Source: Candidatus Heimdallarchaeota archaeon (GTDB taxonomy: Archaea; Asgardarchaeota; Heimdallarchaeia; Heimdallarchaeales; Kariarchaeaceae). From it: a DNA stretch of 32,000 nucleotides. How positions within the stretch are numbered: the stretch's first letter is position 1; each line of letters begins with the position of its first letter. Of this stretch, positions 1 through 32,000 are shown piece after piece. The notes beneath the pieces are model-generated. The model was not told the DNA's origin. It worked only from the letters and a program-made list of their open reading frames with translations, and searched no databases. A program made the translations under genes and the position numbers. The stretch spans positions 420,001 to 452,000 of the forward strand of contig JASBSB010000001.1 in NCBI GenBank assembly GCA_030149205.1, given 5' to 3'.

Positions 1-22
1 CAAAATACAATTTACTTTTCAT
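1..22 (-). CDS. Possible 5' end of a gene running off the window (MKSKLYF...)
   Basis: ATG at 22-20 on the minus strand is open to the edge. A TTTATAAG TATA-like box (45-52) lies about 23 nt upstream, which fits a leaderless archaeal transcript. Only 7 codons are visible. Confidence 0.25.
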
Positions 23-412
23 AATTTAATTTTTTTTTATTAAGCTTATAAACTTACATTGTTAAAAAAAAATTGCTCTACCCGATCATTCGTAATTGAA
101 TTAATAATGTTTACATTTTTATATTATTATTCAGCAATTACAAAGGAAAATTAATTTAGCTCTTGATTTTATCCTCTTTTCCTCTGTTTATAATACCCTT
201 CAATTAATGGAGGGTTAACTAGAATTGTAAAACTCATACTAAGGTATAGGTCAAATCTATATCTAAAACAATTTATGTTGCGTTCATCGAAACTCAAAAA
301 TTATATTAATCAACCTTTAAAATATAAATTTTAGTTTAAATTGAAAGAAGAGACTACATCAATGAAGGGCAACAACATCGTTAATATCCAGACATAAATT
401 ATTATCTGCATT

Positions 413-1360
413 TTATATCAAACTTTTACATTTATTTCCAAATTTCTTTTTATTAAATTCCAAATAACCCCTCGTTTCTGGTTCTTCTAAAGATAATTTT
501 GTTGTCGCTAAAACTTTAACTTGACTTGGTATTTTTGGAATTCTGTAATCTATACCTTCAATCTTATCAATGTTAAATTTAGTTCCGGTACTAGTAATTT
601 CTAAGAAATTCTTAAAACTATCGCTATCAAAAATATTTACTAACTGTTCAAAAAGCTCAGGAAAATTAATTTGTTTATTTAGTTTCTGAATTTTTATTCC
701 AGCTCCTATTAAGGAAGATCTTTGGATACTTGGTTTATTAATAGCTACTTCAAGTTGATTTCTAGCTTTAATTAGTTGAACTAATTCATCAGGAATAGAT
801 GTGAAAAACAAACGATCTATTCCAATATTTAAATCGAACACTACATCATCCACTTCAAATTTCGAATAAGTTTGTTCCATTAACTTTACATCACGAATAG
901 AACACATTAACCAATGTGATTCTATTTGATCGTTGGTTTTATCTTTATCAATTGAACTCTGAACTTTAACTAATTCATCCAAGTATGTTGGAGATAATTT
1001 TTGACCAAAAGTAATACGGTATTTGCTTGCTTCTGGTATCATTGAAACTGGAAATTCCCAAGTTTCATTTTTATCAATCCATTGATTATTATCTATGTCC
1101 TTAAAATTACCTGCTTCTAGTTTTGGTTTGACTGAAAAAATATCTTTCGACACAGCTAGTGTCCTTCCTTTGATTGTTGAATCATAAATAGGCCCCTCTA
1201 GTAAGTATGAGTAAATTGCTTGTTGATTTTTGTAATTAATTTGCATTGATTTGGCTTGTGGGTCTAATTTTTTTAAGTCATTCTGGAATTTTGGGGGAAG
1301 AGAGCTTAACCTTTTAGCTTCATCCCTAGCTTCCTTCCTTTTTTGTTGTCTACTTTTCAT
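413..1360 (-). CDS. Hypothetical protein, 315 aa
   Basis: Long ORF whose ATG directly follows the TAA of the upstream gene (TAAATG at 1363-1358). Charged N-terminus. No family recognised. Confidence 0.8.
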   Translation of the reverse strand: MKSRQQKRKEARDEAKRLSSLPPKFQNDLKKLDPQAKSMQINYKNQQAIYSYLLEGPIYDSTIKGRTLAVSKDIFSVKPKLEAGNFKDIDNNQWIDKNETWEFPVSMIPEASKYRITFGQKLSPTYLDELVKVQSSIDKDKTNDQIESHWLMCSIRDVKLMEQTYSKFEVDDVVFDLNIGIDRLFFTSIPDELVQLIKARNQLEVAINKPSIQRSSLIGAGIKIQKLNKQINFPELFEQLVNIFDSDSFKNFLEITSTGTKFNIDKIEGIDYRIPKIPSQVKVLATTKLSLEEPETRGYLEFNKKKFGNKCKSLI

Positions 1361-2440
1361 TTAAATTCCTCTTATATTCATTATCAGATCTTTATCTTCG
1401 AATTTGGGATTTTTAACCAAAAATTTTACCATCCCCGTTTTGTTTCTTCGATTATCTTGGACATCAACTGCAAACTCAATTGGCTCATACACATTTCCAA
1501 GGAGATCTTTATAGGTGAATTCGTAAATTAATTTATTAAGTGGGGTTTCCAGATCATTAGGTATAGTTGCGTAGGTTTCTCGAAGTGAAATGCGATCTGT
1601 GGGGTTTGTACTTGTGATTTCATTCATTACATTTGCTAACATAACTCCTAACCTTTTGAGAAATTCACTTGATGGGATGTTAGCTATCCATTTATTAATC
1701 GTTATTTTCATTAATTCTTCATTTTCATCTTTAAATTTATTTCCAACCGCTATTTCGCCTATCTTTTTTGATACTCTTTTAAGGGTTTCTTCAAAATCTA
1801 CTAACCGAGCACCGGAAATATCTTTTTCGTCTAATTTGTCATCATTAGATTTACTTTGAAAATACCCTAAGTTATACATCTCTCTTATTAACGATTCTTC
1901 AACAGAATATGATTTGGAGATCAGTTGGCCAAGATGTGTTTTGACCTTGATTTCAGGTTTAACATCACCAAATCCACTATACTGCATTATAACAAAGAAA
2001 TCAATTAGTGTATTGCTCTCTTCAAGAATTATTTTTTTTGTATTATCTAATAATTTAATCTTAGGTCTAAATATTTGGATTAAAAATTTTCTGCTGTCAA
2101 TAATTTTACTCCTATTAATTACCACAACCTCGAGGTATCTCTGATTTGCGAGATCCTCTGGAAGTTTAATAAATTTTAATTCTAAGCCAAAATAAATTGA
2201 ATCAAGAAGAGAACTTGTAATACAATTTTTTTTTTCAATGGTATAATAACCTTCTGGGTCGATTGATTTAAGTAGGTCTTTGATTTCGTCAAATTCTAAA
2301 TTCCAAAAATCTACTAATTCCAGATCCTCATCTAATTTAATTTTTATGCTTTCTATATTTTTTGAATTTACCATTATACCAATAGGTATTTGTTCCTTTG
2401 GCAAACACCATTTTGGTATATTTACGAATTTTATACTCAA
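1361..2440 (-). CDS. Hypothetical protein, 359 aa, probably beta-rich at both ends
   Basis: Long ORF with a TTG start, coupled to the downstream gene. The C-terminal YKDLLGNVYEPIEF..V.D.R segment looks conserved, but no function was recognised. Confidence 0.8.
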   Translation of the reverse strand: MSIKFVNIPKWCLPKEQIPIGIMVNSKNIESIKIKLDEDLELVDFWNLEFDEIKDLLKSIDPEGYYTIEKKNCITSSLLDSIYFGLELKFIKLPEDLANQRYLEVVVINRSKIIDSRKFLIQIFRPKIKLLDNTKKIILEESNTLIDFFVIMQYSGFGDVKPEIKVKTHLGQLISKSYSVEESLIREMYNLGYFQSKSNDDKLDEKDISGARLVDFEETLKRVSKKIGEIAVGNKFKDENEELMKITINKWIANIPSSEFLKRLGVMLANVMNEITSTNPTDRISLRETYATIPNDLETPLNKLIYEFTYKDLLGNVYEPIEFAVDVQDNRRNKTGMVKFLVKNPKFEDKDLIMNIRGI

Positions 2441-2565
2441 TCAAGTTTAGAACAATTAACTATTATAAGAATATTATCGACATTATTAAGACCAGAGTTA
2501 AAAACTTTATAACAGTCACAATTAAGGATATATGAAATGGTATCTTTGATAAATTTTCCCAATTT

Positions 2566-3459
2566 TTATCCATATTTTCTATTTAGCAAATATAGCTCAG
2601 TTCTGTCATTTGCAAGGTCAACATAGTCTCTGTTGAGCTCAAATCCTAGAAATTTTCTGTTGGTTTTTAATGCCACTAAACCGGTGGTTCCACTTCCCAT
2701 AAAAGGATCGAAAATCACATCTCCTTCAAAGGAATACAATTGAATACACCTGTAGACTAACTCTTCGGGAAACGGTGCAGGATGTCCTATCTTTTTAGCA
2801 GACACGGTATTAAATCTCCAGATTGACTTAGTGTACTCCATAAATTCTGTTTTGCTTATAGTATCGTTCCTTTCCCCCTTGTGTCTCTTTAACGTACCTT
2901 TGGAAAAGACCAACAAGTATTCATGAACATCTCTTAAAACCGGGTTTGAAGAGCTCTTCCAGGATCCCCATGCACACGAGCTTCCAGCACTTGCCCCCTT
3001 ATCCCAGATTATCTCACCCCTCTGAACAAATCCAATTTCTCGGAATATATGGGACACATAATCCGTAATTGGAATGTAGGGTTTTCTCCCTATGTTTGCA
3101 AGGTTAATAACAATCCTTCCTCCATCGACCAATTTTGGGAAAATTGATTCGAACACCTCTTTAATGAGACTAAGATACTCATGTAGTGTCAAATCGTCAT
3201 CATACAGCTTCCTGCTATTATAGGGAGGAGAAGTTACAACCAGATGTATTGAACTGTCGGGAATCTCACTGAGATCTCTACTGTCAGATTGATGTGTTTT
3301 ATTAATCATATCGGGGGGAATTGTATTTTGAATATTGTCTGATGAATCTGTCCTAACTTTTTCTATATGTTCATACATAAGAGAATCATAAAAATAACTG
3401 CTGTCATGGCTTTCTCTCTTACTGGAGCCGAATTCACTGGTTTTAGTTCCCCTTGACAA
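2566..3459 (-). CDS. Site-specific DNA amino-methyltransferase, beta class (N6_N4_Mtase; SPPY suggests m4C)
   Basis: Catalytic motif IV VTSPPY precedes HPAPFPEEL and the SAM-binding DPFMGSGTT, which is the beta-class motif order. Confidence 0.92.
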   Translation of the reverse strand: MSRGTKTSEFGSSKRESHDSSYFYDSLMYEHIEKVRTDSSDNIQNTIPPDMINKTHQSDSRDLSEIPDSSIHLVVTSPPYNSRKLYDDDLTLHEYLSLIKEVFESIFPKLVDGGRIVINLANIGRKPYIPITDYVSHIFREIGFVQRGEIIWDKGASAGSSCAWGSWKSSSNPVLRDVHEYLLVFSKGTLKRHKGERNDTISKTEFMEYTKSIWRFNTVSAKKIGHPAPFPEELVYRCIQLYSFEGDVIFDPFMGSGTTGLVALKTNRKFLGFELNRDYVDLANDRTELYLLNRKYG

Positions 3460-3491
3460 CTGTTAATCCTCTCATCGATTAAGTCTTGCTC

Positions 3492-3513
3492 AAAATGTAA
3501 ATGATTACATTTT
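3492..3513. promoter_or_regulatory. Perfect 9-bp inverted repeat AAAATGTAA-atga-TTACATTTT just upstream of the methyltransferase start
   Basis: Seen directly. A role as an operator is inferred; AT-rich palindromes can arise by chance. Confidence 0.35.
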
Positions 3514-3554
3514 CTAGCACATAGCAAATTGTTTATCTTGAAACCATATAAAAA

Positions 3555-3592
3555 CTTCGCGTTAACTAGAAAATTTTTAATTATACGCGAAG
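3555..3592. promoter_or_regulatory. 8-bp inverted repeat CTTCGCGT-N22-ACGCGAAG in the divergent MTase/icmF intergenic region
   Basis: Seen directly. The arms are GC-rich in a very AT-rich background. Function is inferred. Confidence 0.45.
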
Positions 3593-3874
3593 ATTTCTTG
3601 TTTTATTTTAAATAATTTTTTAACATCAATGGTATTTCGCGGGAAATTTCAAAATCAGTTCACCTGGTCATTTCAGAATCTTTTACGTTGTAAGCTCCAA
3701 AGCAAATATTTCAAGAGTAATTGACGCGCCATCACACCTTCAAGATTGTGTGCTATTTGAGTATTCAAACCATATGTGTTTTATTTGAAGGAGAATCAAA
3801 GAAATAAACTTATTCTACTCTTCTACTAATACCAAAAATATTTAGAACTATAGCAATATAAGAGGATTGATTAT

Positions 3875-6800
3875 ATGCAACAACTAGCCGAGTCAGAGAT
3901 TTACCATTCAAAACACAAGGTTCGTGTAATCACAGCAACCTCATTATTCGACGGTCATGATGCCACCATTAACATCATTAGGCGTATTCTACAAGATTCA
4001 GGAGCTGAAGTTATTCATTTAGGGCATAACAGAAGTGTTTGGGATGTAGTTAAAGCTGCAATTCAGGAGGATGCACAAGGAATCTGTGTCTCAAGCTATC
4101 AAGGAGGTCACATGGAATATTTCAATTACATGAGAGAACTGTTGGACAAGCTAGGAGCAAGTCACATTAAGATTTTTGGAGGGGGTGGGGGAGTTATAAT
4201 TCCTGATGAAATCAAAAAACTGGAATCTTCAGGGATACAAAAGATATTTTCTCCAGATGATGGTAGGATACTAGGGCTTCAGGGTATGATAAATGTTATT
4301 TTAAAAGAGTGTGATTTTTCTACACCCTCAATAGATGTTCTCGACTCAAACAAAATTGAGGACACTTGGAAGAAGACTGCAAGTTTGATATCCTTAGCAG
4401 AAAGACAAAAATTTAACCCAACTTCGCAGAGTAGAGCCATCCCTGTAATTGGGATCACTGGAACAGGTGGAGCTGGAAAATCTTCTCTGACGGATGAGCT
4501 TGCCAGACGTGTCTCAATTGACTTTCCGAAAATTAAAATCGCAATTATATCAATTGACCCATCTAAGAGAAAGACAGGAGGAGCCCTGTTAGCAGATAGA
4601 ATTAGGATGAACAGTTTGACTCATTCTGACATGATTTATATGAGGTCTTTAGCGACAAGAAGAGCTAATTTTGCAACTAGTGAGGCTGCATTAAGTGCGA
4701 TTGACATCTGTAAGGAGATGAATTATGACCTTATTATTTTAGAAACATCTGGGATTGGACAGTCAGGGTCAGAAGTCGTGGATATTGCAGATATCTCAAT
4801 ATATGTAATGACAACTGATTATGGTGCATCAACTCAGCTTGAAAAAATTGATATGATTGATTTTGCTGATTTTATTGTTATAAATAAATTTGAGCGACAG
4901 GGATCACTTGATGCACTAAGAGATGTTAGAAAGCAATACAGAAGATCTAGAAAGATTTTTGACACTGAAAAATACCCAGATGAAACTCTTCCAGTTTTTG
5001 GGACAATGGCAAGCCAATTTAATGATGCAGGAGTTAATTCACTATATTTAGCTTTGTTGGGTCTAATCAATGATCGATTCGATAATTTAGAGTTTATTTC
5101 AAATTTGGATAAGGAACATCAGTTACCAACCGGCATCTCTACCCGTAATGTTATAGTCCCACCGGAACGAGTTAGATATCTCTCAGAAATTTCAGAGACG
5201 ATTCGGGGTTATAAAAATCAAGCGAAAGAACAAGCAGAACTAGCAAGAGAGTTATGGCATCTTATCTCCGTTAGAGATAGGTTGGTAAACACTAGTCAAC
5301 CTACGGAGCTTATTAACTTATTAAACAAAGATATTGACGAATTATTTACCAATTTAAACTCAGATGTGGCTGACATCATTGATAACTGGAATGAGGTAAA
5401 ATCCAGATATCAAAATCCAGAGTTTGTTTACAAAGTTAGAGGGAAAGATATTAAGGTGAAAACATCAACAGAGTCACTTTCACACCTACAAATCCCTAAA
5501 GTTGCCCTCCCAAGGTACAAAGATTGGGGAGAAATTGTATCCTGGACTTTATTAGAAAATGTTCCTGGGGAATTTCCCTTTACTGCAGGAGTTTATCCAT
5601 TCAAGCGAACTCAAGAAGACCCAACAAGGATGTTTGCTGGTGAAGGCCCACCAGAGAGAACAAACAAGAGATTTCATTATTTATCTGATGGTCAACCTGC
5701 TGCAAGATTATCTACAGCATTTGACTCAGTAACATTGTATGGTGAGGATCCAAATGAGAGGCCAGACATTTTTGGGAAAATTGGAGAGAGTGGAGTTTCT
5801 ATCTGTACAATCGAAGATATGGAAAGACTGTATGCTGGATTTAATTTGTGTTCTCCTAAAACATCAGTCAGTATGACAATAAATGGCCCTGCTCCGATAA
5901 TGCTTGCATTTTTCTTCATGACTGCCGTCCGTCAGCAGGTCAGAAAATGGGTGGTTGACCAAGGGCTGTTAAAGCCAATGGAGGCATTTGTGGTCTCAGG
6001 TGATGGGAGGGTTGGTTACGATGTTCATCTGGGAACTAGTCTAACTGTTGAAAAAAATCTCACAAAGAGTTGGGAGGAAATCAAGAAACTGGTACCCAAC
6101 GATATCTATGAGGAAATTAAATCTCAAACATTTACCTCTGTTAGAGGCACAGTACAGGCAGATATTCTTAAAGAAGATCAAGCACAAAACACCTGTATAT
6201 TTTCCACCTTCTTTTCACTGAAGATGATGGGGGATATTCAAGAATATTTTGTGAATCATAATGTGAAGAATTACTATTCTGTATCAATCTCTGGGTATCA
6301 TATTGCTGAGGCTGGAGCAAACCCTATAACCCAGACAGCATTCACACTTGCTAACGGATTCACATATCTAGAGTATTATAGAGCTAGAGGGTTGGATGTA
6401 GATAAATTTGCACACAACTTCTCATTCTTTTTCTCAAATGGTCTTGACCCAGAGTACAGTGTCATAGGTAGAGTCGCTAGAAGAATCTGGGCTGTGGCTT
6501 TAAAACACAAGTATAATGCAGGGAAGAGAAGCCAAATGTTGAAATACCACATACAAACAAGTGGAAGAAGTTTACATGCACAAGAGGTTGATTTTAATGA
6601 TATTCGAACGACCTTACAGGCACTTTTGGCAATTTATGACAATTGTAATTCACTTCACACAAATGCATATGATGAGGCTGTCACAACGCCTACAGAGGAA
6701 TCTGTGAGAAGGGCAATGGCTATTCAGTTAATTATTAACAGGGAGTTTGGGTTAACCACAAATGAAAATCCCAACCAAGGTTCATATATTATTGAAGAAC

Positions 6801-7246
6801 TAACAGAATTGGTAGAAGAAGCCATTCTATCTGAGTTTGACAGGCTAACTGAAAGAGGGGGGGTGTTAGGAGCAATGGAAACCCAGTATCAACGTGGTAA
6901 AATACAAGAAGAGTCATTATATTATGAGACGTTAAAAGCAACTGGAGACCTTCCGATTATGGGAGTAAACACTTTTTTGAACCCTCATCGTAAGAGCAAT
7001 ACACTTGAGGTCCCCTCACTAATTCGAGCATCACACGAAGAAAAAACACTTCAAATCAATAGATTAAGAGAATTTCAGTCAAAACATAAGGATCTAGCTG
7101 TTGAGTCCCTTAAGCAATTACAAAAAGTATCAATAGAGGGTAAAAATATTTTTGAAGAGCTACTTCAAACAGTTGAGAGCTGTAGTCTTGGTCAGATAAG
7201 CAAAGCATTGTATGATGTAGGTGGAGAATATAGAAGAAATCTATAG
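3875..7246 (+). CDS. icmF: Fused isobutyryl-CoA mutase / MeaI GTPase chaperone (AdoCbl-dependent)
   Basis: N-terminal B12-binding domain (FDGHD, SSYQGGH, FGGGGG), then a MeaB-type G domain ([21 protein letters not shown]), then a mutase barrel ([44 protein letters not shown]). Phe and Gln sit at the positions of MCM Tyr89 and Arg207. Confidence 0.96.
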
Positions 7247-7309
7247 ATTCAGGAACAACATAATTTAAGCAAGACACAATTTTAAAAACCAATTTTTCAT
7301 AGGGATATT

Positions 7310-8737
7310 ATGGTATTATTTGCGAAGGAAATTTTTCATCAAGATTATGAAATAGATGAATGCTACTATGAAAAAGCTAGAAATTCTATCCTTCATTCTC
7401 AGGTAAAGGCATTCTTTAACTTGACAAATGATCAAATAGTTGAACGGTATTCATATTTAAACCCACATGTCAACAAGGATGAACTACATAAACTCCTCAC
7501 AAAATATAAACCTGCAAACTTTCGATGGGCTGGTGCAGACCTTTTTCCTGTAACAAGTCAACAGGGAAACCGTGGTTTGTTGGTGATAGAAACAAACTCT
7601 TGTCCTTCAGGACAAAAGTCATTTCCTATGAGGGATGAGGCAGATGATTATAGAGGATATAAAACCCTTATTGAGGAGTCATTCTTACCCTACATTAAGA
7701 ATAGCTCAATTGATGGAAAGGTTGCAATAATTTTTGATAAAAACCACATGGAAGCATTAGGATACGCTATAACGATTTCTGAGGCAATCAATGAATCAGT
7801 CCTACTCGTAGAGGATTACTCTAATGATATTGATTCTCCAGTCCAAATCAGAGATGGGGTAATTTTTGTTAAAGATGAAAGCTCAAATTGGATTCAGATT
7901 AAAGCAGTATTTAGATATGTTACACAGAAACCTTGGAACAGGATTCCCATACAGACTAAAACTTTGATCTACAATCCTATCATCGCCTGTCTTGCCGGAG
8001 GAAGAAATAAGTTAATTGCTGCAAAAGCTTATGACATATTTAACGGAGATTTGGCAGGATATGGCTTGAAGTTGAGTTACCCTGAAACTATTTGGGACGT
8101 ATCACATGAAGAGATCCCATTATGGGTAGAGAGAATGGGTGGTAGAGCCGTAATAAAGATTCCATATTCTAATGCAGGTCAAGGAGTGTTCACCATCACA
8201 AGTGAGGATGAGCTTAATGAATTTATGGGGAAGGAGTCTCAATATGAGAAATACATTGTACAGCCATTAATAGGACCCTCTCATTGGGAAAGAGAAAGCA
8301 TTGTACAGAGGTATTTTCACTTAGGTACGATTCCTAACAAGAAATTAGAGTCATACATTTTTGACTTACGGATGATGATCTGCCATACTCCCTCAGGATA
8401 CAAACCTGTGGCAATCTACGCAAGACGAGCAAAAGAGAAGATTCATGAGGAAGTCAGGGACTCCTGGGATATGATTGGGACAAATCTATCACAAAAAATT
8501 GGAGAAAACAAATGGAAATCTGATACTTCTCGTTTACTAACTATGGATACTAAGGAATTCAATAGGTTAGGACTTAGTTTAGACGATTTAATTGGAGGAT
8601 ATATTCAAACAGTTTTTGCTGCAATCGCTATTGATAGATTGTCTCAAAAATTGTTAAATGATGATTCTATGTTGGACATAGACCTCTTCAGGTCACTGAA
8701 CCCTGATGATAAATTGATATCTGAAATTTTGAAATAA
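7310..8737 (+). CDS. Circularly permuted ATP-grasp-type amide/peptide ligase
   Basis: GADLF...VIETNSCPSG (D...ExN metal-binding motif) is near the N-terminus. VIKIPYSNAGQGV (Lys plus Gly loop), YIVQPLI (hinge) and FDLRMM come later, which is the permuted order. Substrate unknown. Confidence 0.7.
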   Translation: MVLFAKEIFHQDYEIDECYYEKARNSILHSQVKAFFNLTNDQIVERYSYLNPHVNKDELHKLLTKYKPANFRWAGADLFPVTSQQGNRGLLVIETNSCPSGQKSFPMRDEADDYRGYKTLIEESFLPYIKNSSIDGKVAIIFDKNHMEALGYAITISEAINESVLLVEDYSNDIDSPVQIRDGVIFVKDESSNWIQIKAVFRYVTQKPWNRIPIQTKTLIYNPIIACLAGGRNKLIAAKAYDIFNGDLAGYGLKLSYPETIWDVSHEEIPLWVERMGGRAVIKIPYSNAGQGVFTITSEDELNEFMGKESQYEKYIVQPLIGPSHWERESIVQRYFHLGTIPNKKLESYIFDLRMMICHTPSGYKPVAIYARRAKEKIHEEVRDSWDMIGTNLSQKIGENKWKSDTSRLLTMDTKEFNRLGLSLDDLIGGYIQTVFAAIAIDRLSQKLLNDDSMLDIDLFRSLNPDDKLISEILK

Positions 8738-8738
8738 C

Positions 8739-9773
8739 TTATGGCTGAGATAATGGTGGAGGGTCTCCGATTACACCTAAATGGATGATCCTATCACCAG
8801 TTGAGACGACTGGGTTAACATTTTTTCCAACAATGATGCCAGCCTCTGGGGATTTATAAGTGATATCATCTCTGCCATAAATATCTCTTAAGGTGGCAAT
8901 TACAGAACCTTCCTCTATTTTTTCAATAAGTTTTGGGTAGACCTCCAATATGCCTCCATCAAAACAACGTACCCAATATGATTTTTTACAAATTACTGGG
9001 GGAATTCTAGGTTGTATGATGTCACCGTCCATCATTTTCAGATATTTCATAACATTTTCAATTGAATGAATACCTTCAACGGTTAGTTTATTCTGAAATA
9101 CCTGAGGATTTCCAAGTTCAATCGTTATTGCAGGATGACCACTTTTGACTGAAGCGCTCCGAAATGAACCTACTGGCCCTTTTGTATGAACAATTATTTG
9201 AGCATGTTGTAGAGAAGCTAGTTCGTTAACCACAGGATGTGTGAGATCAGCCCGTATATAATGGGAATTAATTCTTCCAAATGAAGCAGTATGAAGGTCA
9301 ATGTGATAATCAAAATAAGCTGCTATCCTTGAAAATATACTATGGGCGTACTCCTGTGATGGAGTCCCTCTTGCTTTACCAGGCATTATTCTGTTTAAAT
9401 CTTTCCCATCAATAAACTCACGTTTATAATTTAGGTATCCCGGAATGTTAATAACTGGAACACCTATAATAGTACCTTTAAGCTCATTTGGATCCAAAGA
9501 GTGAAATATTTCATGAATTATTGGAATCCCATTTATTTCGTTTCCGTGGATCGCAGCAGTAATACCTAGAACGGGTCCAGGTTTTTTCCCCTTAATTGCG
9601 AGAATAGGTGCCCCTATCTTTCTACCAAGCCTATCCTCAAACAAATCAATTGAACCGAAGGATAAAACTTCCTCTGGAATTTTATTTATATCTAATCGGG
9701 TATTCTGCCAATCAATTCCCTGATTTTCTTTAAAATGACTACTTGGTCCCACAATCATAAAATCGTGCAACAC
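8739..9773 (-). CDS. Succinylglutamate desuccinylase/aspartoacylase family (M14-like) zinc hydrolase
   Basis: HGNE (HxxE), PVINIPG, DLNR.MPG, DLHT and IELG motifs, plus a C-terminal barrel-sandwich-like extension. The start could be GTG 9773 or ATG 9758. Confidence 0.9.
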   Translation of the reverse strand: MLHDFMIVGPSSHFKENQGIDWQNTRLDINKIPEEVLSFGSIDLFEDRLGRKIGAPILAIKGKKPGPVLGITAAIHGNEINGIPIIHEIFHSLDPNELKGTIIGVPVINIPGYLNYKREFIDGKDLNRIMPGKARGTPSQEYAHSIFSRIAAYFDYHIDLHTASFGRINSHYIRADLTHPVVNELASLQHAQIIVHTKGPVGSFRSASVKSGHPAITIELGNPQVFQNKLTVEGIHSIENVMKYLKMMDGDIIQPRIPPVICKKSYWVRCFDGGILEVYPKLIEKIEEGSVIATLRDIYGRDDITYKSPEAGIIVGKNVNPVVSTGDRIIHLGVIGDPPPLSQP

Positions 9774-10224
9774 AATTTAAACCATATTAAACTTAAATTA
9801 TCTAATTGTATTTTTTGTGTTAATATGTTGGTAGCGAATTTCCATCGATCAACGTATCAACATTCATAGATTAATTAATATCTTTGGTCTGAAAATTTAA
9901 GAGGCTTTGATCGTCTAATATTAAATAAGAGCAATTTAACTTTTTTCTGATAACCTATTACCCTTTATCGTTAAAAATTAGCCTTAAGATCTAAACCATT
10001 AAAATTCAAATTATTGGCTCGATTGTTTCTTACTTCTTGAGTTATGGGGAGGTAACGGATGACTTATCAGATAAACTGTGAGACAAAGTGAATATATATC
10101 AGAAAAGTGAGTTTAGATCTATAGAAACATAGGTTTTTGTCCGTTTAATCGATAATTATTCATAAAATATTTAATATTTAGGAGAATTAGAGTATACTTT
10201 ATATAGTTAAATACATATCAAATA

Positions 10225-10563
10225 TTGATACATATGTGGCATACACTTGATGGATATTGGTACATGATGAATTATGCGTGGATGTGGATTTCAATGTATA
10301 TCGTTGTAATCCTTACATTAGCGTTTATTAGTTCAAGAAGAGATGAGAACACGTTTTTATGGGTCTTACTTTTTATATTCTTCCCTATGATGTCTATTTT
10401 CGTTTATTTGATATATATAGTCATTCAGCAACCAGAAGAATCTAAAATAACAACTACTCCGGAGACAAACCAAACAAACAATACTTCAAAGTACTGTTCT
10501 GAATGTGGGGCCATGAATCCAAGAATTGCGAAATTCTGTACGGAATGTGGAACTACCTTCTAG
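10225..10563 (+). CDS. Small membrane protein with two TM helices and a C-terminal zinc ribbon
   Basis: Two hydrophobic segments, a Thr/Asn-rich linker, then CSECG...FCTECG. ATG 10234 is an alternative start. Confidence 0.8.
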   Translation: MIHMWHTLDGYWYMMNYAWMWISMYIVVILTLAFISSRRDENTFLWVLLFIFFPMMSIFVYLIYIVIQQPEESKITTTPETNQTNNTSKYCSECGAMNPRIAKFCTECGTTF

Positions 10564-10625
10564 AACAGGAAAAGATATTTCAAATTATTCACTTTTCCCT
10601 AACTATTAACTACCTGTAAAGCGGG

Positions 10626-12386
10626 ATGTTTTTTTACCCTGAACTAAGTTTAACTTACAGAATGAAAACTAGCGAAATAACAGGAAAGGGTTTAAATTAT
10701 GAGAATATACCCCCGGTTTTAACTGAGGAAGAATACTCACCAAGGGCATTATTTTTAAATCAAAATGAAGAATTTAAAGTTCAAACTGATAAAGCCCATG
10801 TATTTTTAGTTTATAACAAATCGGACAGTTCTACTCCTTGGCAAATTTTGAAAAATTCGACATCCTTTCTACTCCGGGCTGAACAGGATGGAGAGGCTCT
10901 TTTCATCTTTCCTGAGACATTAACTCTAATTTTGGACCTTCATCTTAATGGAACAACTAAATCCATTAGAACAACTTTTGATGCAACATTAATTGAAGTC
11001 ATTGCTACGCTGTTTAAATCATCAACTCCCACCACAATAATCAAAAATTTAACAGCCAAAATTAAGATGATTCTTGAAGGATATTTTATTAGCGAAACTC
11101 AAAAATTTGAGGAAATAACTCTGGATAGTCAATTTTCAATATCAAATGAAATGCTGGATAAGATTGAGATGAAACTTAGTCTCTATGGTTTAAAACTACT
11201 CGCGATTGAGGAAGCACCTGTAGAAGAACAAGAATCTATACTCCTTGTTGATTTTTATGGTGAAACCCCTGAAGAGCGAGAAGAGATCAAGCCTATTCAA
11301 TTCATCCCTGAAGAAAAAATGGTGAACCATGAGCCTGAACTAACACAAGAAATAGAAAATGAGAAAAAAACACCGACTGAGAAACTTCATACGGTTCCTA
11401 AGGAAATATCAAAAGAAGATTCAACTAAAGTGGAAGAAAGTTATGAATTACCCTCTGCTCCAAAATCAGAATCAATGGAAGCAGTTATGTTATCTGATGG
11501 AAAGAATGAAGATCTGCATCTAGAAGTACCTACCGCTGGTGGAGAACAATCACTATTCGAAGAAGAAATTGTAGATCAACCACCTCCTCCAGTTCCAGAG
11601 CCTTCTCAAGTAAAGAAAAAAACACAGGCACCTAAACCCAAAGTATCAAGAAGAATGAGAGGGGGTACAGTAAAGGAGACTGAAGAAATCCCCTCAATTG
11701 AGGGTCTTGATTCTTCAGAAACATTGAATGAAGAACTTTTCCCAGAGAGATTGATGGAAGCAGGTTCACCGCTGACGTCGATAAAAAACATTTCATGTAC
11801 TTGGTATAATCAAATGATTGTAAATAAGACCTACCCTATTTTGCTCAAGATCTCAGACAGGGAACAGGACAAAAAAAGAAAGATGTCATCATTTATATCA
11901 GGGGAACAAATCACTCAGGAGCATCTCTCAGTTAAATTTGATCCTGATTTAGATATACAAATCAGGGCTGAGTTTCCAGGTTGTCTTGTGACACCTCTTG
12001 ATCGCACATTCTCTCCTAAGGAGAAAGACGTAATGCTTCGCTTCTATGTTACCCCTTTAGTTAAGGGAAAAGTTGATGCATCAATCACATTTATTCAAAA
12101 CGGTAAAACCGTCGATTCAATACCTTTGAATGGCAAAGTTGGAGATCATCGTGTAGCAAAAATTATTTCATCTGTAGGTGTTTTAGTAAGTGTACTTCCC
12201 TCCTTTTTTGCATTCTTGTTTGGGGTAACTGTTCAAGAATTTCTCAGCAAAAGGGTTGGTTCAGACTTTTCAGTTATTTGGAACATCGGAACAATCTTTG
12301 GTGGGTTATTTTTGATCTTGCTAGGATTGATCCTGTATAGGATGGAGTATGAAAAGTCAAAGAGGAAGACGTATTTTGAAAATTAA
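10626..12386 (+). CDS. Membrane-anchored protein: N-terminal alpha/beta domain (possibly SPFH-like), acidic Pro-rich linker, beta-sandwich, C-terminal TM hairpin
   Basis: Long ORF with a Glu/Pro-rich region at about aa 195-375 and two C-terminal hydrophobic helices. Domain names are inferred. Confidence 0.8.
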   Translation: MFFYPELSLTYRMKTSEITGKGLNYENIPPVLTEEEYSPRALFLNQNEEFKVQTDKAHVFLVYNKSDSSTPWQILKNSTSFLLRAEQDGEALFIFPETLTLILDLHLNGTTKSIRTTFDATLIEVIATLFKSSTPTTIIKNLTAKIKMILEGYFISETQKFEEITLDSQFSISNEMLDKIEMKLSLYGLKLLAIEEAPVEEQESILLVDFYGETPEEREEIKPIQFIPEEKMVNHEPELTQEIENEKKTPTEKLHTVPKEISKEDSTKVEESYELPSAPKSESMEAVMLSDGKNEDLHLEVPTAGGEQSLFEEEIVDQPPPPVPEPSQVKKKTQAPKPKVSRRMRGGTVKETEEIPSIEGLDSSETLNEELFPERLMEAGSPLTSIKNISCTWYNQMIVNKTYPILLKISDREQDKKRKMSSFISGEQITQEHLSVKFDPDLDIQIRAEFPGCLVTPLDRTFSPKEKDVMLRFYVTPLVKGKVDASITFIQNGKTVDSIPLNGKVGDHRVAKIISSVGVLVSVLPSFFAFLFGVTVQEFLSKRVGSDFSVIWNIGTIFGGLFLILLGLILYRMEYEKSKRKTYFEN

Positions 12387-12437
12387 TTATTATATTTAAT
12401 TGGGGAATAGCGAAAAAATGTTAAAGATTCCAATTTA

Positions 12438-13166
12438 TTGAAATTAGTGAAGCAAAACAAACTTAGGAACATAAATACATTATTTTTTGACTTAGATGGT
12501 ACACTTTTAGATCTTTCAGATGAGAATTTTGAGAAAGTATATGCCTATGAAGCTGCAATGATTTTTAAAGATATTATTGACCCAAAAATTTTCGTTAAGT
12601 TACTTATTGAAAGCACCGTTGAAATGATGAAAAGTCGAGGAGAGAAGTTACTGATTGATGTGTTCTATGAATTTTTTTGTCCAAAGGTTGGATTAAAAGA
12701 AGATGAGGTTCAGAATCGATTCTTGAGGTTTTACGAAACCTCATTTGATAAATTAAAGTTGGTGTCAAAAAGAATTAACGGAGTTCCTGACTTAATAAGG
12801 AAACTCAATGACAGAGGTTATAAGCTGGTTTTAGCAACACAACCTTTCTTTTATGAGTTAGCAACCATTAAAAGAATAAGATGGGCAGGATTGGAACCTG
12901 ATCAGTTCTTATATTTTACCCATATTGAAAATAGTAGTGTGGCAAAACCGAACCCCCTGTATTTTGAACAACTTGCAAACATCACCAAATCAAAACCTGA
13001 AGAAATTTTAATGATAGGGAATGACTACCTATATGACTTATCAGCAAAGAAATTAGGCATTTCTACATGGATGACCCCTCAAAATCAATCAAATCTTGAG
13101 TACAAAGATAAAATGAGCCCAGATTTTGAACTTCCACTATTAGAACTCTTAGATTTCCTACCTTAG
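12438..13166 (+). CDS. HAD-superfamily hydrolase (phosphatase)
   Basis: Motif I FDLDGTL, motif II LATQP, motif III AKP, motif IV IGND...D. Confidence 0.92.
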   Translation: MKLVKQNKLRNINTLFFDLDGTLLDLSDENFEKVYAYEAAMIFKDIIDPKIFVKLLIESTVEMMKSRGEKLLIDVFYEFFCPKVGLKEDEVQNRFLRFYETSFDKLKLVSKRINGVPDLIRKLNDRGYKLVLATQPFFYELATIKRIRWAGLEPDQFLYFTHIENSSVAKPNPLYFEQLANITKSKPEEILMIGNDYLYDLSAKKLGISTWMTPQNQSNLEYKDKMSPDFELPLLELLDFLP

Positions 13167-13738
13167 ATGATTTCACTCTCAAACTCTTCTTCTAATTCTG
13201 AACTGGTAGATAGAAGCTGACCTAGATTTTCAAATATTTCAATTAAGTTATCATCATTTTTTATTGAATATTCATAGAGAAAAATTTCATTCGACCAAGT
13301 CTTTGAGATTTTCTCCATCAATGACTTCACATCTGATATACTAAAGTCAGCTTCATTAGTTAAATCAATCTTGTTAACAAGAAAAACCAAAATAGGAGAC
13401 CCACAATGCTTTTCGACCTGTGGGAGCCAGTCATTAACTGCGTTTAATGATACAAAATTGGTTAAATCGATCAAAAAAATTACAACAGAAGTTCCTCTTA
13501 AATACATTTCAATCAAAGATTTGTAAGAAAGTTGTGATCCAAGTTCCCAAATGCTAAACAGAAAACTATTACCTGCGTATTGCATTGGAAAACTTTCGAT
13601 TTGCACTGGAGTGGTGGGGATATATTTCTCAGAAAATTTCTGATAGATGAGTTTGTTAATTAAACTAGTTTTCCCGGTTCTGGAACTACCTAATAACAAA
13701 ATCTTGAATATATATTGAGTGTCCACCATTCGAACCAT
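13163..13738 (-). CDS. Ras-superfamily (Rab-like) small GTPase with a degenerate G3 motif
   Basis: FKILLLGSSRTGKTS (G1), YIPT (G2), WELGSQ (G3, normally WDxAGQ), NKID (G4), YSIK (G5). No C-terminal CAAX. Its stop overlaps the HAD gene's stop. Confidence 0.9.
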   Translation of the reverse strand: MVRMVDTQYIFKILLLGSSRTGKTSLINKLIYQKFSEKYIPTTPVQIESFPMQYAGNSFLFSIWELGSQLSYKSLIEMYLRGTSVVIFLIDLTNFVSLNAVNDWLPQVEKHCGSPILVFLVNKIDLTNEADFSISDVKSLMEKISKTWSNEIFLYEYSIKNDDNLIEIFENLGQLLSTSSELEEEFESEII

Positions 13739-13802
13739 TCATTATATTCTTTAAAATAATTTATATTATAATACACAAAATAATTTAGTTCTTATGAAAT
13801 TA

Positions 13803-15512
13803 TCATTTTGCATAGTTTAAGATTGATTTTTCAACTTTAAACTCTTCTGGAAGTTTTTCTAAATTCAAAATCCTCATGACTGAGGAATCAAGCGCTGTAT
13901 GGTTACGAGCACTTAAAAGCTGGCCTGCCCTCATCATCAATGTCCTTCTTTTTACGGTTTCGTCTCCTTTTTTAGGATAATCCATTACCCTGGTTCGGGT
14001 TGATCCTATCACTGCAACTAACCTATTTTCATCTCCTGAGAAGGTAAGAATAACCTTTTCATTATCATTGATTGAAAATACAATTTCTTCGGGTTTAAAT
14101 TGAACTTCACTTGAACTAAGCTCACTTAACACAGATTCTAATTGGACATCAAGACCATCTAAAATTGAGATCAGTTTTGTAGGGTTAATATTGTCAGTAA
14201 TTTCATAAATAGAAGTTTGTCCACTGGTATAATCTGATTCCAAGGCACCATCTAACACATATTCACTTTCTCTAATCACGTCAAAGGTTTCAAATAAAGG
14301 AATATCAGATACTGCCTCAACTGATAATGAGTCAGCAAGAGAATTAGGCAACATATTTCGTTTTAATTTAGAAACCTGTACTTTTGTAGTAGCTCTGGTG
14401 TTTCCAGTTGGAGTGCTGTCCTCTTTTTTGAACATCCCTAATAACTTTGCGATGAACCCCTTTTTCTGAGGAGCTGGGGGCTTAATGCTGGATTGTGTTT
14501 CATATGTATTCTCCTTTTGCTCAACCTCAATAGTAAACTCCTTTAACCAACCCTCAGCATCACTATCAACGAGTTCTAGAATACTTGTCATTTGGGTCGC
14601 ATTTACCCCATCAACCTTAGTTGTTAAAATCATTGAGGGTTTAGAGCTAACATAGGGATTCCTAACTAGAATTAAATGAGAGTTATTTTCATCAAGTAAG
14701 TTCCCAGATAAGAATTGAAGTTTATAGTTTGAATCAAGTTTGGAAAGGTGAGAGTGAAGCGATTCAAGAGAACTATTACTAGGCTGTTTGTCTATATTTG
14801 AGAAACTGGAAAAAACACTTTTCCATTTTCCAGACAGGATCGCTTTTGTATCAAGATAGTTAGGGATTATAGCGTCCTTTTTCTCTTCAATCTGGTTTTC
14901 CTTGGTATATGAAATAAATTTTCTCCGACTAATTTCAACCAGATCTGCTACACTATTCACCTTGACAGATTTAGGAGAATCTTCATATTCCAAACGTAAA
15001 TCCGTCCTTCTAATTGCAGCAAACAGAACCGCTAATTCCCAAAAACCGAAGTCTGAAGATTCTAAAAATTCTCTGGTATAATACAAAAACGGAGCTATAA
15101 AATTATAATGAATTCTACCATATCTGATATCCATCGGGAGTCCACGACTTGCTAAAAAAAGATCATTTTTTCGAATTTTTGAACCAAGATAATACCCTAG
15201 AGCCATTGTTTCCATGACTTTCTTGGAACTCTCATTTCTGGTCTCTAGGCCTATCTTGAAGAGTTCGAGCACACAGCTTCTTCTTTCCTCATCACTTGCA
15301 CCAATTAATTCTGAAGCAGTAACTATGAAATCTGCAAGAAATAATGCCCTTTGGGCACTTTCATCACTTTTTGATAACCCATGTTTTTCAGCAAATTCAA
15401 TTAGCTCAGGAGACATGGATTCATACCTTTTCAGCCTAGTATCTAAGTCGAATTCTGAATTAACATTCTCTCTAAGTTCACCTATCATTTGATAATTAGG
15501 AATCAAATCCAT
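13803..15512 (-). CDS. 569-aa protein with an internal amphipathic membrane-targeting-like helix and a C-terminal roadblock/LC7-like domain
   Basis: The ORF is clear. KKGFIAKLLGMFKK lies at about 14424-14465, and a roadblock-like helix/strand pattern at about 13998-14300. Domain calls are by pattern only. Confidence 0.7.
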   Translation of the reverse strand: MDLIPNYQMIGELRENVNSEFDLDTRLKRYESMSPELIEFAEKHGLSKSDESAQRALFLADFIVTASELIGASDEERRSCVLELFKIGLETRNESSKKVMETMALGYYLGSKIRKNDLFLASRGLPMDIRYGRIHYNFIAPFLYYTREFLESSDFGFWELAVLFAAIRRTDLRLEYEDSPKSVKVNSVADLVEISRRKFISYTKENQIEEKKDAIIPNYLDTKAILSGKWKSVFSSFSNIDKQPSNSSLESLHSHLSKLDSNYKLQFLSGNLLDENNSHLILVRNPYVSSKPSMILTTKVDGVNATQMTSILELVDSDAEGWLKEFTIEVEQKENTYETQSSIKPPAPQKKGFIAKLLGMFKKEDSTPTGNTRATTKVQVSKLKRNMLPNSLADSLSVEAVSDIPLFETFDVIRESEYVLDGALESDYTSGQTSIYEITDNINPTKLISILDGLDVQLESVLSELSSSEVQFKPEEIVFSINDNEKVILTFSGDENRLVAVIGSTRTRVMDYPKKGDETVKRRTLMMRAGQLLSARNHTALDSSVMRILNLEKLPEEFKVEKSILNYAK

Positions 15513-15630
15513 TTGACCTATATCATTATTATACTTATGTAAAGTTTATCACAGCCTTGCGGATTAAAATAGGTTTATGTTCATTAATTAAATATAATAA
15601 TTAATAAGTTATATTATGGTTCAAGTGAGT

Positions 15631-16710
15631 TCACATCCAACCTTTTCGTCTAAAGTAGTAAAGTTGAATTAAAAGTATAATAATCATTCCAATCCAAAGT
15701 ACAAAATACCCGTATTGAAAGCTTAATTCTGGCATATAATAAAAATTCATCCCATAGAGACTTGTCAAAAAGGTAAGGGGAATAAATATTGTCGCTATAA
15801 CGGTCAGAGTTTTCATCACCTCATTCATCCTGTTGCTAATATAGCTCATGTATAAGTCACGTAGACCTGAAAGATGATCTCTTGAGGTTTCAATAAGATC
15901 AATTAACTGAATTGTATGGTCATAAACGTCACTCCAATAAACTCGTAATGCTTCACTCAGCAATGAATGTTGTTCCCTCCGTAGCTTTGATATTAGGTCA
16001 CGGATAGGCCAAACAGAATTTCTCAATTCTATTAGATATGATTTGTGTTCATGGATAGTCTGCTGGACTTTAAGTGTTGAGTTCACACCTTCATCTAAGT
16101 CCAATATCCTATCTTCGATTTCTTCAATGCTTAAATTGATCCTATTTAAAACATCAAGAGATTGGTCAACTGAGTAATCCAATAAAGAGAACAGAATAAA
16201 CTCAAGTCCCCATTTATAATATATAGGTTTTCCCTGTTTTAGGTTAGTTACAATTGATTCAAAGTGATTGATCTTTGAGTCAGAAAATATCAATAATGTT
16301 TTATCAAGTAAAATGATTGAATACGAAACAAATGTTAATTTATCCTCTTCAACGTTTTCATCAAATAAGAACACTCGGAAATGAACACTTAGATATTTCT
16401 CGAAAAACTCTAGCTTTGGCCTTTGATTAGTATTCAGTATATCTTCTATCACCAGAGGGTGAATTTTATAATTTTCACAGATTTGGATCACTGTTTTAGC
16501 ATCACTTTTACCCGTTACAAAGACAATGTTTTCCAAGTTCGTGGAAGTTTGACTTATTAATTCTTCAACATTGTTAGGGACCACTACACTTACTGTTTTC
16601 GAATTATTGTCCTTATGAATCAGAGTCATTTCACTTGAGTCTATCTCTTCTTCTCCAACGTATAGATAAGACCCTGGTGGTTTCCCTTTTTTTATGCCGT
16701 AGTTTGTCAA
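15631..16710 (-). CDS. corA: CorA magnesium/cobalt transporter
   Basis: IHPLVIEDILNTNQRPKLE, MNEVMKTLT, the signature YGMNF, MPEL, and two C-terminal TM helices. Confidence 0.96.
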   Translation of the reverse strand: MTNYGIKKGKPPGSYLYVGEEEIDSSEMTLIHKDNNSKTVSVVVPNNVEELISQTSTNLENIVFVTGKSDAKTVIQICENYKIHPLVIEDILNTNQRPKLEFFEKYLSVHFRVFLFDENVEEDKLTFVSYSIILLDKTLLIFSDSKINHFESIVTNLKQGKPIYYKWGLEFILFSLLDYSVDQSLDVLNRINLSIEEIEDRILDLDEGVNSTLKVQQTIHEHKSYLIELRNSVWPIRDLISKLRREQHSLLSEALRVYWSDVYDHTIQLIDLIETSRDHLSGLRDLYMSYISNRMNEVMKTLTVIATIFIPLTFLTSLYGMNFYYMPELSFQYGYFVLWIGMIIILLIQLYYFRRKGWM

Positions 16711-16807
16711 TGTTGACCTTAATTTAATAATTACAAAAATTTAGCGTCCAAAAAAGAGTGAACTGTTAATTTTACGCAACAGTTCAGTTATATTTCAAAT
16801 TTGTTTT

Positions 16808-17686
16808 TCACTTTTCCAAAAGCTCCAAATATGCTTTTCTTACAAACCCTACGTTATATTCCACCAGAAGATGATCTGGTGCTGTTAACTCAAGAAGACT
16901 TGAATTGGGAATTTGAGATGCAACTTCTTTAGAGAGACGGGGAGGAACAACTTTATCGTTTTGTCCTATAAGAATTAATGTTGGAACAGTTATAGACTCC
17001 CAGAGTTCAGACACATCAGCCTTTTTAAGAAACTGTTTCACCTGTCTTTGAGCAACATGGAGGTCAAGAGAATCTAATCTTTCCCTTGTTACCCTTCTTG
17101 CATCAGCCCTCTTCTTTCCAAAGAACAGAATATTTAGTATTAAAGGTAACAAACCTTTTCTAATGATTTTAGCAAGCCAAACTGGAGTATAATAAAAAAT
17201 TTTGATTGATGACTTTACATATACTTTTGATTCTGGAGATATAAGAACCAGATGAGTTATAAATTTCGTAATAGGAAATTTATCAGCATACATCACTGCT
17301 ACGGGGAGGGTTCCAGCACAAGAAGCTTGAAGTATAACAGTTCCTGATTCAACTGCCTTTTTCCCAAATTTCTCATCTAATGCCCCTAACAAGACATAAT
17401 TCAGGTCTAATGCAAATTGGACAACATCCAAATCACCTTCTAATGTAGATTTCCCAGACCCTCGATTATCTAATCCAAATATGTCAAATTTACCTTCAAA
17501 AAAATCAATATACTGTAAATTATCTTTATGTGTCCCCATCCACCCATTAACCAAAAACAATGTTGGTTTGTTGGTGTCAAGTTCAAGCCTAGGGGTTAAC
17601 CAAGTTCCAAATAGATCGTAATTTTGTGACTGCTGTTTCTTGAACCAGCTATGGTCCTTGTTTAAATCAGGACTGAATACACCCAT
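16808..17686 (-). CDS. Alpha/beta-fold hydrolase
   Basis: LDNRGSGKS, nucleophile elbow QASCAG, PTLILIGQNDKVVP (Asp) and DHLL (His). Confidence 0.85.
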   Translation of the reverse strand: MGVFSPDLNKDHSWFKKQQSQNYDLFGTWLTPRLELDTNKPTLFLVNGWMGTHKDNLQYIDFFEGKFDIFGLDNRGSGKSTLEGDLDVVQFALDLNYVLLGALDEKFGKKAVESGTVILQASCAGTLPVAVMYADKFPITKFITHLVLISPESKVYVKSSIKIFYYTPVWLAKIIRKGLLPLILNILFFGKKRADARRVTRERLDSLDLHVAQRQVKQFLKKADVSELWESITVPTLILIGQNDKVVPPRLSKEVASQIPNSSLLELTAPDHLLVEYNVGFVRKAYLELLEK

Positions 17687-17892
17687 AAAATTACCCTGAA
17701 TCCACTAATTCCATATCTTAAAAGTGGTTTTAGTTTGAAACAAATAAATTTGTAAGATACTCATCTGAGAATTAAATTCACTTAATTGTATAAACTGTAA
17801 ATATTAATTGAGCTATAATTGAATAGAATTGACTGTTAGCTTTGGGTATAACATAATTTGACTAGATTTCGATTCGATAAAATTCAATTTTG

Positions 17893-18570
17893 CTATGAAT
17901 GTCTCACGATAAGTTGATATGAAGAACCATGATGAAAGGTAACTTCTTCAACATTTAGTTTGACCTGTTTTAACATCAAAGTTGACTGATCAGGTGTAAA
18001 GAATTTGGAACCCATAAGTGAAATCTTCTCAAACGTCATGATCAATTTCCCTAAAGAGGTTTGAGGATTTATCTCTTCTATAGCAAGCACACCCTCTTTA
18101 CTGAGTACTCTACTAATTTCTTCAAACGCTTGTTGGTGATGAGCCCAATGATGAAGAGAATCTGAAACAATAATTAAATCGAAGCTATTTTCTTCAAATG
18201 GTAAATCTTCTGCATACCCCTCAATAAGTGTACCTATATTTTTTTTCTCTGCCTGAAGTAGCATCCTCTTTGAAGGGTCAATGATAACAACGGTATTTTT
18301 AGTTCCCTCTATCTTATATAGAAATTCATCATTTAGGGCGTGTTTGTATTTCTTATCAATATCCAATTTTTCGGTATCTAACTTAATTCTTGATCCAACA
18401 AAGTATTGGGCGAGTCGCCCTGTACCCCCACCAATTTCAAGAACATTGTAACTTTCTTTCATGGGTAGATGACGATCTATACTCATAAGTAAGGCTGTTG
18501 GTCTCTTTGGTTTTATTAATTTGTCATAAATTGGAGCTAAGAGATCAAAATGAAATTTTCCCATTAACAC
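17893..18570 (-). CDS. Class I SAM-dependent methyltransferase (UbiE/Methyltransf_11-like)
   Basis: VLEIGGGTG, IDPSKRML, GYAEDLPFEENSFDLI, LHHW. ATG 18564 is an alternative start. Confidence 0.9.
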   Translation of the reverse strand: MLMGKFHFDLLAPIYDKLIKPKRPTALLMSIDRHLPMKESYNVLEIGGGTGRLAQYFVGSRIKLDTEKLDIDKKYKHALNDEFLYKIEGTKNTVVIIDPSKRMLLQAEKKNIGTLIEGYAEDLPFEENSFDLIIVSDSLHHWAHHQQAFEEISRVLSKEGVLAIEEINPQTSLGKLIMTFEKISLMGSKFFTPDQSTLMLKQVKLNVEEVTFHHGSSYQLIVRHS

Positions 18571-18788
18571 CTTTATTCGGTTCTTTAAAAATAGGTTTAG
18601 ATTTAAGCAATAATCAAATTAACTTTAATCTTGATGAGATGCTTGGATGTATTCCACTAATTTCCATTTGTAATAGAATAAACAAATATATAACAGGTTT
18701 GTTATTCTTTTATTCTTATTAGGATTGTTGACAAGTTATAATCTATGTTACTCCAAAAGTTTGTGGAAAACTATTTAATAATGATAAT

Positions 18789-20930
18789 TTGGTACAATCA
18801 TTGTCAATTCAAATTGAAAATATTAGTAGCAGAATTCAACAATTTCTAATAATAGTTTTAGCGGGAGTCTATACCACAATACAGTCCCTTGTTCCTTCAA
18901 CTATTAGAATACTTCCGGGTTTGGATATAACAAATCAAGGATTTGGACTATTTGTTCTTGCAACAGGGGCAATGATATTTGGAAAGGGAGTTGGAGCAGG
19001 TTCCGCAGGTTTAGGTGTGATTTTTGACCAGTTTAAAGTTGTTCTTGATGGGTCCTCTGTCCCTAACTTGAATCTTGGGCTATTGGTCGGAACTGTAAGT
19101 TTAGGACTAGGTGCATGGTTAACAGGATTCCTTGAAAACGGTCGTACTGGAGATTTTGTTTCTTCAAGTTTTAAAGGTGTCATGTCAAAGGCGGAAATTC
19201 TTAAAGTGGGGAGAAAAACCTTGGTTTCAATAGTTGGCTTAGGAATCACCTCAAACTTTACGTATGCGTTTGGAGCTCAATTAATAGAAGGTGGAAACAT
19301 CTTTGGAGCTATTACCTATTTTTTGACAACTTTCTTAGAAGACAGCTTTGTGCTCATATTAACAGTTCCAATATCACTTTTAGCATTTGATATTACAAAT
19401 GTTTACAATGAAAAAAAATCAAATTTTATAGAGCAATTAAATCAAAAGGTGGATTATAAAATCGAGGTTTCACAATCTGCTGAAATTTTGAAGGTTTCGT
19501 TACCTGAGACTTCCTTAGTTCAAGGGAAGTGGACACCAGTTGTGGTTGAGTTTATGAATCCATCAACTGAAAAAAAGCAATATCAGGTTGAAGCAGTATT
19601 TACCACAAAATTTTATCCTCACACTGACAAAACACCTCAACTCAAACCTGGTGAGGGATGGAAACAGACATTTTTCGTTCTCCCCAGTAAGCAGAGTTCA
19701 GTTTACGGGAGAATTAGGATAACCAGTAACAACGACATACAGTACAAATCATCAAACCCTGATGAGTCAATTGTTGAAATTACCGCTAATTCAAGAGACC
19801 CCAACACCATAATTGGTTCACTAATAGGCTTAAGTGGTGTAAATTTTGGGATTCTTGGAATTTCTGTTATTTGGGATCAGGTTTTATCATTTTTTTCTAA
19901 CCCTGAATTGCTCTTATCTCAATTTCAATCTACGGTTTCAACATTGTCTGAAGTAATTTTTGCTGAAATCTTATTATTCATTTCATTGTTATTATGGACA
20001 GTGTTTCGTACAAAGAAGGAGAAAACCCAATTTTCACAAAAGATTAGTTTTTCGAGTGATTTAGATGACCAGCTAATTCAATCGCTTAAGGCAAATTCAA
20101 TAAGGATAATGCTCAAAAAATATGGAAATGGGCTAACAAGCGTTTTTCGGGTGCTTATTGGAATAAGCAGTTTAGGGTTAATCATATTTTTGGGAAACCA
20201 GGGGTATCAAGTAATTACAAATCCCACGTACACTGTTACTAACCAAGAGTTGCTTTTTGGTTTAATTTTAGGGATGATAATTTCTTGGGTGCTCGGATTC
20301 AGAGGTTTACAGATAATTACTGAGATGAATCTCAAAAATGCAGCATATAATAATAACCCTGATGACTTTGTTCAAGAGTTCAAACCTGTTGGGGATATAA
20401 ATGAAAATGAACCCAATAATTTTCTATTTAAGGTGATTAATACTTCTGATTTACCAGGAATAAGAATCAAATTTGAATCAACAGATTCAATTGCTCCACC
20501 TTTAATAGAACTACACATAGAACCTGGTGAGATAGCTCAATTTAAGGTCGTAGTCACTCCTAATACAGGAAATCATAAAATTTTAGCATTAGCTTATCCG
20601 CTGTTTGATAAAAAGAAAAAATATGTGAATTTTGATGAATCTGAACCTTTTGCTAAACAGGAGCTTAGTTTTGCAGTAAATTCAAAAGGAGTCCTGGGGA
20701 TGTCAAAAAAACAACAATCCCAACTTAAAGGTATTACTGCTTTGTTGACTGGTTTTACTGGATTACTGGCAGTTATCAATCAGATAGTCCCAGGAAGCAA
20801 TAATTTTACGATAATTCTGGATAACTTACCTGCGCTACTGAGTTTGCAGATCCCGATTTTGGGAGCATATTTCAGCTTGAATTCTACGCTAAAAAATTGG
20901 CTAATTAAATCAGGAGAAAATGACTTATGA
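18789..20930 (+). CDS. Polytopic membrane protein: ECF S-component-like N-terminus plus two Ig-like beta domains, each followed by TM helices
   Basis: About 5-6 TM helices in the first 200 aa, with FGKGVGAGSAGLG resembling the FGPxxG motif of S components. Two soluble segments share an N.S...L/I.PGE...F pattern. ATGA overlap with the next gene. Confidence 0.7.
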   Translation: MVQSLSIQIENISSRIQQFLIIVLAGVYTTIQSLVPSTIRILPGLDITNQGFGLFVLATGAMIFGKGVGAGSAGLGVIFDQFKVVLDGSSVPNLNLGLLVGTVSLGLGAWLTGFLENGRTGDFVSSSFKGVMSKAEILKVGRKTLVSIVGLGITSNFTYAFGAQLIEGGNIFGAITYFLTTFLEDSFVLILTVPISLLAFDITNVYNEKKSNFIEQLNQKVDYKIEVSQSAEILKVSLPETSLVQGKWTPVVVEFMNPSTEKKQYQVEAVFTTKFYPHTDKTPQLKPGEGWKQTFFVLPSKQSSVYGRIRITSNNDIQYKSSNPDESIVEITANSRDPNTIIGSLIGLSGVNFGILGISVIWDQVLSFFSNPELLLSQFQSTVSTLSEVIFAEILLFISLLLWTVFRTKKEKTQFSQKISFSSDLDDQLIQSLKANSIRIMLKKYGNGLTSVFRVLIGISSLGLIIFLGNQGYQVITNPTYTVTNQELLFGLILGMIISWVLGFRGLQIITEMNLKNAAYNNNPDDFVQEFKPVGDINENEPNNFLFKVINTSDLPGIRIKFESTDSIAPPLIELHIEPGEIAQFKVVVTPNTGNHKILALAYPLFDKKKKYVNFDESEPFAKQELSFAVNSKGVLGMSKKQQSQLKGITALLTGFTGLLAVINQIVPGSNNFTIILDNLPALLSLQIPILGAYFSLNSTLKNWLIKSGENDL

Positions 20931-22726
20931 GTAAAAAACTTCTTTCTGTACTAACCTTAACCTTTATTCTGTTGGGAGCAGGGTTTACATATTATTCATT
21001 TACTACCCCAACAATTGACTTAAGTCCAGAATTTGCGGCTCAGGCAATTCAATTAACTTCTGGAGCGAACTTACTCTTTGGAGGAAATGCTTTGAAACTA
21101 CTAAACAAATACGAGGGAATTGGAAAAATAACCAAGGATTATCTTACTGATGTATTTAAATTTAATATGAAAGGGAAAAAGAACACACTTTATTACCAAA
21201 ACTTAAACAATTTGATTCCAGGATATTCCAATCCCCCTAACTTTGCATTTGACCCCACATACAATGAAAGCATATCTACTCAAGGGTTAGGATTCAACAT
21301 TGCACCTTCATCTTTTATTAAAAGTTATCAAAACAAATTCCTCTCAACACCGATTGAAAGTACAGATCCTTTATCAAAGATCCCAGATAGTATGAAAGAA
21401 AATATAAATAAAACATCAAGACTGTTTGATGTTTGGAAACAAACTTTAACAGGAAATACCTCCTATTTTAATTTTGTATCAACTTCTGGCTACTCATTAA
21501 ATTACCCGTTTTTCTCTCTCCCTAAGATTTATGATGGAAGAAATGAATCTTTCTACAACTCTGCGATAATTGGACAAAAAGATCTTGTAATAGTGATTGA
21601 TAGATCTGGATCATTGAACAAAGATACTTTTACTGCACTTAAGAACTCAATTAAGTCAATCATAAACACCCTATCTCCATCAGACAGATTCAATATTTTA
21701 ACATTTTCAGATCATGTTTCTGTTTTTTCGAATAGTTTGAGCAGTGCAACTATTAGTACAAAAATTTTAGCAGAGAAATATATAGATAGAATTAGATTAG
21801 GTGGGCTTTCAGACATTGGGATGGGATTTACTTCGGGATTAAAAATTCTGACAGATTTTGGATATCAGAGGAATAAGCGATTGTTTCTCACCTTTTCAGA
21901 TGGAAAACCTACTTCAGGTGTAATTCAAAATGATTCATTAATCCAAGAGATTGTTAGTGCAAATGGTGGAGCTAAAGCAACCCCAATATTTTACGGGATT
22001 ACCAAAAATCCTAATAATGAAATGTTTACCTCCTTGGCAAATCAGATGGGAGGGTTCTATATTAACACAAATACCACGAGTAAACTACTTAACTTGGTTC
22101 CCAACTATAATAAGCTAATAAACAATATTACTTCTGAAAACAAAATTTGGAGTACTCCCTTTGTAAGCTCTATTAACCACAATATTTTCTCTAACTTAAG
22201 TTTTGCAATAAATTATGCTGGTCAACACTTTGGAGTTTTTAACATCCAAGTTAAGCTATCTGAATTTTTGGAGAGTTTACAGAAGACAAAGTTGTATAAT
22301 TCCCAGACTAACTTTATAATCAACACTGGAGGATACACCTTTGCTCATCCTATATTTGAAAGTCTCCAATTAAAAGACAGAATTACAAACAACCTTCAAC
22401 AACCAATCGAAAATTTTACGCTAACCTCGGCCGATTTCAAAGGGATGTTGACGGATTTAGCCAAAAATAACTATAAGACCAAAATAGTTCAGAGTAATAA
22501 TTTAACTAAGTTTGTGATTTCCTTATCACCGCTTGGACAAACAGGATTGGTTTCAGGAACTATCATCCCATTAACTGAAATAATCAACCAAAACATCTTA
22601 GGTTCACTTTCTGGTCACAGACCAAATTTTGAAGGAATGTATCTTTCCTTTGCTATTGCTGTAACCGTTGGAATAATTATCATTTTGTTAAGTAGCAGAA
22701 TTCTGAAGGAGGAAACAAAACAATGA
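20927..22726 (+). CDS. dCache domain with an inserted VWA (MIDAS) domain; alpha2delta/CACHD1-like membrane-anchored ectoprotein
   Basis: N-terminal TM/signal, then NYP...YDGRNESFY (Cache), [12 protein letters not shown]...GLSD...FSDG (complete MIDAS), WSTPF...FGVFNIQV...[13 protein letters not shown] (Cache continued), a C-terminal TM and a roughly 10-residue tail. Many NxS/T sequons. Confidence 0.85.
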   Translation: [599 protein letters not shown]

Positions 22727-25374
22727 ACAATAATGTAGGGAACAATGACCCAGAAGAGAACAATAAAACTGAACCCAAAGGTAAAAAAATTGAAGCCTCA
22801 TCAGAAGGGGAAAAGATTGATGAAACTACAGAGGAGCCTTCAAAACAAAATGCTGGAATCGAAACTAATACAAACGCTTCTTCAGAACCTCTTGACAGTT
22901 CAGACAGTAATACAGAAACGATAAAAGACTCACCTATAATTAGCGACACTAACCAACCGACTGATTCGAAGAAGGATGTAAGCAAGTTAGATCAAGAACA
23001 TGATAATGAAGAAAAGAATCAAACTGAACTTAAGGGAGGGGATGAGAGTACTCCATCATCACAGAATGATAAAAACTCCACTGGAGGGTCGTTCTTACAA
23101 AGCCTTGGTTCAGTAGGCAATATTTTACCTTTTCAGGTTAGAAAGTCAAAGCCTGAAGATTTAAGTCCGCAGGATCAAATAGAGGCTGCGATTAACGAAA
23201 CAAAACAAAATGTACCTAAATTCTACTCAAAGACAAATTTTTCAGAAAAAACCAGGTTTCAGAAATTCAGAATAGCTACATATAAGTCTCTCTCTCTCTC
23301 GTTAATACCATTATTGATTATCTTGATCGGATTATCTTTTAATTTGCATGCGATTCAAGGAACAGTCTTTGTCGACAACACACGTCAATACTCGACAAAC
23401 TCTATTCAATATTCTAACAAATTAGCAACGCAACTAAATAATGAATACTCAAGCTTCATAAGTTCTATTGAGAGTGAATTTCGGAACCTAAAATTTAACA
23501 TTGCGAGCGATCCAACAACCTATGATATCCAAAGTTTTTCGGTTAATGAAACCGGTGCCACTCCGAACCCTCAGTTCAGCACGAAATATAACAAGATTGT
23601 TGATTATAGTGTATCTGCTTGGCAATTGTTAGCAAAACACAATAGAACGAAATCTGTAAATGATACAGTACAACTAACTGCCCAATTTGACCCATACTTT
23701 ATGACCACATACAATAAAGTTAAGGAAATTCTCTGGATAAGATTAATTCTCGATAACGGGGTTGTACGGACTTACCCTCATTTACCAGATAATTCCTCAA
23801 ATACTAACTTCCAAGCACTTCAGTGGTTCAATAAAACTAAATCAGCATTCAGTTTCGATACATTTGTAACAGGCCTAGAAGTTGATAATATTACATCAAA
23901 ATTGATTTATTCAATAACAAGTCCATATTTTAAGAATGGAATAAAATTGGGTGTTTTGCAAGCTTCAATTGATGTAGTAGAACTAAAACAACAATTTAAT
24001 TTGTTAAAGGGTAAAGGGATTACCCCCTTTTTGATGACAAAGGCTGGCCAAGGAGTCTATCATCCGAAACTTTCACTTAAGCAATTTGGTTGGAATAATA
24101 ATGAGTTAAACCAGAGTATCTTAAAAATTGACCCAGTTATCAATGAGATAAATCGAACTAAAAATATCATTGGGTTAACAAACCAATTAAATGGGAGTGT
24201 TTCAGTAAATACTGTAGGTGTAACATATTGGATATTTCCGATTACTAACACTGGTCAAGTTTTAGGACTTTACTTAGAACTTTCAACCACTCCAGTAAAG
24301 TCTCAATTCGATAGTTTTCAATTACTTGCACTCCCAATTGGAGTAGCTGTTATCCTTCTAGTTTCTATTGTTGGATTACAATTACAATCTGGATTAATTA
24401 AAATAGATAATCTTGAAAAATCGCTTAAAAGGTTTAGAAGGGCTACTAAAATTGAAGGGATATCAAATAGATTAAGGGATACCCTTACTCAAATGAGTAC
24501 AGAAAATATAATTGACAAAACTGGATCAAGGGCAGAGAAGTTAATCAAAGAGAAAGGAAAAGATGCAAGAGAAAATGTGGAAGGTGAAATTTCAAGAGGT
24601 TTGGAAAAGGTGTCTTCAAACATTGATAAAGGTAAATCTATGATCCTTGAAGAGGAAGATACCAATCTTGTTGAGGTAATTGAAAAGGATAAAATTTTGA
24701 CAAAAATATTAGAATCGCTGGAAGAAAATCCGTACTTATTCCTTCAAAACAGGATAAAAATGAAGAATATCAATATTGAGGATATAAAAAATGAAAACTA
24801 TTCCTCTTTAAAAAGCCTAGTTACAGGTGCAGAGAAGCTTTTAATAGCATTAATTGTAGGGCGAAGAATTGATATAGCCAAAATTTCTGATTCCTGTGAG
24901 ATGAATGGAGAACAGCTAAGCGGGTTTTTCACCAGCCTCCCTCTAAATCTTGGAATCACGTTGTCAGAAGATCAAAAATCGATCATGGTAGAACAAAAAT
25001 TGTTATTGGAAAACATTGAATCATTTACTTTGTACTTCAATAAATTCCTCAAAAACCCTAAAAAATACCTTAAACTGTCAACTAGTAATAATGTTGAAAA
25101 AATAGATAAAGTTAAATCTCAAATAGAAAAGTTCTATTCCACAATCCAAGAAAGAAACTCCATTTCATTAGATGAACTTTCAGAGATATTTCAACTCCAT
25201 AAGAAACAAATAATTGAAATTTTTAGTCAGTTGAGTTCCGACAAAAAATTTGGAATTAATTTAGAAGAAAAAACTTTGAGTATTGATGAAGATAAATTCA
25301 AATCTAACCTCTTGGACTTTGTTAAAAAATTCACTTTGATAGTAGTCACAAGATACTCTTTTATCTCCGCTTAA
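22723..25374 (+). CDS. Two-TM dCache receptor with an acidic disordered N-terminus and a cytoplasmic coiled coil plus two winged-helix-like repeats
   Basis: TM1 (LSLIPLLIILIGLSF), then LDNGVVRTYP...QWF...SITSPY...GVLQASID...FLMTKAGQGVYHP (dCache), then TM2 (LLALPIGVAVILLVSIVGL). No HAMP/MCP/HisKA motifs were recognised in the tail. Confidence 0.8.
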   Translation: MNNNVGNNDPEENNKTEPKGKKIEASSEGEKIDETTEEPSKQNAGIETNTNASSEPLDSSDSNTETIKDSPIISDTNQPTDSKKDVSKLDQEHDNEEKNQTELKGGDESTPSSQNDKNSTGGSFLQSLGSVGNILPFQVRKSKPEDLSPQDQIEAAINETKQNVPKFYSKTNFSEKTRFQKFRIATYKSLSLSLIPLLIILIGLSFNLHAIQGTVFVDNTRQYSTNSIQYSNKLATQLNNEYSSFISSIESEFRNLKFNIASDPTTYDIQSFSVNETGATPNPQFSTKYNKIVDYSVSAWQLLAKHNRTKSVNDTVQLTAQFDPYFMTTYNKVKEILWIRLILDNGVVRTYPHLPDNSSNTNFQALQWFNKTKSAFSFDTFVTGLEVDNITSKLIYSITSPYFKNGIKLGVLQASIDVVELKQQFNLLKGKGITPFLMTKAGQGVYHPKLSLKQFGWNNNELNQSILKIDPVINEINRTKNIIGLTNQLNGSVSVNTVGVTYWIFPITNTGQVLGLYLELSTTPVKSQFDSFQLLALPIGVAVILLVSIVGLQLQSGLIKIDNLEKSLKRFRRATKIEGISNRLRDTLTQMSTENIIDKTGSRAEKLIKEKGKDARENVEGEISRGLEKVSSNIDKGKSMILEEEDTNLVEVIEKDKILTKILESLEENPYLFLQNRIKMKNINIEDIKNENYSSLKSLVTGAEKLLIALIVGRRIDIAKISDSCEMNGEQLSGFFTSLPLNLGITLSEDQKSIMVEQKLLLENIESFTLYFNKFLKNPKKYLKLSTSNNVEKIDKVKSQIEKFYSTIQERNSISLDELSEIFQLHKKQIIEIFSQLSSDKKFGINLEEKTLSIDEDKFKSNLLDFVKKFTLIVVTRYSFISA
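23227..23240 (+). repeat. (TC)7 dinucleotide tract inside the dCache receptor gene, at the start of TM1
   Basis: Seen directly (TCTCTCTCTCTCTC, encoding SLSLS). Confidence 0.8.
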
Positions 25375-25408
25375 TACTATTTAACATTGAATATCAATCA
25401 CATATAAG

Positions 25409-26354
25409 GTGAAAGAGAATTGGTCAAGACTAAAACCTCAAATTATTCCTTCAAGTAAGACTATATCAGAAATTTTGAGTTAGAATGAATTTTTTCTGAT
25501 TAGTTACGAAATAACTCAAAGTGGTTTAAGTAGCACCAACATCATAGCTAAAGCTAAAAAAGGCGATAGTTCATATAAATTGGTTGTTCGAATTGAACGA
25601 GCTGAACTAACTTGTCAAATTATTTTTAGTGTATATAGGCTTTTAAAAGAAATTTGAGTTTCTTCCGAGGATATTTTAGGCAAACTGTAATCTCATTAGT
25701 TCTTTTATGAACCCATATTCTGTTTGGGATTTCTTTCCTGAAATTGAACTCCACAGAATAAATTACATACAAAATTTATAACTTCTCAAGAAAATTGGCT
25801 CAGTATTGGGAGAAATTCATAGCATAGAGTTCGGCAAAAGCGGATTTTTACAAATCAGAATCTAAAAATTATGAATTTTTCATTGAGTGAAAACAATATC
25901 CCCCATATTGCTGAACAATTTATCAACAATATCCCAATACTTAAATCAGATTTTAAAATTAAAGTAAAGGATTGGCTAATTTAGCAGAAAGGTCTTTTAA
26001 GCTCTGTTAATCCTATCAACTCACTAGTGGGTGATGATTTCAATGAACATAATATTCTGATGTCAGATGATGAGATAGAAAATATTTGGGTCATTGATTT
26101 GGAATTTTGTTTTTCAGGAAGTATTTATTGGGATATTGGAAATTTTTTTAGAATTTTTAAAAATGTGAATTCTGAACAACTACTTTACTTCGAATCAGGT
26201 TATCGAGAATCTGGAAAGATTACCAAATGAATGGATCATGATTGCAAAAATAAATGACCTAATAACATTGCTCAGTCTGTTGGAATATTCTTATGTCGAT
26301 CAACAAAGAGTTGATGATGTTATGGTAATTCTTGGAAGGTACATATCATATTAG
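25409..26354 (+). pseudogene. Decayed aminoglycoside phosphotransferase/choline kinase (APH) family gene
   Basis: Joined across frames it reads MKENWSRLKP..., GLSSTN...YKLVVRI, PYSVWDF, KIGSVLGEIHSIEF.KSGF, LVGDDFNEHNIL...IDLEF..SG..YWDIGNFFR, LPNEW..IAK..DLITLLSLL. In-frame stops fall at 25481, 25655, 25688, 25697, 25779 and 25982, with at least 3 frame changes. The track's 67-aa ORF is one fragment. Confidence 0.85.
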
Positions 26355-26423
26355 AGCCTGAATTAGGTGATCACTCTTAATCAATAAGTAATGGTTTTTA
26401 TTTACAGTTATTAATTAAATTTA

Positions 26424-27650
26424 TTGAAAATTGCACTTTTTAGAAGACCTGACACTGTACATATCATTCGGATGGCAAAAAGGTTTAATGAATTAGGTCA
26501 TGAGGTTGTTTTGATATATTTTAAAAGAAAGAGAGACGAAATAGATTATGATCTTCCCGAGCTGTCTAAACGTGGAGTTAAAATAGTATCAGCTTTTGAG
26601 CCATTAAGTGCAAATGCAGCAACACGTCTACTTAGGTATCTGATCAGAAGATTTGGTGGAAAGATTGGAGAGAAATTTGGTGAAATGGTTATTCACAAAC
26701 AGATCGCTAAGAGCCTCGATTCAATATTGCTTGATGAAAAGCCTGATATCCTATTAGCCTACTCGATTCAATTTTACGGTCAAATCTTGGCTTACACTAA
26801 CTTTCAACCCACCTCAATCTATATTATTGGAAGTGATTTTTATCAACAAAACCCTGCTAGCATTAGTGAATATAAACGATGCTTGCAAAAATGTACCATA
26901 ATTCAAGGTCCACATATGCAATTTTTTGATGATTTAAAACAAATTTATGATGTTGATGATTCAAAATTCAAAGTAACCATTGATGGAATTGATAATGAAA
27001 TATTCAACTATAACAAACTATCACCTAAATTTGAGGAACTTAAAAAAAAGTTTGGCATACCTCTTAATAAAAAGGTTATTTTAAGTCCAAGGTCTCTTTC
27101 CCCTATTTATAATTGGGAGGTTCTACTCCAGGCTTTTGCGAAAGCCTCTAGTATACATAGTAAATTTCACCTATATCTTCTAAGTGGATATACTAAAAAT
27201 AGTAATATATCAAAAGCAAAACGTTTGATTAAGCTTAATGGATTAAACGATAAGGTTAGTCTTAATAGCAACTTCTTATCTAGTTATGAATTAGCTGAAA
27301 TTAATTTAATCTCAGATTTTTGTGTATCAATCCCAAAAACGGACATGTTAGGATATTCAATCATTGAATGTATGGTAATGAAATCTTTGCCTATCCTTGG
27401 TGAATTAGAAAATTACCACTATTTTTATGGTGATGATGCAATTTACACAAAAAAAGATATTCCCAGCTTAAAAATGACCTTTCAAAATCTGCCCAATCTT
27501 TCATCTGTCGACTATAAAAGAATGGTTGAAAATAACTATCTAAAGGCTTTAAAACTCGATTGGCGAGTTACTATGAAAAAAACCATCGAAATATATGAAG
27601 ATGTTGTTAAATCCTATAAACAAACGAAGAACATGAACTTTACAGGTTAA
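26424..27650 (+). CDS. GT-B fold glycosyltransferase, family 4
   Basis: HIIRMAKRF..LGHEV, VILSPRSLSPIYNW..LLQAF, and TDMLGYSIIECMVMKSLPI (variant of the GT4 signature). Confidence 0.88.
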   Translation: MKIALFRRPDTVHIIRMAKRFNELGHEVVLIYFKRKRDEIDYDLPELSKRGVKIVSAFEPLSANAATRLLRYLIRRFGGKIGEKFGEMVIHKQIAKSLDSILLDEKPDILLAYSIQFYGQILAYTNFQPTSIYIIGSDFYQQNPASISEYKRCLQKCTIIQGPHMQFFDDLKQIYDVDDSKFKVTIDGIDNEIFNYNKLSPKFEELKKKFGIPLNKKVILSPRSLSPIYNWEVLLQAFAKASSIHSKFHLYLLSGYTKNSNISKAKRLIKLNGLNDKVSLNSNFLSSYELAEINLISDFCVSIPKTDMLGYSIIECMVMKSLPILGELENYHYFYGDDAIYTKKDIPSLKMTFQNLPNLSSVDYKRMVENNYLKALKLDWRVTMKKTIEIYEDVVKSYKQTKNMNFTG

Positions 27651-27677
27651 AATCAAAAAACATGGCTTCTTTACGCA

Positions 27678-28865
27678 TCACTCCTCTTGTGGGTCATAGG
27701 CTTTTCCAATGGCCTTAGGAGGTCTTGTTTTTCCCATAAACCCAGCGAGTGCAAAGAGTGCAATCAAAAAGGGCAAAGACCTTATTAATGGACCAGGGAC
27801 ACTACTGTCCAGTAATCCGGGTGTTGTAGGTAGAGCAATGCTAATGGCATAAAAGTATCCAAAAAAGAAACCTGCAGCAATTGCACCTAAGATAGTCCAA
27901 TTCCCAAAAATCATTGCAACCAATCCGATAAATCCCTGACCTAAGGTCATGTTTTCTTGAAATAGACCGGTCTCCATTGCCAATACTGTGCCTCCTAAAC
28001 CAGCAAACATTGCTGAGAGGATAACAGCAAAATATTGATATTTTCGAACCGGAATTCCGGCAGTGGCTGCAGTGTGGGGACTTTCTCCGATGGAACGAAT
28101 GCGCAGTCCAATATTTGTTTTAAACAAAAAAATATTAGCCAGTGGTAGTAACAAGACAGCAAAATAAATTAGAAAGCTATGTCCATTTATAAGTTCCAAT
28201 GGATCCGGAATAAGTTTTAAAATATCTCCTAAAACAGGTACTCCGAAATACCTACTAAATCTAAGTAAACCAATATATGGACCTAATACAGGGAGTGAGT
28301 AAATGTCAATTATTGGTAGAGTGGTGATTGGATCAGAGCGACCAGGTCTCCAAATTAAAGTTGTTAATGTGTTTGTCAACCCTAGAGCGATCAGATTAAT
28401 TGCAACACCTGTGACAATTTGCTCTGACTTTAGAGTAACTGTGAAGAAAGCATGAACCAGACCTGTGAGACCACTGATTAATATTCCCCCAAGAACACCT
28501 ATAAATGGATTGTTAAATACCCATGTGAAATAAACTGACCCCCAAGCTCCAACCAGCATGACTCCTTCAACACCGATATTAATTACACCTGACCGCTCGT
28601 TAAATGCTGCACCAACAGCGACCAAAACAATTGGTAATCCAAGGATTAGTGTTTGACTCAGCGTTCGTGTTGCAAAGATAGTCTCCCACATTTGGTAATG
28701 GTAACCAAGTATATCTGGTAAAGCCCCACCATTCACAACAATAATCACGGAATTAAAGATGTAAAAAGAGAGTGTAAATAATTCATAGAGGAATAAGAAC
28801 CAAAATATCTTTCTTGAATATTTACCCTTGATAGGTACAAATGAATTAATTTTCTTGATATCCAT
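27678..28865 (-). CDS. ABC transporter permease, BMP/nucleoside (CUT2) type, second subunit
   Basis: ERSGVINIGVEG, GLRIRSIGE.P..A.TAGI, GQGFIGLVAMIFGNW. Its start overlaps the upstream stop by 1 nt. Confidence 0.93.
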   Translation of the reverse strand: MDIKKINSFVPIKGKYSRKIFWFLFLYELFTLSFYIFNSVIIVVNGGALPDILGYHYQMWETIFATRTLSQTLILGLPIVLVAVGAAFNERSGVINIGVEGVMLVGAWGSVYFTWVFNNPFIGVLGGILISGLTGLVHAFFTVTLKSEQIVTGVAINLIALGLTNTLTTLIWRPGRSDPITTLPIIDIYSLPVLGPYIGLLRFSRYFGVPVLGDILKLIPDPLELINGHSFLIYFAVLLLPLANIFLFKTNIGLRIRSIGESPHTAATAGIPVRKYQYFAVILSAMFAGLGGTVLAMETGLFQENMTLGQGFIGLVAMIFGNWTILGAIAAGFFFGYFYAISIALPTTPGLLDSSVPGPLIRSLPFLIALFALAGFMGKTRPPKAIGKAYDPQEE

Positions 28866-30031
28866 CAGGTGCTATCCTCCTTAATTTCAATGATTTGAGT
28901 TTTATTAAACCTTTGAAATTTATTAATTACGATTCGTGATAGGTAAGGAGCTGCAACAAATAAAACAACAAGTGCCTGAAATACGAAAATTAAATCTGAC
29001 GGAATATTAGTTGAAGTATCCAAATTCAATCTGGCTTGTTGTAAAAATCCAAAGAAGAATGCAGCAAGAATAATACCAAAAGGATTATTTAATCCAATAA
29101 GAGAAACAGCTATCCCATCAAATCCCAGTGTCCCTTCGATCCCTATACTGTATCGTGGAACTGAGGAGCTTTGAACCAGCAATATGCCTGCCAGACCTGC
29201 AAGTGCTCCTGAAATAGTCATTGTAATAATGGTGATTCGATCAGATTTAATCCCATTGGCCTCAGCAGCATGTTTATTCAATCCAACCGCTCTTATCTTA
29301 AAACCCAAACGAGTGTAAAACAACACAAAATACATTAAAACCGCGATCAATACGGTTACAAGTAATCCATACGTCACAGATTGCGAGAATGCGGGAAAAA
29401 TCGGAGATAAGGTTGCTGACTTACTGATCAATTCTGTTTGACCATAAGCGTCAACTTTTGTTCTATCAACAAATGGAGAGTATGTTCGGGATCCAACCAA
29501 ATATTGAGCTATATTTAGTGCTAAAATATTTAATAGAATCGTGGTTATGACCTCATGTGCCTCATATTTTGCTCTCATATATCCAGGAAGAAATCCATAA
29601 ATTCCCCCAAAAATTGCACCTATCAACATCGTTGTTGGCACCATGAACAAAGGAAAATTCAAGAATGGAAGGTTTTTTGGAACAATACTAGCCGCCCAAA
29701 TAGCACCAGCTAATCCACCGATAATAAATTGACCTTGACCTCCAATGTTGAAAAGTCCACCTTGGAATGCAATTGCAACTGCTAGTGCAGTCAAGATTAA
29801 AGGTCCACCCCAAAAAAGAATACCACTTAATCCATCTTGAGTAAAGAATACCTGATATACGCCATATTTAAACAGAGCATCCACTGGCAATGCAAAACCA
29901 AACGTAAGTAGAATGAAATACAGAACCATGAGAGATAGAAACGAAAATACTAATGATATAAAAATGATTTGTAAAGAGTTGAATATACCTTTTGTTTTAA
30001 GAATTCCAACCTGTAATCCTGAAGTACTCAT
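28865..30031 (-). CDS. ABC transporter permease, BMP/nucleoside (CUT2) type, first subunit
   Basis: GLFNIGGQGQ, HEVITTILLN, GFKIRAVGLN..AA..NGI, GFDGIAVSLIG.NNP.G. Confidence 0.93.
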   Translation of the reverse strand: MSTSGLQVGILKTKGIFNSLQIIFISLVFSFLSLMVLYFILLTFGFALPVDALFKYGVYQVFFTQDGLSGILFWGGPLILTALAVAIAFQGGLFNIGGQGQFIIGGLAGAIWAASIVPKNLPFLNFPLFMVPTTMLIGAIFGGIYGFLPGYMRAKYEAHEVITTILLNILALNIAQYLVGSRTYSPFVDRTKVDAYGQTELISKSATLSPIFPAFSQSVTYGLLVTVLIAVLMYFVLFYTRLGFKIRAVGLNKHAAEANGIKSDRITIITMTISGALAGLAGILLVQSSSVPRYSIGIEGTLGFDGIAVSLIGLNNPFGIILAAFFFGFLQQARLNLDTSTNIPSDLIFVFQALVVLFVAAPYLSRIVINKFQRFNKTQIIEIKEDST

Positions 30032-30032
30032 G

Positions 30033-31673
30033 TTATTTCCCTCCCTTTCCAGTTGTCATCAGAAGAGACAGTTTCTGCAGTTCTACTTCCTCTCTACTTA
30101 GTTCAGCAACAATTTCCCCTTCAAACATCACAATTAATCGATCAGAAAGTTTGAGAACTTCATCTAAATCTGCACTAATCAATAACACACCAGATCCATT
30201 GTTTCGAAGATTTATAAGCTCTTCATGAACTTGTTCCATAACACCTATATCAACACCTCTGGTTGGTTGACTTGCAATTACAAGATTTGGAGTTTTACTT
30301 AATTCTCTTCCAATTATCACCTTTTGTTGGTTTCCTCCACTTAAGTTCTTAGTTAAGATTTTGGAATTAGGTGCTTTTATATCGTAGGCCTTGATAATTT
30401 TCTTAGAAATATCTTCCATTAATTTTTTTGGAAGAATATATCCTTTATTCAAAGATTCTCTGTTTTCATTATCCTTTATGAATTGATGTGCCTGTTCAAC
30501 ATTTGAGTGGTAGGCTAACCAGACATTTTCCGCAATTGAAAAATTATCTATCAAACCATGTAAATTTCTATCCTCAGGAATAAATCCAATTCCAGAATTT
30601 AAACGATTAAGAGTTGATAACGAGTTAAGGCTAATTGGAACTTCGTTGTTTTTTGAATAATAAAAGATGTTTCCTGCTGTTTCCTTTAATAATCCAATCA
30701 ATATCATTGAGAGTTCTGTCTGACCATTTCCCTCAACTCCTGCTACTCCTAGAATTTCTCCCGTTCTGAGTTCAAATTCTAAGTTTTTTATAATTGGAAC
30801 ATCATTCATTTCATAATTTAGTGATTGAACCGCTAATAACAATTTCTTAGATTTTATCAGTTCTCTATGAATTCTTGAGAGCAACTTGCGACCAACTACT
30901 AAATTTGCAAGAATAGATTCGTCAACATTCTGAGGAAAAACTTCTGAAACTATCTCTCCTTTGCGAATTACAATTATTCGATCAGCTATATGTAACGGTT
31001 CTTTTAGCTTGTGAGAGATGAAGACAATAGACTTTCCAGACTTTCGTAATGATGCCATAGTGTTGAACAGTTGATCTACCTCTAAGGGAGTGAGAACCGC
31101 AGTGGGCTCATCCAATATCAAAAGGTTAGCCTGACGGTACAACTGCTTAAGTATCTCGACCCTTTGTTTGATCCCTACTGGAAGGTCTTCTACTTTTTTA
31201 CTCGGATCAACAGGAAGTTTAAACTCATTGCTAAGTCTCATGATTTCCTCGTTTGTTTTCTCATAGTCCATCAAAATTCTTTGATACCCACTTGAACTTT
31301 TGTCCCTTACAAATTCGTAGCCAAGTGTAATATTTTCTCCTACTGTAAAAGATTCTACAAGTTGAAAATGCTGGAAAACCATACCTATACCTATGTCTAA
31401 GGTTTGTTTCGGTGACTCGAGAAAAACTGGATCTAACCCTTGAGGAGTCCCATCAGAGAACCAGCCCCTATCAACCTCAATCTTCCCAGAATCTAACCGG
31501 TATAATCCATTCAATATTTTCATGAGTGTAGATTTTCCTGCCCCGTTTTCTCCAAGAATAGCAAGTATTTCTCCAGGAAAAATTTCAAATGAAACTTGTT
31601 TTAATGCCTGGACAGAACCAAACGATTTGGAAACATCTGTGACCTTCAAAATAGGTTGACTCGTAGAATTCAA
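30033..31673 (-). CDS. ABC transporter ATP-binding protein with two fused ABC domains (CUT2 type)
   Basis: GENGAGKST, MVFQHF, LILDEPT, ISHKL in the first domain. The second has a degenerate Walker A (GVEGNGQ) and LSGGNQQK, as is typical of the family. Confidence 0.96.
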   Translation of the reverse strand: MNSTSQPILKVTDVSKSFGSVQALKQVSFEIFPGEILAILGENGAGKSTLMKILNGLYRLDSGKIEVDRGWFSDGTPQGLDPVFLESPKQTLDIGIGMVFQHFQLVESFTVGENITLGYEFVRDKSSSGYQRILMDYEKTNEEIMRLSNEFKLPVDPSKKVEDLPVGIKQRVEILKQLYRQANLLILDEPTAVLTPLEVDQLFNTMASLRKSGKSIVFISHKLKEPLHIADRIIVIRKGEIVSEVFPQNVDESILANLVVGRKLLSRIHRELIKSKKLLLAVQSLNYEMNDVPIIKNLEFELRTGEILGVAGVEGNGQTELSMILIGLLKETAGNIFYYSKNNEVPISLNSLSTLNRLNSGIGFIPEDRNLHGLIDNFSIAENVWLAYHSNVEQAHQFIKDNENRESLNKGYILPKKLMEDISKKIIKAYDIKAPNSKILTKNLSGGNQQKVIIGRELSKTPNLVIASQPTRGVDIGVMEQVHEELINLRNNGSGVLLISADLDEVLKLSDRLIVMFEGEIVAELSREEVELQKLSLLMTTGKGGK

Positions 31674-31746
31674 TAGTTGAACTTTGAAAATTTTAATTAA
31701 AGCATTGCTCTAAAATTGTAACTTCTCAATAAAAATTTAAGGTAAT

Positions 31747-32000
31747 TTAATTTTTCTTATATTTTTTCAAGATTGGAATAAGTGCAATTGCAAACACAAA
31801 TCCAAGAATGTTAAATGGTAAGGGATTTGTTGCTGTTGCAGTAGTGTTGTAGAAAGACACCTTAAAGCTGGTTGCTGGCGTGTTTGTGGAGGTAGCGCTG
31901 ACTGTGATTTTTCCATCAATAATCTCTTGTCGAATATTTTGGGTGATGTTCCATCTTGTTAGGTCGTTTGCAAATAGACCATCTCTTACTGTTTTTGTGT
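31747..32000 (-). CDS. 3' end of a probable BMP-family substrate-binding protein with a Thr/Ser-rich linker and C-terminal TM anchor (partial)
   Basis: Not in the ORF track. My translation is ...IRQEIIDGKITVSATSTNTPATSFKVSFYNTTATATNPLPFNILGFVFAIALIPILKKYKKN*. IIDGKI.V resembles the BMP C-terminus, and it sits first in the ABC operon. Confidence 0.75.
   Translation of the reverse strand, partial: TKTVRDGLFANDLTRWNITQNIRQEIIDGKITVSATSTNTPATSFKVSFYNTTATATNPLPFNILGFVFAIALIPILKKYKKN

Follow-up and report, generated by a model that had tools for sequence, protein, structure and literature searches.

Two co-oriented genes lie within the 32,000 nt stretch of a Candidatus Heimdallarchaeota archaeon contig analysed herein (referred to as the window), and raise the question of whether a small GTPase and the larger protein encoded directly upstream of it constitute a dedicated regulatory pair. 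A preliminary description had read them as an MglA/MglB-like module, combining a large roadblock-domain protein that bears a MinD-type membrane-targeting helix with a Rab-like GTPase. Both open reading frames and the 64 nt gap between them are recovered, as follows.

13163..13738, minus strand: P0002 gene, encoding a Ras-family small GTPase of 191 aa (open reading frame, with Pfam Ras and TIGR00231 matches)
13739..13802, minus strand: spacer of 64 nt, AT-rich, with TATA-like runs 5′ of the GTPase start (from the sequence)
13803..15512, minus strand: P0001 gene, encoding the 569 aa founder of the family described below, stop codon included (open reading frame list and translation)

The adjacency of these genes is real. 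Short contigs from two other studies span the junction without mismatch (X2, 13660–13855; X3, 13630–13902), and because these independent contigs bridge it, the arrangement is not an artefact of assembly. The pairing is not kept elsewhere, however, with a Ras-like open reading frame residing beside the family gene in none of 33 loci from other genomes (1.5–4 kb available on each side). In genomes of the same genus the family gene is instead followed by nuoH. The best matches to P0002 in same-genus and same-family genomes are located on other contigs, where the HAD hydrolase neighbour seen in the window is retained, and the 5′ neighbour of these likely orthologues is a Na+/H+ antiporter gene or other genes. 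Synteny in the relatives is broken at the boundary formed by the 64 nt spacer, where different neighbours are found. The preliminary description had itself proposed a synteny comparison amongst Asgard genomes, counting a pair that is not conserved against its module, and it is this outcome that the comparison returned. Because the adjacency appears peculiar to this species, P0001 and P0002 probably do not function as a dedicated pair. They would have been brought together when this lineage underwent a rearrangement, and each gene probably possesses a promoter of its own. According to Tran et al. (PMC10933270), Asgard GTPase genes do not in general share operons with those for roadblock or longin proteins.

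With regard to other potential partners, no operon companion common to the whole family was found. Within one family of the class, the gene is located between those for a C69 peptidase and a 266 aa TPR protein in three genera, the latter exceeding the cut-offs of two Pfam profiles, SNAP and Foie-gras_1. A gene for this TPR protein was not found in the genome from which the window derives.

The downstream product, previously termed Rab-like, is confirmed as a Ras-family GTPase by its match to Pfam Ras (9.2e-25, 87.5 bits against a cut-off of 21.6), and also matches TIGR00231 (7e-20, 71.4 bits against a cut-off of 42.5). It harbours a GSSRTGKT P-loop alongside NKID and SIK motifs, with a switch II of ELGSQ rather than the canonical DxxGQ. 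The corresponding residues are DIGSQ in three likely orthologues from the same genus, and DTGGQ or DIGGQ in two relatives from other genera of the same family. Close relatives of P0002 (E about 1e-29 to 1e-32) were seen in only four genomes, all from the taxonomic family to which the window belongs and from two of its genera. The window's genome encodes at least 20 small GTPases.

P0001, judged by its sequence matches, founds a family without a prior name that is restricted to Heimdall-group Asgard archaea. Only 88 representatives were matched among 1.84 billion. Homologues range from 557 to 814 aa and align end to end with P0001, with those members used to assess motif conservation sharing only 20–37 % identity with it. 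The family is present in 9 of 10, 29 of 29, 3 of 3, 18 of 21 and 2 of 2 genomes from five families of one Asgard class. A sixth family of the class lacks it in all 11 genomes, and 2 genomes carry it in the phylum's other 23 families. Most genomes that bear it display a single match, mostly to one full-length gene; a distant paralogue family of 655–747 aa occurs in some relatives, and was not found in the window's genome.

An AlphaFold2 model of the entire protein (pLDDT 82.9, pTM 0.82) shows P0001 as a soluble protein of three predicted domains, in which a conserved helical domain is followed by two longin-type domains (LD1 and LD2), the latter pair being separated by a disordered linker. The features of the encoded chain, in order from its N-terminus, are given below.

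14883..15512, minus strand: all-helical N-terminal domain, residues 1–210 (model helices 7–205, pLDDT mostly 80–96)
14535..14849, minus strand: LD1, first longin-like domain, residues 222–326 (modelled as strand-strand-helix-strand-strand-strand-helix)
14367..14534, minus strand: disordered linker, residues 327–382 (pLDDT <50, the sole long low-confidence stretch)
14424..14465, minus strand: amphipathic motif KKGFIAKLLGMFKK, residues 350–363 (family consensus KKGFFxKLxSxFxKK)
14310..14345, minus strand: helix of residues 390–401, C-terminal to the linker (AlphaFold2 models)
13854..14261, minus strand: LD2, second longin-like domain and the 'roadblock' of the preliminary description, residues 418–553 (domain model)

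An N-terminal extension of about 340 aa had been left unassigned, and this is corrected here to the conserved helical domain plus LD1. The assignments of fold throughout P0001 come from predicted models, for which the Z scores of 5–7.7 reported below are middling on the tool's own calibration. Sequence-based comparisons returned no match to Pfam or NCBIfam profiles at E up to 1, with PDB sequence and profile searches (queries A1, A2 and A4) reaching only E 0.08 at best. Similarly, the whole model yielded no Foldseek match at E ≤0.001 and a TM of at most 0.28 in a shape search of the ESM Atlas. Topoisomerase fragments returned by Atlas feature searches (0.78–0.85) fell under the useful range and were discarded. 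Comparison of LD1 with LD2 using hhalign gave a probability of 0.3 %, such that internal duplication is not supported. No single structural alignment covering both domains was obtained, and their mutual arrangement may differ from that of the tri-longin RabGEFs.

The N-terminal domain is the best conserved region of the family, with R29, Y30, D61, S67, D74, R77 and G124 each occurring in 35 or more of the 38 members. Structural searches recognised no fold for it, the best structural matches being unrelated helical bundles with Z ≤5.5. A TBC-type RabGAP was considered on the basis of the conserved D74-x-x-R77 and a TBC match of Z 4.2, and was dropped as unsupported because such a score is noise for helical bundles and the other TBC motifs are not seen.

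Structures matched by LD1, as by LD2, are almost exclusively longins and roadblocks. For LD1, the closest structures are the CPLANE subunit 7q3d_C (Z 6.1, 112 residues aligned, rmsd 3.6) and a Lokiarchaeal longin (8yqg_B, Z 5.3), followed by TRAPP (3cue_A, Z 5.1) and Mon1–Ccz1 (9rs7_A, Z 5.0). These alignments extend to approximately residue 404 (model ranges 222..404 and 215..405), and helix 390–401, although encoded beyond the linker, may complete this domain in the model.

LD2 is the more readily placed of the two (domain model pLDDT 89.2, pTM 0.84). AlphaFold2 recovers the order of a helix, two strands, a long helix and three strands previously noted in the C-terminal region, as helix 406–414, strands 418–427 and 432–437, helices 444–465, and strands 472–480, 486–493 and 497–505. 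To this are added two C-terminal helices, 522–535 and 541–548, which the preliminary description did not include; in domain-model numbering the elements are E34-43, E48-53, H60-82, E92-98, E101-109, E113-120, H138-151 and H157-164. LD2 follows the longin order of strand-strand-helix-strand-strand-strand-helix-helix, with LD1 displaying the same order, in both cases within predicted models. Amongst the 50 best structural matches to LD2, some 46 are longin or roadblock domains, led by AP-3 (9c5c_M, Z 7.7, 103 residues aligned, rmsd 2.8) and the Vamp7 longin (Z 7.6), and including MP1–p14 (Z 6.1) and MglB (Z 5.4). The best of these are longins and span domain-model residues 35–169, whilst roadblock alignments begin at the first strand, omitting the roadblock N-terminal helix (the first 15–27 residues of the chain). 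Foldseek gives the Sec22b longin a probability of 0.94–0.97, with no match at E ≤0.001 for the domain model, and Atlas matches fall within Fuz/Intu longin, HPS1 and Robl_LC7 clusters. Bacteriophytochrome PAS-GAF structures, which occupied the top Foldseek rows for the domain model, were rejected as poor superpositions with an rmsd of about 14. As modelled, LD2 is therefore within the roadblock/longin superfold, and longins (Z 7.7–6.2) fit it better than roadblocks (Z 6.1–5.0), the predicted model separating the two by some 1.6 Z. Thus, of the C-terminal roadblock domain previously proposed, the superfold stands and the specific assignment probably gives way to the longins. Amongst sequence profiles, Robl_LC7 (PF03259) is unmatched in any of 18 members, and the only longin-family match in the same 18 is to Intu_longin_1 (E 0.18, in a single member). 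In and around this domain, D411, R414, E415, E476 and R522 are each retained by 35 or more of the 38 members.

The linker between the two longin-like domains varies from 24 to 292 residues in relatives, and KKGFIAKLLGMFKK is its sole alignable conserved block. That this motif resides in a flexible linker holds (residues 350–363 inside 327–382, pLDDT <50), as does its resemblance to MinD membrane-targeting sequences, which is that of a conserved MinD-like amphipathic element. It is present in 32 of 38 members by strict pattern and in approximately 36 by inspection, usually ahead of a basic, lysine-rich tract; of 32 members, 28 have a net basic linker portion after the motif and 16 a net acidic one before it. 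Helical-wheel analysis, as suggested in the preliminary description, reveals a hydrophobic face with flanking basic residues and a hydrophobic moment of 0.55 (best 11-mer), compared with 0.40–0.45 for published MinD anchors. These anchors read KGFLKRLFG in E. coli and GMMAKIKSFFG in B. subtilis (bioRxiv 10.64898/2026.10.05.756812, PMC13537761), and 7 of 9 core residues in one relative's motif are identical to the former, with 7 of 11 in another's identical to the latter. Two of 18 members give sub-threshold matches to Pfam FtsA_C. Within the genome, strict matches to the pattern number 2, against 0–2 in shuffled sequence, which is chance level; the motif is regarded as above chance because it is conserved in the family, its occurrence in a single genome proving nothing. 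In the model it has low confidence (pLDDT 28–43) and is docked on neither longin-like domain.

Taken as a whole, the reading preferred here, to which we assign roughly an even chance, is that of a Heimdall-group tandem-longin family in which the MinD-like linker motif holds the protein at the membrane and the longin-type domains serve as a GTPase platform, without P0002 as dedicated partner. Going by the models, P0001 is plausibly a new membrane-tethered longin architecture that would offer such a platform in trans, and not a component of an MglA/MglB-type operon. The motif and its basic tract would hold the protein reversibly at the membrane's cytoplasmic side, and the two longin-type domains would form a platform serving at least one of the small GTPases encoded in the genome, by analogy with the eukaryotic longin platforms Mon1–Ccz1, CPLANE, the TRAPP core and GATOR1/folliculin. 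Roadblock and longin dimers serve as GTPase platforms (PMC10933270), and the amphipathic helix in the LD2 loop of Ccz1 is an experimentally shown sensor of lipid packing (bioRxiv 10.1101/2022.08.14.503906).

A rival reading, which is very unlikely, is that of a cognate MglA/MglB-type module, in which P0001 would be dedicated to P0002 as its GAP, GEF or scaffold and recruit to the membrane. Co-orientation at 64 nt, the presence of the junction in two further samples and an LD2 within the roadblock/longin superfold (with MglB and MP1–p14 amongst its matches) would suit such a module, and the unusual switch II of P0002 might need a special regulator; yet the adjacency is missing from 33 of 33 other loci, same-genus genomes included, the family is near-universal in its class whilst P0002 relatives are confined to four genomes, TATA-like runs occur in the AT-rich spacer, and no Robl_LC7 sequence match exists. 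Longin domains have roles unrelated to GTPases too. Those of P0001 may be a helix-binding scaffold or adaptor, as are SNARE longins, the N-domains of AP sigma/mu subunits and LC7, with the motif a protein ligand (for example an autoinhibitory helix docking in a longin groove, or a site by which a partner takes hold) and not a membrane anchor. This is unlikely, although the structures closest to LD2 are longins of AP complexes and of VAMP7/Sec22, whose ligands are helices and peptides, not GTPases, and the placing of the family gene between those for the C69 peptidase and the TPR protein in three genera hints at a protein partner. Partner helices are likewise bound by roadblock and LC7 dimers (PMC10933270). 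The motif is, however, undocked in the model, its composition (Gly, an aromatic/aliphatic face, flanking Lys and a polybasic tract) is that of tested MinD anchors, and the TPR neighbour is missing from the window's genome.

It is also conceivable, if quite improbable, that the N-terminal domain is the functional core, as a new type of enzyme or binding module that the longin-type domains and linker merely localise or regulate. Near-invariant polar residues cluster within positions 29–124 of a domain that matches no known fold. Comparable charged residues are near-invariant in LD2 as well, however, the domain offers neither a catalytic-motif match nor a fold lead, and a structural role alongside the longin domains is just as conceivable for it, given that the pTM of the whole model suggests a single compact body.

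Comparison of the preferred tandem-longin platform with known systems begins at its motif. Relatives' versions, KGFFKRLFS and GFFAKIKSIFM, resemble the anchors of E. coli and B. subtilis MinD, respectively, sharing with MinD/FtsA helices a short Gly-aromatic/aliphatic-x-Lys/Arg-aliphatic pattern, flanking lysines and a moment that is comparable or higher here. MinD, however, is an ATPase of the ParA/MinD type that carries its anchor at the very C-terminus, whereas the P0001 motif is internal (350–363 of 569), between two domains, in a protein lacking an ATPase domain. The likeness is most simply put down to convergence. Roadblock/LC7 proteins (MglB 6hjm/3t1r, MP1–p14, LAMTOR and the Asgard 7yh1 and 9jue) share the superfold with LD2 over approximately 92–101 residues (Z 6.1–5.0), from which LD2 differs by its two C-terminal helices typical of longins. 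They are homodimer-forming proteins of about 120–160 aa, whilst P0001 is a multidomain protein of 569 aa without a conserved GTPase neighbour.

Amongst longin GAPs (folliculin, SMCR8 and NPRL2), LD2 matches GATOR1 (8fw5_B, Z 5.7), Lst4 (4zy8_C, Z 6.0) and FLCN–FNIP2 (6ulg_N, Z 5.4). FLCN/SMCR8-type longins have been reported in Heimdallarchaeia, and GAP longins carry a 'GP' motif between their first two strands (PMC12290439). Neither longin-like domain shows this motif in its consensus across the family. An arginine finger is the other mark of such GAPs, and the family has near-invariant arginines in R414 and R522; P0001 lacks a DENN or other C-terminal module. Asgard fusions of longin and roadblock domains, such as the Lokiarchaeal Roadblock-Longin (PDB 8yqg), are similarly multidomain proteins built from the superfold (8yqg_B against LD1, Z 5.3; against LD2, Z 5.8). 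They differ in domain order and partners from the helical domain, longin, linker and longin of P0001, whose family is confined to one class and bears the amphipathic linker motif.

The subunits of tri-longin RabGEFs (Mon1, Ccz1, Fuzzy, Inturned, HPS1 and HPS4) possess, as does P0001, several longin-type domains per chain. LD1 finds its best match here (7q3d_C, Z 6.1); for LD2, the scores are Z 6.8 with 7q3d_C and Z 6.2–6.4 with Mon1–Ccz1. In Ccz1, a membrane-sensing amphipathic helix resides in a disordered longin loop of about 100 residues, much as the motif does in the P0001 linker, and this parallel supplies a ready experimental template. RabGEF subunits nonetheless have three longin domains and no helical N-domain, compared with two and such a domain in the predicted model of P0001, and show no significant sequence similarity to its family (Intu_longin_1 at E 0.18, in 1 of 18). 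They also form heterodimers of two paralogous subunits; the P0001 family, with a single match in most genomes, is not known to have such a partner.

Asgard archaea encode many small GTPases alongside many longin and roadblock proteins, with little established so far on how regulators and GTPases are matched or on the cellular site of their action; the Heimdall-group class is that most often placed next to eukaryotes. Adjacency in one Asgard genome is evidently a poor guide to such pairs. Against this background the family stands out for its near-universal presence, with a single match in most genomes, in those families of the class that bear it, for its two longin-type domains per chain and for its apparent built-in, reversible membrane anchor. 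It is as such a cloneable starting point for the question of whether the regulation of GTPases at membranes predates eukaryotes. There is only a small chance that it is an archaeal counterpart of the eukaryotic longin-platform regulators, with an intramolecular platform of two longins, recruitment to membranes by a Ccz1-like loop helix and polybasic tract, and GEF or GAP activity towards Asgard Rab-, Arf- or Rag-like GTPases. Should that be the case, membrane-localised GTPase switching, which in eukaryotes gives organelles their identity, would have a prokaryotic example.

P0001, the 569-aa founder of an unnamed family of Heimdall-group Asgard archaea (hereafter the family), and the small GTPase P0002 are encoded by co-oriented ORFs separated by an AT-rich spacer of 64 nt, exactly as the preliminary description had it. 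The genes of this strand are arranged as follows.

13803-15512, minus strand: ORF of P0001, 569 aa
13163-13738, minus strand: ORF of P0002, 191 aa, co-oriented with P0001
Upstream of P0001, minus strand: genes for a CorA Mg2+ transporter, an alpha/beta hydrolase and a methyltransferase

The genome, 93.5% complete, measures 3.3 Mb, of which the contig with the window makes up 995 kb. Two further metagenome studies supplied short contigs that span 13660-13855 and 13630-13902 with zero mismatches; thus, the junction between the two genes is genuine and present in near-identical strains elsewhere. TATA-like runs occur in the AT-rich regions upstream of both genes, including the box previously seen in the spacer, although at a genome G+C content of 33% this is weak evidence.

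P0001 has zero matches in Pfam and NCBIfam, even at E = 1, and its named homologues are all entered as 'hypothetical protein', one of these belonging to the Asgard family Candidatus Kariarchaeaceae; a literature search found no paper describing the family. AlphaFold2 modelling of the whole protein from an 18-sequence alignment (pLDDT 82.9, pTM 0.82) shows a predicted architecture of three domains, in which a helical domain is followed by two longin-like domains, LD1 and LD2.

Residues 7-205: all-helical N-terminal domain
Residues 223-323: LD1, alpha/beta domain (strand-strand-helix-strand-strand-strand-helix)
Residues 327-382: disordered stretch, pLDDT below 50
Residues 350-363: linker motif KKGFIAKLLGMFKK, inside the disordered linker
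Residues 390-401: helix after the linker
Residues 418-548: LD2, alpha/beta domain

The C-terminal 185 residues modelled alone (38 sequences) reach a pLDDT of 89.2. LD2 had been described as a roadblock/LC7 domain, and longin or roadblock structures do dominate its exhaustive structural comparison, accounting for about 46 of the top 50 rows. Longins nonetheless score above roadblocks, and no roadblock is apparent at the sequence level. The former include AP-3 (Z 7.7, 103 aligned, rmsd 2.8), VAMP7 (7.6), AP-2 mu (7.4), synbindin (7.2), CPLANE (6.8), TRAPP (6.8) and Mon1-Ccz1 (6.4), with MP1-p14 (6.1), Asgard roadblocks (5.5) and MglB (5.4) below them. The first strand of LD2 is where every alignment begins; those to longins include both C-terminal helices, whilst those to roadblocks leave out the roadblock's own N-terminal helix. 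As this coverage fits the topological criteria summarised in PMC10933270, the model favours a longin over a roadblock description, by a small margin and at middling Z values. Weak agreement comes from Foldseek (Sec22b longin probability 0.94-0.97, LC7 0.85-0.90, none at E 0.001 or better) and from the Fuz_longin, Intu_longin, HPS1, Robl_LC7 and Rag C-terminal clusters of the ESM Atlas (TM 0.39-0.46 by query). What had been regarded as an N-terminal extension of about 340 aa without known relatives is so only in part: the whole-model structural search yielded no meaningful match for the helical domain, but the rest is modelled as LD1, which matches a CPLANE subunit (Z 6.1), a Lokiarchaeal longin (5.3), TRAPP (5.1) and Mon1-Ccz1 (5.0). 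No sequence-level link was found between LD1 and LD2, or from either to any solved protein.

Linker length ranges between 24 and 292 residues across the family, and the motif is the linker's sole alignable block (consensus KKGFFxKLxSxFxKK), present in 32 of 38 members by a strict pattern and in approximately 36 by inspection. Behind it, 28 of those 32 members have a net positive stretch; ahead of it, 16 have a net acidic one. Compared with the tested MinD membrane anchors whose sequences are given in bioRxiv 10.64898/2026.10.05.756812 and PMC13537761, motifs of relatives agree at 7 of 9 positions (KGFFKRLFS, E. coli) and 7 of 11 (GFFAKIKSIFM, B. subtilis). Hydrophobic moments were rated equal or higher (0.36-0.72 versus 0.40-0.45 for the MinD anchors), and two members give sub-threshold matches to Pfam FtsA_C, the region with the FtsA membrane helix. 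Counted in one genome, the pattern occurs at least as often as expected by chance, and the case for the motif therefore rests on its conservation. With a pLDDT below 50, a conserved motif and comparable moments, the proposal of a MinD-like amphipathic element in a flexible linker is upheld.

Both this conservation and the distribution of the family are direct observations. Out of 1.84 billion proteins, a profile from 18 full-length homologues retrieved no more than 88 representatives, which have the same architecture almost without exception. Amongst 301 genomes sampled from the phylum, the family occurs in 9/10, 29/29, 3/3, 18/21 and 2/2 genomes of five taxonomic families of one class, mostly as a single match per genome, and in 0/11 sampled genomes of a sixth. 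Only two genomes from the other 23 families carry it (G063:C9:37423-39126 and G070:C512:371-1504, one match being full-length and strong at E 6e-177), which may reflect misbinned contigs or lateral gene transfer. Distant paralogues of 655-747 aa (P0069, P0078-P0080, P0083, P0087, P0089 and P0090; e.g. G004:C193, G006:C34, G022:C55) have the N-terminal helical domain in common with the family, along with portions of the remainder, and have neither disordered linker nor amphipathic motif; the query used did not detect any in the window's genome. Across three genera of one taxonomic family, in genomes that are Heimdallarchaeaceae-like, the family gene lies between co-directional genes for a C69 peptidase (upstream) and a TPR protein (downstream).

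L017:525-1322, minus strand: 266-aa TPR protein, in the same position in L018-L022, L045-L048 and L050

With 34.2 bits for Foie-gras_1 (the TRAPPC11 domain) and 31.8 bits for SNAP, this protein exceeds both Pfam cut-offs. It may be a partner specific to that lineage; the window's genome yielded no homologue of it. Two relatives, each of a different taxonomic family, encode zinc-ribbon membrane proteins of about 250 aa (L005:450-1196 and L023:467-1234, both minus strand) directly downstream of the family gene. These resemble the small membrane protein at 10225-10563 (plus strand) of the window, which ends in a CxxC...CxxC zinc ribbon.

P0002 is, as predicted, a small GTPase of the Ras superfamily (Pfam Ras 9.2e-25; TIGR00231 7e-20), from a genome with at least 20 small-GTPase loci. 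It carries ELGSQ where Ras-family proteins have DxxGQ, such that Ser replaces the canonical switch-II glycine and Gly stands one position earlier, and SIK in place of SAK. Three same-genus relatives have DIGSQ, and two same-family matches from other genera DTGGQ or DIGGQ. With these residues, the switch of P0002 may be atypical or slow.

The suggestion that both proteins form an MglA/MglB-like module was not sustained. Their adjacency in near-identical strains would suit a dedicated pair, but tblastn and phmmer searches (E 1e-3) of 22 loci with flanks of at least 1.5 kb where the contig permits, and 20 with 4-kb flanks, found no Ras-like ORF near the family gene; together these loci represent 33 genomes, the window's own not counted, drawn from five taxonomic families. 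In same-genus genomes nuoH follows the family gene. The best matches of P0002 (four genomes of two genera, E 1e-29 to 1e-32, against only 1e-17 for paralogues of its own genome) are on other contigs than the family gene, with a HAD hydrolase kept 3′ and a Na+/H+ antiporter or other genes 5′. These differing neighbours place a synteny break inside the 64-nt spacer. In the window, genes for a 586-aa protein (10626-12386, plus strand; no Pfam match, an acidic, Pro-rich middle and C-terminal membrane helices) and a HAD hydrolase (12438-13166, plus strand), the latter convergent on the 3′ end of the P0002 gene, are likewise found (L027:2139-3545) beside the best P0002 match of another genus; the conserved block is therefore GTPase, HAD hydrolase and 586-aa protein, rather than GTPase and large protein. 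Tran et al. report that, as a rule, Asgard GTPases do not share operons with roadblock or longin genes (PMC10933270). A dedicated pair is less well supported than a platform acting in trans, whereby the motif and basic tract would tether P0001 to a membrane and the two longin-type domains would receive small GTPases. Two further readings also find less support, namely a non-GTPase scaffold, in which the motif would be the ligand of a protein instead of a putative MinD-like anchor, and a model in which the conserved N-terminal helical domain, rather than the longin-like pair, would be the seat of function.

Compared with known systems, P0001 differs from MglA/MglB in lacking a roadblock at the sequence level and in the failure of GTPase pairing across the family. 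Its putative anchor is like that of MinD, but is internal and in an unrelated host protein, which suggests convergence. P0001 is not a member of the tri-longin RabGEF family: it has two longin-type domains instead of three, carries an additional helical domain and shows no similarity in sequence. It is nevertheless these subunits that it would most resemble in its working, above all Ccz1, in which an amphipathic helix within an approximately 100-residue loop of the second longin domain senses lipid packing defects and is required for autophagy (bioRxiv 10.1101/2022.08.14.503906).

Follow-up and report, generated by a model that had tools for sequence, protein, structure and literature searches.

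Does an archaeon encode the Cache-VWA module of animal calcium-channel subunits, and if so, what does the protein do there and how did archaea and eukaryotes come to share it? The design, a VWA domain inserted in a dCache domain, has so far been reported from eukaryotes only, where it is dated to LECA (the last ancestor common to all eukaryotes; PMC8915833). A sequence-only reading of a 32,000-nucleotide stretch of a Heimdallarchaeota contig (JASBSB010000001.1, positions 420,001 to 452,000; hereafter the window) had singled out one open reading frame as such a protein, and we recovered this frame with exactly the same coordinates. We conclude that the gene product is probably one of two subunits, the VWA-bearing one, that make up an extracellular double-Cache receptor in this Heimdallarchaeial (Asgard) archaeon. 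The features discussed below are collected in Table 1.

Table 1. Coordinates of the gene, its domains and its operon neighbors within the window
Feature	Position	Strand	Basis
713-aa polytopic membrane protein, 8 predicted TM helices, first operon gene	18789..20930	+	ORF, TM scan
dCache_1 protein with inserted VWA, 2 TM helices and 11-aa cytoplasmic tail, 599 aa	20927..22726	+	ORF, Pfam, HMMER, Foldseek
N-terminal TM helix / signal anchor, residues 5-23	20939..20995	+	hydropathy scan; model helix 3-26
Stalk helix and first half of membrane-distal Cache module, residues 34-215	21026..21571	+	model, Cache-N sub-profile, PctA-type alignment
Inserted VWA domain, ITIH/VIT type, residues 216-402	21572..22132	+	
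MIDAS motif D225-R-S227-G-S229	21599..21613	+	direct sequence reading, family alignment
Remaining MIDAS residue S295	21809..21811	+	sequence reading
Remaining MIDAS residue D325	21899..21901	+	sequence reading
Second half of distal Cache module and membrane-proximal module, residues 403-556	22133..22594	+	Pfam, Cache-C sub-profile, alignment
C-terminal TM helix, residues 570-588, then 11-residue tail	22634..22690	+	hydropathy scan; model helix 568-598
VWA-less dCache paralogue, 883 aa, proposed heterodimer partner and output subunit	22723..25374	+	

The protein is a single complete dCache_1 held between two TM helices. Stalk helix, distal module and proximal module are all present, and the structure model and structure alignments cover all 599 residues with one dCache and one VWA. 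Pfam searches, which had been proposed as a check, returned the VWA (residues 219-387, E 4e-14) and the second half of dCache_1 only (profile positions 106-225 of 240, residues 403-518, E 8e-5, under the curated cut-off); VWA_N and VGCC_alpha2 (PF08473), listed in the same proposal, had no Pfam match, nor had a VIT domain. The first Cache half was seen by structure, with a model helix at 34-78 followed by strands, and by a family Cache-N sub-profile matching residues 30-214 (E 1e-61); the Cache-C sub-profile matched at E 4e-54. A hydropathy scan predicts both membrane helices, and the tail anticipated at about 10 residues has 11. The protein contains no cysteines, and no cytoplasmic transmitter domain was found in it.

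Its resemblance to alpha2delta-1 is far beyond chance. The best PDB match by HMMER was alpha2delta-1 (E 2.6e-9, query 160-327 against chain 185-367), in an alignment that starts about 55 residues ahead of the VWA and reproduces the motif pairs which the sequence-only reading had drawn up with the human protein. The model (pLDDT 83.9) gave the same answer on structural search with Foldseek: the top 14 PDB matches were all alpha2delta-1 or CACHD1 (E 1e-27 to 1e-16, about 570-630 columns), with alpha2delta-1 at E 2.7e-27, followed by a fall to 6.6e-13 for VWA-only matches. Among AFDB clusters, the matches consisted of one family member and eukaryotic alpha2delta, CACHD1 and VWFA proteins only.

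Within the membrane-distal module, the VWA occupies the alpha4-beta4 loop, splitting the YxxxxRxWY and Y..D parts of the amino-acid motif, as in the published definition of a dCache_1 with a VWA insertion (PMC8915833). The position matches that of the eukaryotic modules compared, namely alpha2delta, CACHD1 and the protist single-dCache proteins, within a residue. Three independent sub-profiles matched the eukaryotic proteins collinearly with abutting junctions, and the insertion loop, the same as in eukaryotes, lies at RPWYxxAxxG / VWA / W-x-P-Y-x-D. Between Hodarchaeales-type (Hod-type) relatives and protist proteins there were no gaps at the N-junction and the C-junction linker was of near-equal length; P0018 and Arcella P0034 share 36% identity over 285 aa (E 8e-41). 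Bacterial dCache domains aligned to the window protein over 231-239 of about 240 residues, skipping residues 216-405, and with the VWA excised, the Hod-type and protist Cache domains both aligned gap-free to PctA-type dCache_1. The domain is thus inserted in the first, here the sole, dCache_1, as had been proposed, and is not appended.

The MIDAS of the window protein is complete by sequence, comprising D225, S227, S229, S295 and D325, the last in an FSDG motif; DRSGS stands at residues 225-229, just where it had been placed. DxSGS and D325 were invariant across the 13 family members of the alignment, and S295, within GGLSD, replaces the T of most relatives. The amino-acid motif has fared differently. 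Judged against the dCache_1AA motif (Y121, R126, W128, Y144 and D173 in PctA numbering), the window protein has Y202, E207, F209, F412 and Q441: a degraded motif, Y202-D-G-R-N-E207-S-F209-Y210, ends the first Cache half, and W408-S-T-P411-F412 and G436-V-F-N-I-Q441 occupy the places of the canonical W-T-x-P-Y and G-V-x-G-x-D. All five residues are kept in the Hod-type relatives and in their paralogues, so that in those organisms both subunits, judging from the retained Y..R.W..Y..D motif, probably sense amino acids. In the window's genus, the residues present at these positions indicate that this amino-acid-binding motif has been lost and the MIDAS retained, and for this reason the window subunit is most likely a metal-dependent binder, predicted to engage an acidic residue on a protein ligand. 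The 8-TM protein encoded upstream is one candidate ligand and an external surface is another, and the ligand-bound state would be handed to the downstream partner.

The operon supplies a candidate partner. Directly downstream lies a VWA-less dCache paralogue with a disordered N-terminus, a TM helix at 190-208, a complete ectodomain at about 220-525, a second TM helix at 534-552 and, on the cytoplasmic side, a helical stretch that closes with a pair of winged-helix-like units (about 700-880). It occupied this place in 12 of 12 loci with ATGA overlaps, from which the two genes appear to be always translationally coupled and co-transcribed. The upstream gene also overlaps the window gene by ATGA; its product had no Pfam, NCBIfam or Atlas match, and an adjacent homologue is kept only in L004-L009, the window's own order. 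In a complex prediction, the window protein and its paralogue reached an ipSAE of 0.73, against 0.01 for the best control, a mark that 58 of 80 solved complexes attained, as did 2 of 110 mismatched pairs. Between runs, contacts agreed to at least 91%; partner pLDDT was at least 78, and the predicted interface took in the N-terminal TM helix against partner TM1 as well as the C-terminal TM helix. In a natural archaeal fusion, P0008, two TM helices enclose the ectodomains of both proteins. The coupled paralogue, this fusion and the complex prediction support the need for a partner that had been postulated from the missing signaling domain, and the last two make pairing of the two proteins as a heterodimer rather likely. 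The passing score could stem from similarity to dCache homodimers of solved structure, and paralogues can pass; homodimers may also form. Pairing would run through the TM and stalk helices, as dCache receptors dimerize, and output would fall to the paralogue, which alone in this lineage has a cytoplasmic tail, with its winged-helix-like domains.

Of the 400 Asgard genomes searched, 12 contain full-length relatives, and these 12 all belong to Heimdallarchaeia; the family is small and, among those genomes, limited to this class. Within the class it occurs in 12 of about 80 genomes, with none of 31 in family f2 and none of 12 in family f6, and the gene tree follows genome taxonomy. Record titles of the relatives read Heimdallarchaeota or Hodarchaeota. 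One member, L015, lies in a metagenome-assembled genome (MAG) labelled Planctomycetota and was probably acquired by transfer; all other named or context-placed proteins with a split Cache were eukaryotic. No bacterial family with a VWA-split dCache was found in our searches; a widespread one, unrelated to the eukaryotic clade, had been named as a finding that would undo the proposed kinship. A literature search found no paper describing the archaeal family, which has been overlooked because its split Cache scores (22.7 and 29.4 bits) fall under the Pfam dCache_1 cut-off of 45.

We consider it quite likely that the archaeal and eukaryotic modules go back to one insertion event. The alternative, convergent insertion, in which Heimdallarchaeia and the eukaryotic stem separately put an ITIH/VIT-type VWA in one and the same loop, permissive to insertion, of a dCache_1 that sensed amino acids, would reduce the resemblance to alpha2delta to analogy at the level of architecture. 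In its favor, the Cache tree groups VWA-bearing Heimdall proteins with their VWA-less paralogues (96/89) and leaves eukaryotes outside on weak support (81/76); a single insertion then requires clean VWA loss or gene conversion between the neighboring paralogues. Bacterial outgroups were sampled with a Heimdall query, by which bacterial sequences nearer to the eukaryotic Cache may have been missed. The VWA-only tree puts the Heimdall domains with VIT-VWA proteins and separates them from the eukaryotic Cache-VWA clade; nor are they picked out by a eukaryote-VWA profile (ranks 8-111 of 131), and the VWA entry and exit motifs, being common to VIT-VWA proteins, are not synapomorphies. VWA termini also lie close together, making the domain a frequent insert, as in integrin I domains. 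Against this, the insertion point is identical within a residue and linkers are equal or nearly so in length at both junctions. A joint Heimdall and eukaryote clade costs 4.9 lnL for the Cache part (p 0.28) and 29.5 lnL for the VWA part (p-AU 0.098), and AU tests reject it for neither; for each of the two half-alignments, a short free search gave no better score than the tree constrained to the joint clade. With a eukaryote Cache-only profile, Hod-type members come out on top (114 bits versus 58-60 for PctA-type). No other lineage with a VWA in its dCache appeared among the best 150 matches from about 1.84 billion representatives searched, which speaks against the loop as an easy recurrent target. 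We consider convergence unlikely.

Transfer of a protist-type gene from a eukaryote to an ancestor of some Heimdallarchaeia, followed by duplication and loss of the VWA in the downstream copy, would fit the patchy spread within the class, the broad eukaryotic spread back to LECA (PMC8915833) and the clade of VWA-bearing proteins and paralogues, which post-transfer duplication predicts. However, the archaeal clade is sister to, and not nested in, the sampled eukaryotic sequences, which form a clade of their own (99/98). The archaeal proteins have no cysteines as opposed to 18-20 in the eukaryotic ones, two-TM prokaryotic receptor topology and an operon setting, and the gene and paralogue trees track genome taxonomy across at least three families. 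We regard this route as improbable. An assembly or binning artefact, with eukaryotic or bacterial DNA misplaced in an archaeal MAG, recalls the L015 case but is hardly credible for a gene that overlaps both neighbors by start and stop, lies at uniform GC content inside a 995,517-base contig of a 12-contig genome (93.5% complete, 2.8% contamination, archaeal SSU rRNA, class Heimdallarchaeia), and has orthologous loci in 11 other genomes of the class.

The module may have arisen in Heimdallarchaeia before eukaryogenesis, as one subunit of an amino-acid receptor that joined two dCache proteins in a heterodimer, and been inherited vertically by eukaryotes, a scenario that we put forward tentatively. 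If so, it would be an unrecognized eukaryotic signature protein, and alpha2delta would owe its two-dCache architecture to the fusion of two such subunits, an event for which P0008 provides an archaeal example. The sequence-only reading had ventured both a eukaryotic signature protein and an ancestor-like form of the alpha2 chain; both are plausible, with Cache and VWA trees that lack a joint clade and AU tests that reject neither alternative. The only explicit origin scenario we found, in which Cache transfer from bacteria and VWA insertion both took place around LECA (PMC8915833), would then need revision. More broadly, the archaeal family would move the possible origin of the module before eukaryogenesis, or else record a rare exchange between eukaryote and archaeon. 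Heimdallarchaeia are regarded as the archaeal class closest to eukaryotes. Gabapentinoid drugs act on alpha2delta subunits, whose unusual architecture has passed for an invention of eukaryotes. The family also offers a simple, cysteine-free two-subunit model, suited to bacterial expression, for the coupling of a Cache-pocket ligand to a MIDAS a few residues away, and Hodarchaeales-type members are directly testable because they keep the complete amino-acid and gabapentinoid-binding motif.

Among known systems, VIT-VWA and inter-alpha-trypsin-inhibitor heavy-chain proteins have VWAs that follow a VIT domain, which the bacterial look-alikes L035 and L062 do carry; the window VWA is embedded in Cache without VIT, and we rejected assignment to this class. 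The bacterial amino-acid dCache_1 receptors PctA/PctB, Mlp24, Mlp37 and Tlp3 share the TM, dCache_1, TM topology, align gap-free in their Cache with the VWA-excised family and have the full Y..R.W..Y..D motif still kept in Hod-type relatives. By contrast with the window protein, with its 11-residue tail and degraded motif, they lack the VWA insertion and carry a cytoplasmic transmitter (MCP, kinase or others), and membership in the prokaryotic dCache_1 signal-transduction receptors was likewise rejected. CACHD1 (PDB 8s7c_A, 9eq6_A) binds Frizzled/LRP6 and, unlike the window protein, combines a pair of dCache_1 domains with a cytoplasmic tail; its amino-acid motif is located in the second dCache (PMC8915833). 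Alpha2delta-1 (PDB 8fd7_D, 7mix_D, 5gjv_F) is the best match in sequence and fold among solved structures, sharing the dCache_1(N)-VWA-dCache_1(C) order, the insertion loop, a perfect MIDAS and the lack of a cytoplasmic signaling domain. Its own features are a second dCache_1 (VGCC_alpha2) nesting the first, alpha2/delta cleavage, disulfides, a GPI anchor and CaV alpha1 binding. The window protein has one dCache, no VGCC_alpha2 region, a C-terminal TM helix and no cysteines to link alpha2 and delta chains, and Ion_trans (PF00520) had no match in its 93.5%-complete genome, although controls did match. The proposed likeness to alpha2delta and CACHD1 therefore stands for architecture and insertion loop, and membership and a calcium-channel subunit role are rejected. 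The protein instead matches the single-dCache_1+VWA class that Gumerov et al. (2022, PMC8915833) described in protists and invertebrates, and the protist members are its proper comparison. Two examples, Arcella intermedia A0A6B2L1C9 and Bodo saltans CUG92613, are eukaryotic single-dCache_1 proteins with the VWA insertion, and proteins of this class reach 30-36% identity to Hod-type members across both junctions. Unlike them, the window protein is archaeal, has an N-terminal TM anchor besides its C-terminal TM helix, belongs to a cysteine-free family, has lost the amino-acid motif in its genus and shares its operon with a VWA-less paralogue.

The VWA-dCache protein carries a VWA domain at residues 219–387 (Pfam, E 4e-14), followed by a dCache_1 match covering the second half of that domain only (residues 403–518, profile positions 106–225 of 240; E 8e-5, under the curated cut-off). 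A hydropathy scan placed transmembrane helices at residues 5–23 and 570–588, leaving an 11-residue tail. The sequence-only reading had described a complete MIDAS with its DRSGS at nt 21599–21613, and D225-x-S227-x-S229 is indeed encoded there, with S295 and D325 completing the site; DxSGS and D325 were unchanged across the 13 members of the family alignment, and the S295 position is Thr in most relatives. When all PDB sequences were searched with HMMER, the best match was CaV alpha2delta-1 (E 2.6e-9), followed by ITIH1 (1.9e-6) and CACHD1 (7e-5). The alignment with alpha2delta-1 began at residue 160, well upstream of the VWA domain, and recovered the motif pairs that the same reading had listed for human alpha2delta-1. 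An AlphaFold2 model built from the 13-sequence family alignment was confident (pLDDT 83.9, pTM 0.70), and Foldseek searches of the PDB with this model returned exclusively alpha2delta-1 and CACHD1 chains as the top 14 hits (E 2.7e-27 to 1.8e-16, approximately 570–630 aligned columns), after which the hits covered the VWA domain only, the first being ITIH1 at 6.6e-13. Elsewhere in the window, a single reading frame fuses a B12-binding domain, a MeaB-type GTPase and methylmalonyl-CoA mutase, which is the architecture of IcmF-type fused isobutyryl-CoA mutases.

Features of the window and of related loci (L numbers), with their coordinates
Feature	Location	Strand	Size	Description
B12-binding/GTPase/mutase fusion	window 3875-7246		1123 aa	
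Upstream protein	window 18789-20930		713 aa	8 predicted TM helices, two soluble stretches
VWA-dCache ORF	window 20927..22726	+	599 aa	
Partner tail units	window 24820-25362		residues ~700-880	winged-helix-like, pLDDT 85-90 (model)
LRR protein	L011:11155-12639, L012:3107-4576, L013:5099-6553, L014:4854-6341		~490 aa	
Broken VWA-dCache gene	L013:1808-3595		ORFs of 195 + 370 aa	Hodarchaeota MAG
Cassette in bacterial MAG	L015:7932-13149		kinase 694 aa	VWA-dCache gene, dCache paralogue, then Ser/Thr protein kinase; translationally coupled

To locate the insertion, three sub-profiles (Cache-N, VWA, and Cache-C) were made from the archaeal family; they matched eukaryotic proteins collinearly and with abutting boundaries, Cache-N position ~184 directly joining VWA position 1, and Cache-C positions 2–6 beginning 6–12 residues past the VWA end. 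Direct alignment of archaeal and protist proteins was ungapped at the N-junction and showed near-equal linker lengths at the C-junction (archaeal P0018, YDPRIRPWYVGAVTG-AKDVVLIMDVSGSM; protist P0084, FDPRVRPWYVGAATG-AKNVVLIMDISGSM). When the VWA domain was removed in silico, both archaeal and eukaryotic Caches aligned gap-free to PctA/PctB-type bacterial amino-acid sensors, placing the insertion point between RPWYxxAxx and xxW(T/S)xPYxD. All three analyses agree with the earlier proposal of a VWA domain inserted into the Cache rather than appended to it. The VWA insertion of alpha2delta has been assigned to the alpha4-beta4 loop (Gumerov et al., PMC8915833), and, as judged from these alignments, the archaeal insertion loop is the same one.

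The host genome (3.3 Mb in 12 contigs, at 93.5% completeness) carries an archaeal SSU rRNA, and its sole Pfam dCache_1 match is the VWA-dCache gene, with no ordinary dCache_1 receptors found genome-wide. Public relatives of the family are titled Candidatus Heimdallarchaeota B3_Heim and Candidatus Hodarchaeota, and the VWA-less paralogues are named 'Candidatus Hodarchaeales archaeon' at NCBI. When 400 genomes of the phylum were searched, 12 gave full-length matches, every one in the window's class (7 of 11 genomes in family f1, 1 of 3 in f4, and 5 of 22 in f5/g14, the B3_Heim group); the remaining matches were to the VWA domain alone. One copy, in genome G079, contains a single in-frame TGA, and another is broken into two reading frames (L013), with a frameshift, pseudogene formation or sequencing error as the possible cause of the break.

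An exhaustive search of 1.84 billion representative proteins yielded approximately 15 full-length relatives at E < 1e-30, below which lay VWA-only hits and a tier matching both sides of the VWA domain. The placeable members of this tier were all eukaryotic (Arcella, an MMETSP protist, Bodo saltans, Branchiostoma alpha2delta-3, and Lingula CACHD1). Two members of the tier on long metagenomic contigs, P0091 and P0167, were considered as bacterial and are eukaryotic as judged from their neighbor genes: Tim17, a C2-kinase and an ALG-type glycosyltransferase on one contig, and SPX and EXS on the other. Nesting of the protein in a widespread bacterial VWA-Cache family, which the sequence-only reading had raised against itself, was not seen; the bacterial candidates L035 and L062, whose matches begin upstream of the VWA domain, turned out to be VIT-VWA proteins that lack a Cache. 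Word-indexed searches, whether the query was the protein or the family alignment, gave mostly VWA-only candidates and added nothing, and a Pfam dCache_1 search of five bacterial genomes gave no match at 1e-10. In the AFDB clusters, a single family member was accompanied exclusively by eukaryotic alpha2delta, CACHD1 or VWFA proteins.

A eukaryote Cache-only profile ranked the Hodarchaeales-type members of the family first (114 bits), followed by the paralogues (87–109 bits) and PctA-type receptors (58–60 bits). In the Cache-only tree, the eukaryotic proteins (99/98), the VWA-bearing archaeal proteins (100/99) and the paralogues (100/98) each formed a clade, and the three joined weakly (81/76) relative to the sampled bacterial receptors, which had been gathered by an archaeal query. 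The best topology united the VWA-bearing archaeal proteins with their own VWA-less paralogues (96/89); constraining them to join the eukaryotic Caches cost 4.9 lnL units (p-AU 0.28), and trees of the N- and C-terminal Cache halves did not discriminate between the topologies, the constrained trees scoring above short free searches. In eukaryotic proteins with two dCache_1 domains, the second of these lay on very long branches. In the VWA-only tree, archaeal VWA domains grouped with VIT-VWA proteins, and a joint archaeal and eukaryotic clade cost 29.5 lnL units (p-AU 0.098, on 77 rows). P0137 (657 aa) and P0081 (314 aa), two hits of the representative search that are VWA-only by Pfam, fell within the clade formed by the VWA domains of eukaryotic Cache-VWA proteins; against the eukaryote-VWA profile they gave the top scores, 178 and 166 bits. 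Two candidate links were discarded: the eukaryote-VWA profile did not prefer Heimdall VWA domains, and the VWA entry motif and exit helix, considered as synapomorphies, are common to VIT-VWA proteins.

Because the insertion point is identical, the linkers are near-equal in length, and no other lineage with a VWA domain in a dCache occurs among the best 150 hits of the representative search, a single insertion is the likelier history, and we consider it probable that the archaeal and eukaryotic modules descend from one such event. An old transfer from a eukaryote to an archaeon is possible, in view of the patchy distribution. A recent transfer in that direction is disfavored by the position of the archaeal clade outside rather than nested within the eukaryotes, by the absence of the eukaryotic cysteines and the prokaryotic receptor topology of the archaeal proteins, and by an archaeal gene tree that tracks genome taxonomy.

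The VWA-dCache gene overlaps both of its neighbors by ATGA. The upstream 8-TM protein, which had no relative in Pfam, NCBIfam or Atlas, is conserved next to the two genes within the window's order alone; a homolog of the 883-aa downstream protein, the proposed partner, directly follows the VWA-dCache gene in 12 of 12 related loci. In NCBIfam, the three operon proteins matched no family beyond VWA-only similarity. The partner is a paralog of the Cache part, matching family profile positions 5–213 at ~1e-43, with both Cache halves matched by BLAST. In a natural fusion on ENA metagenome contigs (P0008/P0154, 993 aa), both ectodomains lie in one chain with TM helices at 3–21 and 912–930 only, a soluble helical linker replacing the inner TM helices; in a MAFFT alignment, paralog rows fell on the first Cache of P0008, leaving the second without depth. 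This fusion constitutes Rosetta-stone evidence for joint action of both ectodomains on one side of the membrane. Its short cytoplasmic tail bears two CPQC pairs, an arrangement resembling that of a zinc ribbon. A single complex prediction, for the window protein and its partner, gave an ipSAE of 0.73, compared with 0.01 for the best control (58 of 80 solved complexes reach the pass mark, as do 2 of 110 mismatched pairs). Given solved dCache homodimers and paralogous chains, this indicates resemblance to the canonical dCache dimer and is no proof of a heterodimer. Runs had at least 91% of contacts in common, with partner pLDDT of at least 78, and the predicted interface follows the two TM pairs as well as the stalk helices.

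In the window's lineage, the cytoplasmic part resides in the partner only, as an extended helical stretch and, after it, two confidently modelled helix-strand-helix-helix-strand-strand units, kept across the genus. A PDB profile search with this tail gave a weak ArsR-type match (NmtR, E 0.007) as the sole sequence hit, Atlas gave no usable match, and a wide structural search with the partner was filled by matches to its Cache ectodomain. Partner residues 1–142 are disordered, acidic, and Ser/Thr-rich. At Hodarchaeales-type loci both subunits are tailless, and the pair is directly followed by a conserved LRR protein (48–59% identity across loci) with a weak N-terminal Prok-RING_2 match. This protein is a candidate for the third component otherwise missing from these tailless pairs. 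A further copy, L015, lies on a 179-kb contig (JAJDCR010000069.1; uniform GC of 0.39) of a MAG labelled Planctomycetota and falls within the Hodarchaeales-type clade of the gene tree. Misbinning was unsupported, as no close homolog of the T2SS-type ATPase flanking the cassette was present in 81 genomes of the window's class; L015 probably represents a cassette acquired laterally by a bacterium and coupled there to a kinase output.

Hodarchaeales-type members and their paralogs retain the amino-acid motif (Y..R.W..Y..D) at each of its five positions. In the window's genus, four of the five positions are occupied by E207, F209, F412 and Q441, and the motif is likewise lost from the partner. Identity among family proteins within one genus is just 35–37%, indicating that the lineage evolves quickly. 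Loss of the motif with retention of the MIDAS suggests a shift in this genus, in which amino-acid sensing would have been replaced by MIDAS-dependent binding.

The VWA insertion has been proposed to have 'probably occurred in LECA', following bacterial transfer (PMC8915833). The split Cache scores 22.7–29.4 bits against a Pfam dCache_1 cut-off of 45, so the archaeal family was probably missed by that survey. In the literature searched, we found no publication linking Asgard archaea or Heimdallarchaeia to alpha2delta, CACHD1 or a VWA-split dCache; the family is real, and no published description of it was found.

The window protein is not alpha2delta: by Pfam it has a single dCache_1 and no VGCC_alpha2 region, it lacks cysteine, it is TM-anchored at both ends, and its host genome, searched as a whole, contains no Ion_trans-family channel. 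Its architecture matches instead the single-dCache_1+VWA class reported from protists and invertebrates (Gumerov et al., PMC8915833), with which Hodarchaeales-type members share 30–36% identity over 280–380 residues. P0018 matched the Arcella protein at E 8e-41 and the window protein at E 4e-42 (24% identity), and is thus about as close to this eukaryotic class as to the window protein. The window protein is a prokaryotic variant of an architecture otherwise known from eukaryotes only, found in the archaeal class nearest to eukaryotes.

Follow-up and report, generated by a model that had tools for sequence, protein, structure and literature searches.

[quoted passage not shown] Alpha2delta is a Cys-rich protein of about 1,100 aa that is cleaved and held in the membrane by a lipid or a TM; within its one chain, a dCache(VWA) is nested in a second dCache (PMC8915833). 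The insertion of the VWA domain was dated to LECA and would have followed gene transfer from bacteria (Gumerov et al. 2022, PMC8915833). Single dCache_1(VWA) forms of about 540–640 aa, consisting of one dCache(VWA) ectodomain and then a C-terminal TM, are found in protists and invertebrates, and streptophytes have dCache(VWA) Ser/Thr kinases (Gumerov et al. 2022, PMC8915833). On the prokaryotic side, the bacterial dCache_1 chemoreceptors PctA, PctB and PctC (PDB 5ltx, 5ltv) have the order TM, dCache, TM and pair by their stalk helices; the bacterial dCache_1 sensors are homodimers with a cytoplasmic MCP, kinase or cyclase module.

The window analysed here is a stretch of 32,000 nt from a Candidatus Heimdallarchaeota archaeon. 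A preliminary description of it had pointed to three co-oriented membrane-protein genes joined by ATGA overlaps, and this is confirmed by the ORF coordinates, from which both junctions are overlaps of 4 nt (Table 1). All three genes have stop-free orthologues in other genera, at 20–50% identity, and judged by this conservation they are real genes. Most related loci likewise have 4-nt overlaps or direct abutments. For gene 1 and gene 2 an overlap of 4 nt or an abutment is also seen in loci L013, L014, L015, L017, L018 and L049, and for gene 2 and gene 3 a 4-nt overlap in L015, L016, L017, L018, L021, L048 and the bacterial locus L042. According to hydropathy, gene 1 is polytopic, gene 2 has one N-terminal and one C-terminal TM, and gene 3 has two TMs, one on either side of a 325-aa ectodomain. 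Kinase, cyclase or chemotaxis genes were not found in the window, in line with the preliminary description, and no gene in it matched an ion-channel Pfam family.

Table 1. Features of the three-gene locus (positions within the window; residues of the respective protein).
Feature	Position	Strand	Description or basis
Gene 1	18789-20930	+	ORF, 713 aa, TTG start; polytopic membrane protein
Gene 1 beta-sandwich 1, residues 222-336, probably cytoplasmic	19452..19796	+	AF2 strands, fold matches, K/R-rich flanks
Gene 1 beta-sandwich 2, residues 528-630, probably cytoplasmic	20370..20678	+	AF2 strands, fold matches, K/R counts
Gene 1 stop/gene 2 start, ATGA overlap, 4 nt	20927-20930	+	ORF coordinates
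Gene 2	20927-22726	+	ORF, 599 aa, ATG start; TM, dCache_1 with inserted VWA, TM
Gene 2 segment ending in the degenerate motif YDGRNESFY	21008..21577	+	AF2 model, motif table
Gene 2 VWA domain, residues 218-398	21578..22120	+	Pfam VWA 4e-14
Gene 2 MIDAS DRSGS, residues 225-229	21599-21613	+	plus S295, D325
Gene 2 remaining distal lobe and membrane-proximal dCache lobe, residues 399-565	22121..22621	+	dCache_1 match at 403-518, AF2 model
Gene 2 stop/gene 3 start, ATGA overlap, 4 nt	22723-22726	+	ORF coordinates
Gene 3	22723-25374	+	ORF, 883 aa, ATG start
Gene 3 ectodomain, residues 209-533, dCache_1 without VWA	23347..24321	+	family profile, Pfam, hhalign, tree
Gene 3 cytoplasmic region, residues 553-883	24379..25371	+	charged helical segment, then two repeats of ~80 aa
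Gene 3 repeat 1, residues 693-772	24799-25038	+	hhalign
Gene 3 repeat 2, residues 791-870	25093-25332	+	hhalign

Gene 2 had been described as a dCache(VWA) protein. The profile search, Foldseek and the motif table substantiate this and show it to be of the true alpha2delta/CACHD1 type, with an intact MIDAS. A dCache_1 domain was matched in 9 of 10 members of its family. Searched against the PDB, the family profile gave CACHD1 as top sequence-profile match (7.5e-40), closely followed by alpha2delta-1 (~2e-39), with VWA-only proteins at ~1e-32 and Cache-only proteins at ~6e-15. The alignment is unbroken over positions 152–551 for alpha2delta-1 and 156–477 for CACHD1 and in each case crosses both dCache/VWA junctions. 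In the AF2 model of gene 2 (pLDDT 90.7, pTM 0.82) a predicted stalk helix at residues 34–78 is joined by a distal and a proximal lobe, and the VWA would sit where this 45-residue helix ends, on the membrane-distal lobe. When the model was compared with the PDB by Foldseek, all of the top 14 matches were alpha2delta-1 (4e-28, ~570 columns) or CACHD1 (1e-25), the next match being at 1e-13.

The VWA lies between YDGRNESFY (residues 202–210) and TPFV (410–413), the two halves of the YxxxxRxWY...Y...D motif, and the same split of this motif has been described in alpha2delta (Gumerov et al., PMC8915833). The insertion thus interrupts the amino-acid-binding motif at the position used by the eukaryotic alpha2delta and CACHD1, which places gene 2 as a prokaryotic member in the alpha2delta/CACHD1 dCache(VWA) lineage. 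Its MIDAS (DxSxS, T, D) consists of DRSGS at 225–229 and D325, with S295 where the Thr would be expected. DxSGS is invariant, and an alignment of 70 sequences shows no variation at D225 and S227. With alpha2delta-1 (CACNA2D1; PDB 8fd7, 7mix, 9vlg), its best structural match, gene 2 thus shares the interruption of the distal dCache_1 lobe by a VWA in the same position and the intact MIDAS. However, it is a single dCache(VWA) of 599 aa, has zero cysteines and a TM at both ends, and holds no second dCache_1 in the same chain that would nest the first; the second dCache is encoded by a separate paralogous gene, gene 3. CACHD1 (PDB 8s7c, 9eq6) is likewise a membrane protein with a dCache(VWA) core, from which gene 2 differs by the intact MIDAS and by having one dCache. 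Among the eukaryotic forms, those most similar to gene 2 are the protist surface proteins with a single dCache(VWA), for which there are also metagenomic examples of the protist/invertebrate type (P0038 to P0152). These single forms carry 18–24 cysteines and a signal peptide, whereas the archaeal ones have neither, and we know of no paralogous partner gene for the eukaryotic proteins.

How the archaeal and the eukaryotic insertions are related was addressed with trees of the dCache, for which the ectodomains were aligned by MAFFT after excision of the VWA, of the VWA, and of both concatenated. In the dCache-only and concatenated trees the archaeal gene 2 sequences are monophyletic and group with the VWA-less gene 3 (SH-aLRT 93), with the eukaryotic dCache1 outside; the eukaryotic dCache(VWA) forms are a separate, fully supported clade. 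A sister relationship between the eukaryotes and the Hodarchaeota-like clade of gene 2 was not recovered. This topology would suit a convergent origin, in which a prokaryotic dCache acquired its VWA by a separate insertion, without any specific link to the eukaryotic proteins, and so would the metagenomic fusion P0021, which has lost its VWA, the domain being cleanly absent, and yet falls within the gene 2 clade. Against this stand the identical split of the motif and the HMM alignment to alpha2delta-1 running unbroken through both junctions. Moreover, in the VWA tree the archaeal and eukaryotic VWAs inserted in a dCache cluster together, separately from the VWA-only proteins (SH-aLRT 86), and an AU test did not reject a clade of gene 2 and eukaryotic dCache1 (p 0.20). 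We consider convergence very improbable.

Gene 3 starts with an acidic low-complexity N-tail, followed by a TM, a plain dCache_1, a second TM, a cytoplasmic coiled coil and two repeats. The earlier assignment of its ectodomain as a plain dCache is borne out by the family profile, which matched bacterial MCP dCache structures with 4e-14 and CACHD1 with 7e-16, and by Pfam, with dCache_1 matched in 7 of 10 family members and VWA_N in 3 of 10. The best single-domain matches are bacterial dCache_1 sensors (4e-14 to 6e-13). In hhalign gene 3 and gene 2 match each other with 2e-52, by which the dCache of gene 3 is a paralogue of that of gene 2; the TM, dCache_1, TM topology of prokaryotic receptors is found in both. 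The preliminary description had further likened the gene 3 Cache to the second Cache of alpha2delta. This could not be upheld: the eukaryotic second dCaches, compared by profile-profile scores only since they are too divergent for placement in the tree, score no better with gene 3 than with gene 2 or with other archaeal dCaches, one of the refuting outcomes that the description itself had listed, and without a specific likeness in these scores we rejected gene 3 as an orthologue.

The gene 2-gene 3 pair was found in 11 out of 301 Asgard genomes, all of them Heimdallarchaeia of Kariarchaeota- and Hodarchaeota-like lineages, and in one bacterium. The two genes are adjacent in at least 14 loci (the 11 Heimdallarchaeia genomes, the metagenomic L047 and L048, and the bacterium), mostly with 4-nt overlaps at the junction. 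The Hodarchaeota and the bacterial loci both retain gene 2, gene 3 and the MIDAS. Natural fusions of the two genes, a search for which had been proposed, do exist among metagenomic proteins: besides P0021 there are P0009 and P0155, both without the two middle TMs. All natural fusions are tandem and not nested. Therefore a simple fusion of genes 2 and 3 would not give the eukaryotic layout, as had been supposed, since it yields a tandem arrangement and the one of alpha2delta is nested (PMC8915833).

Prediction of the complex of gene 2 and gene 3, made with shallow alignments (10 rows), gave an ipSAE of 0.75 against 0.40 for the best control, a score to which resemblance to solved dCache dimers and to alpha2delta may have contributed. 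The pass mark applied here is reached by 58 of 80 solved complexes and by 2 of 110 mismatched pairs. At least 96% of the contacts agree across three runs, with a partner pLDDT of 80 or more. The predicted interface is made up of the stalk helices and all four TMs, and contains zero VWA residues. Together, synteny, the natural fusions and the passing complex prediction indicate that gene 3 probably pairs with gene 2. This predicted dimer resembles the bacterial dCache_1 sensors in topology and in the pairing of the stalk helices but, unlike these homodimers, would consist of two paralogues, with a VWA on one protomer and an output of no known type.

Concerning this output, the two repeats in the cytoplasmic region of gene 3 match each other in hhalign with 98.1% probability (E 7e-14) and are kept across genera; the whole region is missing from the Hodarchaeota and bacterial orthologues. 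It matched no Pfam family, and a Protein Atlas look-up of the gene 3 tail gave no usable match. For a winged-helix fold, as proposed for the C-terminal repeats, there is a weak hint of an ArsR-type HTH (E 0.11), and Pfam gave no match. Neither gene 2 nor gene 3 contains a HAMP, MCPsignal, HisKA/HATPase, GGDEF or similar transmitter in searches of Pfam and NCBIfam with E up to 5. The bacterial locus L042 offers an analogy, as here gene 3 is followed, with a 4-nt overlap, by a single-pass receptor Ser/Thr kinase. This translational coupling is reminiscent of the streptophyte dCache(VWA) kinases; in the plant proteins, however, the kinase is fused in one chain, and the window has none. The coupled kinase suggests by analogy that the pair signals to a membrane partner.

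The pocket for amino acids and gabapentin differs from that of alpha2delta, its motif carrying the changes R to E, W to F, Y to F and D to Q in the window gene 2. With a degenerate motif in gene 2 as well as in gene 3 of the window, small-molecule sensing appears doubtful for this organism. One may ask if the pair serves mainly adhesion or anchoring, its VWA-MIDAS binding an S-layer, matrix or partner-cell protein without any signalling, and gene 1 and the gene 3 tail being anchors or scaffolds. The VWA-MIDAS is a classic metal-dependent adhesion module, integrin I domains and the anthrax toxin receptor are among the profile and fold matches of gene 2, and the degenerate pocket, the lack of an enzymatic output domain in the searches above and the Hodarchaeota gene 3, which is without any cytoplasmic domain, would all fit. 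However, in the Hodarchaeota orthologues L019 to L021 the pocket motif is intact, and complete in both protomers, in the bacterial operon a receptor Ser/Thr kinase is coupled to the pair, and the gene 3 repeats are conserved across genera. A mainly adhesive function without signalling thus seems rather unlikely to us.

Gene 1 is predicted to have about 12 TM helices and two beta-sandwich domains, and its family is restricted to Heimdallarchaeia. It had no match in Pfam or NCBIfam and no usable one in the Protein Atlas look-up, and fold searches of AFDB, PDB and Atlas returned only its own family, half-size homologues and beta-sandwiches (Ig-like; CARDB, MSP, transglutaminase-C and PmoB-like with TM 0.26 or below). 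As the pLDDT of the model is 59.9, which is a low confidence, a fold could have been missed. Within these limits the idea of a transporter or channel, as in the preliminary description, or of an ECF S-component received no support from Pfam, NCBIfam or the three fold libraries.

Gene 1 adjoins gene 2 in 9 loci across two families, in 2 of these in divergent orientation, and it is next to the gene 2-gene 3 pair in Kariarchaeota-like relatives. Seven Hodarchaeota-family genomes were searched without finding a homologue, and in the bacterial L042 gene 1 is not beside the pair. Conversely, gene 1 paralogues occur elsewhere without gene 2 or gene 3 as neighbours, and the 94%-complete genome G008 has a close gene 1 homologue and no full-length gene 2 was found in it. 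Two kinds of ORF of similar length were considered and discarded: an ORF of 723 aa that lies divergently upstream of the Hodarchaeota gene 2, which had no match to the gene 1 HMM and contains an Eco57I methylase domain, and ORFs of about 710–726 aa upstream of gene 1 in genomes of the same genus, which code for Exo_endo_phos plus Big_7 proteins and are not gene 1 paralogues. Gene 1 is thus linked to the pair by adjacency only.

These data bear on the original proposal of a single alpha2delta-plus-channel-like complex of the three products, with gene 1 as the transporter or channel and one of its acidic residues completing the MIDAS of gene 2. Of this, the binding of gene 2 to gene 3 is retained as a prediction, while gene 1 falls outside the conserved core. 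For the full complex speak the order gene 1-gene 2-gene 3 with coupled junctions, which is conserved in 7 genomes of two families and in L049, the intact MIDAS, and residue E167 of gene 1, which is invariant and located in a predicted outside loop. On the other hand, apart from the missing transporter or channel family or fold, all outside loops of gene 1, as predicted from K/R counts (positive-inside rule) only, are 24 aa or shorter, and the VWA is expected on the distal lobe atop the stalk, which speaks against docking of the MIDAS onto gene 1. The pair and its MIDAS are also kept where gene 1 was not found or is not adjacent, and relatives of gene 1 exist without gene 2 or gene 3. We therefore judge the three-gene channel-like complex to be quite unlikely.

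The reading which we consider likely is that of a gene 2/gene 3 heterodimeric receptor with a free VWA-MIDAS, relay through gene 3, and gene 1 as an accessory. Genes 2 and 3 would form a heterodimeric surface receptor with four TMs and two paralogous dCache_1 ectodomains, which would pack by their long stalk and TM helices, much like bacterial dCache receptors. The gene 2 protomer would present, in its membrane-distal lobe, the VWA with its intact MIDAS; since this domain makes no contact with gene 3 in the predicted complex, it would remain available for binding an acidic residue on a third partner, its ligand. Gene 3 is the likely relay, as it is the only one of the pair to reach the cytoplasm in this archaeon, and would act through its coiled coil and the two ~80-aa repeats. 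Gene 1 would then likely act as an accessory partner or as a target, with contacts within the membrane or at its cytoplasmic face, rather than as a channel docked by the MIDAS.

The Kariarchaeota- and Hodarchaeota-like lineages of the Heimdallarchaeia are reported to be the closest archaeal relatives of eukaryotes in established phylogenomics (Eme et al. 2023). We tentatively hold it possible that the pair represents a pre-eukaryotic stage of alpha2delta and CACHD1, with the VWA inserted before LECA in the archaeal ancestors of eukaryotes and the two protomers joined later. If this is true, the scenario of Gumerov et al. 2022, in which bacterial transfer is combined with an invention at LECA, would need revising, and a lineage-specific three-component membrane system with a subunit of 12 TMs and two beta-sandwiches would be a new archaeal signalling or adhesion apparatus. 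The insertion of a VWA into a dCache, attributed to LECA, is now seen in prokaryotes, and among the 301 Asgard genomes sampled only in Heimdallarchaeia. Here the dCache(VWA) module exists as a two-gene paralogue pair with natural fused forms, and by this pair and its fusions a stepwise origin of the two-Cache eukaryotic proteins becomes testable. Cysteine-free prokaryotic proteins are thereby on offer for structural and ligand work on dCache(VWA), and the locus points to an undescribed partner family, that of gene 1, and to an output domain of no known type in gene 3.

The ORFs and hydropathy profiles confirm the arrangement seen in the preliminary description, three co-oriented membrane-protein genes (genes 1, 2 and 3, see the table) with an ATGA overlap at both junctions. 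All three are stop-free and have conserved orthologues in other genera. Gene 1 is polytopic, gene 2 has one transmembrane (TM) helix at each end and gene 3 has two around a 325-aa ectodomain. The neighbours are unrelated: upstream lies a methyltransferase on the opposite strand and downstream, after 1 kb without long ORFs, a glycosyltransferase. As had been stated, no kinase, cyclase or chemotaxis gene occurs within the window. In same-genus genomes gene 1 is directly preceded, on its own strand, by a gene for a protein of ~710–726 aa with Exo_endo_phos and Big_7; this gene is absent from the corresponding position in the window. Among the other ORFs of the window, the 569-aa ORF beside the Ras/Roc/Arf-type GTPase belongs to no Pfam family.

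Coordinates of the features discussed (window positions, unless preceded by an L-number for a related locus; P, homologous protein from the exhaustive profile search; G, compared genome)
Feature	Position	Strand	Remarks
Gene 1	18789-20930	+	713 aa, TTG start (ORF listing)
Gene 2	20927-22726	+	599 aa (ORF listing)
Gene 3	22723-25374	+	883 aa (ORF listing)
Region past gene 3	25375-26423		~1 kb, zero ORFs of at least 80 aa
IcmF-like fusion	3875-7246	+	1123 aa; B12-binding domain, MeaB GTPase, methylmalonyl-CoA-mutase domain
ORF with C-terminal zinc ribbon	10225-10563	+	112 aa; weak S_4TM (SMODS-associated effector) match
Ras/Roc/Arf-type small GTPase and 569-aa ORF	13163-15512	-	GTPase (191 aa) directly downstream of the 569-aa ORF
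Exo_endo_phos + Big_7 ORFs	L013:388-2568, L014:2442-4568, L015:2022-4178	as gene 1
Gene 3 of G001	L014:8555-11100		116-aa ORF before 730-aa ORF
ORF after gene 3, Hodarchaeota	L019:10262-11746		leucine-rich-repeat protein, Cys-rich N-terminus
P0009 fusion ORF	L022:1416-4397		gene 2 + gene 3 ectodomain
P0021 fusion ORF	L041:2619-5210		contig also has sigma-70 gene
Pair and kinase of bacterium G304	L042:4109-9326		631, 414 and 694 aa
Gene 1 paralogues	L034:8179-11415, L035:1438-3576, L036:7117-9318, L038:2945-4957, L039:6457-8682		670-1078 aa; no gene 2/gene 3 neighbours

The core of the reading holds: gene 2 is an alpha2delta-type dCache(VWA) protein, and gene 3, its partner, is a plain dCache paralogue. 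For gene 2, Pfam finds a VWA domain at residues 219–387 and then a partial dCache_1. Ten orthologues match VWA in all cases, dCache_1 in nine and the alpha2delta-specific VWA_N in four. Against the PDB sequence set the family profile reaches 7.5e-40 for CACHD1 and about 2e-39 for alpha2delta-1, with an unbroken alignment to the latter over profile positions 152–551 that spans both dCache/VWA junctions; scores fall to about 1e-32 for VWA-only proteins and to about 6e-15 for Cache-only chemoreceptors. The 14 best PDB matches of the AF2 model (pLDDT 90.7, pTM 0.82, from a 70-sequence alignment) are alpha2delta-1 (best 4e-28, about 570 columns) or CACHD1 (1e-25), and the first match beyond these two follows only at 1e-13. 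The VWA occupies residues 218–398 and separates the dCache amino-acid motif YxxxxRxWY...Y...D into its two halves, here YDGRNESFY and TPFV. Gene 2 shares this split with alpha2delta, where the VWA interrupts the same motif (Gumerov et al. 2022, PMC8915833). The motif is degenerate in gene 2 of the window and its family and complete in the Hodarchaeota orthologues. The metal-ion site (MIDAS) is intact (DRSGS, S295, D325), with D225 and S227 invariant across 70 sequences. Gene 2 is also the sole Pfam dCache_1 match in the whole window genome (E 1.4e-5, below cut-off), which suggests that this genome has no Cache proteins besides genes 2 and 3.

The ectodomain of gene 3 is a plain dCache_1, paralogous to the dCache of gene 2 (hhalign 2e-52, and by tree). 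Its family profile reaches about 4e-14 against the dCaches of bacterial chemoreceptors and, as the sum of three stretches, 7e-16 against CACHD1; seven of ten family members match dCache_1 and three VWA_N. In the family of the window, TM2 is followed by a cytoplasmic region without match to any known family, which consists of a charged helical stretch and two mutually homologous units of ~80 aa (hhalign 98.1%, E 7e-14). This tail is missing from the Hodarchaeota and bacterial orthologues, and a zinc-ribbon tail replaces it in one Asgard (Promethearchaeota) locus. The N-terminal tail of gene 3 is a separate ORF in G001, which may reflect a frameshift or a different start. In Hodarchaeota loci gene 3 is followed by a co-oriented ORF of ~490 aa (in the table for L019; ORFs of similar size lie 3' of gene 3 in L020 and L021).

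Genes 2 and 3 are adjacent in 11 Heimdallarchaeia genomes, two further metagenomic loci and one bacterium, mostly with 4-nt overlaps. The neighbourhood is conserved for this pair. Natural fusions, for which a search had been proposed, do exist. P0009 and P0155 (993 aa, two assemblies) join gene 2, VWA included, to gene 3 without both middle TM helices, giving a single tandem two-dCache ectodomain. In P0021 (863 aa) a gene 2-clade dCache without VWA is fused end to end with a gene 3-clade dCache, which suggests that the VWA of the gene 2 clade can be lost cleanly. Complex prediction with gene 2 residues 1–599 and gene 3 residues 185–560 gave an ipSAE of 0.75, against 0.40 for the best control. 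Of 80 solved complexes 58 reach this mark, as do 2 of 110 mismatched pairs. Since structures of dCache dimers and of alpha2delta have already been solved, likeness to them may account for part of this pass. Between runs, 96% or more of the contacts recur, with a partner pLDDT of 80 or higher. The predicted interface is built from both stalk helices together with the four TM helices and contains no VWA residues. The prediction supports binding of genes 2 and 3 without proving it.

Of the single complex proposed for all three products, this predicted gene 2–gene 3 interface is the part that finds support. Gene 1 had been taken for a transporter- or channel-like partner onto which gene 2 docks via its MIDAS; neither the identity nor the docking is supported. 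It has no Pfam or NCBIfam match. Its weak AF2 model (pLDDT 59.9) consistently contains some 12 TM helices along with a pair of beta-sandwiches (residues 222–336 and 528–630). Fold searches brought up no transporter or channel fold; beyond the family of gene 1 itself and half-size homologues, the matches were all sandwiches of Ig-like, CARDB, MSP or transglutaminase-C type. K/R counts in ten orthologues give a self-consistent N-in/C-in topology, which predicts both sandwiches to be cytoplasmic and outside loops of at most 24 aa. The gene 2 model places the VWA on the distal lobe, at the far end of a 45-residue stalk helix; therefore, judged from these models, MIDAS docking onto the short gene 1 loops is unlikely. 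Gene 1 orthologues lie next to gene 2 in nine loci, which belong to two families, and are divergent in two of the nine. A search of seven Hodarchaeota-family genomes recovered no gene 1 homologue, G008 has a close one without gene 2 or gene 3, and distant paralogues occur in unrelated contexts. Thus, gene 1 is at best a lineage-specific accessory.

The orthologue-bearing records are MAGs under the names Candidatus Heimdallarchaeota, Kariarchaeota and Hodarchaeota; the Kariarchaeota record G005 belongs to the same GTDB family as the window genome. The Ras-family GTPase of the window agrees with an Asgard origin. Full-length gene 2 is present in 11 of 301 Asgard genomes, with an additional fragment at the edge of a contig; all of these belong to three families of the window's class; the remaining Asgard matches are VWA-only proteins. 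An exhaustive search of 1.84 billion representatives yielded about 15 full-length clusters of the prokaryotic dCache(VWA) family, followed by eukaryotic two-dCache proteins (e.g. Pecten P0030, foraminifer P0080, coral P0150) and then by Cys-rich single-dCache(VWA) proteins from compact eukaryotic contigs. In Hodarchaeota and metagenomes, four proteins of ~870–940 aa (P0063, a TPR protein by its source's naming, P0028, P0051 and P0089) combine a plain dCache, related to those of genes 2 and 3, with a C-terminal VWA. In the bacterium G304 (GCA_029260735.1; 8.7 Mb, 24 sigma-70 matches, no TBP match) dCache(VWA) and plain dCache genes precede a single-pass receptor Ser/Thr kinase with extracellular PPC-like repeats, with 4-nt overlaps throughout. 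Since G304 is the only carrier among 301 genomes of its phylum and its gene 2 is 45–47% identical to the Hodarchaeota-like clade, the bacterial pair is best read as a horizontal acquisition.

According to Gumerov et al. (2022, PMC8915833) every dCache_1 protein of eukaryotes has the VWA insertion, and this insertion and the dCache nesting date to around the last eukaryotic common ancestor, after bacterial transfer; their passages on the insertion mention no prokaryotic example. Nor did full-text searches on Asgard or Heimdallarchaeia alpha2delta, CACHD1 or dCache, or on dCache-inserted VWA, turn up a described prokaryotic dCache(VWA). The VWA tree unites the dCache-inserted VWAs from archaea with those from eukaryotes and sets them apart from VWA-only proteins (SH-aLRT 86), with the eukaryotes as one subgroup (87) and the archaea outside it. 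The dCache-only and concatenated trees place the eukaryotic first dCaches in one fully supported clade and archaeal gene 2, with Hodarchaeota-like and Kariarchaeota-like sequences, in another, and join gene 2 with gene 3 (93); the AU test does not reject a clade of gene 2 and eukaryotes (p 0.20). Thus, neither the prokaryotic proteins nor those of the sampled eukaryotes nest within the other group. The comparisons do not support equating gene 3 with the second Cache of alpha2delta: the second dCache of the eukaryotic proteins scores 4.6e-22 with gene 3, against 5.8e-32 with gene 2 and 2.3e-30 with other archaeal dCaches, and is no nearer to gene 3 than to these, so that the term 'split alpha2delta' describes domain content rather than shown orthology. 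Neither does a fusion of genes 2 and 3 give the eukaryotic layout, as the natural P0009/P0155 fusion is tandem whereas the two dCaches of alpha2delta are nested (Gumerov et al. 2022, PMC8915833).

Most likely, genes 2 and 3 would form a heterodimeric four-TM receptor, whose free VWA-MIDAS would bind an acidic ligand. Gene 3 is likely the cytoplasmic relay; output would pass through its novel cytoplasmic repeats, which may possibly signal on to the cytoplasmic beta-sandwiches of gene 1.
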